Virus record (IMG/VR): IMGVR_UViG_3300010399_000032
From: a virus
Direction: 5' to 3' (one strand)
Length of the DNA: 64,000 bases
Shown: piece after piece, positions 1 through 64,000 of the stretch
How the letters are laid out: every line of letters starts with the position of its first letter
How positions within the stretch are numbered: the stretch's first letter is position 1
The notes under the pieces: model-generated
What the model was told of the DNA's origin: nothing
The model's database searches: none
The model's input: the letters and a program-made list of their open reading frames with translations, nothing else
Made by a program: the position numbers and the translations under genes

Positions 1-392
1 ATATTACAAACACCACATAATAACCCACGAACTTTACCGGTAAAATGATCATGATCTACATGTAAGATATCGTAATGTTCTTTGCATATTTTACAATTAC
101 CGTGTTGGTCATCATATAATTTTATATAATCATCAAAGGTAAAATCTATGATACCTCGGTTAATCCATTGTTTTTCCATAAATTTAGGTCGATATTGTTT
201 TCTATATTCAGCAGCTTTGATCGGATCATAACGTTCTTTAAAAATATTAGGATTATCAGAAATCATTTTATTATATCGATTCTTAGCCATCATTTTCAAT
301 CGATCTTTATGTTTAGCTGTATAAAGCTTCATATAATTTGGATCACTCCTAGGTGGCAAATCTGAATAAATTTCTCGTTTCTTTCGAGCCAT
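1..392 (-). CDS. Endonuclease VII-like (HNH-type) nuclease, 3' end runs off the window; not in ORF track
   Basis: Hand translation from ATG 392: MARKKREIY...QHGNCKICKEHYDILHVDHDHFTGKVRGLLCGVCN. It carries the CxxC...VDHDH..G.VRGLLC..CN Endo VII signature, with a CTAAATA late-promoter motif just upstream. Confidence 0.85.
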   Translation of the reverse strand, partial: MARKKREIYSDLPPRSDPNYMKLYTAKHKDRLKMMAKNRYNKMISDNPNIFKERYDPIKAAEYRKQYRPKFMEKQWINRGIIDFTFDDYIKLYDDQHGNCKICKEHYDILHVDHDHFTGKVRGLLCGVCN

Positions 393-417
393 ATTAATTT
401 CCTAAATTATGTATGGC

Positions 418-426
418 TATTTAGTA
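418..426 (-). promoter_or_regulatory. T4-type late promoter (TACTAAATA) for the Endo VII-like gene
   Basis: TAAATA core in the intergenic gap about 26 nt before the ATG. Confidence 0.55.
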
Positions 427-432
427 AACGCA

Positions 433-2166
433 TTATTTAATTTCTTGCTGATCTTCTATTATAGAGGAAAAATTTCCTTTTTTATGAAAACGAATTATTT
501 TCTCAAACTTATCTAATAATGCATCTGTCTTATGACTAATAACAATTGTATTAGTTCCATCAAGTAAGTCAAGCATTATTTTAAGGAAATCATCAACACC
601 ATTACCATCTAGGGATGAATCAAAAATTTCATCCAATATCAATAGGTTAGTATTAACAGAATTCTTGAGGCGAGCCACTTTTCTCCATGTAAAGAGTATT
701 GCTAGGTCAATTCGCATCTTTTCTCCCTCGGAAAAGTTCTGATAGGAAAATTCATCCCTATACCTAGACCTTATTGTTTCCTCAAAATTTTCGTTCATAT
801 TAAAATCAACAAAGAAACCCATATCGGTAAGGTATTTGTTGACTTGCTTATTGATAATGGGAATATATTGCTTAATGATTTTAGATTTGATACCACCATC
901 CTTAAGGAGATTGACGGCAACCTCTAGGTATTGCCGATCATCAAGTAAGTCAGATTTCTTAGCTTCCAGTTCACGGAGTTCCCTACGTTTATTTTGGAGG
1001 GCTTCTGTGTTCTGGGCAATTAACTGGTCATCAGATTGGAATCTGGTGATTGTTTGGGTTAGAGATTGGATGTTTTCAGAATAGCTTTGGATGACGGACT
1101 GTTTGGAAATGATTTCTTCTGCCAATTTTTGAGCAGCCGATTGCGATCCCACCAAATTGGTAATGTTCCGTTGAGTTTGGTCGATTTTGGTATGAAGGTC
1201 AGACAAGGCGGAGGAAATTGTGGTAATTTTCCGCCCGGCCTCAAATAATGCCGTAGCCTTAAATTCTCCATCGATAGTCTGTTTACACGTAGGGCAAGTG
1301 TCACTGTGATCATAGAATTCAACATCCTTTTTATGCCTCGTAATGTTATGTTCAATTTTAACTTGGAGAGCAAGGAGTTCCTTGTTCTTTGCCAAAAGAT
1401 TTGGTAGGTCCTTGGTTGTATCAAGGAGTGCATTCTTCTTATTGGTCAGAACTTCTATTTCCTTGGTCAATCTATCAATATCGACCTGGTATTGGGTCTT
1501 ATTGGCTTCCAGCCCTGCAACTTTCTCAGCCACATTTTCCTTGGAACTTTTGAGATTCTTGACCAGGAGTTCTTCGGTTTCAATAGTTGAAGCTAATTTA
1601 ATTGCATTCTGTTGAAATTGTTCCTTGTTTTCCTGGAGTTTGGTCTTTGCTATACCACCCATAACCGAGAATACCTGGATATCCAGAAGGTCTTCAATTA
1701 CAATACGCCGGTCAGCAGGAGTTAATTGCATGAATGGCACAAAAGAAGCTGAACCTAAAATAACAATCTGGGAGAATGATTTAGGTGTCATTTTAAGGAT
1801 ATGAGAATTCACAAAATCCTGGTAATCAAGAGTTGTTGAATTCTGATCGATTAAGCGACCATCCTTATATACCTCAAAGATATTAGGCTTCATTCCTCGA
1901 ATGATCTTATAGTTATGATTATCCGCAAAGAATTTTAATTCAACCAATAGGTCGCGCCCATTAACAGAATTTAATAATTGTGGCTTATTGATTTTCCTAA
2001 AAGGTTTTCCAAATAGAGCAAAGGTCAGGGCATCCAGAATTGTGGATTTCCCTGACCCATTTTCACCAATCATGAGTGTGGTTTTGGTCGTATTGAGCTT
2101 AACTTCCGTCCATACGTTGCCTGTTGAAAGCAGGTTTTTCCATCTAATCGTTTTGAATGTGATCAA
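433..2166 (-). CDS. 46: Recombination endonuclease ATPase subunit (gp46, Rad50/SbcC-like)
   Basis: Walker A GENGSGKS, CPTC zinc hook, FSEGEKMRIDLA signature, LILDEIFD Walker B. Confidence 0.97.
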   Translation of the reverse strand: MITFKTIRWKNLLSTGNVWTEVKLNTTKTTLMIGENGSGKSTILDALTFALFGKPFRKINKPQLLNSVNGRDLLVELKFFADNHNYKIIRGMKPNIFEVYKDGRLIDQNSTTLDYQDFVNSHILKMTPKSFSQIVILGSASFVPFMQLTPADRRIVIEDLLDIQVFSVMGGIAKTKLQENKEQFQQNAIKLASTIETEELLVKNLKSSKENVAEKVAGLEANKTQYQVDIDRLTKEIEVLTNKKNALLDTTKDLPNLLAKNKELLALQVKIEHNITRHKKDVEFYDHSDTCPTCKQTIDGEFKATALFEAGRKITTISSALSDLHTKIDQTQRNITNLVGSQSAAQKLAEEIISKQSVIQSYSENIQSLTQTITRFQSDDQLIAQNTEALQNKRRELRELEAKKSDLLDDRQYLEVAVNLLKDGGIKSKIIKQYIPIINKQVNKYLTDMGFFVDFNMNENFEETIRSRYRDEFSYQNFSEGEKMRIDLAILFTWRKVARLKNSVNTNLLILDEIFDSSLDGNGVDDFLKIMLDLLDGTNTIVISHKTDALLDKFEKIIRFHKKGNFSSIIEDQQEIK

Positions 2167-3224
2167 TTGAAATCCATAGTCAGTGCTTCGGTATGAATAC
2201 CTAGCATTAATTTCTTAAGTTTATCAGAATCTACAGCTAAAGTCAAACTATCTATGTAATGTGATAATAGAGTTGGGGTATCTTCCGCAGCATCAACAGT
2301 ATCTTCGGCTGTATCAATAAAATTTGTTACATCTTCAACCACGGTAATATCATGTGGATTGGCCTTATAAAGTGCATCAAGGAAAGTTTCAAAGGCATAT
2401 AGATCATTTTTGGAGGCTGCCACCACTTTGACATATGAATTGGCTAAACCTTCCGGATCAACCTGTTGTTTCGCAGGATCCCGATCATCATATGAAATCA
2501 TACGGAACATATGATAGGGGTTTTGCAGGAATTCTAAGGATCGGGATTCAGTATCAAAAATACTAAACCCACGAGGATCATTATAGTCACTCCAATTATG
2601 CTCAGTAAAAGCGCCGAGATACCTAATATTGCCAATACGGCTAGGATGATGGAAATGCCCAGAATACACAATAGGAAAATCTTGAAATAATACAGGGTCC
2701 ATACCATGGTCAGATATACGCCCTTTAAGTTCTTCAAAACCCTTAAGATCAAGGTGGGAAAAAATGATATTAGTGAACTTTTTTGCATGATCTAACATTT
2801 CTAATGTTTCAGCTTGGTTCTCGGGGGTGATCCAAGGCAATAACAAAACATCCGTACCACCAAAATCAACCAGGGTTGGAACGGAATAAATCTTAATATT
2901 TTGATAACGACTACCTACCAATTCCCTTAAGGAATTGATTTCATGGGTATTCTTGAAATATTCATCATGGTTACCCGCGAGAATATGGATAGGAATACCT
3001 AAATCATTCAAAGGTTGAAGGAAATCAACCCGGGCTCGATGAGCGGTAACAAAATTCACATACTTGCGGCGATCATACAAATCACCCAAATGAACAATAG
3101 CATCAAACTTACGATTCTGGGCTTCGGTAATAAACCAATCAGTAGATTTTTTGAAGTAATCATAAAAGACTTGGTCATCATTGCGAATTCCATAATGGGT
3201 ATCGGTAATTAATCCGAGTTTCAT
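2163..3224 (-). CDS. 47: Recombination endonuclease nuclease subunit (gp47, Mre11/SbcD-like)
   Basis: DTHYG, HLGD, GNHD and SGHFH metallophosphoesterase motifs; adjacent to gp46. Confidence 0.97.
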   Translation of the reverse strand: MKLGLITDTHYGIRNDDQVFYDYFKKSTDWFITEAQNRKFDAIVHLGDLYDRRKYVNFVTAHRARVDFLQPLNDLGIPIHILAGNHDEYFKNTHEINSLRELVGSRYQNIKIYSVPTLVDFGGTDVLLLPWITPENQAETLEMLDHAKKFTNIIFSHLDLKGFEELKGRISDHGMDPVLFQDFPIVYSGHFHHPSRIGNIRYLGAFTEHNWSDYNDPRGFSIFDTESRSLEFLQNPYHMFRMISYDDRDPAKQQVDPEGLANSYVKVVAASKNDLYAFETFLDALYKANPHDITVVEDVTNFIDTAEDTVDAAEDTPTLLSHYIDSLTLAVDSDKLKKLMLGIHTEALTMDFN

Positions 3225-3439
3225 CCGGACCTCTTAACATACATTGGTTGGTCTCTCACAATATGTATAGGATGGGTCTGCTCGATATCAAAATCCTTGA
3301 TAGCAGCCTCAATTTCTACCTGAATAGCTTCCAATGTGTTACGGTAATTTGTTCGAATGTTGGTGGGGTTCCGTGTATCCCTGAGATTATCCAATAAGTT
3401 CTGGATCGGGATCGGTAGGTTCAATTTTTCCTTGATCAT
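3221..3439 (-). CDS. Hypothetical protein
   Basis: GGAG SD, ATGA overlap with gp47, lies between gp55 and gp47. Confidence 0.6.
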   Translation of the reverse strand: MIKEKLNLPIPIQNLLDNLRDTRNPTNIRTNYRNTLEAIQVEIEAAIKDFDIEQTHPIHIVRDQPMYVKRSG

Positions 3440-3989
3440 TCATTATCTCCTGTCGGGCAAACTTTTGCAGCCCCTTCAGTTCCTTACGCTTGCGTTTCTT
3501 TTCGGCTTCTTTAGCCTCAAATCGTTCCATAAAGGCATTGATGTTATCATACATTTTACCTGAAACAACTCGATTATCATCTTCATCTACCAAATCAGAT
3601 GAATCAATCAAAGTATCTCGGAAAAACTTGTACTTGGTATAACGATCTTTTTCCTCTTTGGCTATACGACGCAGGAAGGCATAATACACGACCTGAGTAA
3701 AATATGCAAATGGATTCTGATATCTAACAGGATCAAAATCATGAAAGTACACCATACAATTCTCGATAGCATCGGCAATCATTTCATCCCGAAAGGAATA
3801 ATTGATAAACCTCGGCATGGTGGACAATCGTGTAGCAATACGAACTATGCAGTCTCCTAGGTAGTTGGTTAGTTGTGGTGGTGTTTTTCCTTCTAGTTTA
3901 TTTTTTTCAATTATCTCTCTATATTTGACTATTTCAGAATAAAATTTCTTATTATCAATATAATTGGCTTTTTCTTTCTTTTCGTTCAT
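3387..3989 (-). CDS. 55: Late transcription sigma factor (gp55); start probably ATG 3989 (track start 4004)
   Basis: NYIDNKKF, FINYSFRDEMIADAIENC and NPFAYFTQVVYYAFLRRI motifs; AGGA SD before 3989. Confidence 0.95.
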   Translation of the reverse strand: MNEKKEKANYIDNKKFYSEIVKYREIIEKNKLEGKTPPQLTNYLGDCIVRIATRLSTMPRFINYSFRDEMIADAIENCMVYFHDFDPVRYQNPFAYFTQVVYYAFLRRIAKEEKDRYTKYKFFRDTLIDSSDLVDEDDNRVVSGKMYDNINAFMERFEAKEAEKKRKRKELKGLQKFARQEIMNDQGKIEPTDPDPELIG

Positions 3990-4047
3990 TTTTCCTATTG
4001 CCATTGATGTAAAAGTACATTACGCTCCGCGCGTCCATTAGATTCGT

Positions 4048-4128
4048 TTAACGTTCCTTAGTAACTTTCCGTGTTTCTACTATTCGATACTTTTCGAACT
4101 TCTTAGTTAATTTCGATATTGCTTCCAT
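4048..4128 (-). CDS. Putative 26-aa small ORF (MEAISKLTKKFEKYRIVETRKVTKER)
   Basis: Strong SD GAGGAG spaced correctly before the ATG; sits in the gap upstream of gp55. Confidence 0.35.
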   Translation of the reverse strand: MEAISKLTKKFEKYRIVETRKVTKER

Positions 4129-4180
4129 ATTATTCTCCTCTCCAACCGAAGTGGTGAGCGAACGAAGTGAAGCGAACTCG

Positions 4181-4660
4181 CTACGCGACCTCTCCTCCAC
4201 TCTCCTTACCTTTTCTAGAGGCCAGGAGTGTTTCCAGTAGAACCAAACCTTCCTGATTCGTTAGGTCCTCCTTTTCCACTATATCTGGGTTGTTGCTGAT
4301 AGGAGGAACATTATGTTCGGCCTTAAGCTCCTCAGCATCTTTTTCAGTAAAATATTGTTGGTAGTGTGAAACTAATCGGGGGTGGGGCGTTCCATATGTG
4401 ATAATGTCCGATTCATAAATTTTGAATTCCTGATCCTTAACGATAATAGGTAACACCCACTCAATAAGTGAAATGGTTAACCTTTCGTGAGGATCAGGAT
4501 TTTTTGATTCCTGATCATAGAAATAAAGGACTTTAAGAGGGTTATACAATACAAAGTGAGAATCTTCCACGTCATCGGCATCAACCATTAAAGTCTCCGC
4601 AATTAGGTCTTCACCGGTGACCAAACGGACAAAGTGAATCGATGTTTGAGATTCAATCAT
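4181..4660 (-). CDS. Conserved T4-like hypothetical protein (Sm-like N-terminus) downstream of uvsW
   Basis: RLVTGEDLIA..L.NPL pattern and synteny. Confidence 0.7.
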   Translation of the reverse strand: MIESQTSIHFVRLVTGEDLIAETLMVDADDVEDSHFVLYNPLKVLYFYDQESKNPDPHERLTISLIEWVLPIIVKDQEFKIYESDIITYGTPHPRLVSHYQQYFTEKDAEELKAEHNVPPISNNPDIVEKEDLTNQEGLVLLETLLASRKGKESGGEVA

Positions 4661-4662
4661 TT

Positions 4663-6141
4663 TTATGTTTCCTTGAGTTGGATTCTGTATGTTTTGAATG
4701 GAAATTTTTCCTCACTGTATAGGTTAAGACGGGCCCTAAAGTGCCTTAGGGTATGGTTTTCATGGGTTTTATAATGTAGATCATCAGCTATGTCATACAA
4801 TACGGCTACATCTTTATTCTGATTCAGACGTAATGCTCGCCCAATGGATTGTAAGACACGGATTCGAGATTTTGAGGGGGCGGTAAAGATGATATTATGT
4901 AGGTTTTGGATATTTATACCGGTTGAAAAGGTTCCTACGGAAGCGATGATAATACAGTTAGATTCCGTTTCAACCAGTTTTCGGATTTCTTCCCTAATTT
5001 CCACATCAGTTTTACCATACACAAAATAGACATTCCTTCCGGTTCCCTCCAATTTCTTCCGGATCATTTCCTCAAGAATCATACCATGTTTCTTCACATA
5101 CTGGAATAATACCAGGGTGTTTTTGGTCATAGCTACGGCCAGATTGGCAATATATTTATTCCTGGTTTCATTTAGGACCAGGAATTCAATTTCTTCCTGA
5201 TAAGAGGCACCCTTAAGGGCTTTCTTGATATGATCTGGATATTCCAGGACTAATCCATTGATTGCAAACTCTGCGGCAAATTTCTGTTTGATTAATTCAT
5301 GGGTTGAAATAACTCGGTGTACCGGCCCGAACAACCCTTCCAATACCATTTGGTGGGTCTTAGTGCCATCTAATGTTCCGGTGGTACCAATCCTGAATTC
5401 TGCATTAATCAAATTGGACATAATGTATTGGATGGACTTGGCCGTGAATAAATGCGCTTCATCCCCGATCACAAAATCGAATTGCTCGAAAAATTCAGGT
5501 GGCATTGTATAGAGACTTTGCCATGTCGATATGGTAATTGGCTTCTTGGAGTCTTTATCCTGCCCCTGATATATCTTATGTATCAGGGAACCAAACGGTA
5601 ACCCATTGTTTTCCGAATACTCGATAAAATCCCCTGCCATTTGTTCAACCAGGTTAATCGTAGGGACAATAATAAGCCCCTTTTTGTACTTTTTAGCGAG
5701 AAGGAAGTTAATGAGGAGATAGATAATAAGTGATTTACCGGAAGCTGTTGGGGAGAGAAGTAAGATTCTTTGTCGATTAATCGCTGAAATGACAGCATCC
5801 AATTGATATTCCCTAGGATCATGCTTCGGATTGAGTTTTTGGGTGAAAGTTTGAATTTCATCCAAGGTAACGTTGAATGAGTCATCATCTTCATAATCAT
5901 ATTCATAATTATTATCCTTACAGAAAGCTTTAATCTCGGTGACCAATCCGCGATAGATTTTATTCCATCGTCGGTCAAATAAGCGTATTTTACCATCCCA
6001 TCGGTGGTTTTTATATGCTGGAGTAAATCGGGCTCCAGGAACCTCAAAGGTAAACTTATCGGCTAATTCTAACGCAATGCCTTTATCGCATTGAATTTGT
6101 ACCCAGGTCTGATTAATGTTCTTGATAGTTAAGTCAGGCAT
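4663..6141 (-). CDS. uvsW: DNA helicase UvsW
   Basis: PREYQ, SPTASGKS, DEAH, GTTGT and LQSIGR SF2 motifs. Confidence 0.96.
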   Translation of the reverse strand: MPDLTIKNINQTWVQIQCDKGIALELADKFTFEVPGARFTPAYKNHRWDGKIRLFDRRWNKIYRGLVTEIKAFCKDNNYEYDYEDDDSFNVTLDEIQTFTQKLNPKHDPREYQLDAVISAINRQRILLLSPTASGKSLIIYLLINFLLAKKYKKGLIIVPTINLVEQMAGDFIEYSENNGLPFGSLIHKIYQGQDKDSKKPITISTWQSLYTMPPEFFEQFDFVIGDEAHLFTAKSIQYIMSNLINAEFRIGTTGTLDGTKTHQMVLEGLFGPVHRVISTHELIKQKFAAEFAINGLVLEYPDHIKKALKGASYQEEIEFLVLNETRNKYIANLAVAMTKNTLVLFQYVKKHGMILEEMIRKKLEGTGRNVYFVYGKTDVEIREEIRKLVETESNCIIIASVGTFSTGINIQNLHNIIFTAPSKSRIRVLQSIGRALRLNQNKDVAVLYDIADDLHYKTHENHTLRHFRARLNLYSEEKFPFKTYRIQLKET

Positions 6142-6584
6142 TAAGTCTCGCCTCGGGTGAATCTGAGATATTCATTATAGTTCCGGAATTGCCAGGTACG
6201 ATTGTTAAGTTCCTTAAGGATATATTCACAGGTTTTGACAATTTCCTCATAATTGGCTTTTCTCATAAGGAGGGTATTAAGTTCCTTATCACCATCGATA
6301 TATTTCTGAGCGCCGGCCGATGTTGATGTTTTCATCCAAGGTTCCGTAAATCCGTATTTTTCCAAGTCTTCCTTATTATTCAAGTCACCTTTATAATAAT
6401 CCGTCTTAATGGATTTTTGTTCATTGTAGTTAGCCGTAACCTTTTTGGCCAAAACCGAATTGGTGGCCATGATCCTGGTATATTTGGCATGTAGTTTGGA
6501 AATGTTTAGGTTTTCATCCAAGATGTTGGTTCGGTCAATCTCAGAATCCTTTTCCCATTCATCCAAGAGCGTCACAATATCCAT
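6141..6584 (-). CDS. uvsY: Recombination mediator UvsY
   Basis: WEKDSEID..LHAKY..YYKG..LKELNNRTWQ pattern; adjacent to uvsW. Confidence 0.9.
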   Translation of the reverse strand: MDIVTLLDEWEKDSEIDRTNILDENLNISKLHAKYTRIMATNSVLAKKVTANYNEQKSIKTDYYKGDLNNKEDLEKYGFTEPWMKTSTSAGAQKYIDGDKELNTLLMRKANYEEIVKTCEYILKELNNRTWQFRNYNEYLRFTRGET

Positions 6585-6609
6585 AGTATATCTCCATGTA
6601 GATCATACT

Positions 6610-6638
6610 AATCTAGCAAAAAAAACTAATAAAGGCAA
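6610..6638 (-). promoter_or_regulatory. Host sigma70-type promoter for uvsY-uvsW (TTGCCT-N17-TAGATT, with GCTA extended -10)
   Basis: 17-nt spacer; GCTAGAT resembles the alphaproteobacterial -10 element. Confidence 0.5.
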
Positions 6639-6686
6639 CAAATTTCTTTGCTATTTCAACTATCTATCATCCTAAATGCGAGAAAG

Positions 6687-7223
6687 TTAGAGTCTCTGGA
6701 TTTCGAAATAGTCGTATTGGAAAGTCAGGTCGAAGGTGAGGGTGTTTTTGGCATCATCCGCATTATTATACATGAGCATTCCTAGATAGGTGGGATGACA
6801 ATTGGCGAATTTTATTTGCATGAGTGGGTTATTAGCATTGGTGTTAATGGTCATGATGCCATCCACATACAGAGTTTTTAACGGAAAATCTGTATTGATC
6901 ATATGCTTATTTTTGATGTATTCCGAATATGCGGTTGGTGTAGTCAGACCTTTCATCCATTCATATGTTTCCTGCCAAGTCTTTAGGTCTTCATCACATA
7001 AAGCTGTAAGGTTGATAGGATCATAGTTGAGGTGATCCGAATGTCTCCAAATCTGGGCATGAGGATTTCCTTGTGGTGCTGGTGTGTTAGAGACGGATGG
7101 CAGAATAGCAGATGCCAGGAAATATTTAAGGAATGGTAATTGAGGGAATATCAGGGTGTATTGCGTTGATTGCGCAAGTGAGATATTTTGTGGTTGCGTT
7201 GTAAGTTGTGATTGCTGTGACAT
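6687..7223 (-). CDS. 3: Tail completion / tube terminator (gp3-like)
   Basis: DEDLKTWQETYEWMKGL, F.NC.PT.LG and TFDLTFQYDYFEI motifs; located after gp23. Confidence 0.88.
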   Translation of the reverse strand: MSQQSQLTTQPQNISLAQSTQYTLIFPQLPFLKYFLASAILPSVSNTPAPQGNPHAQIWRHSDHLNYDPINLTALCDEDLKTWQETYEWMKGLTTPTAYSEYIKNKHMINTDFPLKTLYVDGIMTINTNANNPLMQIKFANCHPTYLGMLMYNNADDAKNTLTFDLTFQYDYFEIQRL

Positions 7224-7383
7224 TTGACCTCTATACGTGATCCCGTATAAATGATGAATATACGCGGATGTGTATATTTAGGAAGATATTAATTCTGTTT
7301 GTTTAAATCGACCTTTGGTATAAATTGTCGGATCAAAGGTTTCTTTTTTGATTCTAGTATTTTTATTATCTTTGTTTTTCCAT

Positions 7384-7414
7384 AAAAATACCTCCGTAAT
7401 TGCTTACGGAGGTA
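7384..7414 (-). terminator. Rho-independent terminator after gp23
   Basis: TACCTCCGTAA-GCAA-TTACGGAGGTA perfect stem followed by T5. Confidence 0.85.
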
Positions 7415-7484
7415 AGTAGGTTATTTCTCTGAGTTATTATCGAAATATTATTCTAAATAATTACACCAGAGAAAAATGTGTCTG

Positions 7485-8807
7485 TCAGGTCAAATTCCTT
7501 ACACGGAAGATGCGGTAGTAGATATTAGCCTGAGTTGCATTGTTACGATCACCAACCACACCGTCACCGGCGGTGGTAGCAAATGGGTTTGCAACCATTC
7601 CATACCTGGTCTTGAAACCGATCTTTGGCTGGAAGGTTTGTGGGTCGATAGCACGAACCATCTGGAGTGGAACGTATGGGCAGTAGAAGATACCTGCGTC
7701 GAATGGTGAAGTTCCCTTGTAACCAACGGTCACAAGTTCATCACCAACCTTTGAACCACCAAAGTATGGATCAATATAAACCTTGATACGACCGTGCATA
7801 ACACCAACAAAGGTATTACCAGTATCGTCAACGTTTAGGTCAACCTGGAGGGCTGGGGTGTAATCGAGAATACCTGCCATTGACAATGCAGATGCAACGT
7901 CAGAAGACACGATAATCACATTACCCTTACCACGCCTAGTAGCACGAGCGATAGCATTACATTCACGTTCAATCTGGAAGACAAGACCCTTGAACTTTTC
8001 AACTGACCAACGACCGTTTGAGTCGGTGTCAAGGTCGAAAGTACCAGCGGTTGTCACACCATACTGAGCACCAGCGGTAGCTGTACGGTAAATCTTACGA
8101 ACAACTTCTCGGTTGATATCAGCGAGGATTTCAGTTGAGAGGATGTTTGAAAGTTCCGTTTCAGCGTCAAGACCGTGGATAGCCTTAAGGTCCTGAGCAA
8201 GTTCCATTGAGTATTCAGCCTTTAGAGCACGAGAGGTTGCAGTAACCGTGGTGCGCTGAATATCAAATGCCATTTCGGCGAAGTAGTTGCCTGAGTCATT
8301 TCCTAGACCTTCAGCGACCGAGGTAGACATACCACCAGCCACACCATAGGTGGTTGAGTCTGATAGTGCGAATACAGGGTCAGTGTTGGTTAGTGAACCA
8401 GAAACGTTACCATTAGCACCGGCAGCATTGGTACCAGAGAAACCGGTATTAGCTTCGTTGAATAGGGCTTCTGTTCCTGACTGTGCAGCATAACGTGAAC
8501 GCATTGCGAAAATCAAACCGGTAGGTCCAGTCATAGGCTGAACACCGCAGATATCGTAAGCGATTAGGTTAGGCAACGCGCGTCGAATCAACGAAATGAG
8601 GATTGGGTCGTAGTTGTTGATTGAAGCACCAGTTGCGTTGGTTGGGGCGCTTTCATTTAGAATCTGAGCTTCCTCAGCCATTGCTTTTTCCTGGTTCTCC
8701 AGGACCAAAGCCGTAACCGCACGGCGGTATGGGTCCTTGATTGGCTTTAGGCCTTCAAAGTCCAGAACGGGCGACCACTTAGATTCTAGCTGTTCTGTTA
8801 GATACAT
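7485..8807 (-). CDS. 23: Major capsid protein (gp23)
   Basis: GVQPMTGPTGLIFAMRSRY, RALKAEYSMELAQDLKAIHGLDAE and FQPKIGFKTRYG motifs. Confidence 0.99.
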   Translation of the reverse strand: MYLTEQLESKWSPVLDFEGLKPIKDPYRRAVTALVLENQEKAMAEEAQILNESAPTNATGASINNYDPILISLIRRALPNLIAYDICGVQPMTGPTGLIFAMRSRYAAQSGTEALFNEANTGFSGTNAAGANGNVSGSLTNTDPVFALSDSTTYGVAGGMSTSVAEGLGNDSGNYFAEMAFDIQRTTVTATSRALKAEYSMELAQDLKAIHGLDAETELSNILSTEILADINREVVRKIYRTATAGAQYGVTTAGTFDLDTDSNGRWSVEKFKGLVFQIERECNAIARATRRGKGNVIIVSSDVASALSMAGILDYTPALQVDLNVDDTGNTFVGVMHGRIKVYIDPYFGGSKVGDELVTVGYKGTSPFDAGIFYCPYVPLQMVRAIDPQTFQPKIGFKTRYGMVANPFATTAGDGVVGDRNNATQANIYYRIFRVRNLT

Positions 8808-8855
8808 CGAATATGTCCTTCTATTGAGTTAGTTATAGTTTTTTCTCATTGATAT

Positions 8856-8862
8856 TATTTAG
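8856..8862 (-). promoter_or_regulatory. Late promoter (CTAAATA) for gp23
   Basis: TAAATA core in the gp22-gp23 gap. Confidence 0.6.
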
Positions 8863-8875
8863 TTTTTTCTGGTTT

Positions 8876-10183
8876 TTAGGCCTTAGTTGGAACTGGAACC
8901 GTGGTGCGGCCGAGTGCTTTAACATACTTGGCCATTGGGCCAGTAGTTTCTTCTGCAATAAAGGTCTTACCTTCATCACCAGGAGCAACTGGATTAATGG
9001 TTTCCATTGGTTTCACTGTAACTGGGAAATAATTTTCCTTAAGAGTCTGGAGTTTACCGCTGAAAGTTGTTTCATCAGTGTAATCCAAACCTTCGGCAAG
9101 AGTTTTAATTTTTGCTGCTTGAACGGTGGTCAAGCCTTCGGTAATTGTATTAATTGCCTTTTCACGCTTACTTTCGTTCAAGTTCTTAGTAAGTTCAACA
9201 TTGTTTGCAATCTCCTCATTTAAGCGAGTTTCGAGATTTGAAACGGTCTGGGTCAATTCCTCAACCACATTGACTTTTTCATCAGGAATATCAATGTAAT
9301 GTTCCTGGAACAAAGTCTTAAGACCAGTGATAAAATCTTCGGTAAGTTCTGAACGGAGACCGGTTTCGATAGCAACTTCATTTTCCTTGACCCAGTTTTC
9401 AACAACATAGTTCAAGTAATTATCAGTCTTTTCAGAAAGTTCGGTCTGGATCTGTTCAATTTCCTCAGCCAAGGTTGCAGAAGCAGCTTCTTGGAACTTC
9501 TTGACTTCGATTTCAACCTGTTCCTTAACGGCCGCTTCGAAAATAGTCTTAGCTTTGTTCTTGAATTCTTCTGATAGGTTTTCACCTGAAAGTAGAGCAT
9601 TCACATGCTCCGACATGTCAACCTGGTAATTTTCTGGTAGTGGTGAAGTTTCTTCCTCTACGATTTCAAAGTTTTCCGAAATAGCTTCGGCGATCTGGTC
9701 TTCATTAAGACCTTCGGCAACTAGTGCATCAATGAAACCGGCGAGTTCTTCGGAAATGGCTGGGCCTTTATAAAGGTCTTCCTCGTCATCCCCGTCATTT
9801 TTTGAAAGAAGTTCTGCATTAGGTTCATTAACGGACTTTGGATAACCATCGTCAACCTGAGCCTGAGCCTTTTTCTTTTCTGGAGGTACCTGATTGCTGG
9901 TTGGAGCAGAGGTATCTTGCTTAACTGGTGCATTGGCAATCGCTCCTGCGTTTTCACCATCACCCAATGAGGTTGGGGCTTGGATAACTTGCTGAGGACC
10001 ACCTAGAGCATGTTCTGGATATTCAACTCCAGACTTTGGTCGAAGGGTAGCTTCATTAGGAGCAGGACCTGCAATAGTAGTAAGTGGTTGACCACCTAGA
10101 CCGGTTTCAATAGATTCCTTGAGGTCCTTCTTTCCCTTATTCTTCAAAACAGCCTTCGCGGTATCTGTTAATGATGGCATCAA
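8876..10183 (-). CDS. 22: Prohead core scaffold protein (gp22)
   Basis: LSEEFKNKAKTIFEAAV and YLNYVVENWVKENEVAIETGLRSE; acidic coiled coil between gp21 and gp23; TATAAATA at 10204-10211. Confidence 0.93.
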   Translation of the reverse strand: MMPSLTDTAKAVLKNKGKKDLKESIETGLGGQPLTTIAGPAPNEATLRPKSGVEYPEHALGGPQQVIQAPTSLGDGENAGAIANAPVKQDTSAPTSNQVPPEKKKAQAQVDDGYPKSVNEPNAELLSKNDGDDEEDLYKGPAISEELAGFIDALVAEGLNEDQIAEAISENFEIVEEETSPLPENYQVDMSEHVNALLSGENLSEEFKNKAKTIFEAAVKEQVEIEVKKFQEAASATLAEEIEQIQTELSEKTDNYLNYVVENWVKENEVAIETGLRSELTEDFITGLKTLFQEHYIDIPDEKVNVVEELTQTVSNLETRLNEEIANNVELTKNLNESKREKAINTITEGLTTVQAAKIKTLAEGLDYTDETTFSGKLQTLKENYFPVTVKPMETINPVAPGDEGKTFIAEETTGPMAKYVKALGRTTVPVPTKA

Positions 10184-10206
10184 TAATACTCCTTATTTCC
10201 TTTTAT

Positions 10207-10866
10207 TTATATTTCTGTGATTTTTGACATGAAATTCGTGAAAATTTTCAAAGCTGTAGCTTCAATTTCAGTCTTGCTGGCTTCCTTGATAAGTTTTCTA
10301 GACCTATCATAGTCAACCATTGACCAGTGACCTGTTGGAGTCATAGTCCATTCAGCCTGTTCCATAATACCTTGCACAAATGCGCCTGGAGCAGAAGGAT
10401 CAGCCACCACGTCTGCCGCGGTTGCTAATTTAAAATCATCCTGTACCAATTGATATCCATTATGGGGTTTCAGAGACCCTACGCCTCGTGTTGAAACACC
10501 CAGTGAAGCTCCACCCTCTATTAGACTTTTCACGATCTTTCCATTTGGAGTATCTAGAACTTTTGCTTTTCCGACGAAATTGTTACCGTCGGGATGTAGC
10601 TCGGTGATCATGTGACTTACACGATCTAAATTGATTGAAGGTGCATCTGGGTGCCCTAGTTCACCAAATGCACGGTTTTTGGTAACATAATCTCGGTTGT
10701 ACCTACCGACTTCTCTTTCAAGAATATCTTTAGGATACCAACGACCATTCTTGTTCACCACATTTGATTGTAAGAAAACACCCTTAAGATAGAGGTTTTT
10801 GCCTCCCTTACCGTCTTCCTCAGTCAAAAATTCAGTTTCAATGGTTTCTTCTGTAATGAGTTTCAT
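10207..10866 (-). CDS. 21: Prohead maturation protease (gp21)
   Basis: NKNGRWYP, AFGELGHP, GVSTRGVGSL and DVVADPSAPGAFV motifs. Confidence 0.97.
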   Translation of the reverse strand: MKLITEETIETEFLTEEDGKGGKNLYLKGVFLQSNVVNKNGRWYPKDILEREVGRYNRDYVTKNRAFGELGHPDAPSINLDRVSHMITELHPDGNNFVGKAKVLDTPNGKIVKSLIEGGASLGVSTRGVGSLKPHNGYQLVQDDFKLATAADVVADPSAPGAFVQGIMEQAEWTMTPTGHWSMVDYDRSRKLIKEASKTEIEATALKIFTNFMSKITEI

Positions 10867-10904
10867 TGGTTATCCCTTTGGAATTATTTATGAATTCCTT
10901 ATTT

Positions 10905-11231
10905 TTAATCAATTAATTGACCGTTTATAATGTGACCATGCCAATGCCCTGTCATAGAAGCGTCAATTGATGGTTCTAAAGTTAGAGTTTCAAAATCTTC
11001 ACCTATTCGTTTCCATGTCGGAACTGGTTGAACCCAGGTCGTTTCAGGTAAAAGATTATTAGGATCAATAGGAGTTACGTAAACAGCTAACCTAGTTCCT
11101 TTATCGATAGATTCTTCACATTTTTTACATGGGCATCGAAAGGTGAAGCCAATTTTTATAGTTTTAGATGATTCAGATATAGAATTCAACCCGAACCACC
11201 TCGGTTTATAATCTATTAATTTCCTGATCAT
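10905..11231 (-). CDS. Small Cys/His protein, DUF6527-like; start ATG 11231 (track start 11324)
   Basis: F.CPCKKC...W...TLTLEPSI....HWHGHIINGQ; ATGA overlap with the upstream gene. Confidence 0.6.
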   Translation of the reverse strand: MIRKLIDYKPRWFGLNSISESSKTIKIGFTFRCPCKKCEESIDKGTRLAVYVTPIDPNNLLPETTWVQPVPTWKRIGEDFETLTLEPSIDASMTGHWHGHIINGQLID

Positions 11232-11497
11232 GCCCAACAAATAACGTTGGCTGTGGTGGATGGTCCTATAGCCTGGGCTCGGAAATTGATAATCTGCCCT
11301 GCGGTGACTGGATAGGTAATCCATGTATTGGAGTCATCCAGCATATTCAAGTTACCATTCTGGGTGACATAGATGAACCTAGGAAATGGTCGACCATTCG
11401 CCGTATCCCCAAGGGTGGTATTAGCACCTGCGGCTACTGAATAATGGATGGTACCTGGATCGGCTCCGCCATTTTTTGCTACTCGTAGTGAAGTCAT
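11228..11497 (-). CDS. Small virion protein resembling the GTA head-spike base protein (Rcc01079 family)
   Basis: RFIYVTQNGNL...ITYPVTAGQIINFRAQAI..STTANVI pattern; located in the head cluster. Confidence 0.55.
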   Translation of the reverse strand: MTSLRVAKNGGADPGTIHYSVAAGANTTLGDTANGRPFPRFIYVTQNGNLNMLDDSNTWITYPVTAGQIINFRAQAIGPSTTANVICWA

Positions 11498-11508
11498 TTA
11501 TGTTTTCC

Positions 11509-11925
11509 TTATAATCCCATTGCTTTTCTTTTGCGTAATGATCTTGCGCGCTTGATTAAGGTCCTTGACATTTTGGCCCTTCTTTTGATTTTACCTCGGC
11601 GTTGACCCATTCTTCGGTCACGTCTTTCTTTTGGTGTCATGCGGGTTAATTTACCACCACGCATGGTATATCCTTTGGCTGTAGAGACCTTTTTACGTCT
11701 TTGAACTTTACCCTTACGGATCCGGATCCTAATGATCCTTATTCGACCTTCATGTAGAGGAATCTTTTCATCTTCTATATCTGAGTCATCTTCTCTCCCA
11801 AATCCGGCTGCCAGTGATTTTTTCAATTCGGCCAGGTATTTGGCTTTCTTATATTCTAAGGCTTTCTCGATAAGATGTTTTGCCATTTCTAGGCGGTTGT
11901 TTCTGATTTCTTCAACCAGGTTCAT
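11509..11925 (-). CDS. 68: Prohead core protein (gp68-like)
   Basis: Very basic C-terminus (RIRKGKVQRRKK...RARSLRKRKAMGL); position upstream of gp21. Confidence 0.7.
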   Translation of the reverse strand: MNLVEEIRNNRLEMAKHLIEKALEYKKAKYLAELKKSLAAGFGREDDSDIEDEKIPLHEGRIRIIRIRIRKGKVQRRKKVSTAKGYTMRGGKLTRMTPKERRDRRMGQRRGKIKRRAKMSRTLIKRARSLRKRKAMGL

Positions 11926-13442
11926 TACAACCTCCTTACGGCAAACTCTAGTACCTTGTAGAAGGATTCTGAATTTTCATTCAGGAGCTTTTGAAGATGG
12001 GCCTTATTCTTTTTGTTGACATTCTCGGAGAGATTGATAATTCTACGAGCCATGGTTTCGGTTACAGGAACTTCATCTTTTCCAACAATGATATCTTGGG
12101 ATTCAATTTTGTTTTCGACCATCGTTTTCAGTGTTTTAAGTACATCTTCCGCCACTTCCCTGCGGGCTGGTACACGATCCGGATCAGGCTGGTCAGCAAT
12201 TGTTCGGTTTGCGCGCCTTGAAAGCACCACATTTTGAACGGCTAGAGCACCACGATCATATGGACCTGGTTCTGGATGCTCAGGTTCTGGTAGATTTCCT
12301 TGCAATGTTCTATGCCCATTAAAGGCTGGGTGTGCATATGAGTGTGGTATATAATCCGATGAATCGGGCTGCATAGCCTGGATTGGTTGTTGATTATAAA
12401 ATTGATGCGGCTGTTGTGCTACCGGTGTTGCATTTGGTTCAAGTACAGGTGGTTTCTTTAGGGCGGGTGGTTGGACCTCAGGAATTTCAGCTTCCTTAAG
12501 ATCGGCATTAAACTTTCTACGATAGATAGCCTTACCTATAGATGCTCCTAGTGCCGCTGCTCCCGCTGTCATAACACGAGAGATTGGACCATCAGCATCG
12601 ATATTCTTATGGTAATGAGCAAAGTCCTGAGCAAGATTGCGCTTCATATGAGCTTCCCGAGCCTCAGAATCCTGTTGGCGTTTTTGTACGGCATCCATGG
12701 CTCTCTTGCGCATTATTTTATCCTGAAGATCATTCTGTAGAGAAGGCTGAGCCCTTTGATTTACTTGATTGATTTTAACTTCAGGTGCTACAGGTTTTTG
12801 TCGCGCTATAGGAGGAGGAATTGTAGCTGTAACTGACCATGATGGCTGAGCTTGCGCTTTTACAGGTGTTCCTTTTGGTTGTTCGGATGCAGGTTTCTCC
12901 GGTTCCTTTTCATCCTTATCTTGTTTGGGAGGACCATTTGGTTCAAACTTCTTAAGTTCTTCTGGAGATAAAGCGGGTCTTAGTCGGTTTTTACCGGCCG
13001 GGGTTAGTTTATTCCAATCATCAGCCGTAAAAGCCTTGCTATTAGATTCTTGTAAGTCTTCTTGAATTCCAATGGATTGGAAAGGAACTGATATATACTT
13101 GTTAATCTTATCTGCCCAATAAAGGGCAACTTTTTCCCCGCCAGGAAAAACTCGAATTGCTCGACGCTTTAAGATTAAGAGAGGTGGAATGCGGGTGATA
13201 TCCACATCCGTCATTCCTTTAAAACCGGAAGAAGCAGCGGCAATGCCGGCATCCTCGGAAATTAATTTTTCTACCAAATCAACCAAGGCATTATGCTCGG
13301 CTGGTGATTGGCGTAGATTACCACGATCCATAGCCCTATTGATCAAGGTTACTTCATTTTCCTTAAGCAGACCCGAACCAACCAAGGTGGTTAGTTTATT
13401 TGTAACTGGCTGTGCGGTTTGAATCTGCTTAAGAGACTTCAT
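11925..13442 (-). CDS. Putative internal head / prohead core protein
   Basis: PPLLILKRRAIRVFPGGEKVALY block; Pro/Gln-rich linkers; several [IL]xE gp21-type sites; head cluster. Confidence 0.6.
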   Translation of the reverse strand: MKSLKQIQTAQPVTNKLTTLVGSGLLKENEVTLINRAMDRGNLRQSPAEHNALVDLVEKLISEDAGIAAASSGFKGMTDVDITRIPPLLILKRRAIRVFPGGEKVALYWADKINKYISVPFQSIGIQEDLQESNSKAFTADDWNKLTPAGKNRLRPALSPEELKKFEPNGPPKQDKDEKEPEKPASEQPKGTPVKAQAQPSWSVTATIPPPIARQKPVAPEVKINQVNQRAQPSLQNDLQDKIMRKRAMDAVQKRQQDSEAREAHMKRNLAQDFAHYHKNIDADGPISRVMTAGAAALGASIGKAIYRRKFNADLKEAEIPEVQPPALKKPPVLEPNATPVAQQPHQFYNQQPIQAMQPDSSDYIPHSYAHPAFNGHRTLQGNLPEPEHPEPGPYDRGALAVQNVVLSRRANRTIADQPDPDRVPARREVAEDVLKTLKTMVENKIESQDIIVGKDEVPVTETMARRIINLSENVNKKNKAHLQKLLNENSESFYKVLEFAVRRL

Positions 13443-13595
13443 TTATTTCTTGTCACCCAAAAAGGTTTTGCCAACTTCAATCTTACGTTCTTCAAGCTTT
13501 CCAATGGCCTTATCGGTCAATGCTGCATTGAATTGCTGTTTCATGATATCGAGTTTACCTTCGTGGAGGGCTGCAATTGCTGCCTTAACTGTCAT
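13443..13595 (-). CDS. 67: Prohead core protein (gp67-like), 50 aa; not in ORF track
   Basis: MTVKAAIAALHEGKLDIMKQQFNAALTDKAIGKLEERKIEVGKTFLGDKK; GGAG SD; CATAAATA late promoter at 13618-13625. Confidence 0.75.
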   Translation of the reverse strand: MTVKAAIAALHEGKLDIMKQQFNAALTDKAIGKLEERKIEVGKTFLGDKK

Positions 13596-13625
13596 GAGTA
13601 TCTCCTATTATTTAATATATTTATG

Positions 13626-14450
13626 TTATTGGGTATCTACTTCACAATTATAGATATACATGTCCAGAGTATTATCTGGGCTCTGATAGGTTCCAACCAT
13701 TTTTGTTGGGCCGGAAACAACTTTCACCTTCGATCCACGAGGCAGGATGAATTCACCTTGACCTGGGGTGGATGAAAAATTGTCAGCCAGCATACCTTTT
13801 GATCCCTTGGGAATATGCATCTGAAATAATGTGCCTCCACCATGAGTCGGATCGACTTGAGATATTGCTGTCTCAATATTCAGGGTGGTTGATCGGAAAC
13901 CTTTAAACTTAACTATGGATCCGGGAGTTAATTGGTCCGTACTAAGATTATCCGAAACAATGGAATATGCAGTAACATCCTTTGGGGTTTTACTCTTATG
14001 GAGGGCAGAATCCAAAGATTTTACTAATTCTGGTGTATGATCGTCAGGGGTTAATGGTTGAATTTTATCAGCCTTAATACCCGTTGGTAGAGAATTTAAA
14101 ACCGCATTAACTGAGGCATAATTGGCATCTGTATAAGATTTTAAAGCTGATAGCTCATCATTGGTATATTTGGTTGGTTGATAGGCCTTATTAAGGTCCA
14201 TCATATCCTGCCCGACAATTGGTTTTAATTGTTTGGCTAGATTACCGAAATCATTACCTGATTGAGCCACATAAGTATTGGTACGTACTGCCTTGTTAAA
14301 CGGAACCAATTTTCCGTCTTGGACAATATGGGTAACTTGTTGTGTGTGAGGGTCTTCATATCTTCCAAATCCAACGTATTGTAATCCAAGTGACTTAGCT
14401 TGAGCCGCTGGATCGGTTGCTTCGGATAGGAATTCACTTAAGCGTTTCAT
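13626..14450 (-). CDS. Virion-packaged ADP-ribosyltransferase-like protein (VIP2/Alt fold)
   Basis: YT..Y..VN..L, LDSAL, GFRSTT, IPKGSKG and QGEFILPRGSK motifs; N-terminus MKRLSEFLSE resembles a capsid-targeting sequence. Confidence 0.8.
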   Translation of the reverse strand: MKRLSEFLSEATDPAAQAKSLGLQYVGFGRYEDPHTQQVTHIVQDGKLVPFNKAVRTNTYVAQSGNDFGNLAKQLKPIVGQDMMDLNKAYQPTKYTNDELSALKSYTDANYASVNAVLNSLPTGIKADKIQPLTPDDHTPELVKSLDSALHKSKTPKDVTAYSIVSDNLSTDQLTPGSIVKFKGFRSTTLNIETAISQVDPTHGGGTLFQMHIPKGSKGMLADNFSSTPGQGEFILPRGSKVKVVSGPTKMVGTYQSPDNTLDMYIYNCEVDTQ

Positions 14451-16114
14451 CTTTTTTCCGGTGACTCAATATCTTCTGGGTTGATCATGTATTTTGATTC
14501 AGGAGGTAGCCCATTATCATCCTCATTATCTTGTTCCTGATTAGGAGGTTCATAACCTGGTGGTTGACCTTGAGGGGCCATGCCACCAGTAGGATCAACT
14601 GGATTACCTTCTGAATCGATTGGGTTACCATTTGAATCCATTGGAGGAGCTAATTGGGATTGCTCATCTTGAATTTCTTGATTAATTTCCTCGACTTCAT
14701 CGTCATCGAGACGGAGAATATTCTTTTGTACATAAGCCATTGAAAGGTATTTACCAACAAATGGATCGGCTTGTGCTAGAAGTTGTAGGCGATTTGATAG
14801 GAGCTCCGCTTCCTTTAACTCGGTGAAGTTATTATCTTTAAGGAAATCATAAAAAATATCTTCTTTAAATTCATTCCATTCTTCTACGGAACAAATCTTC
14901 TTAAGTACCAATTGAACTCGCATGATATCATCGAATAAAATGGAAAACCTACTACGTAATTTTTCCACATATTTGGTGAACTTAAGTTCATCGCGTGTGA
15001 TTTCGGTTGATCGACCTAGAGAAAATCCATTTTGTGGATCGAGGCGACCAATAGGAACACCTAGAGATTTATAAAGTTTACGTTCAAAATAATGGACGTC
15101 CTCTATATCTCCCAGGTTTTGGCCAGCAGGAAGGGTATCAATTTCCGTACCACGCGAACCTTCGCGTCGGGGAAGCCAGAAGTCTTCAAGCATTGACATA
15201 TGCTTTCGGTCATCACGGATTTCACCGGTGGTTGAGTCATAGACCAACTTATTACGGTATTTGGTCATGATATCTTTTAGATATTGCTCGGCCTTAATGG
15301 TGGGCATATTTCCAACGTCAACATAGAAAATTCTACGTTCGGGAGCACGGCTTAAACGATAGATAACCGTAGCATCCTCGACCATTCGAAGATTGTTGAG
15401 TGGTTTGATAGCTTTATGGAGATAGGAGAGAACCATGGCTCTCTTGGAGTCCATGAGACCTGAGTTGACATTAACGATAGCATCTGTGGCAATTTTTGCA
15501 CCCATATTTGATTGAGTACCAATTACACCACGTTCATTATACATATAATATTCAACGGTCTTTTTGATGATTTCCATACCGGTACGTTGGTCAATACCTT
15601 TTTCGATTTCGCGAACCTTACGGATACGGCGAGGATCAATATATCGGATTTCCTGGATACCTTCCGCCGGGCGTTTATCATCAATAATTAAGTGATAGAA
15701 CATACGCCCATCAATATACCAACGTCGGAAAATATCTGACCCCATATTACCAAAATTAAGCAATTTGAGGATGTTTCCGAATTCGTCCTCAATTGCTTTT
15801 TTGACTGATTGAGGTTGTTTGAGATTATCTGTAATAATATCAACGGAATGCCCCGAATCTTCCATAACTATGGCTTCATTGACAATATCGTCAACAGCCG
15901 ATTCAATTTCAGGTTGCATGGCCATTTCACGATATCGAGTAATTAACTCAATTTCGTTTCTGACTATTCCGTCAAGGTCTACGTAAGTTCCATAATATGA
16001 TCCGGATTGGATAGTAACGGCACCATCATCACTCTGAGGGAGTGCGAAAGTCTTGTTTTCATCCGGTTTATTAATAGGAGCCTTACGTAACTCGAATCCA
16101 AAGATAGATACCAA
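14447..16114 (-). CDS. 20: Portal protein (gp20)
   Basis: FRRWYIDGR, RAPERRIFYVDVGNMP and EDFWLPRREG motifs. Confidence 0.98.
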   Translation of the reverse strand: MVSIFGFELRKAPINKPDENKTFALPQSDDGAVTIQSGSYYGTYVDLDGIVRNEIELITRYREMAMQPEIESAVDDIVNEAIVMEDSGHSVDIITDNLKQPQSVKKAIEDEFGNILKLLNFGNMGSDIFRRWYIDGRMFYHLIIDDKRPAEGIQEIRYIDPRRIRKVREIEKGIDQRTGMEIIKKTVEYYMYNERGVIGTQSNMGAKIATDAIVNVNSGLMDSKRAMVLSYLHKAIKPLNNLRMVEDATVIYRLSRAPERRIFYVDVGNMPTIKAEQYLKDIMTKYRNKLVYDSTTGEIRDDRKHMSMLEDFWLPRREGSRGTEIDTLPAGQNLGDIEDVHYFERKLYKSLGVPIGRLDPQNGFSLGRSTEITRDELKFTKYVEKLRSRFSILFDDIMRVQLVLKKICSVEEWNEFKEDIFYDFLKDNNFTELKEAELLSNRLQLLAQADPFVGKYLSMAYVQKNILRLDDDEVEEINQEIQDEQSQLAPPMDSNGNPIDSEGNPVDPTGGMAPQGQPPGYEPPNQEQDNEDDNGLPPESKYMINPEDIESPEKR

Positions 16115-16115
16115 T

Positions 16116-16718
16116 TTATATTTCCTTGCCTACAATTCGCCTTGATTCCCATGATTTAATGGCGGCTATTTTACGTTTTTCCCGACCATTAATAATTTTT
16201 AATTGCCCTTCCGGGCTGGCCCAATATGCTATATGACTAGCGCTCATTTGAGTTTTAGTTTCAGAGGAATGTACATGACCTAGATGACTAGTATTTCCTT
16301 TAACCTTTTCGGAAATCTTACGTTTAGACTCTTCCGAAAAAGGTTTTCCTAATCGTAATTTGGTACCTTTCATTCTTTCTGACATTTTTTGACGAGCTTC
16401 GGTGGAATGTTTATATCCCGAAACTCCATCACCACCTTCAGTTAAATTGTACCCTTTGGTTCTATCAGTTGTTTCGAATAAATTGATAAAATAAGGCTCC
16501 ATGCGATGGAGAGTAAGATTCTTATCCTCGCTTTGATATTCAATCGTCCAGATGAATTTATTCCATCCATCGTGCCTAATTGCCGTATGAAAATATCTAT
16601 CGGATTTATGTGTTTCGGCAAGATATTTGTGGTCTTTTTGTCTTTGTGGCCAATTACTATCAAATCCAATATAACTTTTTCCATTTAAGGTATTGGTAGC
16701 CTTATAAATGGTGAACAT
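16116..16718 (-). mobile_element. Free-standing GIY-YIG (Seg-like) homing endonuclease with NUMOD3 repeats
   Basis: TIY...GKSYIG, R...H, GYNLTEGGDG, then HSTEARQKMS / FSEESKRKIS / HSSETKTQMS repeats. Confidence 0.88.
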
Positions 16719-16740
16719 TATATTCTGCTCCGGTTAAAGA

Positions 16741-17340
16741 TTAGAATACCGGAACGTTATATTGAGGGATTGCACCACCATTACTTGCACTAACGGTGGA
16801 AACTTCCCACCACTGATACGCAAACGTTACGGCATATTCCTCGATGGTATCATTTGCCGACCAATCAACTTCAATAGGTGAAACGTCAATTGGGAAGATA
16901 CCAATAAAGTTATATGACTTTAGAGGTGTACCATCCTTACCATACTGGAGAACAGTGGCTTGAGTGGTGTAACCTAGAGGAGAATCGAATGAAGGATCAC
17001 GTAAATTTCCTCGGTGAGAGTTGATTCCATTAAGCCAAAGTTCAAAGGCATTACGGACTTTGAAATCTTCGTCATTTAGAAGGGTAACCGTCCACTCAGG
17101 GAATGTACGGTTACCTGCAAACTTCAATTCTCTACCAAAGTAGTTAACGGGAATAGGGTTTACGGTTGAACCTGGAAGTTGTGCGGCTCGACAAAAGAAT
17201 GTCAACTGTGACGACACACCAAGAGCATCCGCCGTTCCAGCTAAGGCTAGACCTGGAAATGTTAGTGAAACCTCAAACAGATTCGGTCTGGCACCATCCA
17301 GTGCCATTGCCGACCTAAAATCTTGTAGTGTAAAAGGCAT
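16741..17340 (-). CDS. 19: Tail tube protein (gp19)
   Basis: GARPNLFEV, GRELKFAGNRTFPEWTVT and VTFAYQWW motifs; CATAAATA at 17367-17374. Confidence 0.97.
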   Translation of the reverse strand: MPFTLQDFRSAMALDGARPNLFEVSLTFPGLALAGTADALGVSSQLTFFCRAAQLPGSTVNPIPVNYFGRELKFAGNRTFPEWTVTLLNDEDFKVRNAFELWLNGINSHRGNLRDPSFDSPLGYTTQATVLQYGKDGTPLKSYNFIGIFPIDVSPIEVDWSANDTIEEYAVTFAYQWWEVSTVSASNGGAIPQYNVPVF

Positions 17341-17369
17341 ATCTTAACTCCTTGTATTTCTTGGATTAT

Positions 17370-17963
17370 TTATGTGGCATACTCACAAAGCCAATGCTTA
17401 TAGTGGTTGAGATTGCCTTTGGCTACGGAAACCATGTTACCAGCATGTAATTTATTTTCTTTACAAAAATCAATCAAACCTTTAATTCTAAAACATTCAC
17501 CTTGAGGATTGGTGATTATATATTCTTTTTGTCGATTTGGGCTTTTTGATCCCTTACGTCTAATATTTTCCTGAACTGTCCATGGGCTAGGAAGACCTTT
17601 ATTCCAACTAGGTTTACCTCGTTTAGACGCGGCAATTTTTTCCTTGGTTTCATCAGATGGATGCCACCCAAACGTTGCATCCCCACCCAAGGTCATATTA
17701 TATCCATTTTCACCAAATGTGTTAAAATGGTTGATCCAGAAATTTTCTCGTTCATTGAGAAGATATTCTTTATTTTCGCTTTGTTCTAATATCGACCATT
17801 CAAAATTATCCCATCCATGGGCCCGAATGGCTCGGTGAAAATGTAATTCTGAACCGCGTTTGGCAGCACTTTTATGCGCTGTTTTCCGGTAGGGCCAATT
17901 ACAATCAAATCCTACGTAAGACTTACCATTTAGTTTATTTTCGGCCCGATAGATTGTGCACAT
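17370..17963 (-). mobile_element. Free-standing GIY-YIG homing endonuclease with NUMOD3-like and HTH C-terminus
   Basis: TIY...GKSYVG, GYNMTLGGD, PSDETKEKIA, SWNKG and FCKENKLHAGNM motifs. Confidence 0.88.
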
Positions 17964-17965
17964 TG

Positions 17966-17997
17966 AATACTCCCAGTTTTATCCGGGAGTATTTAGG
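17966..17997 (-). promoter_or_regulatory. Late promoter CCTAAATA overlapping an RBS-sequestering hairpin of the endonuclease gene
   Basis: AATACTCCCGG-ATAAAA-CTGGGAGTATT stem containing the GGGAG SD, 2 nt before the ATG. Confidence 0.75.
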
Positions 17998-18025
17998 TGA
18001 TTTTTAGAAGTTATCTACTACTAAC

Positions 18026-19735
18026 TCAAAACTTGCCCACCACTTCGCTAAAGTCAACACCAGTACCAACAGCCACAAAGTTCAACTGGATAAAGTTGAT
18101 TGAACGGGCTGGCTTGATGTAAATGTCTCCAACAAACTGGTTAGAATCGATAACTTGTGGTGTGTTATTGGTTTCATCGCAAACCACTCGGAAATCAAAG
18201 ATACCACGACGGCCCTGGACGTCCCGGAGGAATGGTTCCACCAAAGAAACGAATTGAGCACGAGTGAAAGCATCGTTGAATTCGAATAGTGAGTACTTTG
18301 CCGCTCTTGAAATTGCCTTTTCCAGAACAATGAATAGACGACGAACATTAATACGGTCGAAAGCCGATGGCTTGGACTGTAGGGTCTTATCACCATATAG
18401 AATTGTTCCGTTACCTTGGAAGGTGACAACCGGGTTAACACCATTATTATAAAGAGTATCTCGGTCAGTTTTTGTTGGGTTCCAAGATAGTTTTGTTACA
18501 TTGAGAACACCACCGCGGTTGAAACCGGCTGGTGACCACCATGCATCACGCTGGTAATCAGTACGAACACAGAGACCTGCCATATCACCGTTAAGTGGGA
18601 CCCAACGGAAGACAGAGTTATACTTGTCATACATGTACTTCCATCCAGAATCCATAAAGGCATAAGATGAAGTTGTGTAGGTGTTTCGGTCAGCAACAAC
18701 AGAAGTTGCCTCGTTTCCTACATTATTGACAACCGATGCACGGAGAGGAGAAGCAAAGACCACACAGTCTCGACGGTTTCCAGCAATATTATCAATGACA
18801 TAGTTAACGGTATTAGCACCGAAATCTGAGGTCAAAACGAGTGAAACGTCCACGGTATCTGGGTTACGGAATAAATCATAACCCTGGTTAACGAGACCAG
18901 AAGATGACATATTGAAGGTACCATTGGTTAGGCTTGATGTATAAGCTACGTTATCACCAACACCATATACAACTGATCCTCCGGCCGATGCCGATCCCCA
19001 ATTTGCGGCATTCGCTAGCCCAATGCCTGTATCCGGATGTGACAACCACCAGATGTACTTTGATTTTTGGTTGATTTGGTTAACATAGTAATTTGAAGTA
19101 CCATCGTCATTAATTGCATCGGATGCCTTTGAAACGAAAGCAAACTTTTCTAGGACGGTATTGGCCGTCCCCGTGAATCGACCATCCTGGTCAACCACGA
19201 CAACATGCAATTCGTCATTTGAACCACCATTATTTGATACGTAAGTTGATGTGGTTGGAGGGCCCTGGAAATAGCTAGACCATGACCATGAAGTAAAGGC
19301 TGAGGTATTTGGACCAGGGAAAACTGAAACCTGCAAAGAGTTACCAATGTCTCCAGGCCATTTAGCTGCCCACATACCATGAGTATTAGCACCACCAGAA
19401 TAATTTTCATTATAGTCAATATTATTCTGGATGGTAGCACCGGCACCATTGGCCACGGCGTTTAACATTGTCGGAGTACCATTTGCTCGGACAATTTGCA
19501 AATTCTGCCCATATGCTAGGAAAGAAGCAGCCGTAAAGAAATCCACGAAATTGTTTTGGTTAGGTTCACCGTATTGGTTAACTAGATCAATTTCTGATGA
19601 AACCGTATGGATTTCATTGACAGGTCCCCAAACGAAATTACCCACCATACCGGCATTAGTGGTACCAACGGCTGGGACGATGGTGGTCAGATCAATTTCT
19701 GAGAAATTAACGCCCGGAGAAATTTGGAAAACCAT
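18026..19735 (-). CDS. 18: Tail sheath protein (gp18)
   Basis: SPGV..EIDLT, WWSPAGFNRG, AFDRINVRRLF and YIKPARSINFIQLNF motifs; CCTAAATA at 19773-19780. Confidence 0.98.
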   Translation of the reverse strand: MVFQISPGVNFSEIDLTTIVPAVGTTNAGMVGNFVWGPVNEIHTVSSEIDLVNQYGEPNQNNFVDFFTAASFLAYGQNLQIVRANGTPTMLNAVANGAGATIQNNIDYNENYSGGANTHGMWAAKWPGDIGNSLQVSVFPGPNTSAFTSWSWSSYFQGPPTTSTYVSNNGGSNDELHVVVVDQDGRFTGTANTVLEKFAFVSKASDAINDDGTSNYYVNQINQKSKYIWWLSHPDTGIGLANAANWGSASAGGSVVYGVGDNVAYTSSLTNGTFNMSSSGLVNQGYDLFRNPDTVDVSLVLTSDFGANTVNYVIDNIAGNRRDCVVFASPLRASVVNNVGNEATSVVADRNTYTTSSYAFMDSGWKYMYDKYNSVFRWVPLNGDMAGLCVRTDYQRDAWWSPAGFNRGGVLNVTKLSWNPTKTDRDTLYNNGVNPVVTFQGNGTILYGDKTLQSKPSAFDRINVRRLFIVLEKAISRAAKYSLFEFNDAFTRAQFVSLVEPFLRDVQGRRGIFDFRVVCDETNNTPQVIDSNQFVGDIYIKPARSINFIQLNFVAVGTGVDFSEVVGKF

Positions 19736-19793
19736 TATTAATACTCCTTTTTGTAATTGTATATACTGGTTTTATTTAGGATTTTGTGTTTTT

Positions 19794-21485
19794 TCAGAGG
19801 GTTGGACCCCAGTTGAAGTCATCGAATGGGTATCTCCGTTTAATGTCTTCTTTCCAGATATCTCCGTCAACATCCACTAAAAATTCGTCCTGGAGACCAT
19901 CATCAATGATACCGAAAGGTACAATATTGATATCTTCTATCCGGTATTGTTCATCTTGTAGAGCTTTTCGGATATCATTATTGACAGATTGTTTGAACAT
20001 TTTCTGTGCAGCCAACCATGCAAAGTTGACCAATGTCATGGCCAAGTCATCATGATTTCCTTCTTCCGCCGCGAAAGTTTGTTTGGTTTGGGTGAAGGTT
20101 TGTAGTTCGAGAATGGTATCCTCATCTTGGACAATCAATTTATCATTTTCAATCAAAGTTTTGAGGTTGGCGCAACCAATACGTTTGGTTTGGACGCTGG
20201 TTTTTAAACCATTTTGAATGGCTGTCTTAAAACCTGATGAAACTTCCTGACCATTACGCCCTCCTCGTTGAATCTTCAATAATCCAGCATACTCTAAATC
20301 GTTATGAAGGGTATCAGCAACTTGGAGACCTATGGTATTGATTTCAACTAATACAAAGGCTTCATTGTACATATTAGCATAGGCATAGATAACCGTTGGG
20401 AAAACCATGGTATTCATCTTATTGCTCTGGTACCTGGCCACTTGGACATAAGGAATTTTTGATACATCAAAGATAGAAAATGTTGAATAGTCTAATCCAA
20501 GCCCTTCGGATACGTCCACGATAATAGCATATACATGATCGGGTTCAGGTAGATTGAAAATGTGCATGGCTTTCTTACCATGTTCATCTTCATCCTCTCG
20601 GGTTTCTACTGGGGTGATGGCTCGCATTGAAATAAGCTTGGCCGCCGAAATAAGCGTATTTGTACTTCCAATGAATTCTGTATTGAACTCTTGTCGGAAC
20701 TGTTCTTCCGAGGTGTTTTCAATAGTTTCCTTCTTCCAGACCTCATCACGCCCAGGCACATCCCACCAATTAATTTCGATGGGAATATATGAGTTTTCTT
20801 TTTCAACGGCCTTTTTCCATATGGAGTGGAAAAGGTTAAGACCTAGTGGGGTAGAAACAATGATAACCTTGGTGTTTTTACCAGATGAAATTGTAGGATA
20901 AGTTGAATCAAAGAAAGCTTTAGCTATACCATTAGGAACGTGAGCAAACTCGTCAAGGAATAGAATATTGAAGGTTTTACCACGGACAGAAGCACCTGAG
21001 GTTGCATCTGCAATTGCAAGTGAACCATTTGAGAATTGAATAGATCCTTTATTCCATTCCACCACACCTTGCTGTAGGAACCTAGGAAGATATTCAAAAG
21101 CAAGTTGCAATCTTGACATGATTTCTCGGGCTGTGCTGGCCTTATTAGCCAAAATAGCAACTCGCCCAAATTCATTAAATAGTAAAAAGTGTAGAAGATA
21201 TGCCACGGCTGTAGTTGTCTTACCAACCTGTCTAGGCAATTTACATATCGTGAAACGGTTATTATGGAAGGTATTGATCATGTTCTCCTGGAATGGATAC
21301 ATGTCAAAATTGGTTAGACCATTATCCAATGTAACGATCTTAATGTAATTCCTAGAAAAATAAACAGGATCATCCATACACTTTTTATATTCATCTAACT
21401 CCTGTTGAGTGTATTGATGAATGTAACCTTCTTTAGGTAAGTTCGGATTGGCGTGATATCCACCGTTATTGGGATTGGTTGCCAT
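19794..21485 (-). CDS. 17: Terminase large subunit (gp17)
   Basis: PRQVGKTT, FLDEFAHV, VSTPLG, DVSEGLGLDYS and HDDLAM motifs. Confidence 0.98.
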   Translation of the reverse strand: MATNPNNGGYHANPNLPKEGYIHQYTQQELDEYKKCMDDPVYFSRNYIKIVTLDNGLTNFDMYPFQENMINTFHNNRFTICKLPRQVGKTTTAVAYLLHFLLFNEFGRVAILANKASTAREIMSRLQLAFEYLPRFLQQGVVEWNKGSIQFSNGSLAIADATSGASVRGKTFNILFLDEFAHVPNGIAKAFFDSTYPTISSGKNTKVIIVSTPLGLNLFHSIWKKAVEKENSYIPIEINWWDVPGRDEVWKKETIENTSEEQFRQEFNTEFIGSTNTLISAAKLISMRAITPVETREDEDEHGKKAMHIFNLPEPDHVYAIIVDVSEGLGLDYSTFSIFDVSKIPYVQVARYQSNKMNTMVFPTVIYAYANMYNEAFVLVEINTIGLQVADTLHNDLEYAGLLKIQRGGRNGQEVSSGFKTAIQNGLKTSVQTKRIGCANLKTLIENDKLIVQDEDTILELQTFTQTKQTFAAEEGNHDDLAMTLVNFAWLAAQKMFKQSVNNDIRKALQDEQYRIEDINIVPFGIIDDGLQDEFLVDVDGDIWKEDIKRRYPFDDFNWGPTL

Positions 21486-21918
21486 TGTCTTTCAATTGTT
21501 TTAGAAGTTCTGATGGAGTACCAACAAACACCGCCTTTTCAACGTTGATTGGAGTTTGACCTTGGGTTTGTGGTTCTGCGAGGGCTTTGGTTTCTCCTTG
21601 CAATCCATACAAATCTTTTGTGGTTTCTGCTATGGTTTTCATCATTGTAGCCAGAACCTCATAGGCTCTTGGTGATTCTAGGTCTTTTGCTAGTTGTGAG
21701 ATATTATCAATAGCCGTTGACCCTTTAGTAATAATTGTTCTGAGGGTATTTCGGCTAAGTTTATAATCAGCATCCTGATCTTCATTGATTACCAAAGGGG
21801 CATGAGTAGCCACCACAGGAAGTTCCGGTGGGACAGTAATAACCGCGACTGGTTTGGTATTTTCTTTAGGTACCTCGGTATATTCAATATCAAGGGCATC
21901 TGCTATGGTTTCTGACAT
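21466..21918 (-). CDS. 16: Terminase small subunit (gp16)
   Basis: DYKLSR, ESPRAYEV and FVGTPSELLK motifs. Confidence 0.92.
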   Translation of the reverse strand: MSETIADALDIEYTEVPKENTKPVAVITVPPELPVVATHAPLVINEDQDADYKLSRNTLRTIITKGSTAIDNISQLAKDLESPRAYEVLATMMKTIAETTKDLYGLQGETKALAEPQTQGQTPINVEKAVFVGTPSELLKQLKDNGNQSQ

Positions 21919-22919
21919 TAGGTATTAGGCCATTCTGTTATCGTTGTAGTATATCCATAATTTGAATTTGGTAGAGCCGTGATTGGATTAGGAACAATGT
22001 CAATATTGACCAATTTGAGAGGATTGGCATCGAAACTCAACAATTCATATGCAGCATTGGTTGAAACTGCTTGGATCAGATCATTTGCTTTGAAAGTGCC
22101 CTGGACACCTCCTAATTGTAATTGCCCAGTTCCTCGTATCCATGATAGAACTTGCCCATATGCCGTTGCATTGTTATATTGGCTACCCACATAAACAATA
22201 TCCCCAACCTTGTAATCCCCATTATTTCCTGCATAGGTATTAATGCGAGTGATATAACCAGATTCAATGGATGGATCATTATAAATGTTTGTGATAACCT
22301 CGCGAATGATCTTAGGTGTTTGAATTGGTCCCCAATAATCAACCTGCATATTGAAATTGAATGTCCAATAGACTATTCGGATAGATTCATTATCACCTTC
22401 ATATTGAACCTGGTAATCAACCGATTCAAGCGTTACAGGTATATCCTTCTTGATACCAACCGTGGCATTAATTTCTGCATATGGTGTATGGGTCGGATTA
22501 AAGAAGGGTAAAATCTGTTCGATGATTTGATAACCATCATCAATATTACGTGCATAGACAGCAAGCTCAAATGTTAAATCCCATGGAACACCTTGATATT
22601 GTGTTACCAGCCCAGTTGAGGTATTTGCCTTACCTATTTTAAGTAATTGATTTTGTTTACGAATAGGAGCCGGGCTCATTCCGACTAGATTATATGATAA
22701 TCTAGGAAAAGTCAGGGATGTTTCCTTCTGAAAATTAGGGTCTTCTAAGGAACGAGTAACATACTTTTCCTTAGGTGCATAGACGATAGGCACGATATAT
22801 CGTTCAAGTTCCGTCGAATCGGGCTTGGTACGAACAAGAGTTATGTTATTGAAAATGTTACCAAAAAGTACCGTATATTTACGGGTCAACTGATTATAAA
22901 AAGGTCTATTGGTGAGCAT
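21918..22919 (-). CDS. 15: Tail sheath stabiliser / terminator (gp15)
   Basis: FGNIFNNI, VPIVYAPKEK and QIIEQILPFFNP motifs. Confidence 0.93.
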   Translation of the reverse strand: MLTNRPFYNQLTRKYTVLFGNIFNNITLVRTKPDSTELERYIVPIVYAPKEKYVTRSLEDPNFQKETSLTFPRLSYNLVGMSPAPIRKQNQLLKIGKANTSTGLVTQYQGVPWDLTFELAVYARNIDDGYQIIEQILPFFNPTHTPYAEINATVGIKKDIPVTLESVDYQVQYEGDNESIRIVYWTFNFNMQVDYWGPIQTPKIIREVITNIYNDPSIESGYITRINTYAGNNGDYKVGDIVYVGSQYNNATAYGQVLSWIRGTGQLQLGGVQGTFKANDLIQAVSTNAAYELLSFDANPLKLVNIDIVPNPITALPNSNYGYTTTITEWPNT

Positions 22920-23791
22920 TATGGTTCTCCAAAGACATTAGGATCAGAAGTGATATCAATAAAGGTATTTGCTTCTGTTTCCACAACACGGTTATCGTAT
23001 ATATCATATGGTGCCAGAGATTCGAGAGTTTCTTCTGTGGTGGCCACATAAGATGTATTTGAGGTTACACCAACCACAGCAACATTAGTCGTTATATCAC
23101 CTTGAACATTTTGCACCTTAAGAATCTTTTGGACTGGGTTCCAGTCAACAGATAAAGCGGAAAAAGTTGGATTTGTTTGGGTACCTTGATAAACATTTTC
23201 ACCTATGTTGTAATTACCTGAACCTGTACCGAGATAAATTTCGGCTGTATAGGCATTATTGGTTTGAACCGCATCCACTTCTTCGATTCCTGTGTCGATA
23301 TTTTCATTGCTATAACGGAAGGTTTCACATTGACATTCATAGATATAGGCATTGAACTTACCCAAGGTATAGAACATGCGTTTTTCTTCCACAAATTTGA
23401 TTTCAAACATCTTTTTCATGGAATTGACATAGATCAAGTCACCTTCCCTTGGGCGGGTTCTGACCTTGGCTGGGACATATCTCTGAAAGGTTGGAGTGGC
23501 TACCGTTAAGATGGCATTATCACGCATTTCCATACCAAATTTGGAGAAGAATTCACCATCACCACCAAATTGAGTAACAGTTCCTATATACATTTCAAGC
23601 GTATAAGCCTTATCGAATTTCGATAAAGTATCTTCACCAAATAAACGGTCGATATTACCATAAGATTCACGGGGAATATATTGGACATCCGCACCATTAA
23701 TACGAATAGCCTCAGCAGCTATGTCCTGAAAGAGCCGCTGTTCGGAGGTAGTAGCTGGATTTACGTTGCGGAAATAATTTGATACGCCCAT
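22919..23791 (-). CDS. 14: Neck protein (gp14)
   Basis: LFGED, FSKFGM, RPREGDLIY and FEIKFVE motifs. Confidence 0.93.
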   Translation of the reverse strand: MGVSNYFRNVNPATTSEQRLFQDIAAEAIRINGADVQYIPRESYGNIDRLFGEDTLSKFDKAYTLEMYIGTVTQFGGDGEFFSKFGMEMRDNAILTVATPTFQRYVPAKVRTRPREGDLIYVNSMKKMFEIKFVEEKRMFYTLGKFNAYIYECQCETFRYSNENIDTGIEEVDAVQTNNAYTAEIYLGTGSGNYNIGENVYQGTQTNPTFSALSVDWNPVQKILKVQNVQGDITTNVAVVGVTSNTSYVATTEETLESLAPYDIYDNRVVETEANTFIDITSDPNVFGEP

Positions 23792-24535
23792 TTAGCCTAC
23801 AAGGAATTGTGGTGGTTCTTGGAAGGAAGATCGAATGTCATCTTCAATTTCCTTAATCTCATCAATGGCTTCATTATAAATTTGTTGCCCATTCATGGAT
23901 ACTCCACCTGGAAGGACCATTCCCTCGAACTTTTTCATGTTGGTGCCCCATTGCTTCTTAATATAAGCAGTGGCCAATCTTTTGAGCATTCGGTCGTTAT
24001 AAACCGAGGTATATGTATCTGCATTAATTTCTGAGAAACCTTCAATAACGATCCAGGTTCCGGCCGGTACTCTGGTAGCCCATTCCCAGTCAATATAAAG
24101 AATATGAGTGTGCTTATTGAAGCGAATAGGAACGTCACCGATGAATAACATATCTAACGTAGCCAAGTGCTGCATAATGATTTCATATCCAACATAGGAA
24201 GTAGATGTGAAGGTTGGAAGGTCATTAAGTCGAATTTGATAATTGATATCGAACATATTTCCGATATTATTATTCTGGGATTGTCGGAAAATACGGGTCA
24301 CCCCAATGTAATCTCCCGGGATAGTTATATATTTGTTAGTAATATCAACGGCTTGGACCTGATACGGAATATAATTCCTTTCGGTTCCTTCAAAATTAAA
24401 TTCACGGAAAAACTGAAAAGCCTGGTCTATTTGATCATCGACCTGATCATCATCTACGTTGATTTCAACAACTGGGAAACCTAGTTGTCTAAGGCACCAA
24501 TTCTTTAAATCACTTCTACTTGCTGGTGTTGACAT
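23792..24535 (-). CDS. 13: Neck protein (gp13)
   Basis: CLRQLGFPVVEINVDDDQ and KKQWGTNMKKF..LPGGV motifs. Confidence 0.95.
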   Translation of the reverse strand: MSTPASRSDLKNWCLRQLGFPVVEINVDDDQVDDQIDQAFQFFREFNFEGTERNYIPYQVQAVDITNKYITIPGDYIGVTRIFRQSQNNNIGNMFDINYQIRLNDLPTFTSTSYVGYEIIMQHLATLDMLFIGDVPIRFNKHTHILYIDWEWATRVPAGTWIVIEGFSEINADTYTSVYNDRMLKRLATAYIKKQWGTNMKKFEGMVLPGGVSMNGQQIYNEAIDEIKEIEDDIRSSFQEPPQFLVG

Positions 24536-24959
24536 TTTGCTTCCTGGTTAAAAATTTCTCGAAACTTATTGCATCTGATTTTCCAATCTGGAAGGTCCGA
24601 ATAAACATAAAGAATGTCAGAGATATAAAGAAATTAACATTCAGAACTCGGCACGCTTCATAAAAAATACCATCAAAGATTAATTTGTTGACGGTGGGGT
24701 ATGTTTCATATAGATAATCATGTATAACGGCCGCTTTCGCCCATGGACCATCCGGTCGGAAAATATAATTGAATGGTTTAGGAATAGATGCAAAATCTGT
24801 TATAAACCCCACTGGTACTGTAACTACATCAAACGGTGAATCTAGGTCTCCAATATTATACGTAAAACTTTCGGTCACCCTATAGAGTGGTAGATTAAAT
24901 CCGCTGCCGGATGTTTTTCCTGTGGGTTCATAGGCCAAGGGGGTCGTAAAACTCGACAT
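24516..24959 (-). CDS. DUF1353-like protein; start probably ATG 24959
   Basis: VTVPVGFITDFASIP...AAVIHDYLY...D.IF.EA signature. Confidence 0.8.
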   Translation of the reverse strand: MSSFTTPLAYEPTGKTSGSGFNLPLYRVTESFTYNIGDLDSPFDVVTVPVGFITDFASIPKPFNYIFRPDGPWAKAAVIHDYLYETYPTVNKLIFDGIFYEACRVLNVNFFISLTFFMFIRTFQIGKSDAISFEKFLTRKQNVNTSK

Positions 24960-25435
24960 TATTTGTAATCCTTGGCGGTCATCCACATATTGGCCAAATT
25001 CTCCGTAGGAATATTTAGCATACTCATGAGTAATTGTGTCTCAGGATGCTCCCAATGTATGACTGTGGAATAATTCCACCATACCGTAGCTTCCTGTTGG
25101 AGTTCCGCACTAGGTAATTTGCTGATAACATTAGCTACATCTGTCATAGCCACATTGTTTCGGACTAATCCTAGACGTAATTGACTAGGAGTAAGAGGAA
25201 AATCTGCCGGACCTAAAGTCTTATATGTCCAAATTTTCTGAGCTATTCCATTAGCCGAATCAATATTATATGAAAATGTATCGATCACCTGGTTTGAATT
25301 GATGGTTGGCCGAATCTCCTGGAGAGGCATGGTGGTTCCATCAGGAACATTAATGGTTACACTACCAAGGTCCTCATCCCCGATAATTACTCCGGAGGTA
25401 TTCAATATAGCGATTTTTCCAGTAATTTTGGCCAT
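24959..25435 (-). CDS. Putative tail-fibre assembly/accessory protein
   Basis: LTPSQLRLGL...WW.YST.I...HP C-terminal pattern typical of fibre chaperone-like genes. Confidence 0.55.
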   Translation of the reverse strand: MAKITGKIAILNTSGVIIGDEDLGSVTINVPDGTTMPLQEIRPTINSNQVIDTFSYNIDSANGIAQKIWTYKTLGPADFPLTPSQLRLGLVRNNVAMTDVANVISKLPSAELQQEATVWWNYSTVIHWEHPETQLLMSMLNIPTENLANMWMTAKDYK

Positions 25436-25869
25436 TATTGTTTTCCGTAAATTGTTTTGATGGCTTTCATGGTATTAGCCATAGAGATAAATTCATTCGA
25501 ATTTACCCCTTTAAAGATGGCATCTAATTGATCAGCTATGGATGGATACGTCTTTAATCGTTTGATATAATAATCTTCATCATCCGGGCGAACAATATCA
25601 TTCTTAGTTAATGTGTGTGTGGTATTTGATCCATCGAACCTGGTAATAACTTGAATAGGATTAGTATTTGCCCAGATAGCTTCTTTTGCATCAATTTGAG
25701 CTTGGATGTTATCGGATCGACTGTTTATGTAGGTCATTAAATCCACATTAGGTGGAACAAAGACTTTCCATGGATATGTGTTTGCATTATATGTTATATC
25801 AACATATGCAAGGGTTCTAATCCCATCAGGTGATCCTGTGATACCGGTTAGATTAATTGTAATAGCCAT
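25435..25869 (-). CDS. Putative fibre-associated protein
   Basis: C-terminal R...YPSIADQLDAIF...IK..Y motif common in phage fibre accessory genes. Confidence 0.55.
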   Translation of the reverse strand: MAITINLTGITGSPDGIRTLAYVDITYNANTYPWKVFVPPNVDLMTYINSRSDNIQAQIDAKEAIWANTNPIQVITRFDGSNTTHTLTKNDIVRPDDEDYYIKRLKTYPSIADQLDAIFKGVNSNEFISMANTMKAIKTIYGKQ

Positions 25870-27224
25870 TAATCTTGTTCCTTATTTGGTTTAATTGCTA
25901 CTAATCTGAAATTGATGCCTGGATGTATACCATGTGGTTTTTCAGTAACAACCTTGAACCCCTCCTCCTCCAGATGCTTACCGAGTGTTTCGGCCGACCA
26001 GCCCCATAGGTGAGCCGAATAAGTTCCCTCCTTAAGTGTTTCAGGAGTAACATTATTGGCCGAGATACCATAGATTGCTGTTAGATATGTTCCTGGATCA
26101 TCATCGATGTGTCGGGCCATTTCTAGTACATCCGGGCATTCAATAATAAGTTTTCCTCCTGGTTTCAAGGCTTTGAACCAACTTTTTGTAACATCCAGAA
26201 CCTGGAGGTTGAGTAAATGTTCCAAGATATGTGATGCTAGGATTTCATCTACTGAATTTTCAGGAAGTTTTATTGTTGTGATATCTTCATGGAAATCAGC
26301 TTCGGGTGATGTTTTATCTATTGCAAAATACCCTTCAAGTTTGTCCCTTCCACTACCCATGTTGAGTTTAACCGGGAGACCCTTGCTGTTATTTTCTTGA
26401 ATTTTTCCTGATAAACTATATGATCCTTCAGGAACTCTACTCAACCAACGCTCATCCATAAATTTCTTGTCTTTAAGGGTCATGCGGGTTGTTGGTTTGA
26501 TATTGGTGTAATAATCGTTAAGGTCCACTCCTTCCCATGCCGTGTATTTTCCTGTGGCGAGGTCCATATGGAGACATTGAACGGAGGTATCAACTAGAAG
26601 TTTTATTCCATGTTTGTGAATACGATGAACAAAAAAATTATCTTCTCCCACGAAAGGAAAACCATGCTGTTCACTAGCCACACATGCCCAAGGAATATCT
26701 GGTTCTTGCTCTTGTATTTCGCGTAATAAATCCAATGGAATTAACATGCAATCCATACCAGTTTGCCAGGCTTCAATGATTTTCCTTGGTTCTGGAGAAA
26801 TATCAGGAATTTTGATGATATTGTTTTCTCGCACCATGATCATGGCATTAGACATTTTCATATAATAAACACCAGTCACGATTGACCTGGGATTAGCTTC
26901 TGCCGTTTGGCGTAACTTGTCAAAGGCGTCCCAAGGAACAACCGTATCTTCCCCAATAAAAAACATATATTTGGCTTCGGGAACAGACAAGCAAGCATCA
27001 ATTAGATAGTTTCGTGCCACATCTACTTTTTCCCCACCAATATCAACGTAACCATGGGAATATCCCATCAAATCTACATGAGTCAACCCATGCCCTTTAA
27101 AGGATTGGGCTGGAATTTCTGCCAAATTTCTCCTAGGTTGAGCAATAATGACATATGGTGCAATAGTTTCTGATTCGGCTTTAATTTCTCTTAAGGTATC
27201 GAAAATTTTCTCTTTAGAATACAT
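25869..27224 (-). CDS. Glycosyltransferase (GT-A-like) fused to a class I SAM methyltransferase
   Basis: N-half VDVARNYLI...FFIGEDTVVP, GMDCMLI, GEDNFF, VDTSVQCLH; C-half LNMGSG, VDEILASHILEHL, LKPGGKLIIECPD. Confidence 0.8.
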   Translation of the reverse strand: MYSKEKIFDTLREIKAESETIAPYVIIAQPRRNLAEIPAQSFKGHGLTHVDLMGYSHGYVDIGGEKVDVARNYLIDACLSVPEAKYMFFIGEDTVVPWDAFDKLRQTAEANPRSIVTGVYYMKMSNAMIMVRENNIIKIPDISPEPRKIIEAWQTGMDCMLIPLDLLREIQEQEPDIPWACVASEQHGFPFVGEDNFFVHRIHKHGIKLLVDTSVQCLHMDLATGKYTAWEGVDLNDYYTNIKPTTRMTLKDKKFMDERWLSRVPEGSYSLSGKIQENNSKGLPVKLNMGSGRDKLEGYFAIDKTSPEADFHEDITTIKLPENSVDEILASHILEHLLNLQVLDVTKSWFKALKPGGKLIIECPDVLEMARHIDDDPGTYLTAIYGISANNVTPETLKEGTYSAHLWGWSAETLGKHLEEEGFKVVTEKPHGIHPGINFRLVAIKPNKEQD

Positions 27225-27231
27225 GATGTTC

Positions 27232-28362
27232 TCACAGTTTATTGAAAAATGGATGTAGTGCGACCATATTTAGGTTCATACCAGAATATGTAGTAATTTT
27301 TTGACCCACCGATGCAGACAGCGGAACAAAATGAATATCTCCATTTGGAGCTAGAATCCCGCCTGCGTAAGCACTAGACGCAGTATAAATCAGAGAATAA
27401 GTGGATACAATTCCGGTCGCCGAAATTTTTTGTCCTCTATTTCCTGATAATTTGACGAAGTGGATGTCACCATTCGGAGATAGGACTCCTCCTAGATACG
27501 CATTAGACGCAGTGTAAACCAGCGAGTATGTAGAGACGACTCCGGCAACCGAGATCTTCTGTCCTACAGTCGCGGTTCTGGGAACAAAATGAATATCTCC
27601 ATTTGGAGCTAGAACTCCACCACCATATTCAACAGCAGCATTTGTATAGATCAATGAATAGGTTGAGACTACACCCGCAGAGGATATTTTTTGCCCAACG
27701 ATTGCTGCCAAAGGTACAAAATGGATATCCCCATTTGGAGCTAGAACTCCACCTTGATATGCATTAAATGTAGTGTAAACCAGAGAATATGTGGATACCA
27801 CACCGGAGGATGAGATTTTTTGTCCAACATTGGCTTGAGAGGGAACAAAATGAATATCTCCATTTGGAGATAGGACTCCTCCAGAATATCCACCAATAAC
27901 AGTATAAACCAATGAGTATGTCGAAACAACTCCCGAAGAAGAAATTTTTTGACCTACAGCACCGTAAGGCACAAAGTGGATATCACCATTTGGAGCTAGA
28001 ACTCCACCGGATGATGCACCCAAAGAGCTTGTATAGATCAGGGAATAGGTGAACGCCACCCCTGAAGCTGATATTTTTTGGCCAACAGTAGTTTGATATG
28101 GAACAAAATGGATATCACCATTTGGAGCTAGAACTCCACCTTGATATGCATTAGATGTTGTGTAGACCAAAGAATATGTAGAAACTACCGTCTTATTGAA
28201 AAGTTGCCCCGCTGCTTGTGTTTCTGCTAAGAGGTTTTTGAAATTATTCCAGGCCGATAGGGTTGTATCCAAAGTACTAGAATCTGCCGTTGGAATTACC
28301 CATTGGAGGGTGTTGGCTACTTCTGTCTTGAAATGTGGATTTATTTTGTTCGTATTTGTCAT
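27232..28362 (-). CDS. Repeat protein C, 7 x ~43-aa units (putative beta-propeller)
   Basis: Seven STYSLxYT..GGVLAPNGDIHFVP..VGQKI units; ends PFFNKL. Confidence 0.8.
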   Translation of the reverse strand: MTNTNKINPHFKTEVANTLQWVIPTADSSTLDTTLSAWNNFKNLLAETQAAGQLFNKTVVSTYSLVYTTSNAYQGGVLAPNGDIHFVPYQTTVGQKISASGVAFTYSLIYTSSLGASSGGVLAPNGDIHFVPYGAVGQKISSSGVVSTYSLVYTVIGGYSGGVLSPNGDIHFVPSQANVGQKISSSGVVSTYSLVYTTFNAYQGGVLAPNGDIHFVPLAAIVGQKISSAGVVSTYSLIYTNAAVEYGGGVLAPNGDIHFVPRTATVGQKISVAGVVSTYSLVYTASNAYLGGVLSPNGDIHFVKLSGNRGQKISATGIVSTYSLIYTASSAYAGGILAPNGDIHFVPLSASVGQKITTYSGMNLNMVALHPFFNKL

Positions 28363-29372
28363 TATAATTTATTTAACCATGGTGATGAAATAACTCCAAA
28401 ATCTAGTGGTACGGCCGGTAGGGTTGAAATTTTTTGCCCTACAGAAGCAGTATCCGGAATGAAGTGGATATCACCATTTGGAGATAGGACTCCACCTGCA
28501 TATGCACTTGCAGTTGTATAAACTAAGGAATAGGTTGAAACCACTCCGTTGATATCTATTTTTTGCCCAACGGGCGCGTTCGTCGGAATGAAGTGGATAT
28601 CACCATTTGGAGATAGGACTCCACCTGCATATGCACTATTAATATCGGTATAAACTAAGGAATAGGTTGAAACCACTCCGTTGATATCTATTTTTTGCCC
28701 AACGGGCGCGTTCGCCGGAATGAAGTGGATATCTCCATTGGGGGCCAAAACACCACCAAAATATGCACCATTAATATCGGTATAAACTAAGGAATAGGTT
28801 GAAACCACTCCGTTGATATCTATTTTTTGACCAACTGTAGCTGCATATGGACCGAAGTGGATATCTCCATTTTGTGATAGAACCCCACCAGCATATGCGG
28901 TAAAGGATGTATAAATCAAGGAATAAGTAGAGACGACTCCTGATGCTGATATTTTTTGGCCGACTGTGGCAAGAAACGGAGCGAAGTGTATATTCCCGTT
29001 CGGATCTAGAGTACCACCCAAATAGGCTTCTGTAATTATGGAATAGGTAGAAACCGCTCCGTTGATATTTATTTTTTGCCCAACCGTTGCTGAATATGGA
29101 ACGAAGTGAATATCCCCGTTTGGAGCCAGAACACCACCAACATGTGCGCCATTAATATTGGTATAAATCAAGGAATAAGTAGAAACCACTGCCTGTTCCG
29201 CGGCATTGAATAATTGCCCCGGTACAGAACTTTTCCTTAATAGATATTGGAATGCCGTAAAGGCTGCTAAATCGGTTCCAATAGATGAATTATCGGCCGT
29301 TGGAAGGATACCTCGACCAACAGTTTGTACATTTGATAGCCATGATGGGCTAATTTTGAAAACATCTGTCAT
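28362..29372 (-). CDS. Repeat protein B, 6 x ~43-aa units (putative beta-propeller)
   Basis: Six units, the last three nearly identical at DNA level; ends PWLNKL. Confidence 0.8.
   Translation of the reverse strand: MTDVFKISPSWLSNVQTVGRGILPTADNSSIGTDLAAFTAFQYLLRKSSVPGQLFNAAEQAVVSTYSLIYTNINGAHVGGVLAPNGDIHFVPYSATVGQKININGAVSTYSIITEAYLGGTLDPNGNIHFAPFLATVGQKISASGVVSTYSLIYTSFTAYAGGVLSQNGDIHFGPYAATVGQKIDINGVVSTYSLVYTDINGAYFGGVLAPNGDIHFIPANAPVGQKIDINGVVSTYSLVYTDINSAYAGGVLSPNGDIHFIPTNAPVGQKIDINGVVSTYSLVYTTASAYAGGVLSPNGDIHFIPDTASVGQKISTLPAVPLDFGVISSPWLNKL
28456..28830. repeat. Near-perfect ~130-bp tandem repeat (about 3 copies) within repeat protein B
   Basis: ggaatgaagtggatat...aactaaggaataggttgaaaccactccgttgatatctattttttg recurs with a 129-132 nt period. 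Confidence 0.9.
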
Positions 29373-30499
29373 AGCTTATTTAACCATGGTGAACAAAGTG
29401 TACCAATTCCGAATGGAAGTGCTGATGTGGTGGAGATTTTTTGCCCAACTGTAGCAGAATATGGAATAAGGTAAATGTCTCCGGCCGCCGTCAATATTCC
29501 TCCAAAAAATGCCGAAGAAGTAGTATAAACCAATGAATAGGTTGAAACTACACCAGATGAACTTATTTTTTGGCCAACTTTTGCAGAATATGGAACAAAA
29601 TGGATGTCGCCGTTCGGGGCTAGAACTCCTCCAGCATATGCTCCAACAGATGTTGTATAAACTAAGGAATATGTGGATATTACTCCTGCAACCGATATTT
29701 TTCGACCAATTGAAGCACTATACGGAATGAAGTGAATGTCGCCGTTCGGGGCTAGAACTATTCCAGTATAATTTGATCCTCCAAGAGTGTATGTGGAAAC
29801 AACGCCGGCCGCCGATATCTTCTGCCCGAATAATGCATTAAAAGGAGAGAAATAAATGTCCCCATTAGGGGCTAGAACTCCTCCTCTATAAGCAATTGTA
29901 GTGGTATAAACTAAGGAATATGTGGATACTATTCCGGCTGCGGATATCTTTTGACCTACTTTTGCACTACACGGAATAAAGTGAATGTCCCCGTTAGGAG
30001 CTATGACACCACCATCATACGCATCTCCAGAGTTGGTGGTATAAGCCAAGGAATATGTGGATATTACTCCGTTGATATCTATTTTTTGACCGACAGCGGC
30101 CGTCGCCGGAACGAAATGTATGTCCCCGTTAGGAGCCAGGACTCCTCCTCTATATCCTCCTGCTGTAGTATATACCAGTGAATAAGTTGAAACCGACCCA
30201 TTTGCTGATATTTTTTGGCCGTTGGCAGCCCCATATGGAACGAAATGTATGTCCCCGTTAGGAGCCAGGACTCCTCCTGTATAAGCAGTACTAGGCTTAT
30301 AAACTAGTGAATATGTTGAAACTATTGTGGTAGAGTAGATAGAGGCCGCGGTGTTGCTCTTTTGTAAAAGATCGGAAAAACCATACCAAGCTTTTAAATC
30401 TGTTCCAATACCTCCATCGTTACCCGGTGGTAAAATACCATCGGTAGTTTCAAGTACATCTTGTTGCCATTGAACGGAAATAATATCTGTGTTAGCCAT
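29369..30499 (-). CDS. Repeat protein A, 7 x ~43-aa units (putative beta-propeller)
   Basis: Seven units; ends PWLNKL. Confidence 0.8.
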   Translation of the reverse strand: MANTDIISVQWQQDVLETTDGILPPGNDGGIGTDLKAWYGFSDLLQKSNTAASIYSTTIVSTYSLVYKPSTAYTGGVLAPNGDIHFVPYGAANGQKISANGSVSTYSLVYTTAGGYRGGVLAPNGDIHFVPATAAVGQKIDINGVISTYSLAYTTNSGDAYDGGVIAPNGDIHFIPCSAKVGQKISAAGIVSTYSLVYTTTIAYRGGVLAPNGDIYFSPFNALFGQKISAAGVVSTYTLGGSNYTGIVLAPNGDIHFIPYSASIGRKISVAGVISTYSLVYTTSVGAYAGGVLAPNGDIHFVPYSAKVGQKISSSGVVSTYSLVYTTSSAFFGGILTAAGDIYLIPYSATVGQKISTTSALPFGIGTLCSPWLNKL

Positions 30500-30500
30500 A

Positions 30501-33500
30501 TTATGTGCCTATGACAGTTGCAGTATATTGATTTGCTGTGGGGGCTGAAACGAATACCAAATTAGCTGAATTTGCTGTAACATAAAGAATATCCGGATAG
30601 ACCAAATAACCACTAGCCCATTCTCTCACTGAAATGAAAATATTATTTGCAAAACTCAAATTGTGGGTAAGGGTGTAAGTTGTACTTGAACCATCGCCTA
30701 CGTTTGCGGTATAAGAACTAAATGATCCACCTCCACCACTTGCGGTACTTGCAATGGTGACGGAATCATTGATCGTATCAGGCGTTAGAGTAATATTTGA
30801 ACCGGCAATGAGAGTAAGATTTGCAGATGGACCATTGGCAATAACTAATGTACCTGCAACATTTATTGCTCCAAAATCATTAGCTGTTGCCGCAGAATTG
30901 GCTTTGGCATATGCACCTTGAGCCGTTATCAAAACGTTATTTGATGATAGGTATGCATTATTCGCCAACACATAAGCAGCATTGGCCTGACCATATGCCG
31001 ATCCTGCGGTTGTATTATCCGCATTGGCTTTCGTGAATGCGCCCTGTGCTGTAACTAATACGGTATTGGCGAAGTTATAGGCATTATTACCCTGAGTGTA
31101 AGCTAGATTTGCCTCGGCAAATGCACCTTGTGCCGTAACCAATACGGTATTTGAGGAATTATATGCGTTGTTTCCTTGGGTGTAAGCCAAATTAGCTTCT
31201 GCATATGCTGACCTGGCCGTGATGTTATCGGCATTGGCTTGGGCAAATGCACCTTGAGCCGTTATCAAAACTGAGTTGGATGAAATATAAGCGTTGTTGG
31301 CAAGAATATATGCGGCATTGGCCTGACCATATGCCGATCCTGCGGTTGTATTATCCGCATTGGCTTTCGTGAATGCGCCCTGTGCTGTAACCAATACAGT
31401 GTTTGATGAGTTATAGGCATTATTACCCTGAGTATATGCCAGGTTAGCTTCCGCAAATGCACCTTGAGCCGTTACGAGAACCGTATTAGCTTGACCGTAT
31501 GCGGCATTGGCTTGATTATAGGCTGAATTGGCTTGGGTATATACCGTAGAAATCCAAACAACGTTGGCTCCTCGCATGAGATACCAGGTATTGGTTGAAT
31601 TGGCATAGAATTGGACGGTTTCTCCCTGATACAACGTAATAGCCGTATTAGCGACCTGATTCTCGATTGAACCAAAAATTTGAGGATAAACCGACAAATC
31701 CAAGGTCGTTTCATTTTTTATTGCAATTCGGGACCAAGTATTTGCAACAGGAAGGATTAATCCTGTATTACCTGTATTTGCCGTCCGGATTTCCTGGAAA
31801 CTATGATTTCCTGAAACTGGGCGGGCCGTTGCTTGGGTTGAACCATTTGCTGAAACAGATACTACCAAAGTTGCCAATGGCATAGCTGTATTTGCAATCA
31901 AGGAAACGGCATTAACTTCTGCAAATGCCGCTTGGGCGGTAATATTTGAGTTATTTGCCTGATCATATGCGGTATTAGCTTGTACATAAGCAGCATTTGC
32001 CTGATTAAAGGCTGCATTAGCTTGGTTATATGCACTGGTAACACCTGAACCACCGGCCGAATTTGCCGTGGCATAAGCGCTTTGAGCCGTTGCAAGGGCC
32101 AAGTTAGCTTCCGTATATGCTGATCCAACAGTGATATTATCATTGTTGGCCATAAGATACGCAGATTGCGCGGTGATTAAGACCGTATTCGACGCATTAT
32201 ATGCGTTGTTTCCTTGGCTATAGGCCAGATTTGCCTCGGCAAATGCTCCCTGTGCTGTGACAAGAACCGTATTGGATGAATTGTAGGCATTATTTCCTTG
32301 GCTGTAGGCTAGGTTAGCTTCCGAAAAAGCTCCTTGTGCTGTAACCAATACGGTATTAGCAAAATTGTAAGCATTGTTGCCTTGAGTATATGCCAGGTTA
32401 GCTTCTGCATAGGCCGCTCGGGCAGTAATATTAGAATTGTTGGCTTGGGTAAAGGCCCCCTGAGCCGTAACCAATACGGTATTTGAGGAATTATATGCGT
32501 TGTTTCCTTGGCTATAGGCCAGATTTGCCTCAGCGAAGGCGCCTTGCGCCGTTAAGAGAACCGTATTAGATGAATTGTAGGCATCATTTGCATGAGTATA
32601 TGCTGTATTGGCTTCAAGGAAAGCTCCTTGAGCCGTCACTAGAACCGTATTGGATGAGAGATAGGCATTATTGGCCAGAACGTAGGCCGCATTAGCTTCT
32701 ATATAAGCACCGACGGCCGTAATGTTTACAGAGTTCGCATAAGCCCAAGCAGTATTGGCCTCAAGGAAGGCACCTTGAGCCGTTATCAAAACGTTATTTG
32801 ATGATAGGTATGCATTATTCGCCAACACATAAGCAGCATTGGCTTGACCATAAGAAGACCCGGCTGTTGTGTTGGCGGACTGTGCCAAAGATTCGGCTGC
32901 ATTGGCTTGTGAATAAGCTGAGACCACCGTGATATTATCGGCATTGGCTTGGGCAAATGCACCTTGTGCCGTAACCAGTACGGTATTTGAGGAATTGTAG
33001 GCATTATTGGCATGAATATAAGCAGCATTGGCTTCATCATAGGCCGGTACTACATTAATTGTATTGGCATAATCATACGCATTATTGGCTAAAACGTAGG
33101 CCGAGTTAGCTTCGGTAAATGCGCCCTGAGCCGTTATCAATACGGTATTGGCCCAGTTATAGGCATTGTTACCTTGGATGTATGCGGAATTTGCCTCAGA
33201 AAAAGCCGATCCAACAGTTACATTAACGGAATTTGCGTAGGTCCAAGCAGTATTGGCCTCAAGGAAAGCCCCCTGAGCGGTTATCAGTACCGTATTTGAG
33301 GAATTATAAGCATTATTGGCCAAATCGTAAGCAGCATTCGCTTCTGTATAAGCCGAAATTACTGTTATATTAGCATTATTAGCCAAATCATATGCTGAGT
33401 TTGCTTCAATATATGCTGAAATTGCCGTGATGTTTGCTGCATTAGCCTGAGCGAAAGCCGCATAAAGGCTAGTATTATCGGTGTTAGCTTGAGCTAATGC

Positions 33501-33806
33501 TTGGGTGGCAATGGAATTTGCAGTATTGGCCTGGTCGTATGCTGAACCTGCCGTTATGTTTACATTATTGGCCTGGTCGTATGCTGACCCGGCTATGGTA
33601 TTAGCTGAATTAGCTAAATCCCATGCGGTGTTAGCTTCCACATATGCGGATTGTGACGTAATATTGACAGAATTGGCCTCACCGAAAGCTGCCTGAGCCG
33701 TCGTGAGTGCTAATTGACCTGTTACAGAATCAGATGATTGAATTGTTGGGACGCCGGCTCGAATTTGTCTCTGGCCGATGGAAACTTTAGTTGTTATGTT
33801 TCCCAT
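30501..33806 (-). CDS. Long fibre protein with Ala/Asn heptad-repeat coiled-coil stalk
   Basis: Dozens of heptads, often as the 28-aa unit TAQGAFAEANLAYTQGNNAYNSSNTVLV; internal globular insert (ANGSTQATA...VYP); C-terminal GDGSSTTYTLTHNL domain. Confidence 0.85.
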   Translation of the reverse strand: MGNITTKVSIGQRQIRAGVPTIQSSDSVTGQLALTTAQAAFGEANSVNITSQSAYVEANTAWDLANSANTIAGSAYDQANNVNITAGSAYDQANTANSIATQALAQANTDNTSLYAAFAQANAANITAISAYIEANSAYDLANNANITVISAYTEANAAYDLANNAYNSSNTVLITAQGAFLEANTAWTYANSVNVTVGSAFSEANSAYIQGNNAYNWANTVLITAQGAFTEANSAYVLANNAYDYANTINVVPAYDEANAAYIHANNAYNSSNTVLVTAQGAFAQANADNITVVSAYSQANAAESLAQSANTTAGSSYGQANAAYVLANNAYLSSNNVLITAQGAFLEANTAWAYANSVNITAVGAYIEANAAYVLANNAYLSSNTVLVTAQGAFLEANTAYTHANDAYNSSNTVLLTAQGAFAEANLAYSQGNNAYNSSNTVLVTAQGAFTQANNSNITARAAYAEANLAYTQGNNAYNFANTVLVTAQGAFSEANLAYSQGNNAYNSSNTVLVTAQGAFAEANLAYSQGNNAYNASNTVLITAQSAYLMANNDNITVGSAYTEANLALATAQSAYATANSAGGSGVTSAYNQANAAFNQANAAYVQANTAYDQANNSNITAQAAFAEVNAVSLIANTAMPLATLVVSVSANGSTQATARPVSGNHSFQEIRTANTGNTGLILPVANTWSRIAIKNETTLDLSVYPQIFGSIENQVANTAITLYQGETVQFYANSTNTWYLMRGANVVWISTVYTQANSAYNQANAAYGQANTVLVTAQGAFAEANLAYTQGNNAYNSSNTVLVTAQGAFTKANADNTTAGSAYGQANAAYILANNAYISSNSVLITAQGAFAQANADNITARSAYAEANLAYTQGNNAYNSSNTVLVTAQGAFAEANLAYTQGNNAYNFANTVLVTAQGAFTKANADNTTAGSAYGQANAAYVLANNAYLSSNNVLITAQGAYAKANSAATANDFGAINVAGTLVIANGPSANLTLIAGSNITLTPDTINDSVTIASTASGGGGSFSSYTANVGDGSSTTYTLTHNLSFANNIFISVREWASGYLVYPDILYVTANSANLVFVSAPTANQYTATVIGT

Positions 33807-34144
33807 TACCTAGTGACTCCTGCATTAACGGTAATTGTACCTTCCAGAACCCTTGTAACATTTCCGCTAGGAGAAGTGGTTATAACATCGAAAAGGTATC
33901 TTTGTGGGAGGATATTGAGAGAATTTGCCGCGGACATAGATAAGGAAATAATACCGTTAGGACCATCCGTAACAGTACAAATAAGATTCGCTGAAATGTT
34001 AGATGAGTAAAATGATCGCTTTAATTGTGATTGTGCCGTGTACCCAACCACATTAATTGCGGTATTGGTTGTATCATCTGTTAAGGTAAGCGTATCATTC
34101 CAATCTGAACCTTGGTCGATAAAAAGATCAATATAGTCTGCCAT
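33806..34144 (-). CDS. Conserved small virion/fibre adaptor protein
   Basis: IDQGSD...GYTAQSQL...RYLFDV...TRVLEGTITV.AGVTR pattern; CCTAAATA at 34166-34173. Confidence 0.7.
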   Translation of the reverse strand: MADYIDLFIDQGSDWNDTLTLTDDTTNTAINVVGYTAQSQLKRSFYSSNISANLICTVTDGPNGIISLSMSAANSLNILPQRYLFDVITTSPSGNVTRVLEGTITVNAGVTR

Positions 34145-34174
34145 TTACTTCTCCATTTGGTGAAGTATTTAGGT

Positions 34175-35146
34175 TTAACCAATATTTTTCACTAAGGTAA
34201 CAAGGACTCTAGGATTTGTATTGGCATCAATGAACGTGTAATAAAAAAGCACGTCCGTAGCACCGGCGGTAGATGATAGATTAGCCGTTAATTTGTTAGG
34301 GAAAACGTAATTATTTTCATAGGTCATGGAAGCTCCACCACCAGCGGGTTGGGTAAAACGTCGTGATCCTGAAACACCAGATTTGAAATTTGTTGGATTT
34401 TTGAGTAGGATATTACCACCCAGGATTAAACTATCATTAAGAGTTGTGCTCATATCAAAAGCTACGTTTCCAGATATACCGGCACCTGTGTTGGCCTCGG
34501 CGGCCGCTGCCCAAATACCAGATATTTCTGCTACTCGACCTACATTATTCGCTTTAAATTGACTTCCTGTTGCCCAGATGGTAGCACCATTTTGAGTGGC
34601 TGATCCTAAGGTATTGGCCTGGGCATAAGCCGCCTGGGCTGTAATATTGGCACTATTAGCTAAAGCATATGCTGAGTTGGCTTCCGCGAAAGCTCCTTGG
34701 GCTGTTCCGGATACTGATGTTACCGAAGCTGTTGTTGCCGCGGCATTAGCACCAGCGAAAGCTCCTTGGGCAGTAGTAAGTGCGGTGTTAGCATCTACAT
34801 ATGCCGCATTAGCTTGGTTATATGCAGTATTCGCTTGCCCATAAACAATGGAAATTTGAGAATTTGCACCATTCCAGACGGATTGTGCATAATTATAAAT
34901 TTGACTGGTTACATTCGAAGAAGACAAATTTATCGCGGAATTATCAGTTATAACCTGGGAAGGAGTAATGGTTATGTAAGTAGTTCCAAATTTTGCCTGT
35001 GATCCATTGACAACCAAAGGAGCACTATTAGAAATCAGATTAAGCACATTGGCCGCGTCCAATGCATTAGACCACGCCAATTGTTGGTTAACCCGGGTTA
35101 ACCAAGTAAAAAATGTATCTCCAACTGATACGTTAGCGAACGCCAT
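34175..35146 (-). CDS. Short fibre / collar-like protein
   Basis: DTF..W N-terminus, Ala/Asn heptads, C-terminal NPTN...G.SG...Q...G...DVLFY fibre domain. Confidence 0.7.
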   Translation of the reverse strand: MAFANVSVGDTFFTWLTRVNQQLAWSNALDAANVLNLISNSAPLVVNGSQAKFGTTYITITPSQVITDNSAINLSSSNVTSQIYNYAQSVWNGANSQISIVYGQANTAYNQANAAYVDANTALTTAQGAFAGANAAATTASVTSVSGTAQGAFAEANSAYALANSANITAQAAYAQANTLGSATQNGATIWATGSQFKANNVGRVAEISGIWAAAAEANTGAGISGNVAFDMSTTLNDSLILGGNILLKNPTNFKSGVSGSRRFTQPAGGGASMTYENNYVFPNKLTANLSSTAGATDVLFYYTFIDANTNPRVLVTLVKNIG

Positions 35147-35363
35147 TTATTAATCCTTCTAGTAGAGCCTTAATATCTTTGAGGTCGTGTTCTATGGTAT
35201 TTACCTTTTCGGCCAATTCCTCATTTTGTGATTTGGCTTCCGTAGCTATTTCAGCTATTCTTTTTTTGCTTCTATATTCAGTAATTTTGCGTTTATCGGT
35301 TTCAACTAGCCCTAGACTATGTGAATCGCGCATCATCGTGGTATCTTTAACTTTAATGAGCAT
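35133..35363 (-). CDS. Small coiled-coil virion-associated protein
   Basis: RD..S..IV..D...Y plus C-terminal coiled coil; position typical after the DUF4815 gene. Confidence 0.65.
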   Translation of the reverse strand: MLIKVKDTTMMRDSHSLGLVETDKRKITEYRSKKRIAEIATEAKSQNEELAEKVNTIEHDLKDIKALLEGLINGVR

Positions 35364-37999
35364 TATAGTGGTAGTGCAATGGCTCTTAGGTTATAAAGAA
35401 CTGGGACATGGGTAGTGTCACTCGAAACTAATACAACCTTTAGAGCAAATGTGTTGAAATAGGTATATGTAGCTGATCCTGAGGTATAAGTGATACCTGT
35501 CTGCCCACCGGCCGTATCCACCATATCATATTCAAATTCAATGGCATCATTTTCAAATGATCCCTCGGTAGATACTCCTTGGGTACCAATTGAGCGATTC
35601 ATGAGGACCCATGGTTTACGAGAAAATGGATCAGGATCAGTTGCAGCTTTGATCTTATAATAAACCAAAATATCAGTGTTATTTGGTCGGTATGCTGTTA
35701 GGAAAACTTTTAGATCATTAGCATCGAAACCATCCGCTAAGGTGACTGCTCGGCTGATATATTTAGATTCGGCTGGCCCACCTGAGAAAGCTGTTTCGGA
35801 AGCAATAGAAATAACTCCGGTATTGGATCCTACAGAAACAGATACATTATCCGTATATCCGGAACCACCCGCGGCCAACTGAATTGAAGTCAGGTAACCA
35901 CTTGAATTGGCATTACCATAAGCTTTTGCCCCAGAACCTGCTGTGGAGGTTATGGTCAAAGGAATATTAGCATTTGCAGGGAAACCGGCTAATGCAGTCG
36001 CAATGGTGAAATCCGATTGTGCCAAATTAGCATTATCAATATAATTCTGGAATGAAATAAATTGACCTGTACTTGGATAAATCACAGGAGAAATTGCAGT
36101 ATCCCCAGTACTCATTGTTATTACCAAATCATATGGTGATGTGGTTGAATTCAAGAGAACACGGCTATCTGGAATGATTTCATTATCGAGTTTATAGGCT
36201 TCCAATGTCTGCCCGGGGAATGAATGCTGGTATGATAGTGAGGTATTACCATAAATTTGCCCATTGAGGTGGGTTAGGAATTTATCCACCACAATATCTG
36301 AACCATTTGCGGCTGGCAGATTTGAAGATAGTTGAACTGTTCCTGAGGTTGCAAACTGAGCTTGATAGATATTAAAGGTCATGACCTCGGTTTGGATGGC
36401 ATCCCAGGTATAATCATTCTTTGATTTGAATAAGCTACCTGAATATGGTGAGGCTGAAACAATTCTATTTGTTCCTAGGATGGTACCACCAAGTTCGGCT
36501 ACGAAAACTTCATATTCCAAACTGTCAGATGAAACGACGAGTGCGTAATCGCCTGGAGGAAGATAAACAGGTGTTGCGAATTTGAAATTGGTTGGAATAG
36601 ATGCATCATCCGAAATATTGACATTTTCCGAAAGTTTTACGGAAACACTTAATGGAACCACTGAGATAGATGATGGATATCCATTCACCATTGGGCGAAT
36701 ATCAACCGTTACTGGTAAGATATTGTCCTTTGATCGGAAGAAAATGTCCAATGAAGTTAGGAACATTGCCGATGTTACATAGAATTGTTGAGCAATTGGG
36801 TCCCAACCTGGATCAGATTGACCAACACCAAATGATCCACCACCTTTTCCACTTGAACTTGAGGTTGCAGGTGGGGTTGATGGTGTTGGGGTTGGTGTAA
36901 CAACAGGAGTTATGGATTGAACGGAAGAAACCGATGTTGATTGCATAACAATCGAATCTTTAGTTTCTTGGATACCAGTTGCGTCAAACTTATAATCTGC
37001 ATAAGTTGTTGCAGAAGATGTATCATTGGATGGATCATCAATAATACGGAAAATTCTTTCACCAGTACGGAACATACCGGCAGGAATATTAAAGATACCT
37101 GAAATTTGACCTTCATCATCCGTATAGAATGTTTGACCAATAGAGAAACTGATATCTCCGGCCGGGGTGAAAATCGAAACTGGGTCGGAAATAGAAGCAG
37201 AAACTAAGTTTGCCAATGTTCCTTGTGCAGAAGACAAGGTAAGTGTCCTAGTGACATTATTAAATCCAACAATATTAGCTGTTAATGGTGGGTGAGCCAG
37301 TTTTTTACCTGGAACAAAGGTGATGGTATTTGAACCATCCGTGCCCCAAAAATTATTGGCCATAGCAACGCTTCGGATAGGAAGTTGCACGGTGTTAGCG
37401 GTATTTGATGAGAACCATGATGCAAGATTACCACCACCGCGGGTTTCATAATATTCAATAGTTCCGGTGTTGCCGCTGCTATGTAGTGTAAGTGTCTGCC
37501 CTGGTAGGAACCGACCATTAATCTGAGCTCCATTGTATAGATGGAACTTTCTCTTACGATCCCGACTATCACCAGTATCTTGGAGAGTCGTATTGGCATT
37601 TCCTGTATCAAAATATCGGCCATAAGCCAGAACAGGAGCAATATTATCTGATCCAGCACCCGCAGTTACAATATCAGCATTGGCGGAGAACCCAACGGTT
37701 GAAATATGCAAAACATTGGTGTTGTCTTGCATCCTGAGATAATCGGATTTGATGATATAGTCTGTTACATCCTGACCATCAAAATTGAACCAGACGCGAC
37801 GATTTGGGCGAAGCCCGCGCGCAATGAATGAAACTTGACGGTTAGGAATATAAGGAATAATAGAAATGTCAATAACACCGTTATCATACTGACTAGTTGT
37901 TACCGTAGTTGTTGTTTTGGTGGTAACAATAGCAGATGGTGAGGTAGTAGTTGACGTACTAACCGAGGTTTGTTTAGTAGTGGTTAAACCTGTTGACAT
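35363..37999 (-). CDS. Large baseplate/structural protein, C-terminal part of a DUF4815/VrlC-like protein
   Basis: PYI..R.VSF.ARGLRPN, FRTGERIF, DPIAQ.F, FLTSLDIFF, PY.GSLFKS and SKYISR.VTL..LR.IA motifs. Confidence 0.8.
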   Translation of the reverse strand: MSTGLTTTKQTSVSTSTTTSPSAIVTTKTTTTVTTSQYDNGVIDISIIPYIPNRQVSFIARGLRPNRRVWFNFDGQDVTDYIIKSDYLRMQDNTNVLHISTVGFSANADIVTAGAGSDNIAPVLAYGRYFDTGNANTTLQDTGDSRDRKRKFHLYNGAQINGRFLPGQTLTLHSSGNTGTIEYYETRGGGNLASWFSSNTANTVQLPIRSVAMANNFWGTDGSNTITFVPGKKLAHPPLTANIVGFNNVTRTLTLSSAQGTLANLVSASISDPVSIFTPAGDISFSIGQTFYTDDEGQISGIFNIPAGMFRTGERIFRIIDDPSNDTSSATTYADYKFDATGIQETKDSIVMQSTSVSSVQSITPVVTPTPTPSTPPATSSSSGKGGGSFGVGQSDPGWDPIAQQFYVTSAMFLTSLDIFFRSKDNILPVTVDIRPMVNGYPSSISVVPLSVSVKLSENVNISDDASIPTNFKFATPVYLPPGDYALVVSSDSLEYEVFVAELGGTILGTNRIVSASPYSGSLFKSKNDYTWDAIQTEVMTFNIYQAQFATSGTVQLSSNLPAANGSDIVVDKFLTHLNGQIYGNTSLSYQHSFPGQTLEAYKLDNEIIPDSRVLLNSTTSPYDLVITMSTGDTAISPVIYPSTGQFISFQNYIDNANLAQSDFTIATALAGFPANANIPLTITSTAGSGAKAYGNANSSGYLTSIQLAAGGSGYTDNVSVSVGSNTGVISIASETAFSGGPAESKYISRAVTLADGFDANDLKVFLTAYRPNNTDILVYYKIKAATDPDPFSRKPWVLMNRSIGTQGVSTEGSFENDAIEFEYDMVDTAGGQTGITYTSGSATYTYFNTFALKVVLVSSDTTHVPVLYNLRAIALPL

Positions 38000-38011
38000 T
38001 TATTATCCTTG

Positions 38012-41000
38012 TTATAGAGGTAGACCAAACCAACGTTGGGCTGCATCTGTTTTTGTTCCGAGAGGATTATTAGGTATTGTATTGGCCACAATTGCATCAT
38101 TGACACCAGTTGCATTGATAATAATATCTGGGGCTTGTCGAGTGTCAATCCAATTACAATCCGGTGGATCCATAACAACTGCACCTACCCATTGCGCTAA
38201 CATGTATGGTTGTACTTCTTCCCATTTAGTTGCCGCTGTCTGAGTAATTGCTAATTGTTCCGTAAACTGGAGTAGAGCAATTTGACCAGCAACCTGAGTA
38301 TTTGTGTTAGCAGTTACAGTAAACTGTGAAGCCACCACATTTTGTGCTGGGCGCATATTCTGTTTGGTGGTATCAATTGACACGAAATAATCAGGATTTG
38401 ATACATCGCCATATGACTGAGTTGAAAAATTATCAGTCAGGATACCATATTTAGTTCTTTCCAGACCATTTACATCCAAGATTGACATTGAAGCTGTTGC
38501 CGCTTCTAGTAAGCTAAGTGATTGATAATATTCAAGATTTGAAATACGAGTCTCAAGATTACCGATATCACGCATGGTATAGCGTTTATTTTCTACGAAT
38601 TGAACGCCAACATTAGCTGTTGAAATAGTATATGGATCGAGAGATAGTTTATAAAGAACCATTGAATCTGTCTGGAGAGGAGGTTCAATTGGATTTTTAC
38701 TTGAAATACCATCAACCACTCGGAAAGGATTATTCAAATCCTTAGTCATAATGACCGAAGATTTCCTTGGAAGATAAAAACTATAATCCTGAAGGAAGCC
38801 AGTACCATCATATGGTGCTCGGGCTTCATCAAGTTCATAGTTTGGTGTGGTCTGGGTCTTATTGGTTCTCACTGGTCGGAAATCAATACAATCACGGAGA
38901 CGATAAACCGTACCATCTGTGGCGGTATATGATGGAATTCCAGCATATGTTTCAGGAGAAATATATGAATCGACATTGAAGTAACCTAGACCATCTGATG
39001 AACCACCAGAATGATCATACCACTTGAAGCAAACTACAAGGGGACCAAGTTTTGGTGAGACTCCTGGTTTAAGTGATAGATGAGCAAAGTTATACCAAGT
39101 ATCACGTTGACCATTATCAAAATAGAAATCATTTGTGACATTATTGTATTGGGATAATAGGGCACCCGTCGAAACTGCGGTACCACTTAAATCATAAATG
39201 GCATCAATTGATTTAACGTCCGACATAAACATTTGCATCCATTCACCTGGTAAGTTGGATGGATTGGTAATAATGGCCTGCCCAGTGCCATCACCTACGG
39301 TATTAACTTGGACGGTTGTTATACCGGCCGAGGTATTTTGAGTAAGAGAAGTACCGGCAGCCAAAATATTTGTGGTATTAGAGCTACGGAGAGTTTTGGT
39401 CTTAGGCTTTGATTCAGAACCAGAATTGATATTAACTCGTACATAGGCGGTGAAAGGAATAGTTGCACCTTCACCTGGTACCTGGAGAGTTGCAGTCTGA
39501 CCACCGGCACCAATTGACACATTAGATAGAGAAATACGTTTACCATTGCCTGTACGGAAAGGAATAATTCCACTAAGAGTAGTTGTTGCCTGACCGGTCG
39601 AATCGTTGGTACTATAGAAAGTTTCACCGGAAGATAGAGAAATAGTTGCCACACCCGCACTAGAAAAAGCGGTTGGGTTAGGAATATATTTCATATACTG
39701 GTAGGTCTGATTAGAAATGGTATTTGGAGTTAACCATTGATCACCTACATCATAGAGCAGAGTTATTTGGTCGGTGTTATAAAGTCGCGCATAACCATTG
39801 GCACTATTTTTCGATGAAATATGTACATTAGCCGATGCAGCGGATGGGGCTCCAGAAGTGTAGGTTGAATTCTTGATGATGGAATTGGCTGAGTCGAAAT
39901 CCAAATCTACTGAAATATTTGAAGTTGCTGTAGGACCATTGATCCAGGTATCACCGATAGTAATAACTTTGGTGCCACCGTTCCAACCAGTAATAGTGTA
40001 TTTTTCACCGGCGCCGGCACCATTGATCACTCGGACCGTTGAACCAATATAGGCTCCATTAACAGAAGTGAATTTTCCTGTTGAGTCGTAAAGGGTTATA
40101 GTATTTGGTGTGCTGGATACTGCATTGGATGTTAGGTTAGCTAATCGGAAATCAAACAAAGAAATGGACAAAATGTCATTGTTTGAATCGGCTGCATTGA
40201 CCGTACCGTAATATTTGACCTGTGCAACACGAGCCGTACCAATTTTGGTTGATGAATAGGTTGTGGTACTGGTAGTATTAACCTGATTAACAAGGGCCGC
40301 ATGAATATCTACTAATTCCATAGCATTCGTATCAAAGGAATTGGCCACATTGGTCACATTTACATAATTACCGACCGTAAGAGTAGTATTACGATTGGTT
40401 ACGGCCTGAGTATCACGAGCTTTGGATAGATCAATTGCTTGCTGGGCAATAGATTCATATTCATATCCTTTGATATATGCTTTACCTGGACCAAGAATTG
40501 CTTGGAGTTTTGTATTATCGGTTGGATGATCATCTATTGCGAGATTGAAACGCCGAACCGTATATGAGCCAGACTCATCGAAGGTTCGGCGGGCCATGGT
40601 ATCACCGATAATGGAATATGTCGGAACTGTGACCTGGGATTGGACAACACCATTATTAACTCGCATAATTTCAATGAAGGCGGAATCATCGGTTGAAGTT
40701 AATGAGCGAACGGCCAAGTCAAAATTGATTTGAAGACGAGCCGCACCCGGTCCTTGATAATTTGATGATTCCTGTGCTGGATCTAGGAGAGAAGCATCAT
40801 CCGATTCAGTAATAATCGATTCAGTGAATTCCAGACCAACACGAGCATTGGCTTGGTTTGAATATTTGTCAATAACAACCGATTGCGCTGGAACTTTAAC
40901 AAAATATCCATTAATGAAGAAAATTCCATCATTAATGGATACCAATGAGGCTGGTCCATCAACCCCACTTAGGGCTGTATTAGCATAGGTATTTGCTGAT

Positions 41001-41458
41001 GATATAATGGAGGTTCCTGGATCAGTGAATTCCTGCCCAGTTAGGTATTTAACAATGAGGGTTGGTGGTTCGAGCGAGTTAGATTCGCGGGCATCATAAA
41101 CAATTGCTCGGACTGAGGTATTACCTGTTGAAAAGGTTACCGTATTTCCAATAAAGTCAGTTGCTTTAATATTGGTATTGGCATATTGTGATTGAAGATT
41201 CACATGTCGGGCAGTCGTATCAAGATAGATTTGACCACCCAAAACAAGAGAACCATTGGTGAAGATATTATTTCCGAAACGCTCAATTTGGTTCTGGAGA
41301 GCAGTTTGAAGTTGGGTTAATTCACGAGCCTGCACCGCATATCCTGGTCTGAATAACCAGCGATGAAAATTCTTATCCTCATTAAAATCGTCATAATAAG
41401 GGGTTAGGCGAGTCGCCGCCGGTACAACTTTGGTCGGTGCTATATTAGCCGTTGTCAT
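38012..41458 (-). CDS. Large baseplate/structural protein, N-terminal part of a DUF4815/VrlC-like protein
   Basis: PYYDDF...LFRPGYAVQARELTQLQ, ARRTFDESGSY and NKRYTMRDIG.LE.RI.NLEYY motifs. Confidence 0.85.
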   Translation of the reverse strand: MTTANIAPTKVVPAATRLTPYYDDFNEDKNFHRWLFRPGYAVQARELTQLQTALQNQIERFGNNIFTNGSLVLGGQIYLDTTARHVNLQSQYANTNIKATDFIGNTVTFSTGNTSVRAIVYDARESNSLEPPTLIVKYLTGQEFTDPGTSIISSANTYANTALSGVDGPASLVSINDGIFFINGYFVKVPAQSVVIDKYSNQANARVGLEFTESIITESDDASLLDPAQESSNYQGPGAARLQINFDLAVRSLTSTDDSAFIEIMRVNNGVVQSQVTVPTYSIIGDTMARRTFDESGSYTVRRFNLAIDDHPTDNTKLQAILGPGKAYIKGYEYESIAQQAIDLSKARDTQAVTNRNTTLTVGNYVNVTNVANSFDTNAMELVDIHAALVNQVNTTSTTTYSSTKIGTARVAQVKYYGTVNAADSNNDILSISLFDFRLANLTSNAVSSTPNTITLYDSTGKFTSVNGAYIGSTVRVINGAGAGEKYTITGWNGGTKVITIGDTWINGPTATSNISVDLDFDSANSIIKNSTYTSGAPSAASANVHISSKNSANGYARLYNTDQITLLYDVGDQWLTPNTISNQTYQYMKYIPNPTAFSSAGVATISLSSGETFYSTNDSTGQATTTLSGIIPFRTGNGKRISLSNVSIGAGGQTATLQVPGEGATIPFTAYVRVNINSGSESKPKTKTLRSSNTTNILAAGTSLTQNTSAGITTVQVNTVGDGTGQAIITNPSNLPGEWMQMFMSDVKSIDAIYDLSGTAVSTGALLSQYNNVTNDFYFDNGQRDTWYNFAHLSLKPGVSPKLGPLVVCFKWYDHSGGSSDGLGYFNVDSYISPETYAGIPSYTATDGTVYRLRDCIDFRPVRTNKTQTTPNYELDEARAPYDGTGFLQDYSFYLPRKSSVIMTKDLNNPFRVVDGISSKNPIEPPLQTDSMVLYKLSLDPYTISTANVGVQFVENKRYTMRDIGNLETRISNLEYYQSLSLLEAATASMSILDVNGLERTKYGILTDNFSTQSYGDVSNPDYFVSIDTTKQNMRPAQNVVASQFTVTANTNTQVAGQIALLQFTEQLAITQTAATKWEEVQPYMLAQWVGAVVMDPPDCNWIDTRQAPDIIINATGVNDAIVANTIPNNPLGTKTDAAQRWFGLPL

Positions 41459-41470
41459 ATGGTGTTCCTA

Positions 41471-42796
41471 TTAGAATTTTAAGAGAATTTGGAATGATTC
41501 TGTTTGGTCTGCCGCTCGGATGATCGGGCCAAGGTTATCCAGATACAATATTTGACCTGAATATTTAGCCAAATCACCAACAATAGAACTGGTCAAGAAC
41601 CTGGTTGTTGATGAATTTACACCAACAACCGTGCCGGCCGCTGGTGTACCTACAGCATTGATGACCTGGGTAATACCATTTGCAGAATCCCAAGTTAAAA
41701 CTGTAGCGGAGAAAGTGGATTCATCGAGAGATTTACCTTGATAAACGGTTTCATCTGCTATGTAATCTCCTGAACCGGTGGTTGCTAATGTATATCCTTG
41801 AAAAAATGCAGAATTTGTGGTTGGTGTAACACCGTCCGCATCCAATGGATTTAGAAGTAAGGCAATTTTCCTATAATCATTTGATGCTGGGAGGACGCCA
41901 TTTTCGTCTCGGATAAGTTGAGGATTGAGGACTAGATATGACCCACCCAATTCATTAACTGGATCCGATCCATGCCCACCTGGTGGAGAAATAATAGCAG
42001 TCGCGGCCGCCCCAGAACCACCGCCTCCCGTAATGGAAATAGATGCAAAGGAATATCCAACACCTGGAGACGTTACCAATATAGATTGTAATGTGTTTGC
42101 TGCCGTATTCACCGTTGGTAATGTTTGAATACCAGCACCATCACCTGTAACTGTGATAATTAAATTAGCTGAATTACTATAGTTACTTCCTGGATTATCC
42201 ACGATAATATTATGAATACCCCCATTAATCGCGTTTTCTTGCACCAACCATTGGAGGGTACCATCTGTGCTTGAGAGGGTTTTTACGGGAACATAATTTG
42301 TTGTGGTGAACCTGAGAAGGTCCTGATCCGATAGATTATACATGAATTTCCAGATATAACCGTCGGCTGTCTGTATGGTATTTTGAGAATTAATTGCAGA
42401 TGGTTCAATGGTCGAGGCACTTCCGCCATTATTTGAGATACATTTATAAACAGAGAATGCAGAAGTTACAACATAGATAGGATCGGCAATATTGAACATG
42501 TCCGTATCACGATGATCATATTGCTTATAAACCGTACCTGTTGCCCAGTTGTTTCGTGGTATGGCATGTCGAATGTCATTACCTGTGATTTTTTTACCAC
42601 CAATCATTATGTTCCATAGATCATAGATGGTAGAAATTGCAGTATTTGGAGTATCAGGAGAAGCATCGTTGGCCCATGGAGAGGGTTTACCATATGCCAA
42701 ATATAGCGAGGTATTTGGGGTAGCTCCCGCAGTTACCATTCGCTTGAATTGCTCGGCATTATTAACGTTTAGTGTGATATATGAAACTGAAGGCAT
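41471..42796 (-). CDS. 8: Baseplate wedge subunit (gp8)
   Basis: VYKCISNN, DGYIWKFMY and PPGGHGSDPVNELG motifs; TATAAATA at 42806-42813. Confidence 0.9.
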   Translation of the reverse strand: MPSVSYITLNVNNAEQFKRMVTAGATPNTSLYLAYGKPSPWANDASPDTPNTAISTIYDLWNIMIGGKKITGNDIRHAIPRNNWATGTVYKQYDHRDTDMFNIADPIYVVTSAFSVYKCISNNGGSASTIEPSAINSQNTIQTADGYIWKFMYNLSDQDLLRFTTTNYVPVKTLSSTDGTLQWLVQENAINGGIHNIIVDNPGSNYSNSANLIITVTGDGAGIQTLPTVNTAANTLQSILVTSPGVGYSFASISITGGGGSGAAATAIISPPGGHGSDPVNELGGSYLVLNPQLIRDENGVLPASNDYRKIALLLNPLDADGVTPTTNSAFFQGYTLATTGSGDYIADETVYQGKSLDESTFSATVLTWDSANGITQVINAVGTPAAGTVVGVNSSTTRFLTSSIVGDLAKYSGQILYLDNLGPIIRAADQTESFQILLKF

Positions 42797-42808
42797 GATT
42801 GTTCCTAT

Positions 42809-45190
42809 TTATACTGTCAGGGTTAATATACCCACATCAACATTTCCTGAGGTATTGTTTGCGAAAGCTAAAAGTACGTCAAAAGTTGCTGCAACTGAAT
42901 TTGACCCATTTGCTGTTACCGAAGGTGTTGAAGTATAATCTATACCATAATTTAATACATTGACAGATACGATTGATCCATTTGAATTAATAGTATAGTA
43001 TGCATTGGCTCCGGAACCGTCTCCTGTAATTACCAAATTGCTATTGGAATTATACAATCGTCCAGCATTATTAATGGCAATGGATAAGATATTGCTATAT
43101 TGTTTGACTGTAAACCAATTGGTGTGAGAGTTATTGGTTACTTTATAGATACCATTTGTAACATTATTAATCGATACATTTTCGGTGAAACTTAGATAGA
43201 CAGAATCGTTGACCTTGGTATTCTGGGTTGCATAGGAAATATTGATGGTATTTCCCGTCTTAATGAACGTTTCATGATTGAATTTGATGAAACCAGCATC
43301 CTTTTGACTAGTAGGTGCAGTATAATTCTGGTTTTCTTCTAATAAGGTATATTCACCAAACATCTTCATTCCTGCCGGATGTACAAGTTCCTTGAACATT
43401 TTACGGTAATTGTCAATGGATTCTTGTACTCTCACAACATACGAGAAGTTTTGGTAATAATCTCGGTCTTGTAGAAAATTGAATGAACTAACCTGACCAT
43501 CATCATTAAGATATCTACCCGGATAGGTAAATACACCATCCAAGATAGATGCTGTGGCTGTTGCGGTACCATCACCCGATTGGGACAAATCGATGGTAGG
43601 AGCCGTATCATAATTGAAACCAGCGCTGGTAATGGTGATCTTTTGAATGGCGCCCAGAGTAGTATTTGAACTTTGGAAATCTCCACCCGTACCTAGAAGT
43701 TCTGTAGCTACAATAATTGCCCCATGACCACCACCCGGGCTATTAACTGTTGCGGTAGGCATAAAGTTTATATCATAACCTTCTCCGCCAATCATATGGT
43801 TGGTTATGGGGATGAAACGGGTGGCCGTAATGGCTCCTGTTCCGTTGACCGTGAAAACATTGGCCGCGGCCGCCAAACCATATCCACCGGTAACATTAGT
43901 GAATTCAATAGTGTCACCTACAGAATAACCGGCGCCACCATTCTGAATAACCAATCTCCCAAGTACACCAAGTTCACGAATTCTAGTATTGGCAACCACA
44001 CCAATGCTTGGTATAGACTCAAAATTAAGCCCCGGATCAACAATATTGATAGTGGCCGCCGGACCTGTATTGGCATAAACAAACGAAGTTAAGGAATTCA
44101 TGATAGCCGAATTCATTGGATTTGATAATCCAGAATTCAAATTCGAATAGATTGAGTTATTGATAGGTGTATTAGCCTCGGCCGAAATAAGTGAAATCCA
44201 AATATTATAGGTATTTGGATGAACCGAACCATCAGGAGTAACAGATGAAATATATGCATTGGCTCCGGAACCACCTCCACCAATGATCAGTAAGTTGTTA
44301 TTTGTTTGATATCCAGCGCCACCTTCAATAACGGTGATTGTTGAAATATTACCCGTGGCCACCTGGGTAACAAGTGCCGATCCACCATTTCCTATGTTTG
44401 CACCTGAAGTATCTTTGGCTGAAATGATAATTACAGGATCACCCACATTATAGTGTGATCCTGGGTTATCTAAGATGATATTGGTAATGATAGAATTGTA
44501 AATATCGGCGGAAATGTTATGAGTTTGCCCATTACCATCCAAAAACACCGTTGAAATGTTTTCCCCGGATTTAAATGTTCCTGTGATGCTTGAAAGGGTT
44601 AATTCATCAATTTGGGTACCAGATTCATAGAAACGGTCATGAGATTCGACAATGGCCGTGGCACCTGAGGTATTACCTGTGATACTGGTATTAATGAATT
44701 CATCCATACCTCCAACCGAATTATTGGCAACACCATCAATAGAATTATTAAGAATTCTAAGGGTTTTTTGGATATACCATTTTCCATCCGATGCTCGGAG
44801 AACGTCTTTTTTGGGATAATAGAAGGTTAGTTCCTGCCCATATACCGCGCGCATAAGGAACTTAAAAGATTTCTCCGTACCTTTAGCTCTATAGAAATCT
44901 TTAGCCCGTTTCAAGATAATGGTCTTATCAGCTAAAGTGGTTGTTGGAAAATTAACTAGATATTTGTCATACAACTTATCGGATAGGGCATCCATGGTTG
45001 TATCAATATCATTATAATTTAATAGATTGCGTGACCTTTCGACCACATGCCCAAATTCGGGCGTGGTATTGGCCTGTTCCAAATATCTATAATATGCGGA
45101 AAGGAAATCAAGAAAGGTTTGGTGATCATTGCGTACAAAGAACGGAGCTTGTTCCGCTACAAGTATGCTGATCTTATTATTCGTTGCCAT
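42809..45190 (-). CDS. 7: Baseplate wedge initiator (gp7-like)
   Basis: FYRAKGTEKSFKFL, QDRDYYQNFSYVV and VHPAGMKMFG motifs. Confidence 0.85.
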   Translation of the reverse strand: MATNNKISILVAEQAPFFVRNDHQTFLDFLSAYYRYLEQANTTPEFGHVVERSRNLLNYNDIDTTMDALSDKLYDKYLVNFPTTTLADKTIILKRAKDFYRAKGTEKSFKFLMRAVYGQELTFYYPKKDVLRASDGKWYIQKTLRILNNSIDGVANNSVGGMDEFINTSITGNTSGATAIVESHDRFYESGTQIDELTLSSITGTFKSGENISTVFLDGNGQTHNISADIYNSIITNIILDNPGSHYNVGDPVIIISAKDTSGANIGNGGSALVTQVATGNISTITVIEGGAGYQTNNNLLIIGGGGSGANAYISSVTPDGSVHPNTYNIWISLISAEANTPINNSIYSNLNSGLSNPMNSAIMNSLTSFVYANTGPAATINIVDPGLNFESIPSIGVVANTRIRELGVLGRLVIQNGGAGYSVGDTIEFTNVTGGYGLAAAANVFTVNGTGAITATRFIPITNHMIGGEGYDINFMPTATVNSPGGGHGAIIVATELLGTGGDFQSSNTTLGAIQKITITSAGFNYDTAPTIDLSQSGDGTATATASILDGVFTYPGRYLNDDGQVSSFNFLQDRDYYQNFSYVVRVQESIDNYRKMFKELVHPAGMKMFGEYTLLEENQNYTAPTSQKDAGFIKFNHETFIKTGNTINISYATQNTKVNDSVYLSFTENVSINNVTNGIYKVTNNSHTNWFTVKQYSNILSIAINNAGRLYNSNSNLVITGDGSGANAYYTINSNGSIVSVNVLNYGIDYTSTPSVTANGSNSVAATFDVLLAFANNTSGNVDVGILTLTV

Positions 45191-45193
45191 TTA

Positions 45194-47263
45194 TTAAGCT
45201 TCCGGTACCAAAGTAATAATAATTGAGCCGGGGTCGTTAGCATCAATATCAAGAATACGATCCCGAACAGGAGTAATCACCTCATTATATGGGCGTGCAT
45301 TGAATGTCAAGATATTCAGAGGATACCTATCATTTTCAGATACGGCCGATGGATCGAGTGAGTTAATGATTATTGTTCCTTTGACATAATCAATGGTTCC
45401 GATATTATCATTGACGATGACTTTTTCACCATTTCCCTTATAGTAATATGACCTAAGGGTACCATTTCGTGCTTGGAGACTGACTGAGGCCGTCGCTCCG
45501 GCACCCGAATCTGAAGTAATTTGTGCGGTGGCCGTGGTATAATCTACACCACGATTTGTGATTATGATACCGTTTATTCGACCATTAACAATTTGGGCCT
45601 CGGCCGTTGCTCCTGAACCATCACCAACTATTGTCACCGTTGGAGGAGTAAGATATCCTGACCCTGTAGCCAAGACCGTAATTGCATCTAAACCTGCTAG
45701 AGAATTTGGAGTATCTTCAATAAAAACTTGTCGGGCGATTCCTTGATTATCCAAAACTGTAATATCTGGATAGGTATAGAATTTATCCTCAATAACACCA
45801 CGATAAAGAGGTGTACTGAAATTGAATGAATAAATTTTATCTTCATTCAAAACAATCGATGCACGTTTTTGTAAGAATAGGCGTACAGATGATCCAATAA
45901 TAGATTCATGAGCATTATCAATGGCTCTTTGTACTCGGGAAATTCGGAAGGTACTATCAAAAGTATCTAAATCCGATGCTTTATAATCCAATATAGCCTG
46001 ACGGATCAACTGAGTAAGTTGAGTTTCATCAAGGTCCGTTCTTTGAGGATCATAATTTACAGTTATATTCAGGAGTATATATGTATAATCCGGATCAACA
46101 ATTTCTGGTGTTACGGTTAAAACTGATCGTTCGGAAATGATTTTATTGATAATATTCTGTTTTTCAGCTAAGGAAATAATATAATCCTGCTTTGGTTTCA
46201 TTGCAATAAAGACCTTACCATATACAGGAGGATCATTTTCATCACCCGACCAAACTGAAATGGCATCAATATTTGGATAATCATCCAAAAGGAGAGATTG
46301 ATAATCATTCTTGGTAACGGCTCGATTTTGAGCGGTGAATGCAATCGGGGATCGGGCCCTGATTTGTTCTATTGTTTCTTTATTGGCTCCACCTGCGGCT
46401 GATGAGACTGGTGTAACAATAACATTTGCGCTATATCCTGAAATGACTGTAGTAGGAGCAAAATTATTAGCTTTATTTCCATAGATTCCACTCGTATCTA
46501 GATATTTGACGGTGATAATATTGTCTTGCCCCAATTTTTGCCCTAATACACCATCTCCAAAAGTTAAGTTATAGTATCCTTCCGTGATTGGATTTTCTTC
46601 TAGGAAATAAACTTGAGAATTGGCCGTAACCTCTGTTAAATCATTGGCTTCTTGATAAATCCAAGTAGTTGTATTTGCAGATGAAGCCTGCACGGAGACG
46701 GTAATGGTTTCAGTATCCACATTTGCTGACGGAATAACAAACTTATTTGTGTTATTGACTGCAAATTTTTGTGTGATGGGCTGCCCTTGTACGATGGATA
46801 CATTTGCAAAATTGAATGCTCCATCAATTTTCGAAACCGTATTTGCTGTAACCGTAGAAAAGATATAGCTAATCCCATCTACAGGAGCCGAAGTGAATGT
46901 TGTATATACTGGGAGGGTACACGTTCCAGTGATAGTATCTTCGGAACCTGTAGGTGTAATAGTGAGATTAATTAAAGCTTCCGCTCCTTTCATACTGGTG
47001 GGGCGGTAGTCGATTTGTTTGGCATGGGAAACGATAGATGACCTTAATTGTGCAGTATCCAAAAACATTTCATTGCCGACCATATTGAGGTAATATCCCA
47101 TATAGTGTGTATTATAGGCCAAAAGGTCGATGAGAACTGACATACCAGCCCCATCAAAGTCATAATCGGAAAACTCGCTTTGTTGTCTGAGGAAGGTAAT
47201 AAGATTGCTTCTGATTTGGTCAAAATCTAACTCAGCAACACGAAAAGGGGCTTGGGCAGTCAT
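45194..47263 (-). CDS. 6: Baseplate wedge subunit (gp6)
   Basis: LDFDQI, FSDYDFDG, LAYNTHY, NEMFLDTA, QNRAVTKNDY and YGKVFI motifs. Confidence 0.95.
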   Translation of the reverse strand: MTAQAPFRVAELDFDQIRSNLITFLRQQSEFSDYDFDGAGMSVLIDLLAYNTHYMGYYLNMVGNEMFLDTAQLRSSIVSHAKQIDYRPTSMKGAEALINLTITPTGSEDTITGTCTLPVYTTFTSAPVDGISYIFSTVTANTVSKIDGAFNFANVSIVQGQPITQKFAVNNTNKFVIPSANVDTETITVSVQASSANTTTWIYQEANDLTEVTANSQVYFLEENPITEGYYNLTFGDGVLGQKLGQDNIITVKYLDTSGIYGNKANNFAPTTVISGYSANVIVTPVSSAAGGANKETIEQIRARSPIAFTAQNRAVTKNDYQSLLLDDYPNIDAISVWSGDENDPPVYGKVFIAMKPKQDYIISLAEKQNIINKIISERSVLTVTPEIVDPDYTYILLNITVNYDPQRTDLDETQLTQLIRQAILDYKASDLDTFDSTFRISRVQRAIDNAHESIIGSSVRLFLQKRASIVLNEDKIYSFNFSTPLYRGVIEDKFYTYPDITVLDNQGIARQVFIEDTPNSLAGLDAITVLATGSGYLTPPTVTIVGDGSGATAEAQIVNGRINGIIITNRGVDYTTATAQITSDSGAGATASVSLQARNGTLRSYYYKGNGEKVIVNDNIGTIDYVKGTIIINSLDPSAVSENDRYPLNILTFNARPYNEVITPVRDRILDIDANDPGSIIITLVPEA

Positions 47264-47662
47264 TTATCGGATTCTCTCCAAGAAAATTGTAACTTGATAT
47301 GGTTCTGGGCGGTTTACAATGGTAAACGCGAGGGTGGCTTGATAACCATTATTATCGGGATCAGCCAATACTTTAACACCTAAAAGGGTTACTCGTGGTT
47401 CGAAATTGTCAATAACTTGAGAGATATGGTCTTCCAAGAGATTTGCTGTCATACTAGAAATGTTATCGAATAACAACCTTTGAGCACTAGAACCAAGATA
47501 TGGGCGGAATGGTCGATCATAGAAATTGGTAAGGATAAGGTTTCTAACTGACCGGGCGACGGCATCCGGACCAAATAACCGAACAATATCACCCGTGACC
47601 GGGTGACGAATGAAATCTAAGTTGAGGTCCGAATAATCGTTTTGACGAGAGATTATAGCCAT
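47264..47662 (-). CDS. 25: Baseplate wedge subunit (gp25)
   Basis: YSDLNL, SVRNLILT...RPF.P..GS and EPRV motifs. Confidence 0.93.
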   Translation of the reverse strand: MAIISRQNDYSDLNLDFIRHPVTGDIVRLFGPDAVARSVRNLILTNFYDRPFRPYLGSSAQRLLFDNISSMTANLLEDHISQVIDNFEPRVTLLGVKVLADPDNNGYQATLAFTIVNRPEPYQVTIFLERIR

Positions 47663-47672
47663 GGTATTTTAT

Positions 47673-47960
47673 TTATCCATAGACGAAAACATTTGGGCTG
47701 GCCGTTTCCGGATCAGTTGGAGGCGGTGGATGATTGGCATCATCGGGTTGAGCCTGGTCCCCTACAGCACAGATAACATGTTTTCCGTGAATATAGACGT
47801 TTTTTTCTCCATAAACAGCTATTAATTGCCCGTTGCCATGGGTTTCAGGATCACCTTCTACTGCCCATAGTTTATTGTTCACATACACATCATTTTGGTT
47901 AGTGACGGTTGTTAGGGCAGAACAGAATCTTAAATCTTCGTCTCGGTGAGCGCCTGGCAT
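47673..47960 (-). CDS. 5.4: PAAR-like spike tip (gp5.4); start ATG 47960
   Basis: MPGAHR..D.R.C, GD..TH, H...P...S.NVF pattern; AGGA SD. Confidence 0.75.
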   Translation of the reverse strand: MPGAHRDEDLRFCSALTTVTNQNDVYVNNKLWAVEGDPETHGNGQLIAVYGEKNVYIHGKHVICAVGDQAQPDDANHPPPPTDPETASPNVFVYG

Positions 47961-48083
47961 GATTTCCTTTGTTGCTTTTTTCTGCATAATGTTCATTATA
48001 AGCAGCATTAAGTCACTTAGTGTCACTTTAAATGAACATTAAGGTATTTCATTAATGCGCCTGGATCCACTCTCCGGGCGCTT

Positions 48084-48686
48084 TTACGGATTTATATCAA
48101 CCTTGGTTGATCCGATAACGGTTAGGATAGCATCCGATCTAACCAAAGCATCCGAGGCTGACCAAACAGCCAACTTGTTTCCGGCGGTAAATACTGCATT
48201 GGTTGCAGCGTGTAAATTGACATTATCCGCAGTCAATTCAAATTTTTCTTTAATCTTAGTGGTCATATTCTTGGCTGCAATGGAATAAGTTCCATTGACC
48301 GTCAATTTCATATCCCCACCGACATGCCAATCCATATCACCATCTACTCGGATACCCATATCACCAGTAACTTGAATGTTATATAAACCGGTAACCTTTA
48401 CATATCCTTCTCCGTTTATTTCGATTCCCATTTTTCCGTTTTGGGAAACAAGTCGAACCGATCCATCGGGTTGCATTTGCAATATTGATCCGGATCGGTG
48501 TTGGAGAGTAATATGTTCAACTCCCTCATTATCATTGAACTCTAGATTATGCCCAGATAACGTCTTATGTCGGGCAGTATGGAGAAGGTTATCAGCCTTA
48601 GAATCATTTCTAACATCGGGGAGAGAATCAATATGATCTTGTTGAGTTTTATTGGCAACGGTGGGTGTATAGCTATATGATGCCAT
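48084..48686 (-). CDS. 5: Baseplate spike, gp5 C-terminal beta-helix part; start probably ATG 48686
   Basis: TLSGHNLEFND..G.E.I...HRSGS and V.G repeats. Confidence 0.8.
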   Translation of the reverse strand: MASYSYTPTVANKTQQDHIDSLPDVRNDSKADNLLHTARHKTLSGHNLEFNDNEGVEHITLQHRSGSILQMQPDGSVRLVSQNGKMGIEINGEGYVKVTGLYNIQVTGDMGIRVDGDMDWHVGGDMKLTVNGTYSIAAKNMTTKIKEKFELTADNVNLHAATNAVFTAGNKLAVWSASDALVRSDAILTVIGSTKVDINP

Positions 48687-49852
48687 TATGATTGAACCCA
48701 TTGATTAGCATTAGGTGCCGGAGACTGGTTGACATTTTGTATAGTTGTGGTAATACCTTTCGAAACTTCGGGTATTAATCGATCCAACATCCCTGGCAAA
48801 TCATTAACTTGATCAAATAATGTACCTTTGGTACTAGGAAATGTTGATAATAGAGCTTTAAATCCTGAAACGGATCTAAGATTGGCAATATCTGGGCTAG
48901 AATTGAGATTTCCTAAACCATCTAAGGTGAAAGAATTTGATCCAAATGCACCCGATCCAGAACCAAAAAAGTTCAATTTTGAAGCTCCGGTAGACGATGG
49001 ATCGGTTAATAGACCAATTAAACTTTCCAATAAATCGTCCATCGTTTTAACATTTTTGAGTTGTGACACAATATTAGTCAGAAATATAGTAGGATTTATC
49101 GTTCCTTCACTTACCACACCATTACCAAAATTTCCGTGAGTGAAGCTTTGGGTTGTATTCAGAACAGTTTGAAATCCTTCTTGGATGGATGGAGGCATAT
49201 TTTTAAACAATTCTGTTTGTAACTCTTGTGGCATAATTTTTAGGAGTGATCCTAAGGCGAACTGGAAACCTGGTAAACTTCCTGCAATATTTGACGTAAT
49301 GACTGAACCATTACTTGTTTTAGGGGTCGGTATCTGATGTATCTGTGGTATTTTAACACCCATTAATGGGCTCTGGGTGCCATGGCTGGCCACCCCATAA
49401 ACATCCGTTAATTTTGAAAGAGACTTTTCTATAATTTTGGTAACTTCCACCCCATTTTCATTGAGGACCTTTTGTAGATCGGGCGGAATATGGATATTTC
49501 GAGTAATGCTGTCTAATGGGCGCCCAAATTGGCTAGCCAATGAAAAAGCAGAACCAGGCATAGAGGTATCACCGGAAGTAACAGGATGAACCAATCCGAA
49601 GACTGTCCCGAACCCATTATATGCTTGCCCCGGGTCTTTGAAGATTTTGACGATTGTGCCATTTGATAATGCTCCCGGGCTAGTAGTTTGATTAATCATA
49701 CCTGGAGGATGAAGTAAAGGAATAAACGGCAAATCGTCTTTATTCACTCCATTACCATAAAGCTGATCAATCCATACCTTGTATAGGATTTGACCATTCT
49801 CTACTTTACTATCAATAATTCGACCCCAAAGGTCAGGCAATTTTTCTTGCAT
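48686..49852 (-). CDS. Baseplate hub protein, possibly a divergent gp5 N-terminal (OB-fold) part
   Basis: G.I.D...KVWI..LYG...DDLP pattern; lies between the hub gene and gp5C. Confidence 0.5.
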   Translation of the reverse strand: MQEKLPDLWGRIIDSKVENGQILYKVWIDQLYGNGVNKDDLPFIPLLHPPGMINQTTSPGALSNGTIVKIFKDPGQAYNGFGTVFGLVHPVTSGDTSMPGSAFSLASQFGRPLDSITRNIHIPPDLQKVLNENGVEVTKIIEKSLSKLTDVYGVASHGTQSPLMGVKIPQIHQIPTPKTSNGSVITSNIAGSLPGFQFALGSLLKIMPQELQTELFKNMPPSIQEGFQTVLNTTQSFTHGNFGNGVVSEGTINPTIFLTNIVSQLKNVKTMDDLLESLIGLLTDPSSTGASKLNFFGSGSGAFGSNSFTLDGLGNLNSSPDIANLRSVSGFKALLSTFPSTKGTLFDQVNDLPGMLDRLIPEVSKGITTTIQNVNQSPAPNANQWVQS

Positions 49853-51096
49853 TATACTTTTCCTACAGCAACAGTGTTAGCAACACAATCGACCGTGGTT
49901 GTTCCCATACCACCCAATTTAATATTATGAGTCATTGCAGCAATGAGATAGGTTCCGGTTCCATAATTCACTGTACCATTACCTGAATTGATAAATCTGG
50001 CATTGATGGTTCGACCAACATTAAGAAATGGTGAAAATGGTACCGTCATCCTGAGGGCAATTTTGTCTTGGTCCAATAGTGACAGTCGGGCTCTCCTCAG
50101 AAGTTGATAATTTTCGGCTCCAATATTGGTTGAATTCTGTTCGTTTTCGGTACCAAGATTCGACATATATTGCCATGGTGGTACCCAACTACCTGATCCG
50201 CCATAAACAGATGATTTGTTATTGAGTGGATTGAATAAGCTTAATTTGAGGAAATTTTGCCCCGTTGTATCATCTAGACCATTTAATACATCGGAAATCA
50301 AATCAAAATCACAGGGAAACATATATGTCATAATATCTACTGGATTTCCGTAGTTAATATCAATGGCACCCTTGGCCCCATAGGTAAATTCAAAGATTGG
50401 GTCTTGTTTGGCCATGGCCGTGAGTGACCTGAAATTGTGTGTTGCCAGGTCCTGATGATTGATATCCTGGAAAGTCATGAAATGTACAAATGACGGATCG
50501 ATAACATTATTTTGAGCCAAAGCGAAATCGGCTTGTTGAGAAATGACCTGGAATGGATGTATATTGGTTGCAATATAATCTCTGGGCGGTGTAGAATCCT
50601 CAACATTCACATTTATTCCTGGAAAATTTCGACCAAAAACATCCCTAACCACATTCGATGGTGTGGTAGATTTATAACTGGCATTGAAATAGGTCTTGGC
50701 ATCTACTACTAGGCTAGGATCACAAGCATCCAATTGGAATTGTTCAACCTGATAATTAGCTCTATCTCGATTGGATAACCTATAGAGTTTTTGTCGGGCA
50801 ATGAAGGTTGATTTATATTGCCCATTATACATGGTATCCAAAACTGGCCGGTAGGCCGTGACAGTGATATTTTTCCCATAATATTCATCCAGATTTTTTG
50901 AAGGTCCTTGAGTGGATCCGTCAAGTTTATCTGTTATCAATGAACTTTGTATAATGATGGATGTTTGGAGACCTGGTGTTAATAGGCTTTCCGTCATAGA
51001 TATTTCAGTTACGGTAGTTTCATTAAGGAGGTCCGCTGACACACCTTCAATATCCACCTTCATATTTGTAAGATAGGTATTATCCTGTTGTGTCAA
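49852..51096 (-). CDS. Baseplate hub protein (gp27-like)
   Basis: ISMTESLLTPG N-terminus, VPF...LNVG...G.YLI..MTH.I C-terminus; synteny. Confidence 0.65.
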   Translation of the reverse strand: MTQQDNTYLTNMKVDIEGVSADLLNETTVTEISMTESLLTPGLQTSIIIQSSLITDKLDGSTQGPSKNLDEYYGKNITVTAYRPVLDTMYNGQYKSTFIARQKLYRLSNRDRANYQVEQFQLDACDPSLVVDAKTYFNASYKSTTPSNVVRDVFGRNFPGINVNVEDSTPPRDYIATNIHPFQVISQQADFALAQNNVIDPSFVHFMTFQDINHQDLATHNFRSLTAMAKQDPIFEFTYGAKGAIDINYGNPVDIMTYMFPCDFDLISDVLNGLDDTTGQNFLKLSLFNPLNNKSSVYGGSGSWVPPWQYMSNLGTENEQNSTNIGAENYQLLRRARLSLLDQDKIALRMTVPFSPFLNVGRTINARFINSGNGTVNYGTGTYLIAAMTHNIKLGGMGTTTVDCVANTVAVGKV

Positions 51097-52001
51097 GTTA
51101 CAGTCCTAATTCCAGGAATAACTGGGTTTTTCTGAGCATTTTGCATGATTGAGTTGAATTCGGCCCGAATGCCTGAAAAATATTCAGGTTTGATCAATTT
51201 AATCTGTCTTTTGGCTTCATTCTGTGAAAACTCCCAATCATATATAGTGACCATATTTCTGATAGCTGGATAAGTGTCCACAGCAAATCCATTCACATTC
51301 TGGGATGTATAGCTACCTAAATCAGTAGGTAGTGAGGACCATAAATTGCCTGTGGCCACAAACGAATTGGCAAAGGCTTGTACGGTATTGGCTCCTAGAA
51401 CAACCACATTAGGTGATGCAATATAGGTACCCCCACTATTAATGGTGACATTCTGTAAAGCACCCGCACCATCTACTGTAAAGGAAATGTTGGCACCATA
51501 TCCATAATCCGTGGCCACATTCATATACCCATTAGCATATCCCGAACCTGCATTGATAATCTGAATTTCTGAGATAGGATTGCTTTGAATGATATAGGTT
51601 TTTTCAATGGAAGTGCGAGAATATGGATCATATGTGGTATATATGGCTTCCCAATGATGTGGAGTTGATTCAGCATATTCAACCGATCCATATTTCTGGA
51701 TAAGGTAATTATTGAAATTGGTGGTAGATAGAGGCCAGTCATAAAAAGGATCCGTTAAATTATTGGTCATAAGGATTAACCAATGAGCTTCAATATCCCC
51801 ATAAACTTTATTAGCTAATATTTCAGGAGTTTCACCATCCTTGATGGTGTATTCATAATAATGGAAAACCTCATCAAGTTTTTCAACCATGACTCGTAGG
51901 CGGATAAGAATATCCGTGGCCAGATCGAAGACCTGGACCCCTTGACTGGTCTTATTGATTGAATATGGTATGATAGGGAATTTTCCGAAATAATTAGCCA
52001 T
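51093..52001 (-). CDS. 53: Baseplate wedge subunit (gp53)
   Basis: YFGKFP, IKDGETPEILA.KVYG...HWLILM.N..DP..DWP and NEAKRQIKL motifs. Confidence 0.92.
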   Translation of the reverse strand: MANYFGKFPIIPYSINKTSQGVQVFDLATDILIRLRVMVEKLDEVFHYYEYTIKDGETPEILANKVYGDIEAHWLILMTNNLTDPFYDWPLSTTNFNNYLIQKYGSVEYAESTPHHWEAIYTTYDPYSRTSIEKTYIIQSNPISEIQIINAGSGYANGYMNVATDYGYGANISFTVDGAGALQNVTINSGGTYIASPNVVVLGANTVQAFANSFVATGNLWSSLPTDLGSYTSQNVNGFAVDTYPAIRNMVTIYDWEFSQNEAKRQIKLIKPEYFSGIRAEFNSIMQNAQKNPVIPGIRTVT

Positions 52002-52155
52002 GGTAGACTTCTACAACCGCATCCTTTAGATTGTTCATGTAGATATAAAGATCGGCTTCATCCTTGCTTTCGAATAGCAATGGTTTTGGTGCAGCACCTT
52101 CATATTCATTCATACTCTTGATATATTCTTTGTTTACTTTAATTGCGTATTTCAT
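51994..52155 (-). CDS. Hypothetical 53-aa protein; not in ORF track
   Basis: MKYAIKVNKEYIKSMNEYEGAAPKPLLFESKDEADLY...; AAGGA SD; overlaps the gp53 start. Confidence 0.65.
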   Translation of the reverse strand: MKYAIKVNKEYIKSMNEYEGAAPKPLLFESKDEADLYIYMNNLKDAVVEVYHG

Positions 52156-52260
52156 GTTAATTCCTTTTGCTTACGCTTTTCTTCCCAGGTTTTTGTTTTG
52201 CTAATTTGATTTTTTTTCTTATGTTCAGGAGATCGATTTAAGGCTGCTTGAAGGAGTATA
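52152..52260 (-). pseudogene. Possible relic of a NUMOD3-type homing endonuclease C-terminus
   Basis: Start-less frame ...AALNRSPEHKKKNQISKTKTWEEKRKQKELT* whose TGA overlaps the next ATG. Confidence 0.35.
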
Positions 52261-52283
52261 TAGTAACTAACCTTGCAAGAAAC

Positions 52284-53369
52284 CTAAAATCCTTGGCTAA
52301 TGCGCAATTTTGAATTGACCTCCGTCTCCTGGAACCTTAACATCATACGAACTTGGACTGGATATCCATTTGAGAAGGTTGCATATGTTCCGGTAGGAGA
52401 GTAAGATACGTCAATTTGCTTGAGAACGCAGGTATTGATACGAGGAATTTTGGTATTTTCGGTACCTCTATTATAGAAAGTGATATCGAATTCGGATGGA
52501 GGAATCCAAAAGAAAGAAGCGAAGTCAGTTGATCGAAGTTCCGGAGCAGCATGGAAACGCAGGGTCCTGATGATTTGCTCAATAACTTTGCTTTCATATT
52601 CATTGATAGGCGATAATAGGAAATCAAAAGAGAATTCCCTCTGAGCCGTGTTAGCAAAGAGGATTTCAACCTTAGGATTGATAGGAACACCACCTAGTTG
52701 GGAAACACCATTGATTAATCCACCAACTGTATTGGTGACATTTCCTGCAATTTGTGAACCAACAATACCACCAATACCACCAATTTCCGCCGTGGCACCC
52801 GCGCCAACACCTGCGGCAACCATATTAATGGCTCCGGATACCATTCCTGACGCAAAGCGCGTCAGAGAAATATTAGTATAATCATGGAAATCAGTGTAGG
52901 TTAATTCGGAATTGGGCATATAAATGGCAATGGATTCTTTGATCCGGCGAGTAAATCGGCCCCGAGTACTTCCAAAAAGTGATGCATTATGGATAGGACC
53001 GGCTGCATTTGAGAATGTACCATCGATAGAATATCGTAAAGCATCGGTCTTAGATAGTTCATTATCCAGACGGGTGAAGATTTGTTGGGCCGGCCCATCA
53101 TTCTGAGATAATTGGGACATCCGACTATTTTGTTGGACATTGATATTGATCACCATGTAATGCCCATTGTAACCCAAAACGTCTCCTAAATCACTTGGAA
53201 ATACCCTCTGAGTGAAGTCATATTCCGATTGACCGAGAGTCAAGTCGGTTGGTAAAGGTAATTGATTCTGAATTAGATCACCACCAACTCCTAGGAGATT
53301 GGTGGTGTTATTATACCCACCCTCAACTGTATTTTTTATGAAATTGCCAACATCCGTTAGTGAAGTCAT
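52284..53369 (-). CDS. 48: Baseplate tail-tube cap (gp48)
   Basis: IAIYMP, INPKVEILF...REFSFDF, P.EFDI and CVL..IDVSYSP motifs; TATAAATA at 53392-53399. Confidence 0.88.
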   Translation of the reverse strand: MTSLTDVGNFIKNTVEGGYNNTTNLLGVGGDLIQNQLPLPTDLTLGQSEYDFTQRVFPSDLGDVLGYNGHYMVININVQQNSRMSQLSQNDGPAQQIFTRLDNELSKTDALRYSIDGTFSNAAGPIHNASLFGSTRGRFTRRIKESIAIYMPNSELTYTDFHDYTNISLTRFASGMVSGAINMVAAGVGAGATAEIGGIGGIVGSQIAGNVTNTVGGLINGVSQLGGVPINPKVEILFANTAQREFSFDFLLSPINEYESKVIEQIIRTLRFHAAPELRSTDFASFFWIPPSEFDITFYNRGTENTKIPRINTCVLKQIDVSYSPTGTYATFSNGYPVQVRMMLRFQETEVNSKLRISQGF

Positions 53370-53398
53370 TGATTCTCCTTATTTTCCTATATATTTAT

Positions 53399-53848
53399 AT
53401 GGCTAAACGGGAATCATATAAAGGTTACTTCCGACCTAAAAATCCACAAAAATATGTTGGGGATGTACGCAATATCATTTTTCGGTCCCTTTGGGAAAGG
53501 AAATTTATGGTCTATTGCGATAATGAACCAAACGTCCTCGAATGGTCATCTGAGGAGGTGGTGATTCCATATATTTCTCCGGTGGATGGAAAATACCATA
53601 GATACTTTCCTGATTTCAAGATCAAGATTAAAACCAAGAGCGGTCAGGTCAAAACTCACCTTATAGAAGTCAAGCCTTTAGCTCAAACCGTGCCTCCAGT
53701 TAAAAAGTCACGGATAACGCCAAAATATATAACGGAGGTAACTACTTGGGGTGTTAACCAAGCGAAATGGAAAGCAGCCGAGGAGTTCTGCGACCTCCAA
53801 GGCTGGGAGTTTACTAAGATGACGGAAAAAGAGTTAGGAATAACATAA
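53399..53848 (+). CDS. 4: Head completion nuclease (gp4); start ATG 53399
   Basis: YKG.FRPKNPQKY.GD, RSLWE, WSSEE, HRYFPDF, IEVKP and NQAKWKAA motifs. Confidence 0.95.
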   Translation: MAKRESYKGYFRPKNPQKYVGDVRNIIFRSLWERKFMVYCDNEPNVLEWSSEEVVIPYISPVDGKYHRYFPDFKIKIKTKSGQVKTHLIEVKPLAQTVPPVKKSRITPKYITEVTTWGVNQAKWKAAEEFCDLQGWEFTKMTEKELGIT

Positions 53849-53851
53849 ATA
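53844..53851 (+). promoter_or_regulatory. Late promoter CATAAATA, 5 nt before the gp2 ATG
   Basis: Sequence CATAAATA-tccct-ATG. Confidence 0.65.
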
Positions 53852-53856
53852 TCCCT

Positions 53857-54351
53857 ATGGCAATAAGAACAAAAGACGCCCTTGAGTGGATGGTAGGTAA
53901 GGCCCATTCTGCCGCAGGAATTCGTAATAATTTGCTGGCTAATGGAGATAGAGCTTCTGATTCAGTTGAAATCGGGAAGCTTTATTTTTATTGGTACGAT
54001 CCCAAACTAAAAAATATTCTACCCATTTATGATCGATTTCCTTTAGTTATGCCCATGGAGAGATATGTGGATGGTTGGTTGGGTCTGAATTTCCATTATC
54101 TACCCGAGGGAGCCCGCAACATCTTATTCCAAGAACTTTTGGCTTATAAAAATAATCGATATATGGATGAACGCACCAAAATTCGAGCATCCTATGCCTT
54201 GCTATCCCAAACCAAGACATTGAATATCGCCAAACCAGCAATCAAAAAATATCTAACTCAACAAGTCGTTTCAAAATTTGTTGAGGTTACCCCCGCAGAA
54301 TGGGATAAAGCTGCGGCATTACCTGTTGCAAGTTTTGTAAGGAAACCTTAA
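53857..54351 (+). CDS. 2: DNA end protector (gp2)
   Basis: YDPKLK..LP.YDRFPL, GLNFHYLP and IKKYL motifs. Confidence 0.93.
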   Translation: MAIRTKDALEWMVGKAHSAAGIRNNLLANGDRASDSVEIGKLYFYWYDPKLKNILPIYDRFPLVMPMERYVDGWLGLNFHYLPEGARNILFQELLAYKNNRYMDERTKIRASYALLSQTKTLNIAKPAIKKYLTQQVVSKFVEVTPAEWDKAAALPVASFVRKP

Positions 54352-55073
54352 TGACCGCAATTATTGACGTTACGGGTGGGCCATCCGCTCCGGGAAATCT
54401 GACGATGCCTGATTTCCAAGCGCTCTACTCTAAATGGGGCGACTTGGCTAAATCCAGTCGTTTTTTGGTTATGGTCACTGTGCCTCCGGCTATTTCAAAT
54501 GCCAATATAAATGGTGGATCAAAGCTTAAATTTAGTACGCCCGACCTAACGTTCTTATGTGAATCGGCTGAATTACCGGGTCGAGGATTCATGAACTCTG
54601 ACCTGAGATATTATGGTCCTAATTTCAAGATTCCTTATCAATCGACATATGAAGATGTGAATATGACCTTCCTCTGCCGGGACCAATTCACAGAACGAGA
54701 ATTTTTCGATAATTGGATGGAATATATTAATCCATCTGATACTTATGATTTCAGTTACCGTGCTTCATACATCGGTCAGGTTAGGGTGTACCAAATGTCT
54801 GACCTTGTGGCCCAAACAAATTCTAATTCAAAATCTCAACAAAGATATTCAATTCTTCTTGACCGAGCCTATCCAATTCTGGTCAATCCACAAACCATGA
54901 CGTGGGCAGATGATAACTTCCAACGACTTACGATTACTTTTACCTATACAAGGTGGTTCCGAGAGGGCCTTGATACTGTTCCGTCAGCAGATAAAAAGAA
55001 ATTGGTTCCGGGAGCTACAATTCTGGATGATACCACTGGCGGAGGAACCACTATTCCCATTTTTAATCTCTGA
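54351..55073 (+). CDS. 54: Baseplate tail-tube initiator (gp54-like, tube fold)
   Basis: LCESAELPG, EREFFDNW and AYP...WADD...LTITF.Y motifs. Confidence 0.8.
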   Translation: MTAIIDVTGGPSAPGNLTMPDFQALYSKWGDLAKSSRFLVMVTVPPAISNANINGGSKLKFSTPDLTFLCESAELPGRGFMNSDLRYYGPNFKIPYQSTYEDVNMTFLCRDQFTEREFFDNWMEYINPSDTYDFSYRASYIGQVRVYQMSDLVAQTNSNSKSQQRYSILLDRAYPILVNPQTMTWADDNFQRLTITFTYTRWFREGLDTVPSADKKKLVPGATILDDTTGGGTTIPIFNL

Positions 55074-55083
55074 GGAGTAATTT

Positions 55084-55797
55084 ATGTTACCTAAAATTGA
55101 TGTACCTATTCTTGAACTGACCGTTCCATCAACCAAAAAGAAACTAAGGGCCCGCCCATTCACCGTTAAGGAAGAAAAACTCCTCCTGATGGCCGCGGAG
55201 TCGAAAGATACCAAAGACATCATTGCAACCACCAAACAGGTGATCAATAATTGTATCCTGGATAAGGGGGTAAATATTGATGCCTTCCCATTTTTTGATA
55301 TTGATTATCTATTCATTGCCTTGCGAGCGAAGTCTGTGGGTGAAGTTATCGAAATCAACTTTACCTGTCATCAACAAATAGATGGAAAACCTTGCGGTGG
55401 CATGTTTCCCGTCCAATTAGATATCACCAAAGCTCGAATCCTAAACCTCGAAAAAGACCCTCGTAGGATGATTAATGATAGGATTGGTGCATTTATGAAA
55501 TATCCTACTTATGCTGCTATTAAAAAGATTAATGGACCTGATACTCTAGCCAATCGGTTGAATACTATTATCGCATCGATTGATTATCTCTTTGATGAGA
55601 CCAAGGTATATCCAGTCAAGGACATGAAACCAGGTGAACTTGAGGAATTTATTGAAAAATTGACCACATCACAATTGAGTCAATTAGATGATTGGATTGA
55701 TAATTTACCATCCTTCCAGATTGAACAAGAGGCCGTATGCCCTAAGTGTGGATTTAAACATCAAATAGTCTATAAGGATTTCGACAATTTTTTCTAA
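55084..55797 (+). CDS. 26: Baseplate hub assembly protein (gp26)
   Basis: MLPKI..P, RPF.VKEEKLLLMA, DIDYLF..LRAKSVGE and CPKCG motifs. Confidence 0.92.
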   Translation: MLPKIDVPILELTVPSTKKKLRARPFTVKEEKLLLMAAESKDTKDIIATTKQVINNCILDKGVNIDAFPFFDIDYLFIALRAKSVGEVIEINFTCHQQIDGKPCGGMFPVQLDITKARILNLEKDPRRMINDRIGAFMKYPTYAAIKKINGPDTLANRLNTIIASIDYLFDETKVYPVKDMKPGELEEFIEKLTTSQLSQLDDWIDNLPSFQIEQEAVCPKCGFKHQIVYKDFDNFF

Positions 55798-55799
55798 TC

Positions 55800-55994
55800 A
55801 TGCTTGGTTATGATAATCTCGCGAACCATATAACTACCAATTTCAATCTGATGGAATTCCACAAGTGGCAATTAAACACAATTGAAAAGATGGTTCCCTG
55901 GGAAAAACAGATTTATGTTGACCTCTTAGCCAAGCATGTTAAAGAACAAAACGAAAAGGCCCGAGATTTGGCCGCAGCACAGAGACGACACTAA
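55800..55994 (+). CDS. 51: Baseplate hub assembly catalyst (gp51)
   Basis: NFNLM..HKW.L..IE.M.PWE..IYV.LL motif. Confidence 0.9.
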   Translation: MLGYDNLANHITTNFNLMEFHKWQLNTIEKMVPWEKQIYVDLLAKHVKEQNEKARDLAAAQRRH

Positions 55995-58015
55995 TGTCCT
56001 TAACTTCCGATAAGCTAACAACTTCATATAAGCAAATTGCTGCTATTCCTATTCAAAAGAGAATGGAGTTGGCTTCATCTGGATTGGCCACATCATTCGC
56101 AAATGCTCTAACTCCAAGTCAAAAAGCATCATTATTTCCTAAGTATTATCCCCAGGTCGCCTCTCTTGGTAACCAGAACTTTTCCGTTAATGCTCTCCCT
56201 CCGCCTAGTCAGGCATTTACCTCATCCCCACCTACAAATCCTAGCCCAGTAGGCGGCGGACCACCACAAACCTATACTCCTGGTAAAACCACTTCCCAGA
56301 CACAAGTATTACAAACAGTTATTAATACCCTAATGAAAGGTGATCCTGAGCATGGATTGCCTGGTTTACCATATGGTAAAGCCCGGGCTCTGGCCGCCAA
56401 TTTTGGGTCGGAGAGTAACTTTAACCCAACGGCACAGGGAGATTTAAATCTAGGAACACCATCTGTAGGTATTGGGCAATGGAGGCAGGATCGTCTCGAT
56501 GCCCTTCGTAAATTTGCCACGGATCGTAAGGCCGATTGGACCGATCCTTCAACCCAAGCTTTATTCTCTCTACATGAATTTCAAACCACACATTCTAAGG
56601 CCTTTGCAGATTTTATGGCTGCAAATAATCCCGAGGATGAGTATCATATCCTCCGAAAGGAATATGAAGTTGGTATGGAAGGTGGATCAAATCGAGCAAA
56701 TTACGACCAATGGTTAAAAACCATCGATGAAGGTCAAACGGCAACTGCAACGGCAACCCCAAATGTCAGCACTCCAGGTAACTCAACTCCAGTTACCGCA
56801 ACACCTATACCGAATCCTAATTCGGTTCCGGCTTCTGAATTAGCCCTTGGTATAACTCAAGGAAGACATCCTGATATTGCCGATGTGAATCCTAAATTGG
56901 TAGAATCTGTGGCCGCGGGTGCAACACATCTACCACCTGGTTATAAAGTTTCGGTCAATGAAGGGTTTAATCCATATGGGCATGTTTCCGGATCACAACA
57001 CCATATTAAAGGGCAGGGAGCGCTGGATGTGCAAATTACCGATCCATCTGGTAAGATTGTTCCTAATGAAGGTGGTGATCCAACGGGAATGTATAAGAAA
57101 CTGGCGTCATATGTTAAAGGTGAAATGACGGCCCGTTATCCTCAGGATGCTGAGAAATTGGCCTGGGGAGGTGGATTTGGTGCATCTAATACTAATTCAG
57201 CCCAGGACCTAATGCATTTTGATATGGGAGGAGGGCAATCGGCCACGGATACATCCCGGAGCGTTTATAAAGATAATGCCATGTATAATCTGGATGTGCC
57301 AAAGGAAAAATATGGAGAGGTAAAAGTTGCCTCGGGCCCACAGGGATATTCAATTGTTCCACCTGACCAGACTCAAACAGCAACCGCGACAACGCCTCAG
57401 AATTTAACACAAAGTTACAATATCAATCCTAAGGCTGCGGCCCAGATGGTACGTAACTCAGATGAATTTAAGAAGGAAACCGGCATCTTTGCTTCAATGG
57501 TGTCGGATGATCAAATTCTTAACAATCCTCAATATAAGAATAAGTTAAATGAGATTGTCACCGGTATGGGAGGTAAAGTGAATTCTGATGGATCCATAAC
57601 CATAGATAAAGGTAGCCCTAAGTTTAATGCTAATCAATTCAATGATTTTACTAAGACCAATCCTGATGTATTAGTTCCCCAACAAACTCAACAAGCTCAG
57701 AACATTGTACCGGCTCAGGCTCCTGTTCAATCGCCTGCAACAATTGAACCAAAACAAACACAGGTTCAACCATTGGTTCCTGCAACTCAGCCAACTCCAG
57801 ATATTACACCAACACAACCAATACAAATACAAACCCAACCACCTCCAGATTCTGGATCAATGACGGGACAAATTGGTCCTACACCAGGAACCAAAGATTC
57901 TTCCCAATCAGCAGATTTGAGTATTGGAACGGTTAAATCGTCCACCCAGGACAAAGCCCTCGCACGAGCTACATGGGGTTGGCAGGATATTTCTAAATCT
58001 GGTCTCGCTACATAA
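55994..58015 (+). CDS. Tape-measure-like tail protein with phage-tail lysozyme and M15-type peptidase domains
   Basis: ALAANFGSESNFNP...GIGQW...R; SQH..G.GALD...WGG...DLMHFD; Pro/Thr/Gln linkers; follows gp51. Confidence 0.7.
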   Translation: MSLTSDKLTTSYKQIAAIPIQKRMELASSGLATSFANALTPSQKASLFPKYYPQVASLGNQNFSVNALPPPSQAFTSSPPTNPSPVGGGPPQTYTPGKTTSQTQVLQTVINTLMKGDPEHGLPGLPYGKARALAANFGSESNFNPTAQGDLNLGTPSVGIGQWRQDRLDALRKFATDRKADWTDPSTQALFSLHEFQTTHSKAFADFMAANNPEDEYHILRKEYEVGMEGGSNRANYDQWLKTIDEGQTATATATPNVSTPGNSTPVTATPIPNPNSVPASELALGITQGRHPDIADVNPKLVESVAAGATHLPPGYKVSVNEGFNPYGHVSGSQHHIKGQGALDVQITDPSGKIVPNEGGDPTGMYKKLASYVKGEMTARYPQDAEKLAWGGGFGASNTNSAQDLMHFDMGGGQSATDTSRSVYKDNAMYNLDVPKEKYGEVKVASGPQGYSIVPPDQTQTATATTPQNLTQSYNINPKAAAQMVRNSDEFKKETGIFASMVSDDQILNNPQYKNKLNEIVTGMGGKVNSDGSITIDKGSPKFNANQFNDFTKTNPDVLVPQQTQQAQNIVPAQAPVQSPATIEPKQTQVQPLVPATQPTPDITPTQPIQIQTQPPPDSGSMTGQIGPTPGTKDSSQSADLSIGTVKSSTQDKALARATWGWQDISKSGLAT

Positions 58016-58045
58016 AAAAAGAGCCCCGGCTTTCGCCGGGGCTTT
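58014..58045. terminator. Terminator between convergent genes (strongest on the - strand, after gp32)
   Basis: AGCCCCGGC-GAAA-GCCGGGGCT stem followed by T7 on the - strand. Confidence 0.9.
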
Positions 58046-58070
58046 CCAGTTAATACCGGGACATATTCGA

Positions 58071-58973
58071 TTATTCCTCGGCAAGCTTCCTAAAAGCTGC
58101 CAAATCTTCATCATCACTATCGGCAGTATTTTTAGTATCAAAAGGAACTGATATATCCTCTGATTCAGGAGATACTTCGGTTTGTGGTTCCGAATTTTCT
58201 CCCATAACAAAATTCAGGCGAGACTTTAGTTCTTCATATGATTTGAACTGATCGGGACCTGTAATAGCTTTGAGAGAATATTCTGATTTCCAAATCTTTT
58301 CAATTTCATCATCTGTACCAATTGGGGATGGTGCCATGAAAACTGAGTCATCATAATTTGGCATACCACGGATTTCACCCTTCTGGGCAATCGTCTTCAC
58401 CTTCAACTTGAAATTAGCACCAAGCCATGGATCAAACACAGGAACCGGTTCAACCGGATCAAGATCATCCTTTGGTGGCTTAATGGTATTCTGAATCTTG
58501 TCCCAAATCTTCACACCATATGAATATAGGAATACCTTTCCCTCATTTTCAGGAGCCTGTGGGTCGGCAACCACCAGAATATTGGACACATAGCTTAACT
58601 TACGCTTTTGCTTACGTGCCTGTTTACGTTCTGGAGAATCATCAACCTTACCCCTTTCCCAGAGTTTGCTATTAAACTCGGAAACAGGATCGTTCTTTTT
58701 TAGAGTTGTGAGGGAGTTTTCAATATACCACTTTCCAGTTGGTCCTTGGAAAGAGTGATGGAATAGAGGCTGCGACCAAGGCAGACCGTCTTCACCATCC
58801 ATTGGAGGAGAGGGGAGGAACCGAATAATTGCTGATGCATTACCAGCCTTATCTCGGGTAGGCTTCCAGTACCTCGTATCAGCCTGGAATTCACCTTGGT
58901 TCATCTTATCAATTTCTTTGGTGAGTCTTTCGATATCACCTGAGGTCTTTTTGAGTGCTTTAATATCGTACAT
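58071..58973 (-). CDS. 32: Single-stranded DNA-binding protein (gp32); start ATG 58973
   Basis: DTRYWKP, AIIRFLP, WYIENSLTT, KRKLSY and GANFKLK motifs; acidic tail; GGAG SD. Confidence 0.97.
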   Translation of the reverse strand: MYDIKALKKTSGDIERLTKEIDKMNQGEFQADTRYWKPTRDKAGNASAIIRFLPSPPMDGEDGLPWSQPLFHHSFQGPTGKWYIENSLTTLKKNDPVSEFNSKLWERGKVDDSPERKQARKQKRKLSYVSNILVVADPQAPENEGKVFLYSYGVKIWDKIQNTIKPPKDDLDPVEPVPVFDPWLGANFKLKVKTIAQKGEIRGMPNYDDSVFMAPSPIGTDDEIEKIWKSEYSLKAITGPDQFKSYEELKSRLNFVMGENSEPQTEVSPESEDISVPFDTKNTADSDDEDLAAFRKLAEE

Positions 58974-59024
58974 ATATATCTCCGTATCTAATCTTATCCA
59001 CAAAATTCATTGTATAGTTTGAAT

Positions 59025-59053
59025 ATATTAACACCTTATAATAGAGGTGTCAA
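59025..59053 (-). promoter_or_regulatory. sigma70-type promoter for gp32 (TTGACA-N17-TAATAT)
   Basis: Consensus -35, 17-nt spacer, with an ACACCT/AGGTGT inverted repeat overlapping it. Confidence 0.7.
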
Positions 59054-59626
59054 GTTATTTAGTAGTATTCCTTTAATTTTTTCATGGTCGTATTGAAATA
59101 ATTTTGAATATTTTTCCATCAATACAGAGGTTTCTGGCCAGAGGAAATCATTTTCAAGTCGAGCATCTAATAGTTTCTTGAAAGGAATAAAATTATTCAA
59201 AATAATTAGGGTTTCAATGGAGATATCTTTTTGGAGATACAATGTAAATATGATAGGGGATAATCCTTTAAACCATTGCCGAGGATCGGATTGCTCATTG
59301 ATCAGCTTTTGGAGTTCCTGTTCAAAATTGTATGACAGGGCTTGGATATGTTTTTGATGATTGATATAGATGGTTTTAGCATCATTTTCAAGGAGAGACA
59401 TTGACCAAATTTTAGGATTGATCAGAAGATTGGCGATAAAAAAAGCCTTCAACTCTGGAATACGGTAGGTGTTTGCTAATTTTTCAAACACATACTTGTC
59501 CTTCCGAGAGTTGAAGGTCGCCAACGAAATTTTTGCTACACCAAATTTGGTGAAGTCATATGATGTTGTTGCAAAGTGGTTCCTGAGACCCAGGAATAAT
59601 GCATATGTTTCGCGTGCTGTTAGCAT
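59036..59626 (-). CDS. 59: Helicase loader (gp59)
   Basis: Y..FL.LRNHF....YDF.KF, RKDKY.FEKL and ISIETL motifs. Confidence 0.9.
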   Translation of the reverse strand: MLTARETYALFLGLRNHFATTSYDFTKFGVAKISLATFNSRKDKYVFEKLANTYRIPELKAFFIANLLINPKIWSMSLLENDAKTIYINHQKHIQALSYNFEQELQKLINEQSDPRQWFKGLSPIIFTLYLQKDISIETLIILNNFIPFKKLLDARLENDFLWPETSVLMEKYSKLFQYDHEKIKGILLNNLTPLL

Positions 59627-59629
59627 TCA

Positions 59630-60331
59630 TCATATTGTTAGAGAATGTAAGAAAGCGTCCGGCTCCGTATCATCATCCCATTCAGAGGGATAAGACCAAC
59701 CACGAGTCTTGAATTTTTCTATCCTATATGCTGCCGGGAGGCCGATATGATTATATTCAAGATTCTTGCTCTTAATCAAATCGAAGGCGTGCTTACTGAT
59801 ATAGAAATGTTCATAATCACATGAAACCTTGCAATGTTCAAAATCAAATCCATCAATCACGTCCTTACGGCTTTTAAGATCCATTAACATGAATTGGAGA
59901 GTTCTCCCCGCATCTGTTGCGATTTCATAGATATTAATGATGTTGGGCTTTTTATTATATGACCCATCATCTTTGGGTGAGAGGATTTTTCCTTTGCTAC
60001 TTTGCCATGTTGAAAGAATGGTAGCAAATGACATGTCCGCAAATTTATAATTTCCTGCATCAAGAACAAAAATATCAATATCATTGATAGGTTCGCCATT
60101 AATGAGCGATGCAAAATATCCGCCTGCAATGAACATAGGATAGTTAGCCGCACCTTTATATCCTGCGGCATCTAAACCACTATTGATCATAGTGGTGATA
60201 TTTTTGAGTTCGGTAATACCGGTCAGTTTGGCACTATTGATTTCTGCCAATTCAACGGGGGTAAAGGAAGCTGCATTACTGCCTAGAATTTCACCAGCAG
60301 TTTGAGAATTTGTCAATTGAATTGGATCCAT
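59630..60331 (-). CDS. Nucleotidyltransferase-like protein (pol-beta / CCA-polyA head-like)
   Basis: FIAGG..ASL......DIDIF, Q.ML, FDFEHC and R..KF..RGW motifs. Confidence 0.6.
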   Translation of the reverse strand: MDPIQLTNSQTAGEILGSNAASFTPVELAEINSAKLTGITELKNITTMINSGLDAAGYKGAANYPMFIAGGYFASLINGEPINDIDIFVLDAGNYKFADMSFATILSTWQSSKGKILSPKDDGSYNKKPNIINIYEIATDAGRTLQFMLMDLKSRKDVIDGFDFEHCKVSCDYEHFYISKHAFDLIKSKNLEYNHIGLPAAYRIEKFKTRGWSYPSEWDDDTEPDAFLHSLTI

Positions 60332-60558
60332 TATATGGGTAACCGTCTAGTGGTTGTTCGGGGTAAGAAATTGAGCCTGCGTGCTTCTATTTCTAATTTT
60401 TTCTTGAGCGATGGTGAAACCAGCTTTGCGGCCATTTCAACTTCTAGCCCAGTTTTATCGCAATGTTCAATAATCGCATCCATGATAGGAATACGTTTAT
60501 CGATCACAATGGTCTCAATATGTATGGAGAATTTGTTTACTTCATCTTTGGTCGGCAT
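60331..60558 (-). CDS. 33: Late transcription coactivator (gp33)
   Basis: FS..IE, DAII..C...LE.E...KL.S.SLK.KLE.EA..LNFLP motif. Confidence 0.92.
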   Translation of the reverse strand: MPTKDEVNKFSIHIETIVIDKRIPIMDAIIEHCDKTGLEVEMAAKLVSPSLKKKLEIEARRLNFLPRTTTRRLPI

Positions 60559-60773
60559 TAGTTCGCTATCGTCATATCCGGGTCTTCCCGGGCCACTATG
60601 ATAGTGGAAACCTTATCATCCGTCAAGTAAATTGGTCGCCAGCCTTGTCGGTAAATATTATATCCTTCATCGAGTGCAGTTTGCATATTGCTATTGGCAA
60701 TTCCAACGGCTCGCATTTTGTCTCGTGCTTCGACTATAATTTCCTCGGGAATGCGATTAAGCCCACCCATCAT
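60558..60773 (-). CDS. Hypothetical protein
   Basis: GGAG SD; abuts gp33. Confidence 0.6.
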   Translation of the reverse strand: MMGGLNRIPEEIIVEARDKMRAVGIANSNMQTALDEGYNIYRQGWRPIYLTDDKVSTIIVAREDPDMTIAN

Positions 60774-60787
60774 AAACTCCTAAAAAA

Positions 60788-61118
60788 TATGCAACCGTTT
60801 CTGTTTCCAGGTAGGTTGCCCACCCATAGGATTAGGCCGCTAGGGCCATATCCTGACGAACGAAATTATCGTTTGCCTTTAGTTTGATCTTACGTTAACC
60901 CAGTTTGCACGGGATGGTCTACTTCAACCGTATTATCTTCCGGTCGATTCCTGGTTCACCCCCATCAAGAATACACAGGCAACGGCATCCCCGGCGACTA
61001 ACTCCGAATCAAGTGCCTCAGATCCAGTCACGGATAACAGGTCTGTGTATTCATGGTGGAGGTGCGGGGCATCGCATCCCCGGTCCCATGAAGTTTTTGA
61101 TTGATATCATCAACCATG
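60788..61118 (-). ncRNA. ssrA: Circularly permuted (two-piece) tmRNA; ends approximate
   Basis: Acceptor 3' strand CACCTCC-ACCA ending at 61054, preceded by a CGGGG/CCCCG T-arm. The 5' strand GGGGGTG..GGAATCGAC starts downstream at 60963 and gives a G3.U70 pair. Tag ORF GCA AAC GAT AAT...GCG GCC TAA (ANDNFVRQDMALAA) lies at 60876-60832. Confidence 0.93.
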
Positions 61119-61122
61119 GTCA

Positions 61123-61153
61123 TATTTATAGCATAAGGAACTTATAAAGTCAA
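61123..61153 (-). promoter_or_regulatory. Composite promoter for tmRNA: sigma70 TTGACT-N17-TATAAA overlapping late TATAAATA
   Basis: -35 at 61148-61153, 17-nt spacer, perfect TATAAATA at 61123-61130. Confidence 0.75.
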
Positions 61154-61591
61154 CTAAAATTTGACAACCGTACAAACTTGCCCTATTCCTGTGATATCAT
61201 CACATTGAGATTGTGCAGCATCTTGGCTAGGTTCTGGTAAAACAACCTTAAATTTGTTATTAAGTTTGACGATTTTGAGTTTAAGCACATCAAATTGGTG
61301 ATCGAGTATGACTGACATATCGGAGGCATTTTGGAGTGCAGTTTGGGCCTCGGATGCCGTATTGACTTCGGCAAACTGGGCGTAATAGGCTTGACTCGCC
61401 GGCTGACTAGGTGTTGAATTTGGCACAGTTATAGGTTGAACCGAACTAATTGGTGCTGGTTGAACCACAACCTGTTGATTCTGATGGGAAGGAACAAATA
61501 TGGTTGCAGCATAATATCCTCCCACCACAAAGGGTGAAAGGATCATCAAAATTACAAGAATGGGGAATATTTTATTAAACATTAGATGCAC
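61154..61591 (-). CDS. Membrane-anchored protein with SPOR-like C-terminal domain
   Basis: N-terminal TM helix, Pro/Gln linker, Y.AQF....A...L...FKV......AA...C..I.....C.VVK. Confidence 0.6.
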   Translation of the reverse strand: MHLMFNKIFPILVILMILSPFVVGGYYAATIFVPSHQNQQVVVQPAPISSVQPITVPNSTPSQPASQAYYAQFAEVNTASEAQTALQNASDMSVILDHQFDVLKLKIVKLNNKFKVVLPEPSQDAAQSQCDDITGIGQVCTVVKF

Positions 61592-61820
61592 CTTTTAATC
61601 CAGGAATACCACTAAACTTGATGTAAGTATGAGCATCTTCCTGGCGATATGGAACAAAATGGCTTCCATTATATCCAATTAATTGATCAGCTAAAGCTCC
61701 TCGGAGGATTGCCATAGCACCAATTGAAATTCCAGTTCTGAAGGCCCTCTTTTGAAGTTGCCATACTCCACCAATGATGGTGATGAGCAATAAAGCAATC
61801 ATCCAATAATCGAGATACAT
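61575..61820 (-). CDS. Hypothetical membrane protein
   Basis: N-terminal hydrophobic helix; GGAGG SD. Confidence 0.65.
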   Translation of the reverse strand: MYLDYWMIALLLITIIGGVWQLQKRAFRTGISIGAMAILRGALADQLIGYNGSHFVPYRQEDAHTYIKFSGIPGLKGASNV

Positions 61821-62480
61821 TTAATTTTCCTCCTGGTACTTTCTGATTTTCTCTTTGAGTGATAGGATATAATCTGAGGTATCCTTAACATATACCACAG
61901 GTTCTGGCAACTCGTCAACGTGCATGAGGATAACAATTTGTTTCATTGTAATTCCTGTCATATCTCGGTACATGATACCATATGCTGCCAACTGTTCGAA
62001 ATAATGTTGGATCCAAGCTTCCTTTTTAGCTCGAACCGAGGTTTTATGATCAATAATCGACCCGATACCATCAAATTCCGCTATTACATCTGTTCGGCCG
62101 GCCATTCCCAATTTAAGGGAATATAAGGAAGCCTCAACATGGTGTATATTATTGATCCGGTTTAATACGGGCATAAATTTGTGGAAGGCTTCTGCATTGT
62201 CTTTTGAGGTTTTGGAAAAGTCTAGCTCTTTATTTTTGAGATAACTTTCTGCCAAAGAATGGAAAGAATTGCCTCGGCTTGTGGCTTTGGAGGAGACCTT
62301 ATTGGCCTCCTCCTCTCCAACTCGATTCCGCCATCGAATGATTTTTTCCTTATCGAAATACCCTAGGACAGTGGTCACGGAAGGTAATCTACCCGCAGGG
62401 GTCAGATAAAACCGTTTACCATCTACCGTTTCGGTCTTGATATCAGGTAAAGGATGAAAATCTAGATAGGTAAATGTCAA
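61821..62480 (-). CDS. PD-(D/E)xK exonuclease (T4-like exonuclease A / Cas4-like fold)
   Basis: LPSVTTVL, W..RVG.EEA, RG..FH, AGRTD...IIDHKTS and Q..AY motifs. Confidence 0.9.
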   Translation of the reverse strand: MTFTYLDFHPLPDIKTETVDGKRFYLTPAGRLPSVTTVLGYFDKEKIIRWRNRVGEEEANKVSSKATSRGNSFHSLAESYLKNKELDFSKTSKDNAEAFHKFMPVLNRINNIHHVEASLYSLKLGMAGRTDVIAEFDGIGSIIDHKTSVRAKKEAWIQHYFEQLAAYGIMYRDMTGITMKQIVILMHVDELPEPVVYVKDTSDYILSLKEKIRKYQEEN

Positions 62481-62481
62481 A

Positions 62482-63195
62482 TCATAATCCTAATTCAGTT
62501 TTTTGGATGATATAATCTTTGACCAATCCTGATCGGACAATATCAGCCTTATCAAATTCAATATGTTCAAAGGTATTTATCTTGCGGGCAATCTTAATGA
62601 AATCGTTGATACCACTAAAATCTGTTGGTTTTGTTAAATCCGTTTGTCTATAATCACCACAAAAAATGATCCTTGAATTGTTACCCACACGAGTCATTAT
62701 GGTGTCTATTTCCTGGAAATTCATGTTTTGAGTTTCATCGACCAGGATAATCGCATCATTGAAAGTCAGACCTCGTAAGAAAGATGTAGTGGTAAATTCC
62801 ACCAATTTCTTCATCTTAAGGATATCATATCCATCTCCTCGCCCAAATAAATCATCGGCGATTTGTTTATAAGGTTCTTCGAATACCTTGGTCTTTTCCT
62901 TAGTAGAACCAGGAAGGAATCCCATATCACGGCTTTGTACTACGGAACGAATGATTATTACTTTATCATAAGGAGAATCATTAGTCAAGACATCCTTGAG
63001 AGCCAAATAAAAAGAAATGTAGGTTTTACCGGTACCTGCGTATCCGTGCAAATTTAGATGTTTTCCTGCATAATAAGCATTGAAACACTTTGCTTGGTTG
63101 GTAGTGAGAGGTATAACCTTTTTTAGTTGAAAGCGTTCATTAAGTTGAGGCTGATCACCGGATGCATTAAGTGTTTTTCTTGATACTCTTTTCAT
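62482..63195 (-). CDS. phoH: PhoH-like ATPase; start probably ATG 63195
   Basis: GYAGTGKT, GFLPG, FLRGLTF, VDETQN, TRVG, GDYRQTD and DIVRSGLVK motifs; GGAG SD. Confidence 0.95.
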   Translation of the reverse strand: MKRVSRKTLNASGDQPQLNERFQLKKVIPLTTNQAKCFNAYYAGKHLNLHGYAGTGKTYISFYLALKDVLTNDSPYDKVIIIRSVVQSRDMGFLPGSTKEKTKVFEEPYKQIADDLFGRGDGYDILKMKKLVEFTTTSFLRGLTFNDAIILVDETQNMNFQEIDTIMTRVGNNSRIIFCGDYRQTDLTKPTDFSGINDFIKIARKINTFEHIEFDKADIVRSGLVKDYIIQKTELGL

Positions 63196-63212
63196 TTTAG
63201 CTCCTGGAAATG

Positions 63213-63247
63213 AAAAAGGGCCAGTACGCTTGGCGTACCGACCCTTT
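63213..63247 (-). terminator. Terminator-like hairpin just upstream of the phoH RBS
   Basis: AAGGGTCGGTACGC-CAA-GCGTACTGGCCCTT stem followed by a T run. Confidence 0.6.
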
Positions 63248-63278
63248 CCCGTTAATATAACCTTAAATAGACTTTTCT

Positions 63279-63536
63279 TTACCATTCCCGGGGAATAGCC
63301 CACCTTCTTTCGATTGCAGGCCCGGGATGGGTTTCTTTTATACGACCTAAAACATTCTTTAAAAATTCCGTGGGAGGGCGAGTTACCCCTATACCAACTG
63401 GATCAACCACATTCGGAACCCCGATGACATATTGCATTTCTGGATGTTCTGCCAGATAATTCTCGTGGTCCTCGTTACTTAAAAATTCTGTATGTCTTTC
63501 ACCTGTTATGGTATTTTCATAAGTTTTGACGATCAT
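63279..63536 (-). CDS. Conserved small T4-like protein upstream of phoH; start ATG 63536
   Basis: TY.N..TGE.....S..D...YL..HP...VL.RIK..HPG pattern; AAGGAG SD; GATAAATA at 63557-63564. Confidence 0.75.
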   Translation of the reverse strand: MIVKTYENTITGERHTEFLSNEDHENYLAEHPEMQYVIGVPNVVDPVGIGVTRPPTEFLKNVLGRIKETHPGPAIERRWAIPREW

Positions 63537-63562
63537 AAAATACTCCTTTACGAGAGTATTTA

Positions 63563-63736
63563 TCACGCCCAGGGATTAGGCCATGGCAAAAATTGCCCAA
63601 TCCAGTGTAATGCGAAAAATCCCCAAGCACCGATATAAGCTCCAATGCCAATCGCAAGAATGATTATGATAATTAATATGATAACCGTCAAGACTGTGAA
63701 TATTACATCCCTGATATTGTTAAGTAAGTTACTCAT
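63563..63736 (-). CDS. Small membrane protein
   Basis: Long hydrophobic stretch; ATGA overlap with the upstream ORF. Confidence 0.55.
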   Translation of the reverse strand: MSNLLNNIRDVIFTVLTVIILIIIIILAIGIGAYIGAWGFFALHWIGQFLPWPNPWA

Positions 63737-63894
63737 CCGAAAAGCACCTGCCATATCCATGCCAACCCATTTGCAACTACCCCGAGGATTGCAATGCCCA
63801 TCAAGGTTGCCATAACCATAGCACCTAGATTGGCCAATGTCAGCATGAACTTGATATAGTTCTCTCGGGTCTTTTCACTGAAAATTGGGATCAT
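63733..63894 (-). CDS. Small membrane protein (53 aa); not in ORF track
   Basis: MIPIFSEKTRENYIKFMLTLANLGAMVMATLMGIAILGVVANGLAWIWQVLFG; ATGA overlaps on both sides. Confidence 0.55.
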   Translation of the reverse strand: MIPIFSEKTRENYIKFMLTLANLGAMVMATLMGIAILGVVANGLAWIWQVLFG

Positions 63895-64000
63895 AGATCG
63901 AGCCCAAGGTCTCGGAGTGAAATTGGACCTTCATTGAGCCGGTCGAAACCAGCATCAACTGCATAACCAGTCACTTCACCGGTATCAAGATTAGAACCAA
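63891..64000 (-). CDS. 3' end of a gene extending beyond the window
   Basis: Open frame ...GSNLDTGEVTGYAVDAGFDRLNEGPISLRDLGLDL*; its TGA overlaps the next ATG. Confidence 0.45.
   Translation of the reverse strand, partial: GSNLDTGEVTGYAVDAGFDRLNEGPISLRDLGLDL

Follow-up and report, generated by a model that had tools for sequence, protein, structure and literature searches.

The closest described counterpart of the gene reported here is the two-piece ssrA of pelagimyophage-like T4-like phages such as the OM43 phage Melnitz, in which it lies directly upstream of the gene for the late-transcription coactivator (Buchholz et al. 2022, PMC9004378). That survey covered 18,146 phage genomes and counted 53 two-piece tmRNAs, of which 50 were marine or aquatic; permuted tmRNAs were present in 17 of 47 Melnitz-like contigs (PMC9004378). 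A glutamine riboswitch at the 3′ end of ssrA was reported for Melnitz and Mosig only, and the authors did not treat it as a defining feature (PMC9004378). The same permuted order is known from the alphaproteobacterial two-piece tmRNA (RF01849), the Caulobacter type of Keiler, Shapiro and Williams (2000, cited in PMC9004378). Other phage-encoded tmRNAs, those of Bxz1 and the cluster C1 actinobacteriophages and of Bacillus phage G, are likewise presumed to work with host SmpB, but they are one-piece molecules without permutation and belong to other lineages, loci and tag families (PMC4131195, PMC11915505). A paper on a Rhizobium T4-like phage mentioned tmRNA only in a reference.

The window, i.e., the whole 64-kb stretch of DNA that was analysed, belongs to a T4-like myovirus. 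It encodes a portal, a tail sheath, a large terminase, baseplate wedge and hub proteins, a tail fibre, a gp46-like nuclease subunit, gp32, gp59, gp33 and PhoH (PHROGs, Pfam). Its G+C content is about 40%. The nearest isolates are marine cyanomyophages, with only about 50% amino-acid identity (portal, gp32). DNA around the gene was found in soil metagenomes, with at least half of the sampled words present in 11 runs, and all runs holding such words came from ten studies; no RNA run was among those listed. The phage is therefore regarded as a soil phage.

The phage DNA carries an alpha-type tmRNA gene that is circularly permuted and encodes its own tag. The sequence-only reading had described such a gene with an ANDN...ALAA tag, and this description was borne out on every point tested. 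A permuted tmRNA was the sole gene that ARAGORN called in the window (60741..61147, minus strand), flagged tmRNA* and with the tag ANDNFVRQDMALAA*. Rfam cmscan matched the same region with two models over their full lengths. The tmRNA_permuted model (RF04321) gave 90.1 bits with an E-value of 5e-16 at 60832..61117 on the minus strand (model positions 1–213 of 213), and the alpha_tmRNA model (RF01849) gave 68.8 bits at 60790..61171 on the minus strand (model positions 1–355 of 355). The curated gathering cut-offs of these models are 47 bits and 50 bits, respectively. No non-canonical consensus pair was flagged in the RF04321 alignment.

On the minus strand, the T-arm, the 3′ acceptor strand and the CCA precede the 5′ acceptor strand and the tag frame, which is the permuted order. 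The acceptor piece (64 nt, 61054..61117, minus strand) holds the 5′ strands of helix 2, the T-arm, CACCUCC and an encoded ACCA, as placed by Rfam, ARAGORN and the sequence itself. It is followed by an intervening segment of 90 nt (60964..61053, minus strand). The coding piece of about 182 nt (60782..60963, minus strand) was delimited from ARAGORN, Rfam and sequence, with its exact 3′ end placed from a hairpin and U-run. It contains the 5′ acceptor strand GGGGGUG with G3, a D-loop analogue, the 3′ strands of helix 2, the tag frame, the 3′ hairpin and the U-run. Both the sequence and the model alignment confirmed the earlier placement of the acceptor piece before the 5′ GGGGGTG strand, with the ACCA ending at 61054 and G1 at 60963, and the 90-nt length of the segment between them (61053–60964) also agreed.

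GGGGGUG from 60963 pairs with CACCUCC (61064–61058) to give a 7-bp acceptor stem that includes the G3.U70 pair, exactly as the sequence-only reading had it, and a discriminator A precedes the CCA, so the identity elements for alanine are complete. The cross-piece pairings that had been proposed for helix 2 (ACCAT/ATGGT, GGTTGA/TCAATC, and GAAG/CTTC) were all recovered in the Rfam alignment, where the helix reads AUGGU/ACCAU, UCAAUC/GGUUGA, and CUUC-UGG/CCG-GAAG and all consensus pairs are canonical. Minimum free energy cofolding of the two pieces returned the acceptor stem and the T-arm, and helix 2 was replaced by local hairpins. The tag frame (60832..60876, minus strand; ARAGORN coding part 272–316 of the gene) begins with the alanine resume codon GCA, encodes ANDNFVRQDMALAA with a hydrophobic ...LAA end, and terminates with UAA. 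Like the window, the alphaproteobacterial tmRNA has two pieces joined by acceptor stem and helix 2, an encoded CCA, an ANDN-type tag and a conserved 3′ hairpin loop motif. Unlike it, the window gene is located on a lytic phage, has phage-type promoter signals, and has no adjacent or phage-encoded smpB that we could find.

The T-stem CGGGG/CCCCG encloses an 8-nt loop, AUGCGAUG, instead of the canonical 7 nt. This non-canonical loop had been noticed in the sequence-only reading and was upheld as one inserted base relative to both Rfam models. As both detectors accept the gene, we treat the loop as a deviation within the family and not as a defining failure. The T-loops of relatives are 7 nt long (UGCGAUU or GGCAGUA) among the IMG/VR matches listed. 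The same 8-nt loop is present in contigs of runs X6 and X13, which belong to two independent studies; an assembly error is thereby excluded as the source of the extra base. The T-loop 8-mer in combination with this acceptor stem occurred in no tmRNA of the viral, cellular and metagenome collections scanned. The metagenome scan for the 8-nt loop plus acceptor did return 29 matches, but ARAGORN called no tRNA or tmRNA in any of them, and their coding-DNA context makes them look like chance matches. The T-loop site (61070–61077, minus strand) carries an extra A. The D-loop analogue (60940–60949, minus strand) reads GGAAUCGAC; it too is longer by one A than the GG-AUCGAC of most relatives. These one-base insertions in the T-loop and the D-loop analogue could be a matched change at the loop–loop contact.

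The intervening segment contains no credible gene. Its ends form a closing stem in which 61052–61043 pairs with 60978–60969 over 10 contiguous pairs, followed by an A.C mismatch and one more pair, and the fold of the spacer with this stem has an energy of −33.6 kcal/mol and a z-score of −3.3 (ViennaRNA). A closing inverted repeat had been predicted here and is present, but not at the predicted 12 bp, as 11 of the 12 positions are complementary and 10 contiguous pairs form in the RNA. Since the CCA end lies within the precursor, charging logically requires that the spacer be removed. At the other end of the gene, the 3′ terminal hairpin and U-run occupy 60782..60819 on the minus strand. The hairpin stem is GCAACC/GGUUGC (60819–60814 with 60796–60791), the U-run is at 60787–60782, and the loop motif CCUGGAAACAGAA matches the alpha_tmRNA consensus ACCuGGCAACAGAA. 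Among the IMG/VR matches listed, this loop motif is kept in all related phage genes compared, with a varying stem. The hairpin and U-run likely double as a terminator.

The gene is located between phoH and a PD-(D/E)XK nuclease gene on one side and gp33-gp59-gp32 on the other, all on the minus strand. The upstream block (61154..63303) contains a PhoH-like gene (62482–63303, PHROGs), the PD-(D/E)XK nuclease (61821–62480; PHROGs, Pfam PDDEXK_1), orf81 with no family, and orf145 (438 nt, 61154–61591), which lies just upstream of ssrA and has no Pfam or PHROG family. Orf145 is an orphan; its one homologue among 5.8 billion proteins, 99% identical, is encoded on a 664-bp ENA contig. The downstream block (58071..60773) contains orf71 (71 aa, 60558–60773), which has an AGGAG ribosome-binding site and no family, the gp33 late-transcription coactivator (60331–60558; Pfam PF16805 Trans_coact, 59.2 bits), a nucleotidyltransferase-like gene of 233 aa between gp33 and gp59 (PHROGs), the gp59 helicase loader (59036–59626, PHROGs), and the gp32 single-stranded DNA-binding protein (58071–59003, PHROGs). 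No SmpB gene was detected by tblastn with E. coli SmpB in the 64-kb window or in related loci; host SmpB is therefore presumably used, and the function of the RNA would depend on its compatibility with the SmpB and AlaRS of the host.

The gene order of both blocks is the same as in Melnitz (Methylophilales OM43, MZ577097), also a T4-like myovirus with a permuted alpha-type tmRNA, where PhoH, PDDEXK nuclease, two small ORFs, ssrA, gp33, gp59, thyX and gp32 follow each other. The Melnitz promoter reads TTGACA-17-TATAAATA (4934–4964 of the Melnitz locus examined) and that of the window TTGACT-17-TATAAATA. The Melnitz tag, ANDNYVPVDYALAA, is of the ANDN...ALAA type like that of the window, and the 3′ hairpins have the ...AACAGAA loop in common. 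In spite of this agreement, blastn detected no nucleotide similarity between the two loci, and the neighbouring proteins are only about 30–50% identical. The loci also differ in several details. With about 140 nt, the spacer of Melnitz is longer than that of the window (90 nt), the acceptor pair 6–67 is C-G in Melnitz and U-A in the window, the 8-nt T-loop belongs to the window, and the habitats are seawater and soil, respectively. In Melnitz, the tmRNA is immediately followed by a glutamine riboswitch (RF01739, 52.8 bits), whereas the window gave no Rfam match to a glutamine riboswitch at E-values up to 5 in 60300–61700. In the window, orf71 starts a few bases past the terminator-like hairpin and abuts gp33; the equivalent interval of Melnitz is occupied by the riboswitch. 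The Melnitz spacer (5043–5175 of the same Melnitz locus) was also seen to contain an ATG after GGAGAAG with an open frame into the coding piece, and the window spacer is empty.

The sequence-only reading had implied that two-piece tmRNAs are rare in phages. That view could not be maintained, since such genes are published for aquatic T4-like phages and a pattern scan of IMG/VR for this acceptor stem with a spacer of 75–105 nt found at least 120 contigs. ARAGORN called a permuted tmRNA in 69 of these, all with ANDN/ANDE...LAA-type tags. Neighbour genes were shared with the window in 50 of the 69 tmRNA-bearing contigs, at 25–68% amino-acid identity, among the matches listed, and the downstream neighbours are arranged there as in the window. 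Sharing of the neighbours at such low identity points to long retention and makes ssrA an old resident of this phage group. Among the related phages in the IMG/VR matches listed, the tag ends ANDN and ALAA are kept and the middles are variable. Four contigs of the scan (L049, L065, L089, and L108) have this acceptor stem, G+C-rich flanks, ...ALRLAA tags and no phage-type promoter; no matches to T4-like neighbour genes were found in them, which makes a cellular or prophage-border origin of these tmRNA genes probable.

Close relatives of the window gene were sought by several routes. The tmRNA region had no blastn match in 50,697 phage records, and an exact 32-mer from the tag region had none in IMG/VR. 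A gp59-based search for related loci in IMG/VR confirmed none, and in the 120 IMG/VR loci listed, blastn with the gene detected short conserved blocks only, without a close relative. Neither the exact 28-mer of the T-arm and acceptor nor a 24-nt pattern taken from the 5′ piece was matched in scans of cellular genomes.

The related genes were then compared for covariation. RNAalifold, run without a supplied structure on a trimmed MAFFT alignment of the window and 51 phage genes from the IMG/VR matches listed, recovered the T-arm, the proximal part of helix 2, the acceptor stem and an 11-bp spacer-closing stem, with compensatory changes in 21 of 28 pairs. The spacer-closing stem is 96% paired and has 12–27 double-sided changes per pair across 61 phage tmRNAs from the IMG/VR matches listed; these counts come from the first MAFFT alignment, in which the counts for helix 2 and for the T-arm of the window are poor because the extra loop base shifts the alignment. 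At least 15 different Watson–Crick T-stems occur among the relatives, and the T-stem covaries. For helix 2, the duplex energy was −13.8 kcal/mol for cognate and −11.4 kcal/mol for non-cognate strands in 61 phages from the IMG/VR matches listed, a modest signal, and the own helix 2 partner of the window ranked 3 (0 = best) of 61 on this scale among the same listed matches. Natural variants were compared across contigs from four soil runs, a small sample of low-depth contigs. Only two variant sites fell in ssrA (60998 and 61007), both inside the spacer, whereas seven of the ten sites that varied over the 1.4 kb compared lie in orf145.

Upstream of the gene, a −35-like TTGACT (61148..61153, minus strand) is located 17 nt upstream of TATAAA, and the −10 element TATAAATA (61123..61130, minus strand) is identical to the T4 late-promoter motif. 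The transcript would start at about 61117, which is the first base of helix 2. An exact TATAAATA was present at a fixed distance in 27 of 61 distinct related phage ssrA genes, and TTGACA or a 5/6 match to it was present at the −35 position with 16–18 nt spacing in 25 of the 61, both among the IMG/VR matches listed. Within the IMG/VR matches listed, TATAAATA served as −10 in 11 of 28 promoters upstream of ssrA and in 7 of 130 elsewhere (Fisher p = 1e-5), where the comparison covers unique sigma70-like promoters within the same loci and the relatedness of these loci inflates the test. Position 6 of the −10 element was T in 99 and A in 20 of the 130 non-ssrA promoters of these listed matches. A generic promoter and terminator scan listed neither the ssrA promoter nor the 3′ hairpin. 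The promoter was missed because its −10 lacks T at position 6, and the hairpin because of the loop-size rules of the scan.

Elsewhere in the window, six late genes, among them baseplate and tail-tube cap genes, have a NATAAATA motif 6–27 nt before their start, five on the minus strand (53392–53399, 42806–42813, 10204–10211, 17367–17374, and 10885–10892) and one on the plus strand (53844–53851). These motifs are probably the late promoters of the phage. Taken as a sigma70 −10 element, TATAAATA is without the usual T at position 6, yet it is at the same time a perfect T4-type late promoter for gp55/gp33. It is thus possible, although we propose it tentatively and from sequence features, that ssrA in the phage group that includes this phage has a composite promoter, a sigma70 −35 with TATAAATA, and is made both early and late. 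In that case, host RNA polymerase would make the tmRNA early and its phage-modified form would make it late, and the RNA would serve as a rescue factor throughout infection, in contrast to the early-only expression from an early promoter that has been suggested in print. On either promoter reading, transcription would begin with the first base of helix 2, which would make processing of the 5′ end unnecessary. Since orf71 with its AGGAG site follows the U-run, some read-through into orf71 and gp33 is possible.

The evidence was also weighed against three other explanations. The mycobacteriophage DS6A has a tag-less tmRNA that consists of the tRNA-like domain only, in another phage lineage and at another locus, and a decoy role was proposed for it; a tRNA-like-domain-only molecule strongly inhibits tmRNA, perhaps via SmpB titration (PMC4131195, PMC11915505). 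By analogy, the RNA of the window might mainly soak up host SmpB or block host trans-translation instead of rescuing ribosomes, and both the lack of an SmpB gene in the window and the atypical T-loop are consistent with this. We consider it unlikely, because a pure decoy would not need a full tag frame with alanine resume codon, ALAA end and stop, whose ends are conserved in dozens of divergent relatives. Helix 2 and the 3′ hairpin are also kept. The wide differences between tag middles of related phages with fixed ends, among the IMG/VR matches listed, could alternatively mean that the RNA works in trans-translation and that its diverged middle, VRQDM, was selected to alter the choice of adaptor or protease. 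Selective tagging was raised as a possibility for such phages (PMC9004378), and host proteins might, for example, be recycled or phage proteins spared. But variable middles are normal among cellular tmRNAs too, so this observation is not specific to reprogramming, and trans-translation targets stalled ribosomes whichever organism encoded the mRNA. This explanation therefore appears very unlikely to us. Redirection of ClpXP tagging and resistance to host nucleases, both suggested in the sequence-only reading, find no specific support in the present results.

It was also considered that the gene is an unused, decaying passenger, host DNA picked up by chance, e.g., via a temperate phage as discussed for Melnitz. 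tmRNA genes are common integration sites, fragments of them occur in prophages, and the case of Melnitz shows that an alpha-type form does not have to correspond to the host (PMC9004378). A passenger would hardly be expected at the same locus in phages whose neighbouring proteins are only 25–68% identical (among the IMG/VR matches listed), nor with covarying helices and a conserved promoter. The few variants across the four soil runs spare the mature parts, and the two cellular-genome scans (28-mer and 24-nt 5′-piece pattern) gave no source. We regard chance capture as highly improbable.

We are thus confident that the gene is a functional ssrA, carried by a lytic T4-like phage from soil and very probably inherited within the Melnitz-related T4-like group, which is filed under Kyanoviridae in GenBank, and not freshly captured from a host. 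In the mechanism that we propose for this functional gene, a single precursor would be transcribed from the sigma70 −35 plus TATAAATA promoter, starting near 61117 and ending near 60782 at the 3′ hairpin and U-run. Processing would then remove the 90-nt spacer, which the covarying stem holds out. Cleavage by RNase P would turn G1 (60963) into a 5′ end, and the encoded CCA (61054) would be the point at which trimming of the 3′ end stops. The two pieces would remain joined via the acceptor stem and helix 2. Host AlaRS would charge the RNA through G3.U70, and host SmpB and EF-Tu would deliver it to ribosomes stalled on broken mRNAs. Translation would resume on GCA and add ANDNFVRQDMALAA, by which the product would be marked for host ClpXP-type proteases. 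The likely benefit is that ribosome rescue could continue once the host genome has been shut down or destroyed by the phage and mRNAs decay faster.

This kind of gene is already known, as related aquatic phages carry the same gene at the same spot. So far, the feature had been described mostly in T4-like phages of marine and aquatic origin; the present locus adds a soil phage, which was met repeatedly in the soil metagenomes of several studies. Compared with the described examples, it stands out by its soil habitat, its 8-nt T-loop, its short gene-free spacer and the lack of a glutamine riboswitch. The additions to the general picture are modest: the occurrence in soil, a spacer stem that covaries across the family, and the composition of the promoter, in which the combination of a sigma70 −35 with TATAAATA in this phage group is an unreported detail. 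The locus, the promoter and the covarying processing stem are conserved in spite of neighbour identities of only 25–68%, which argues for long vertical retention and real use of the phage tmRNA.
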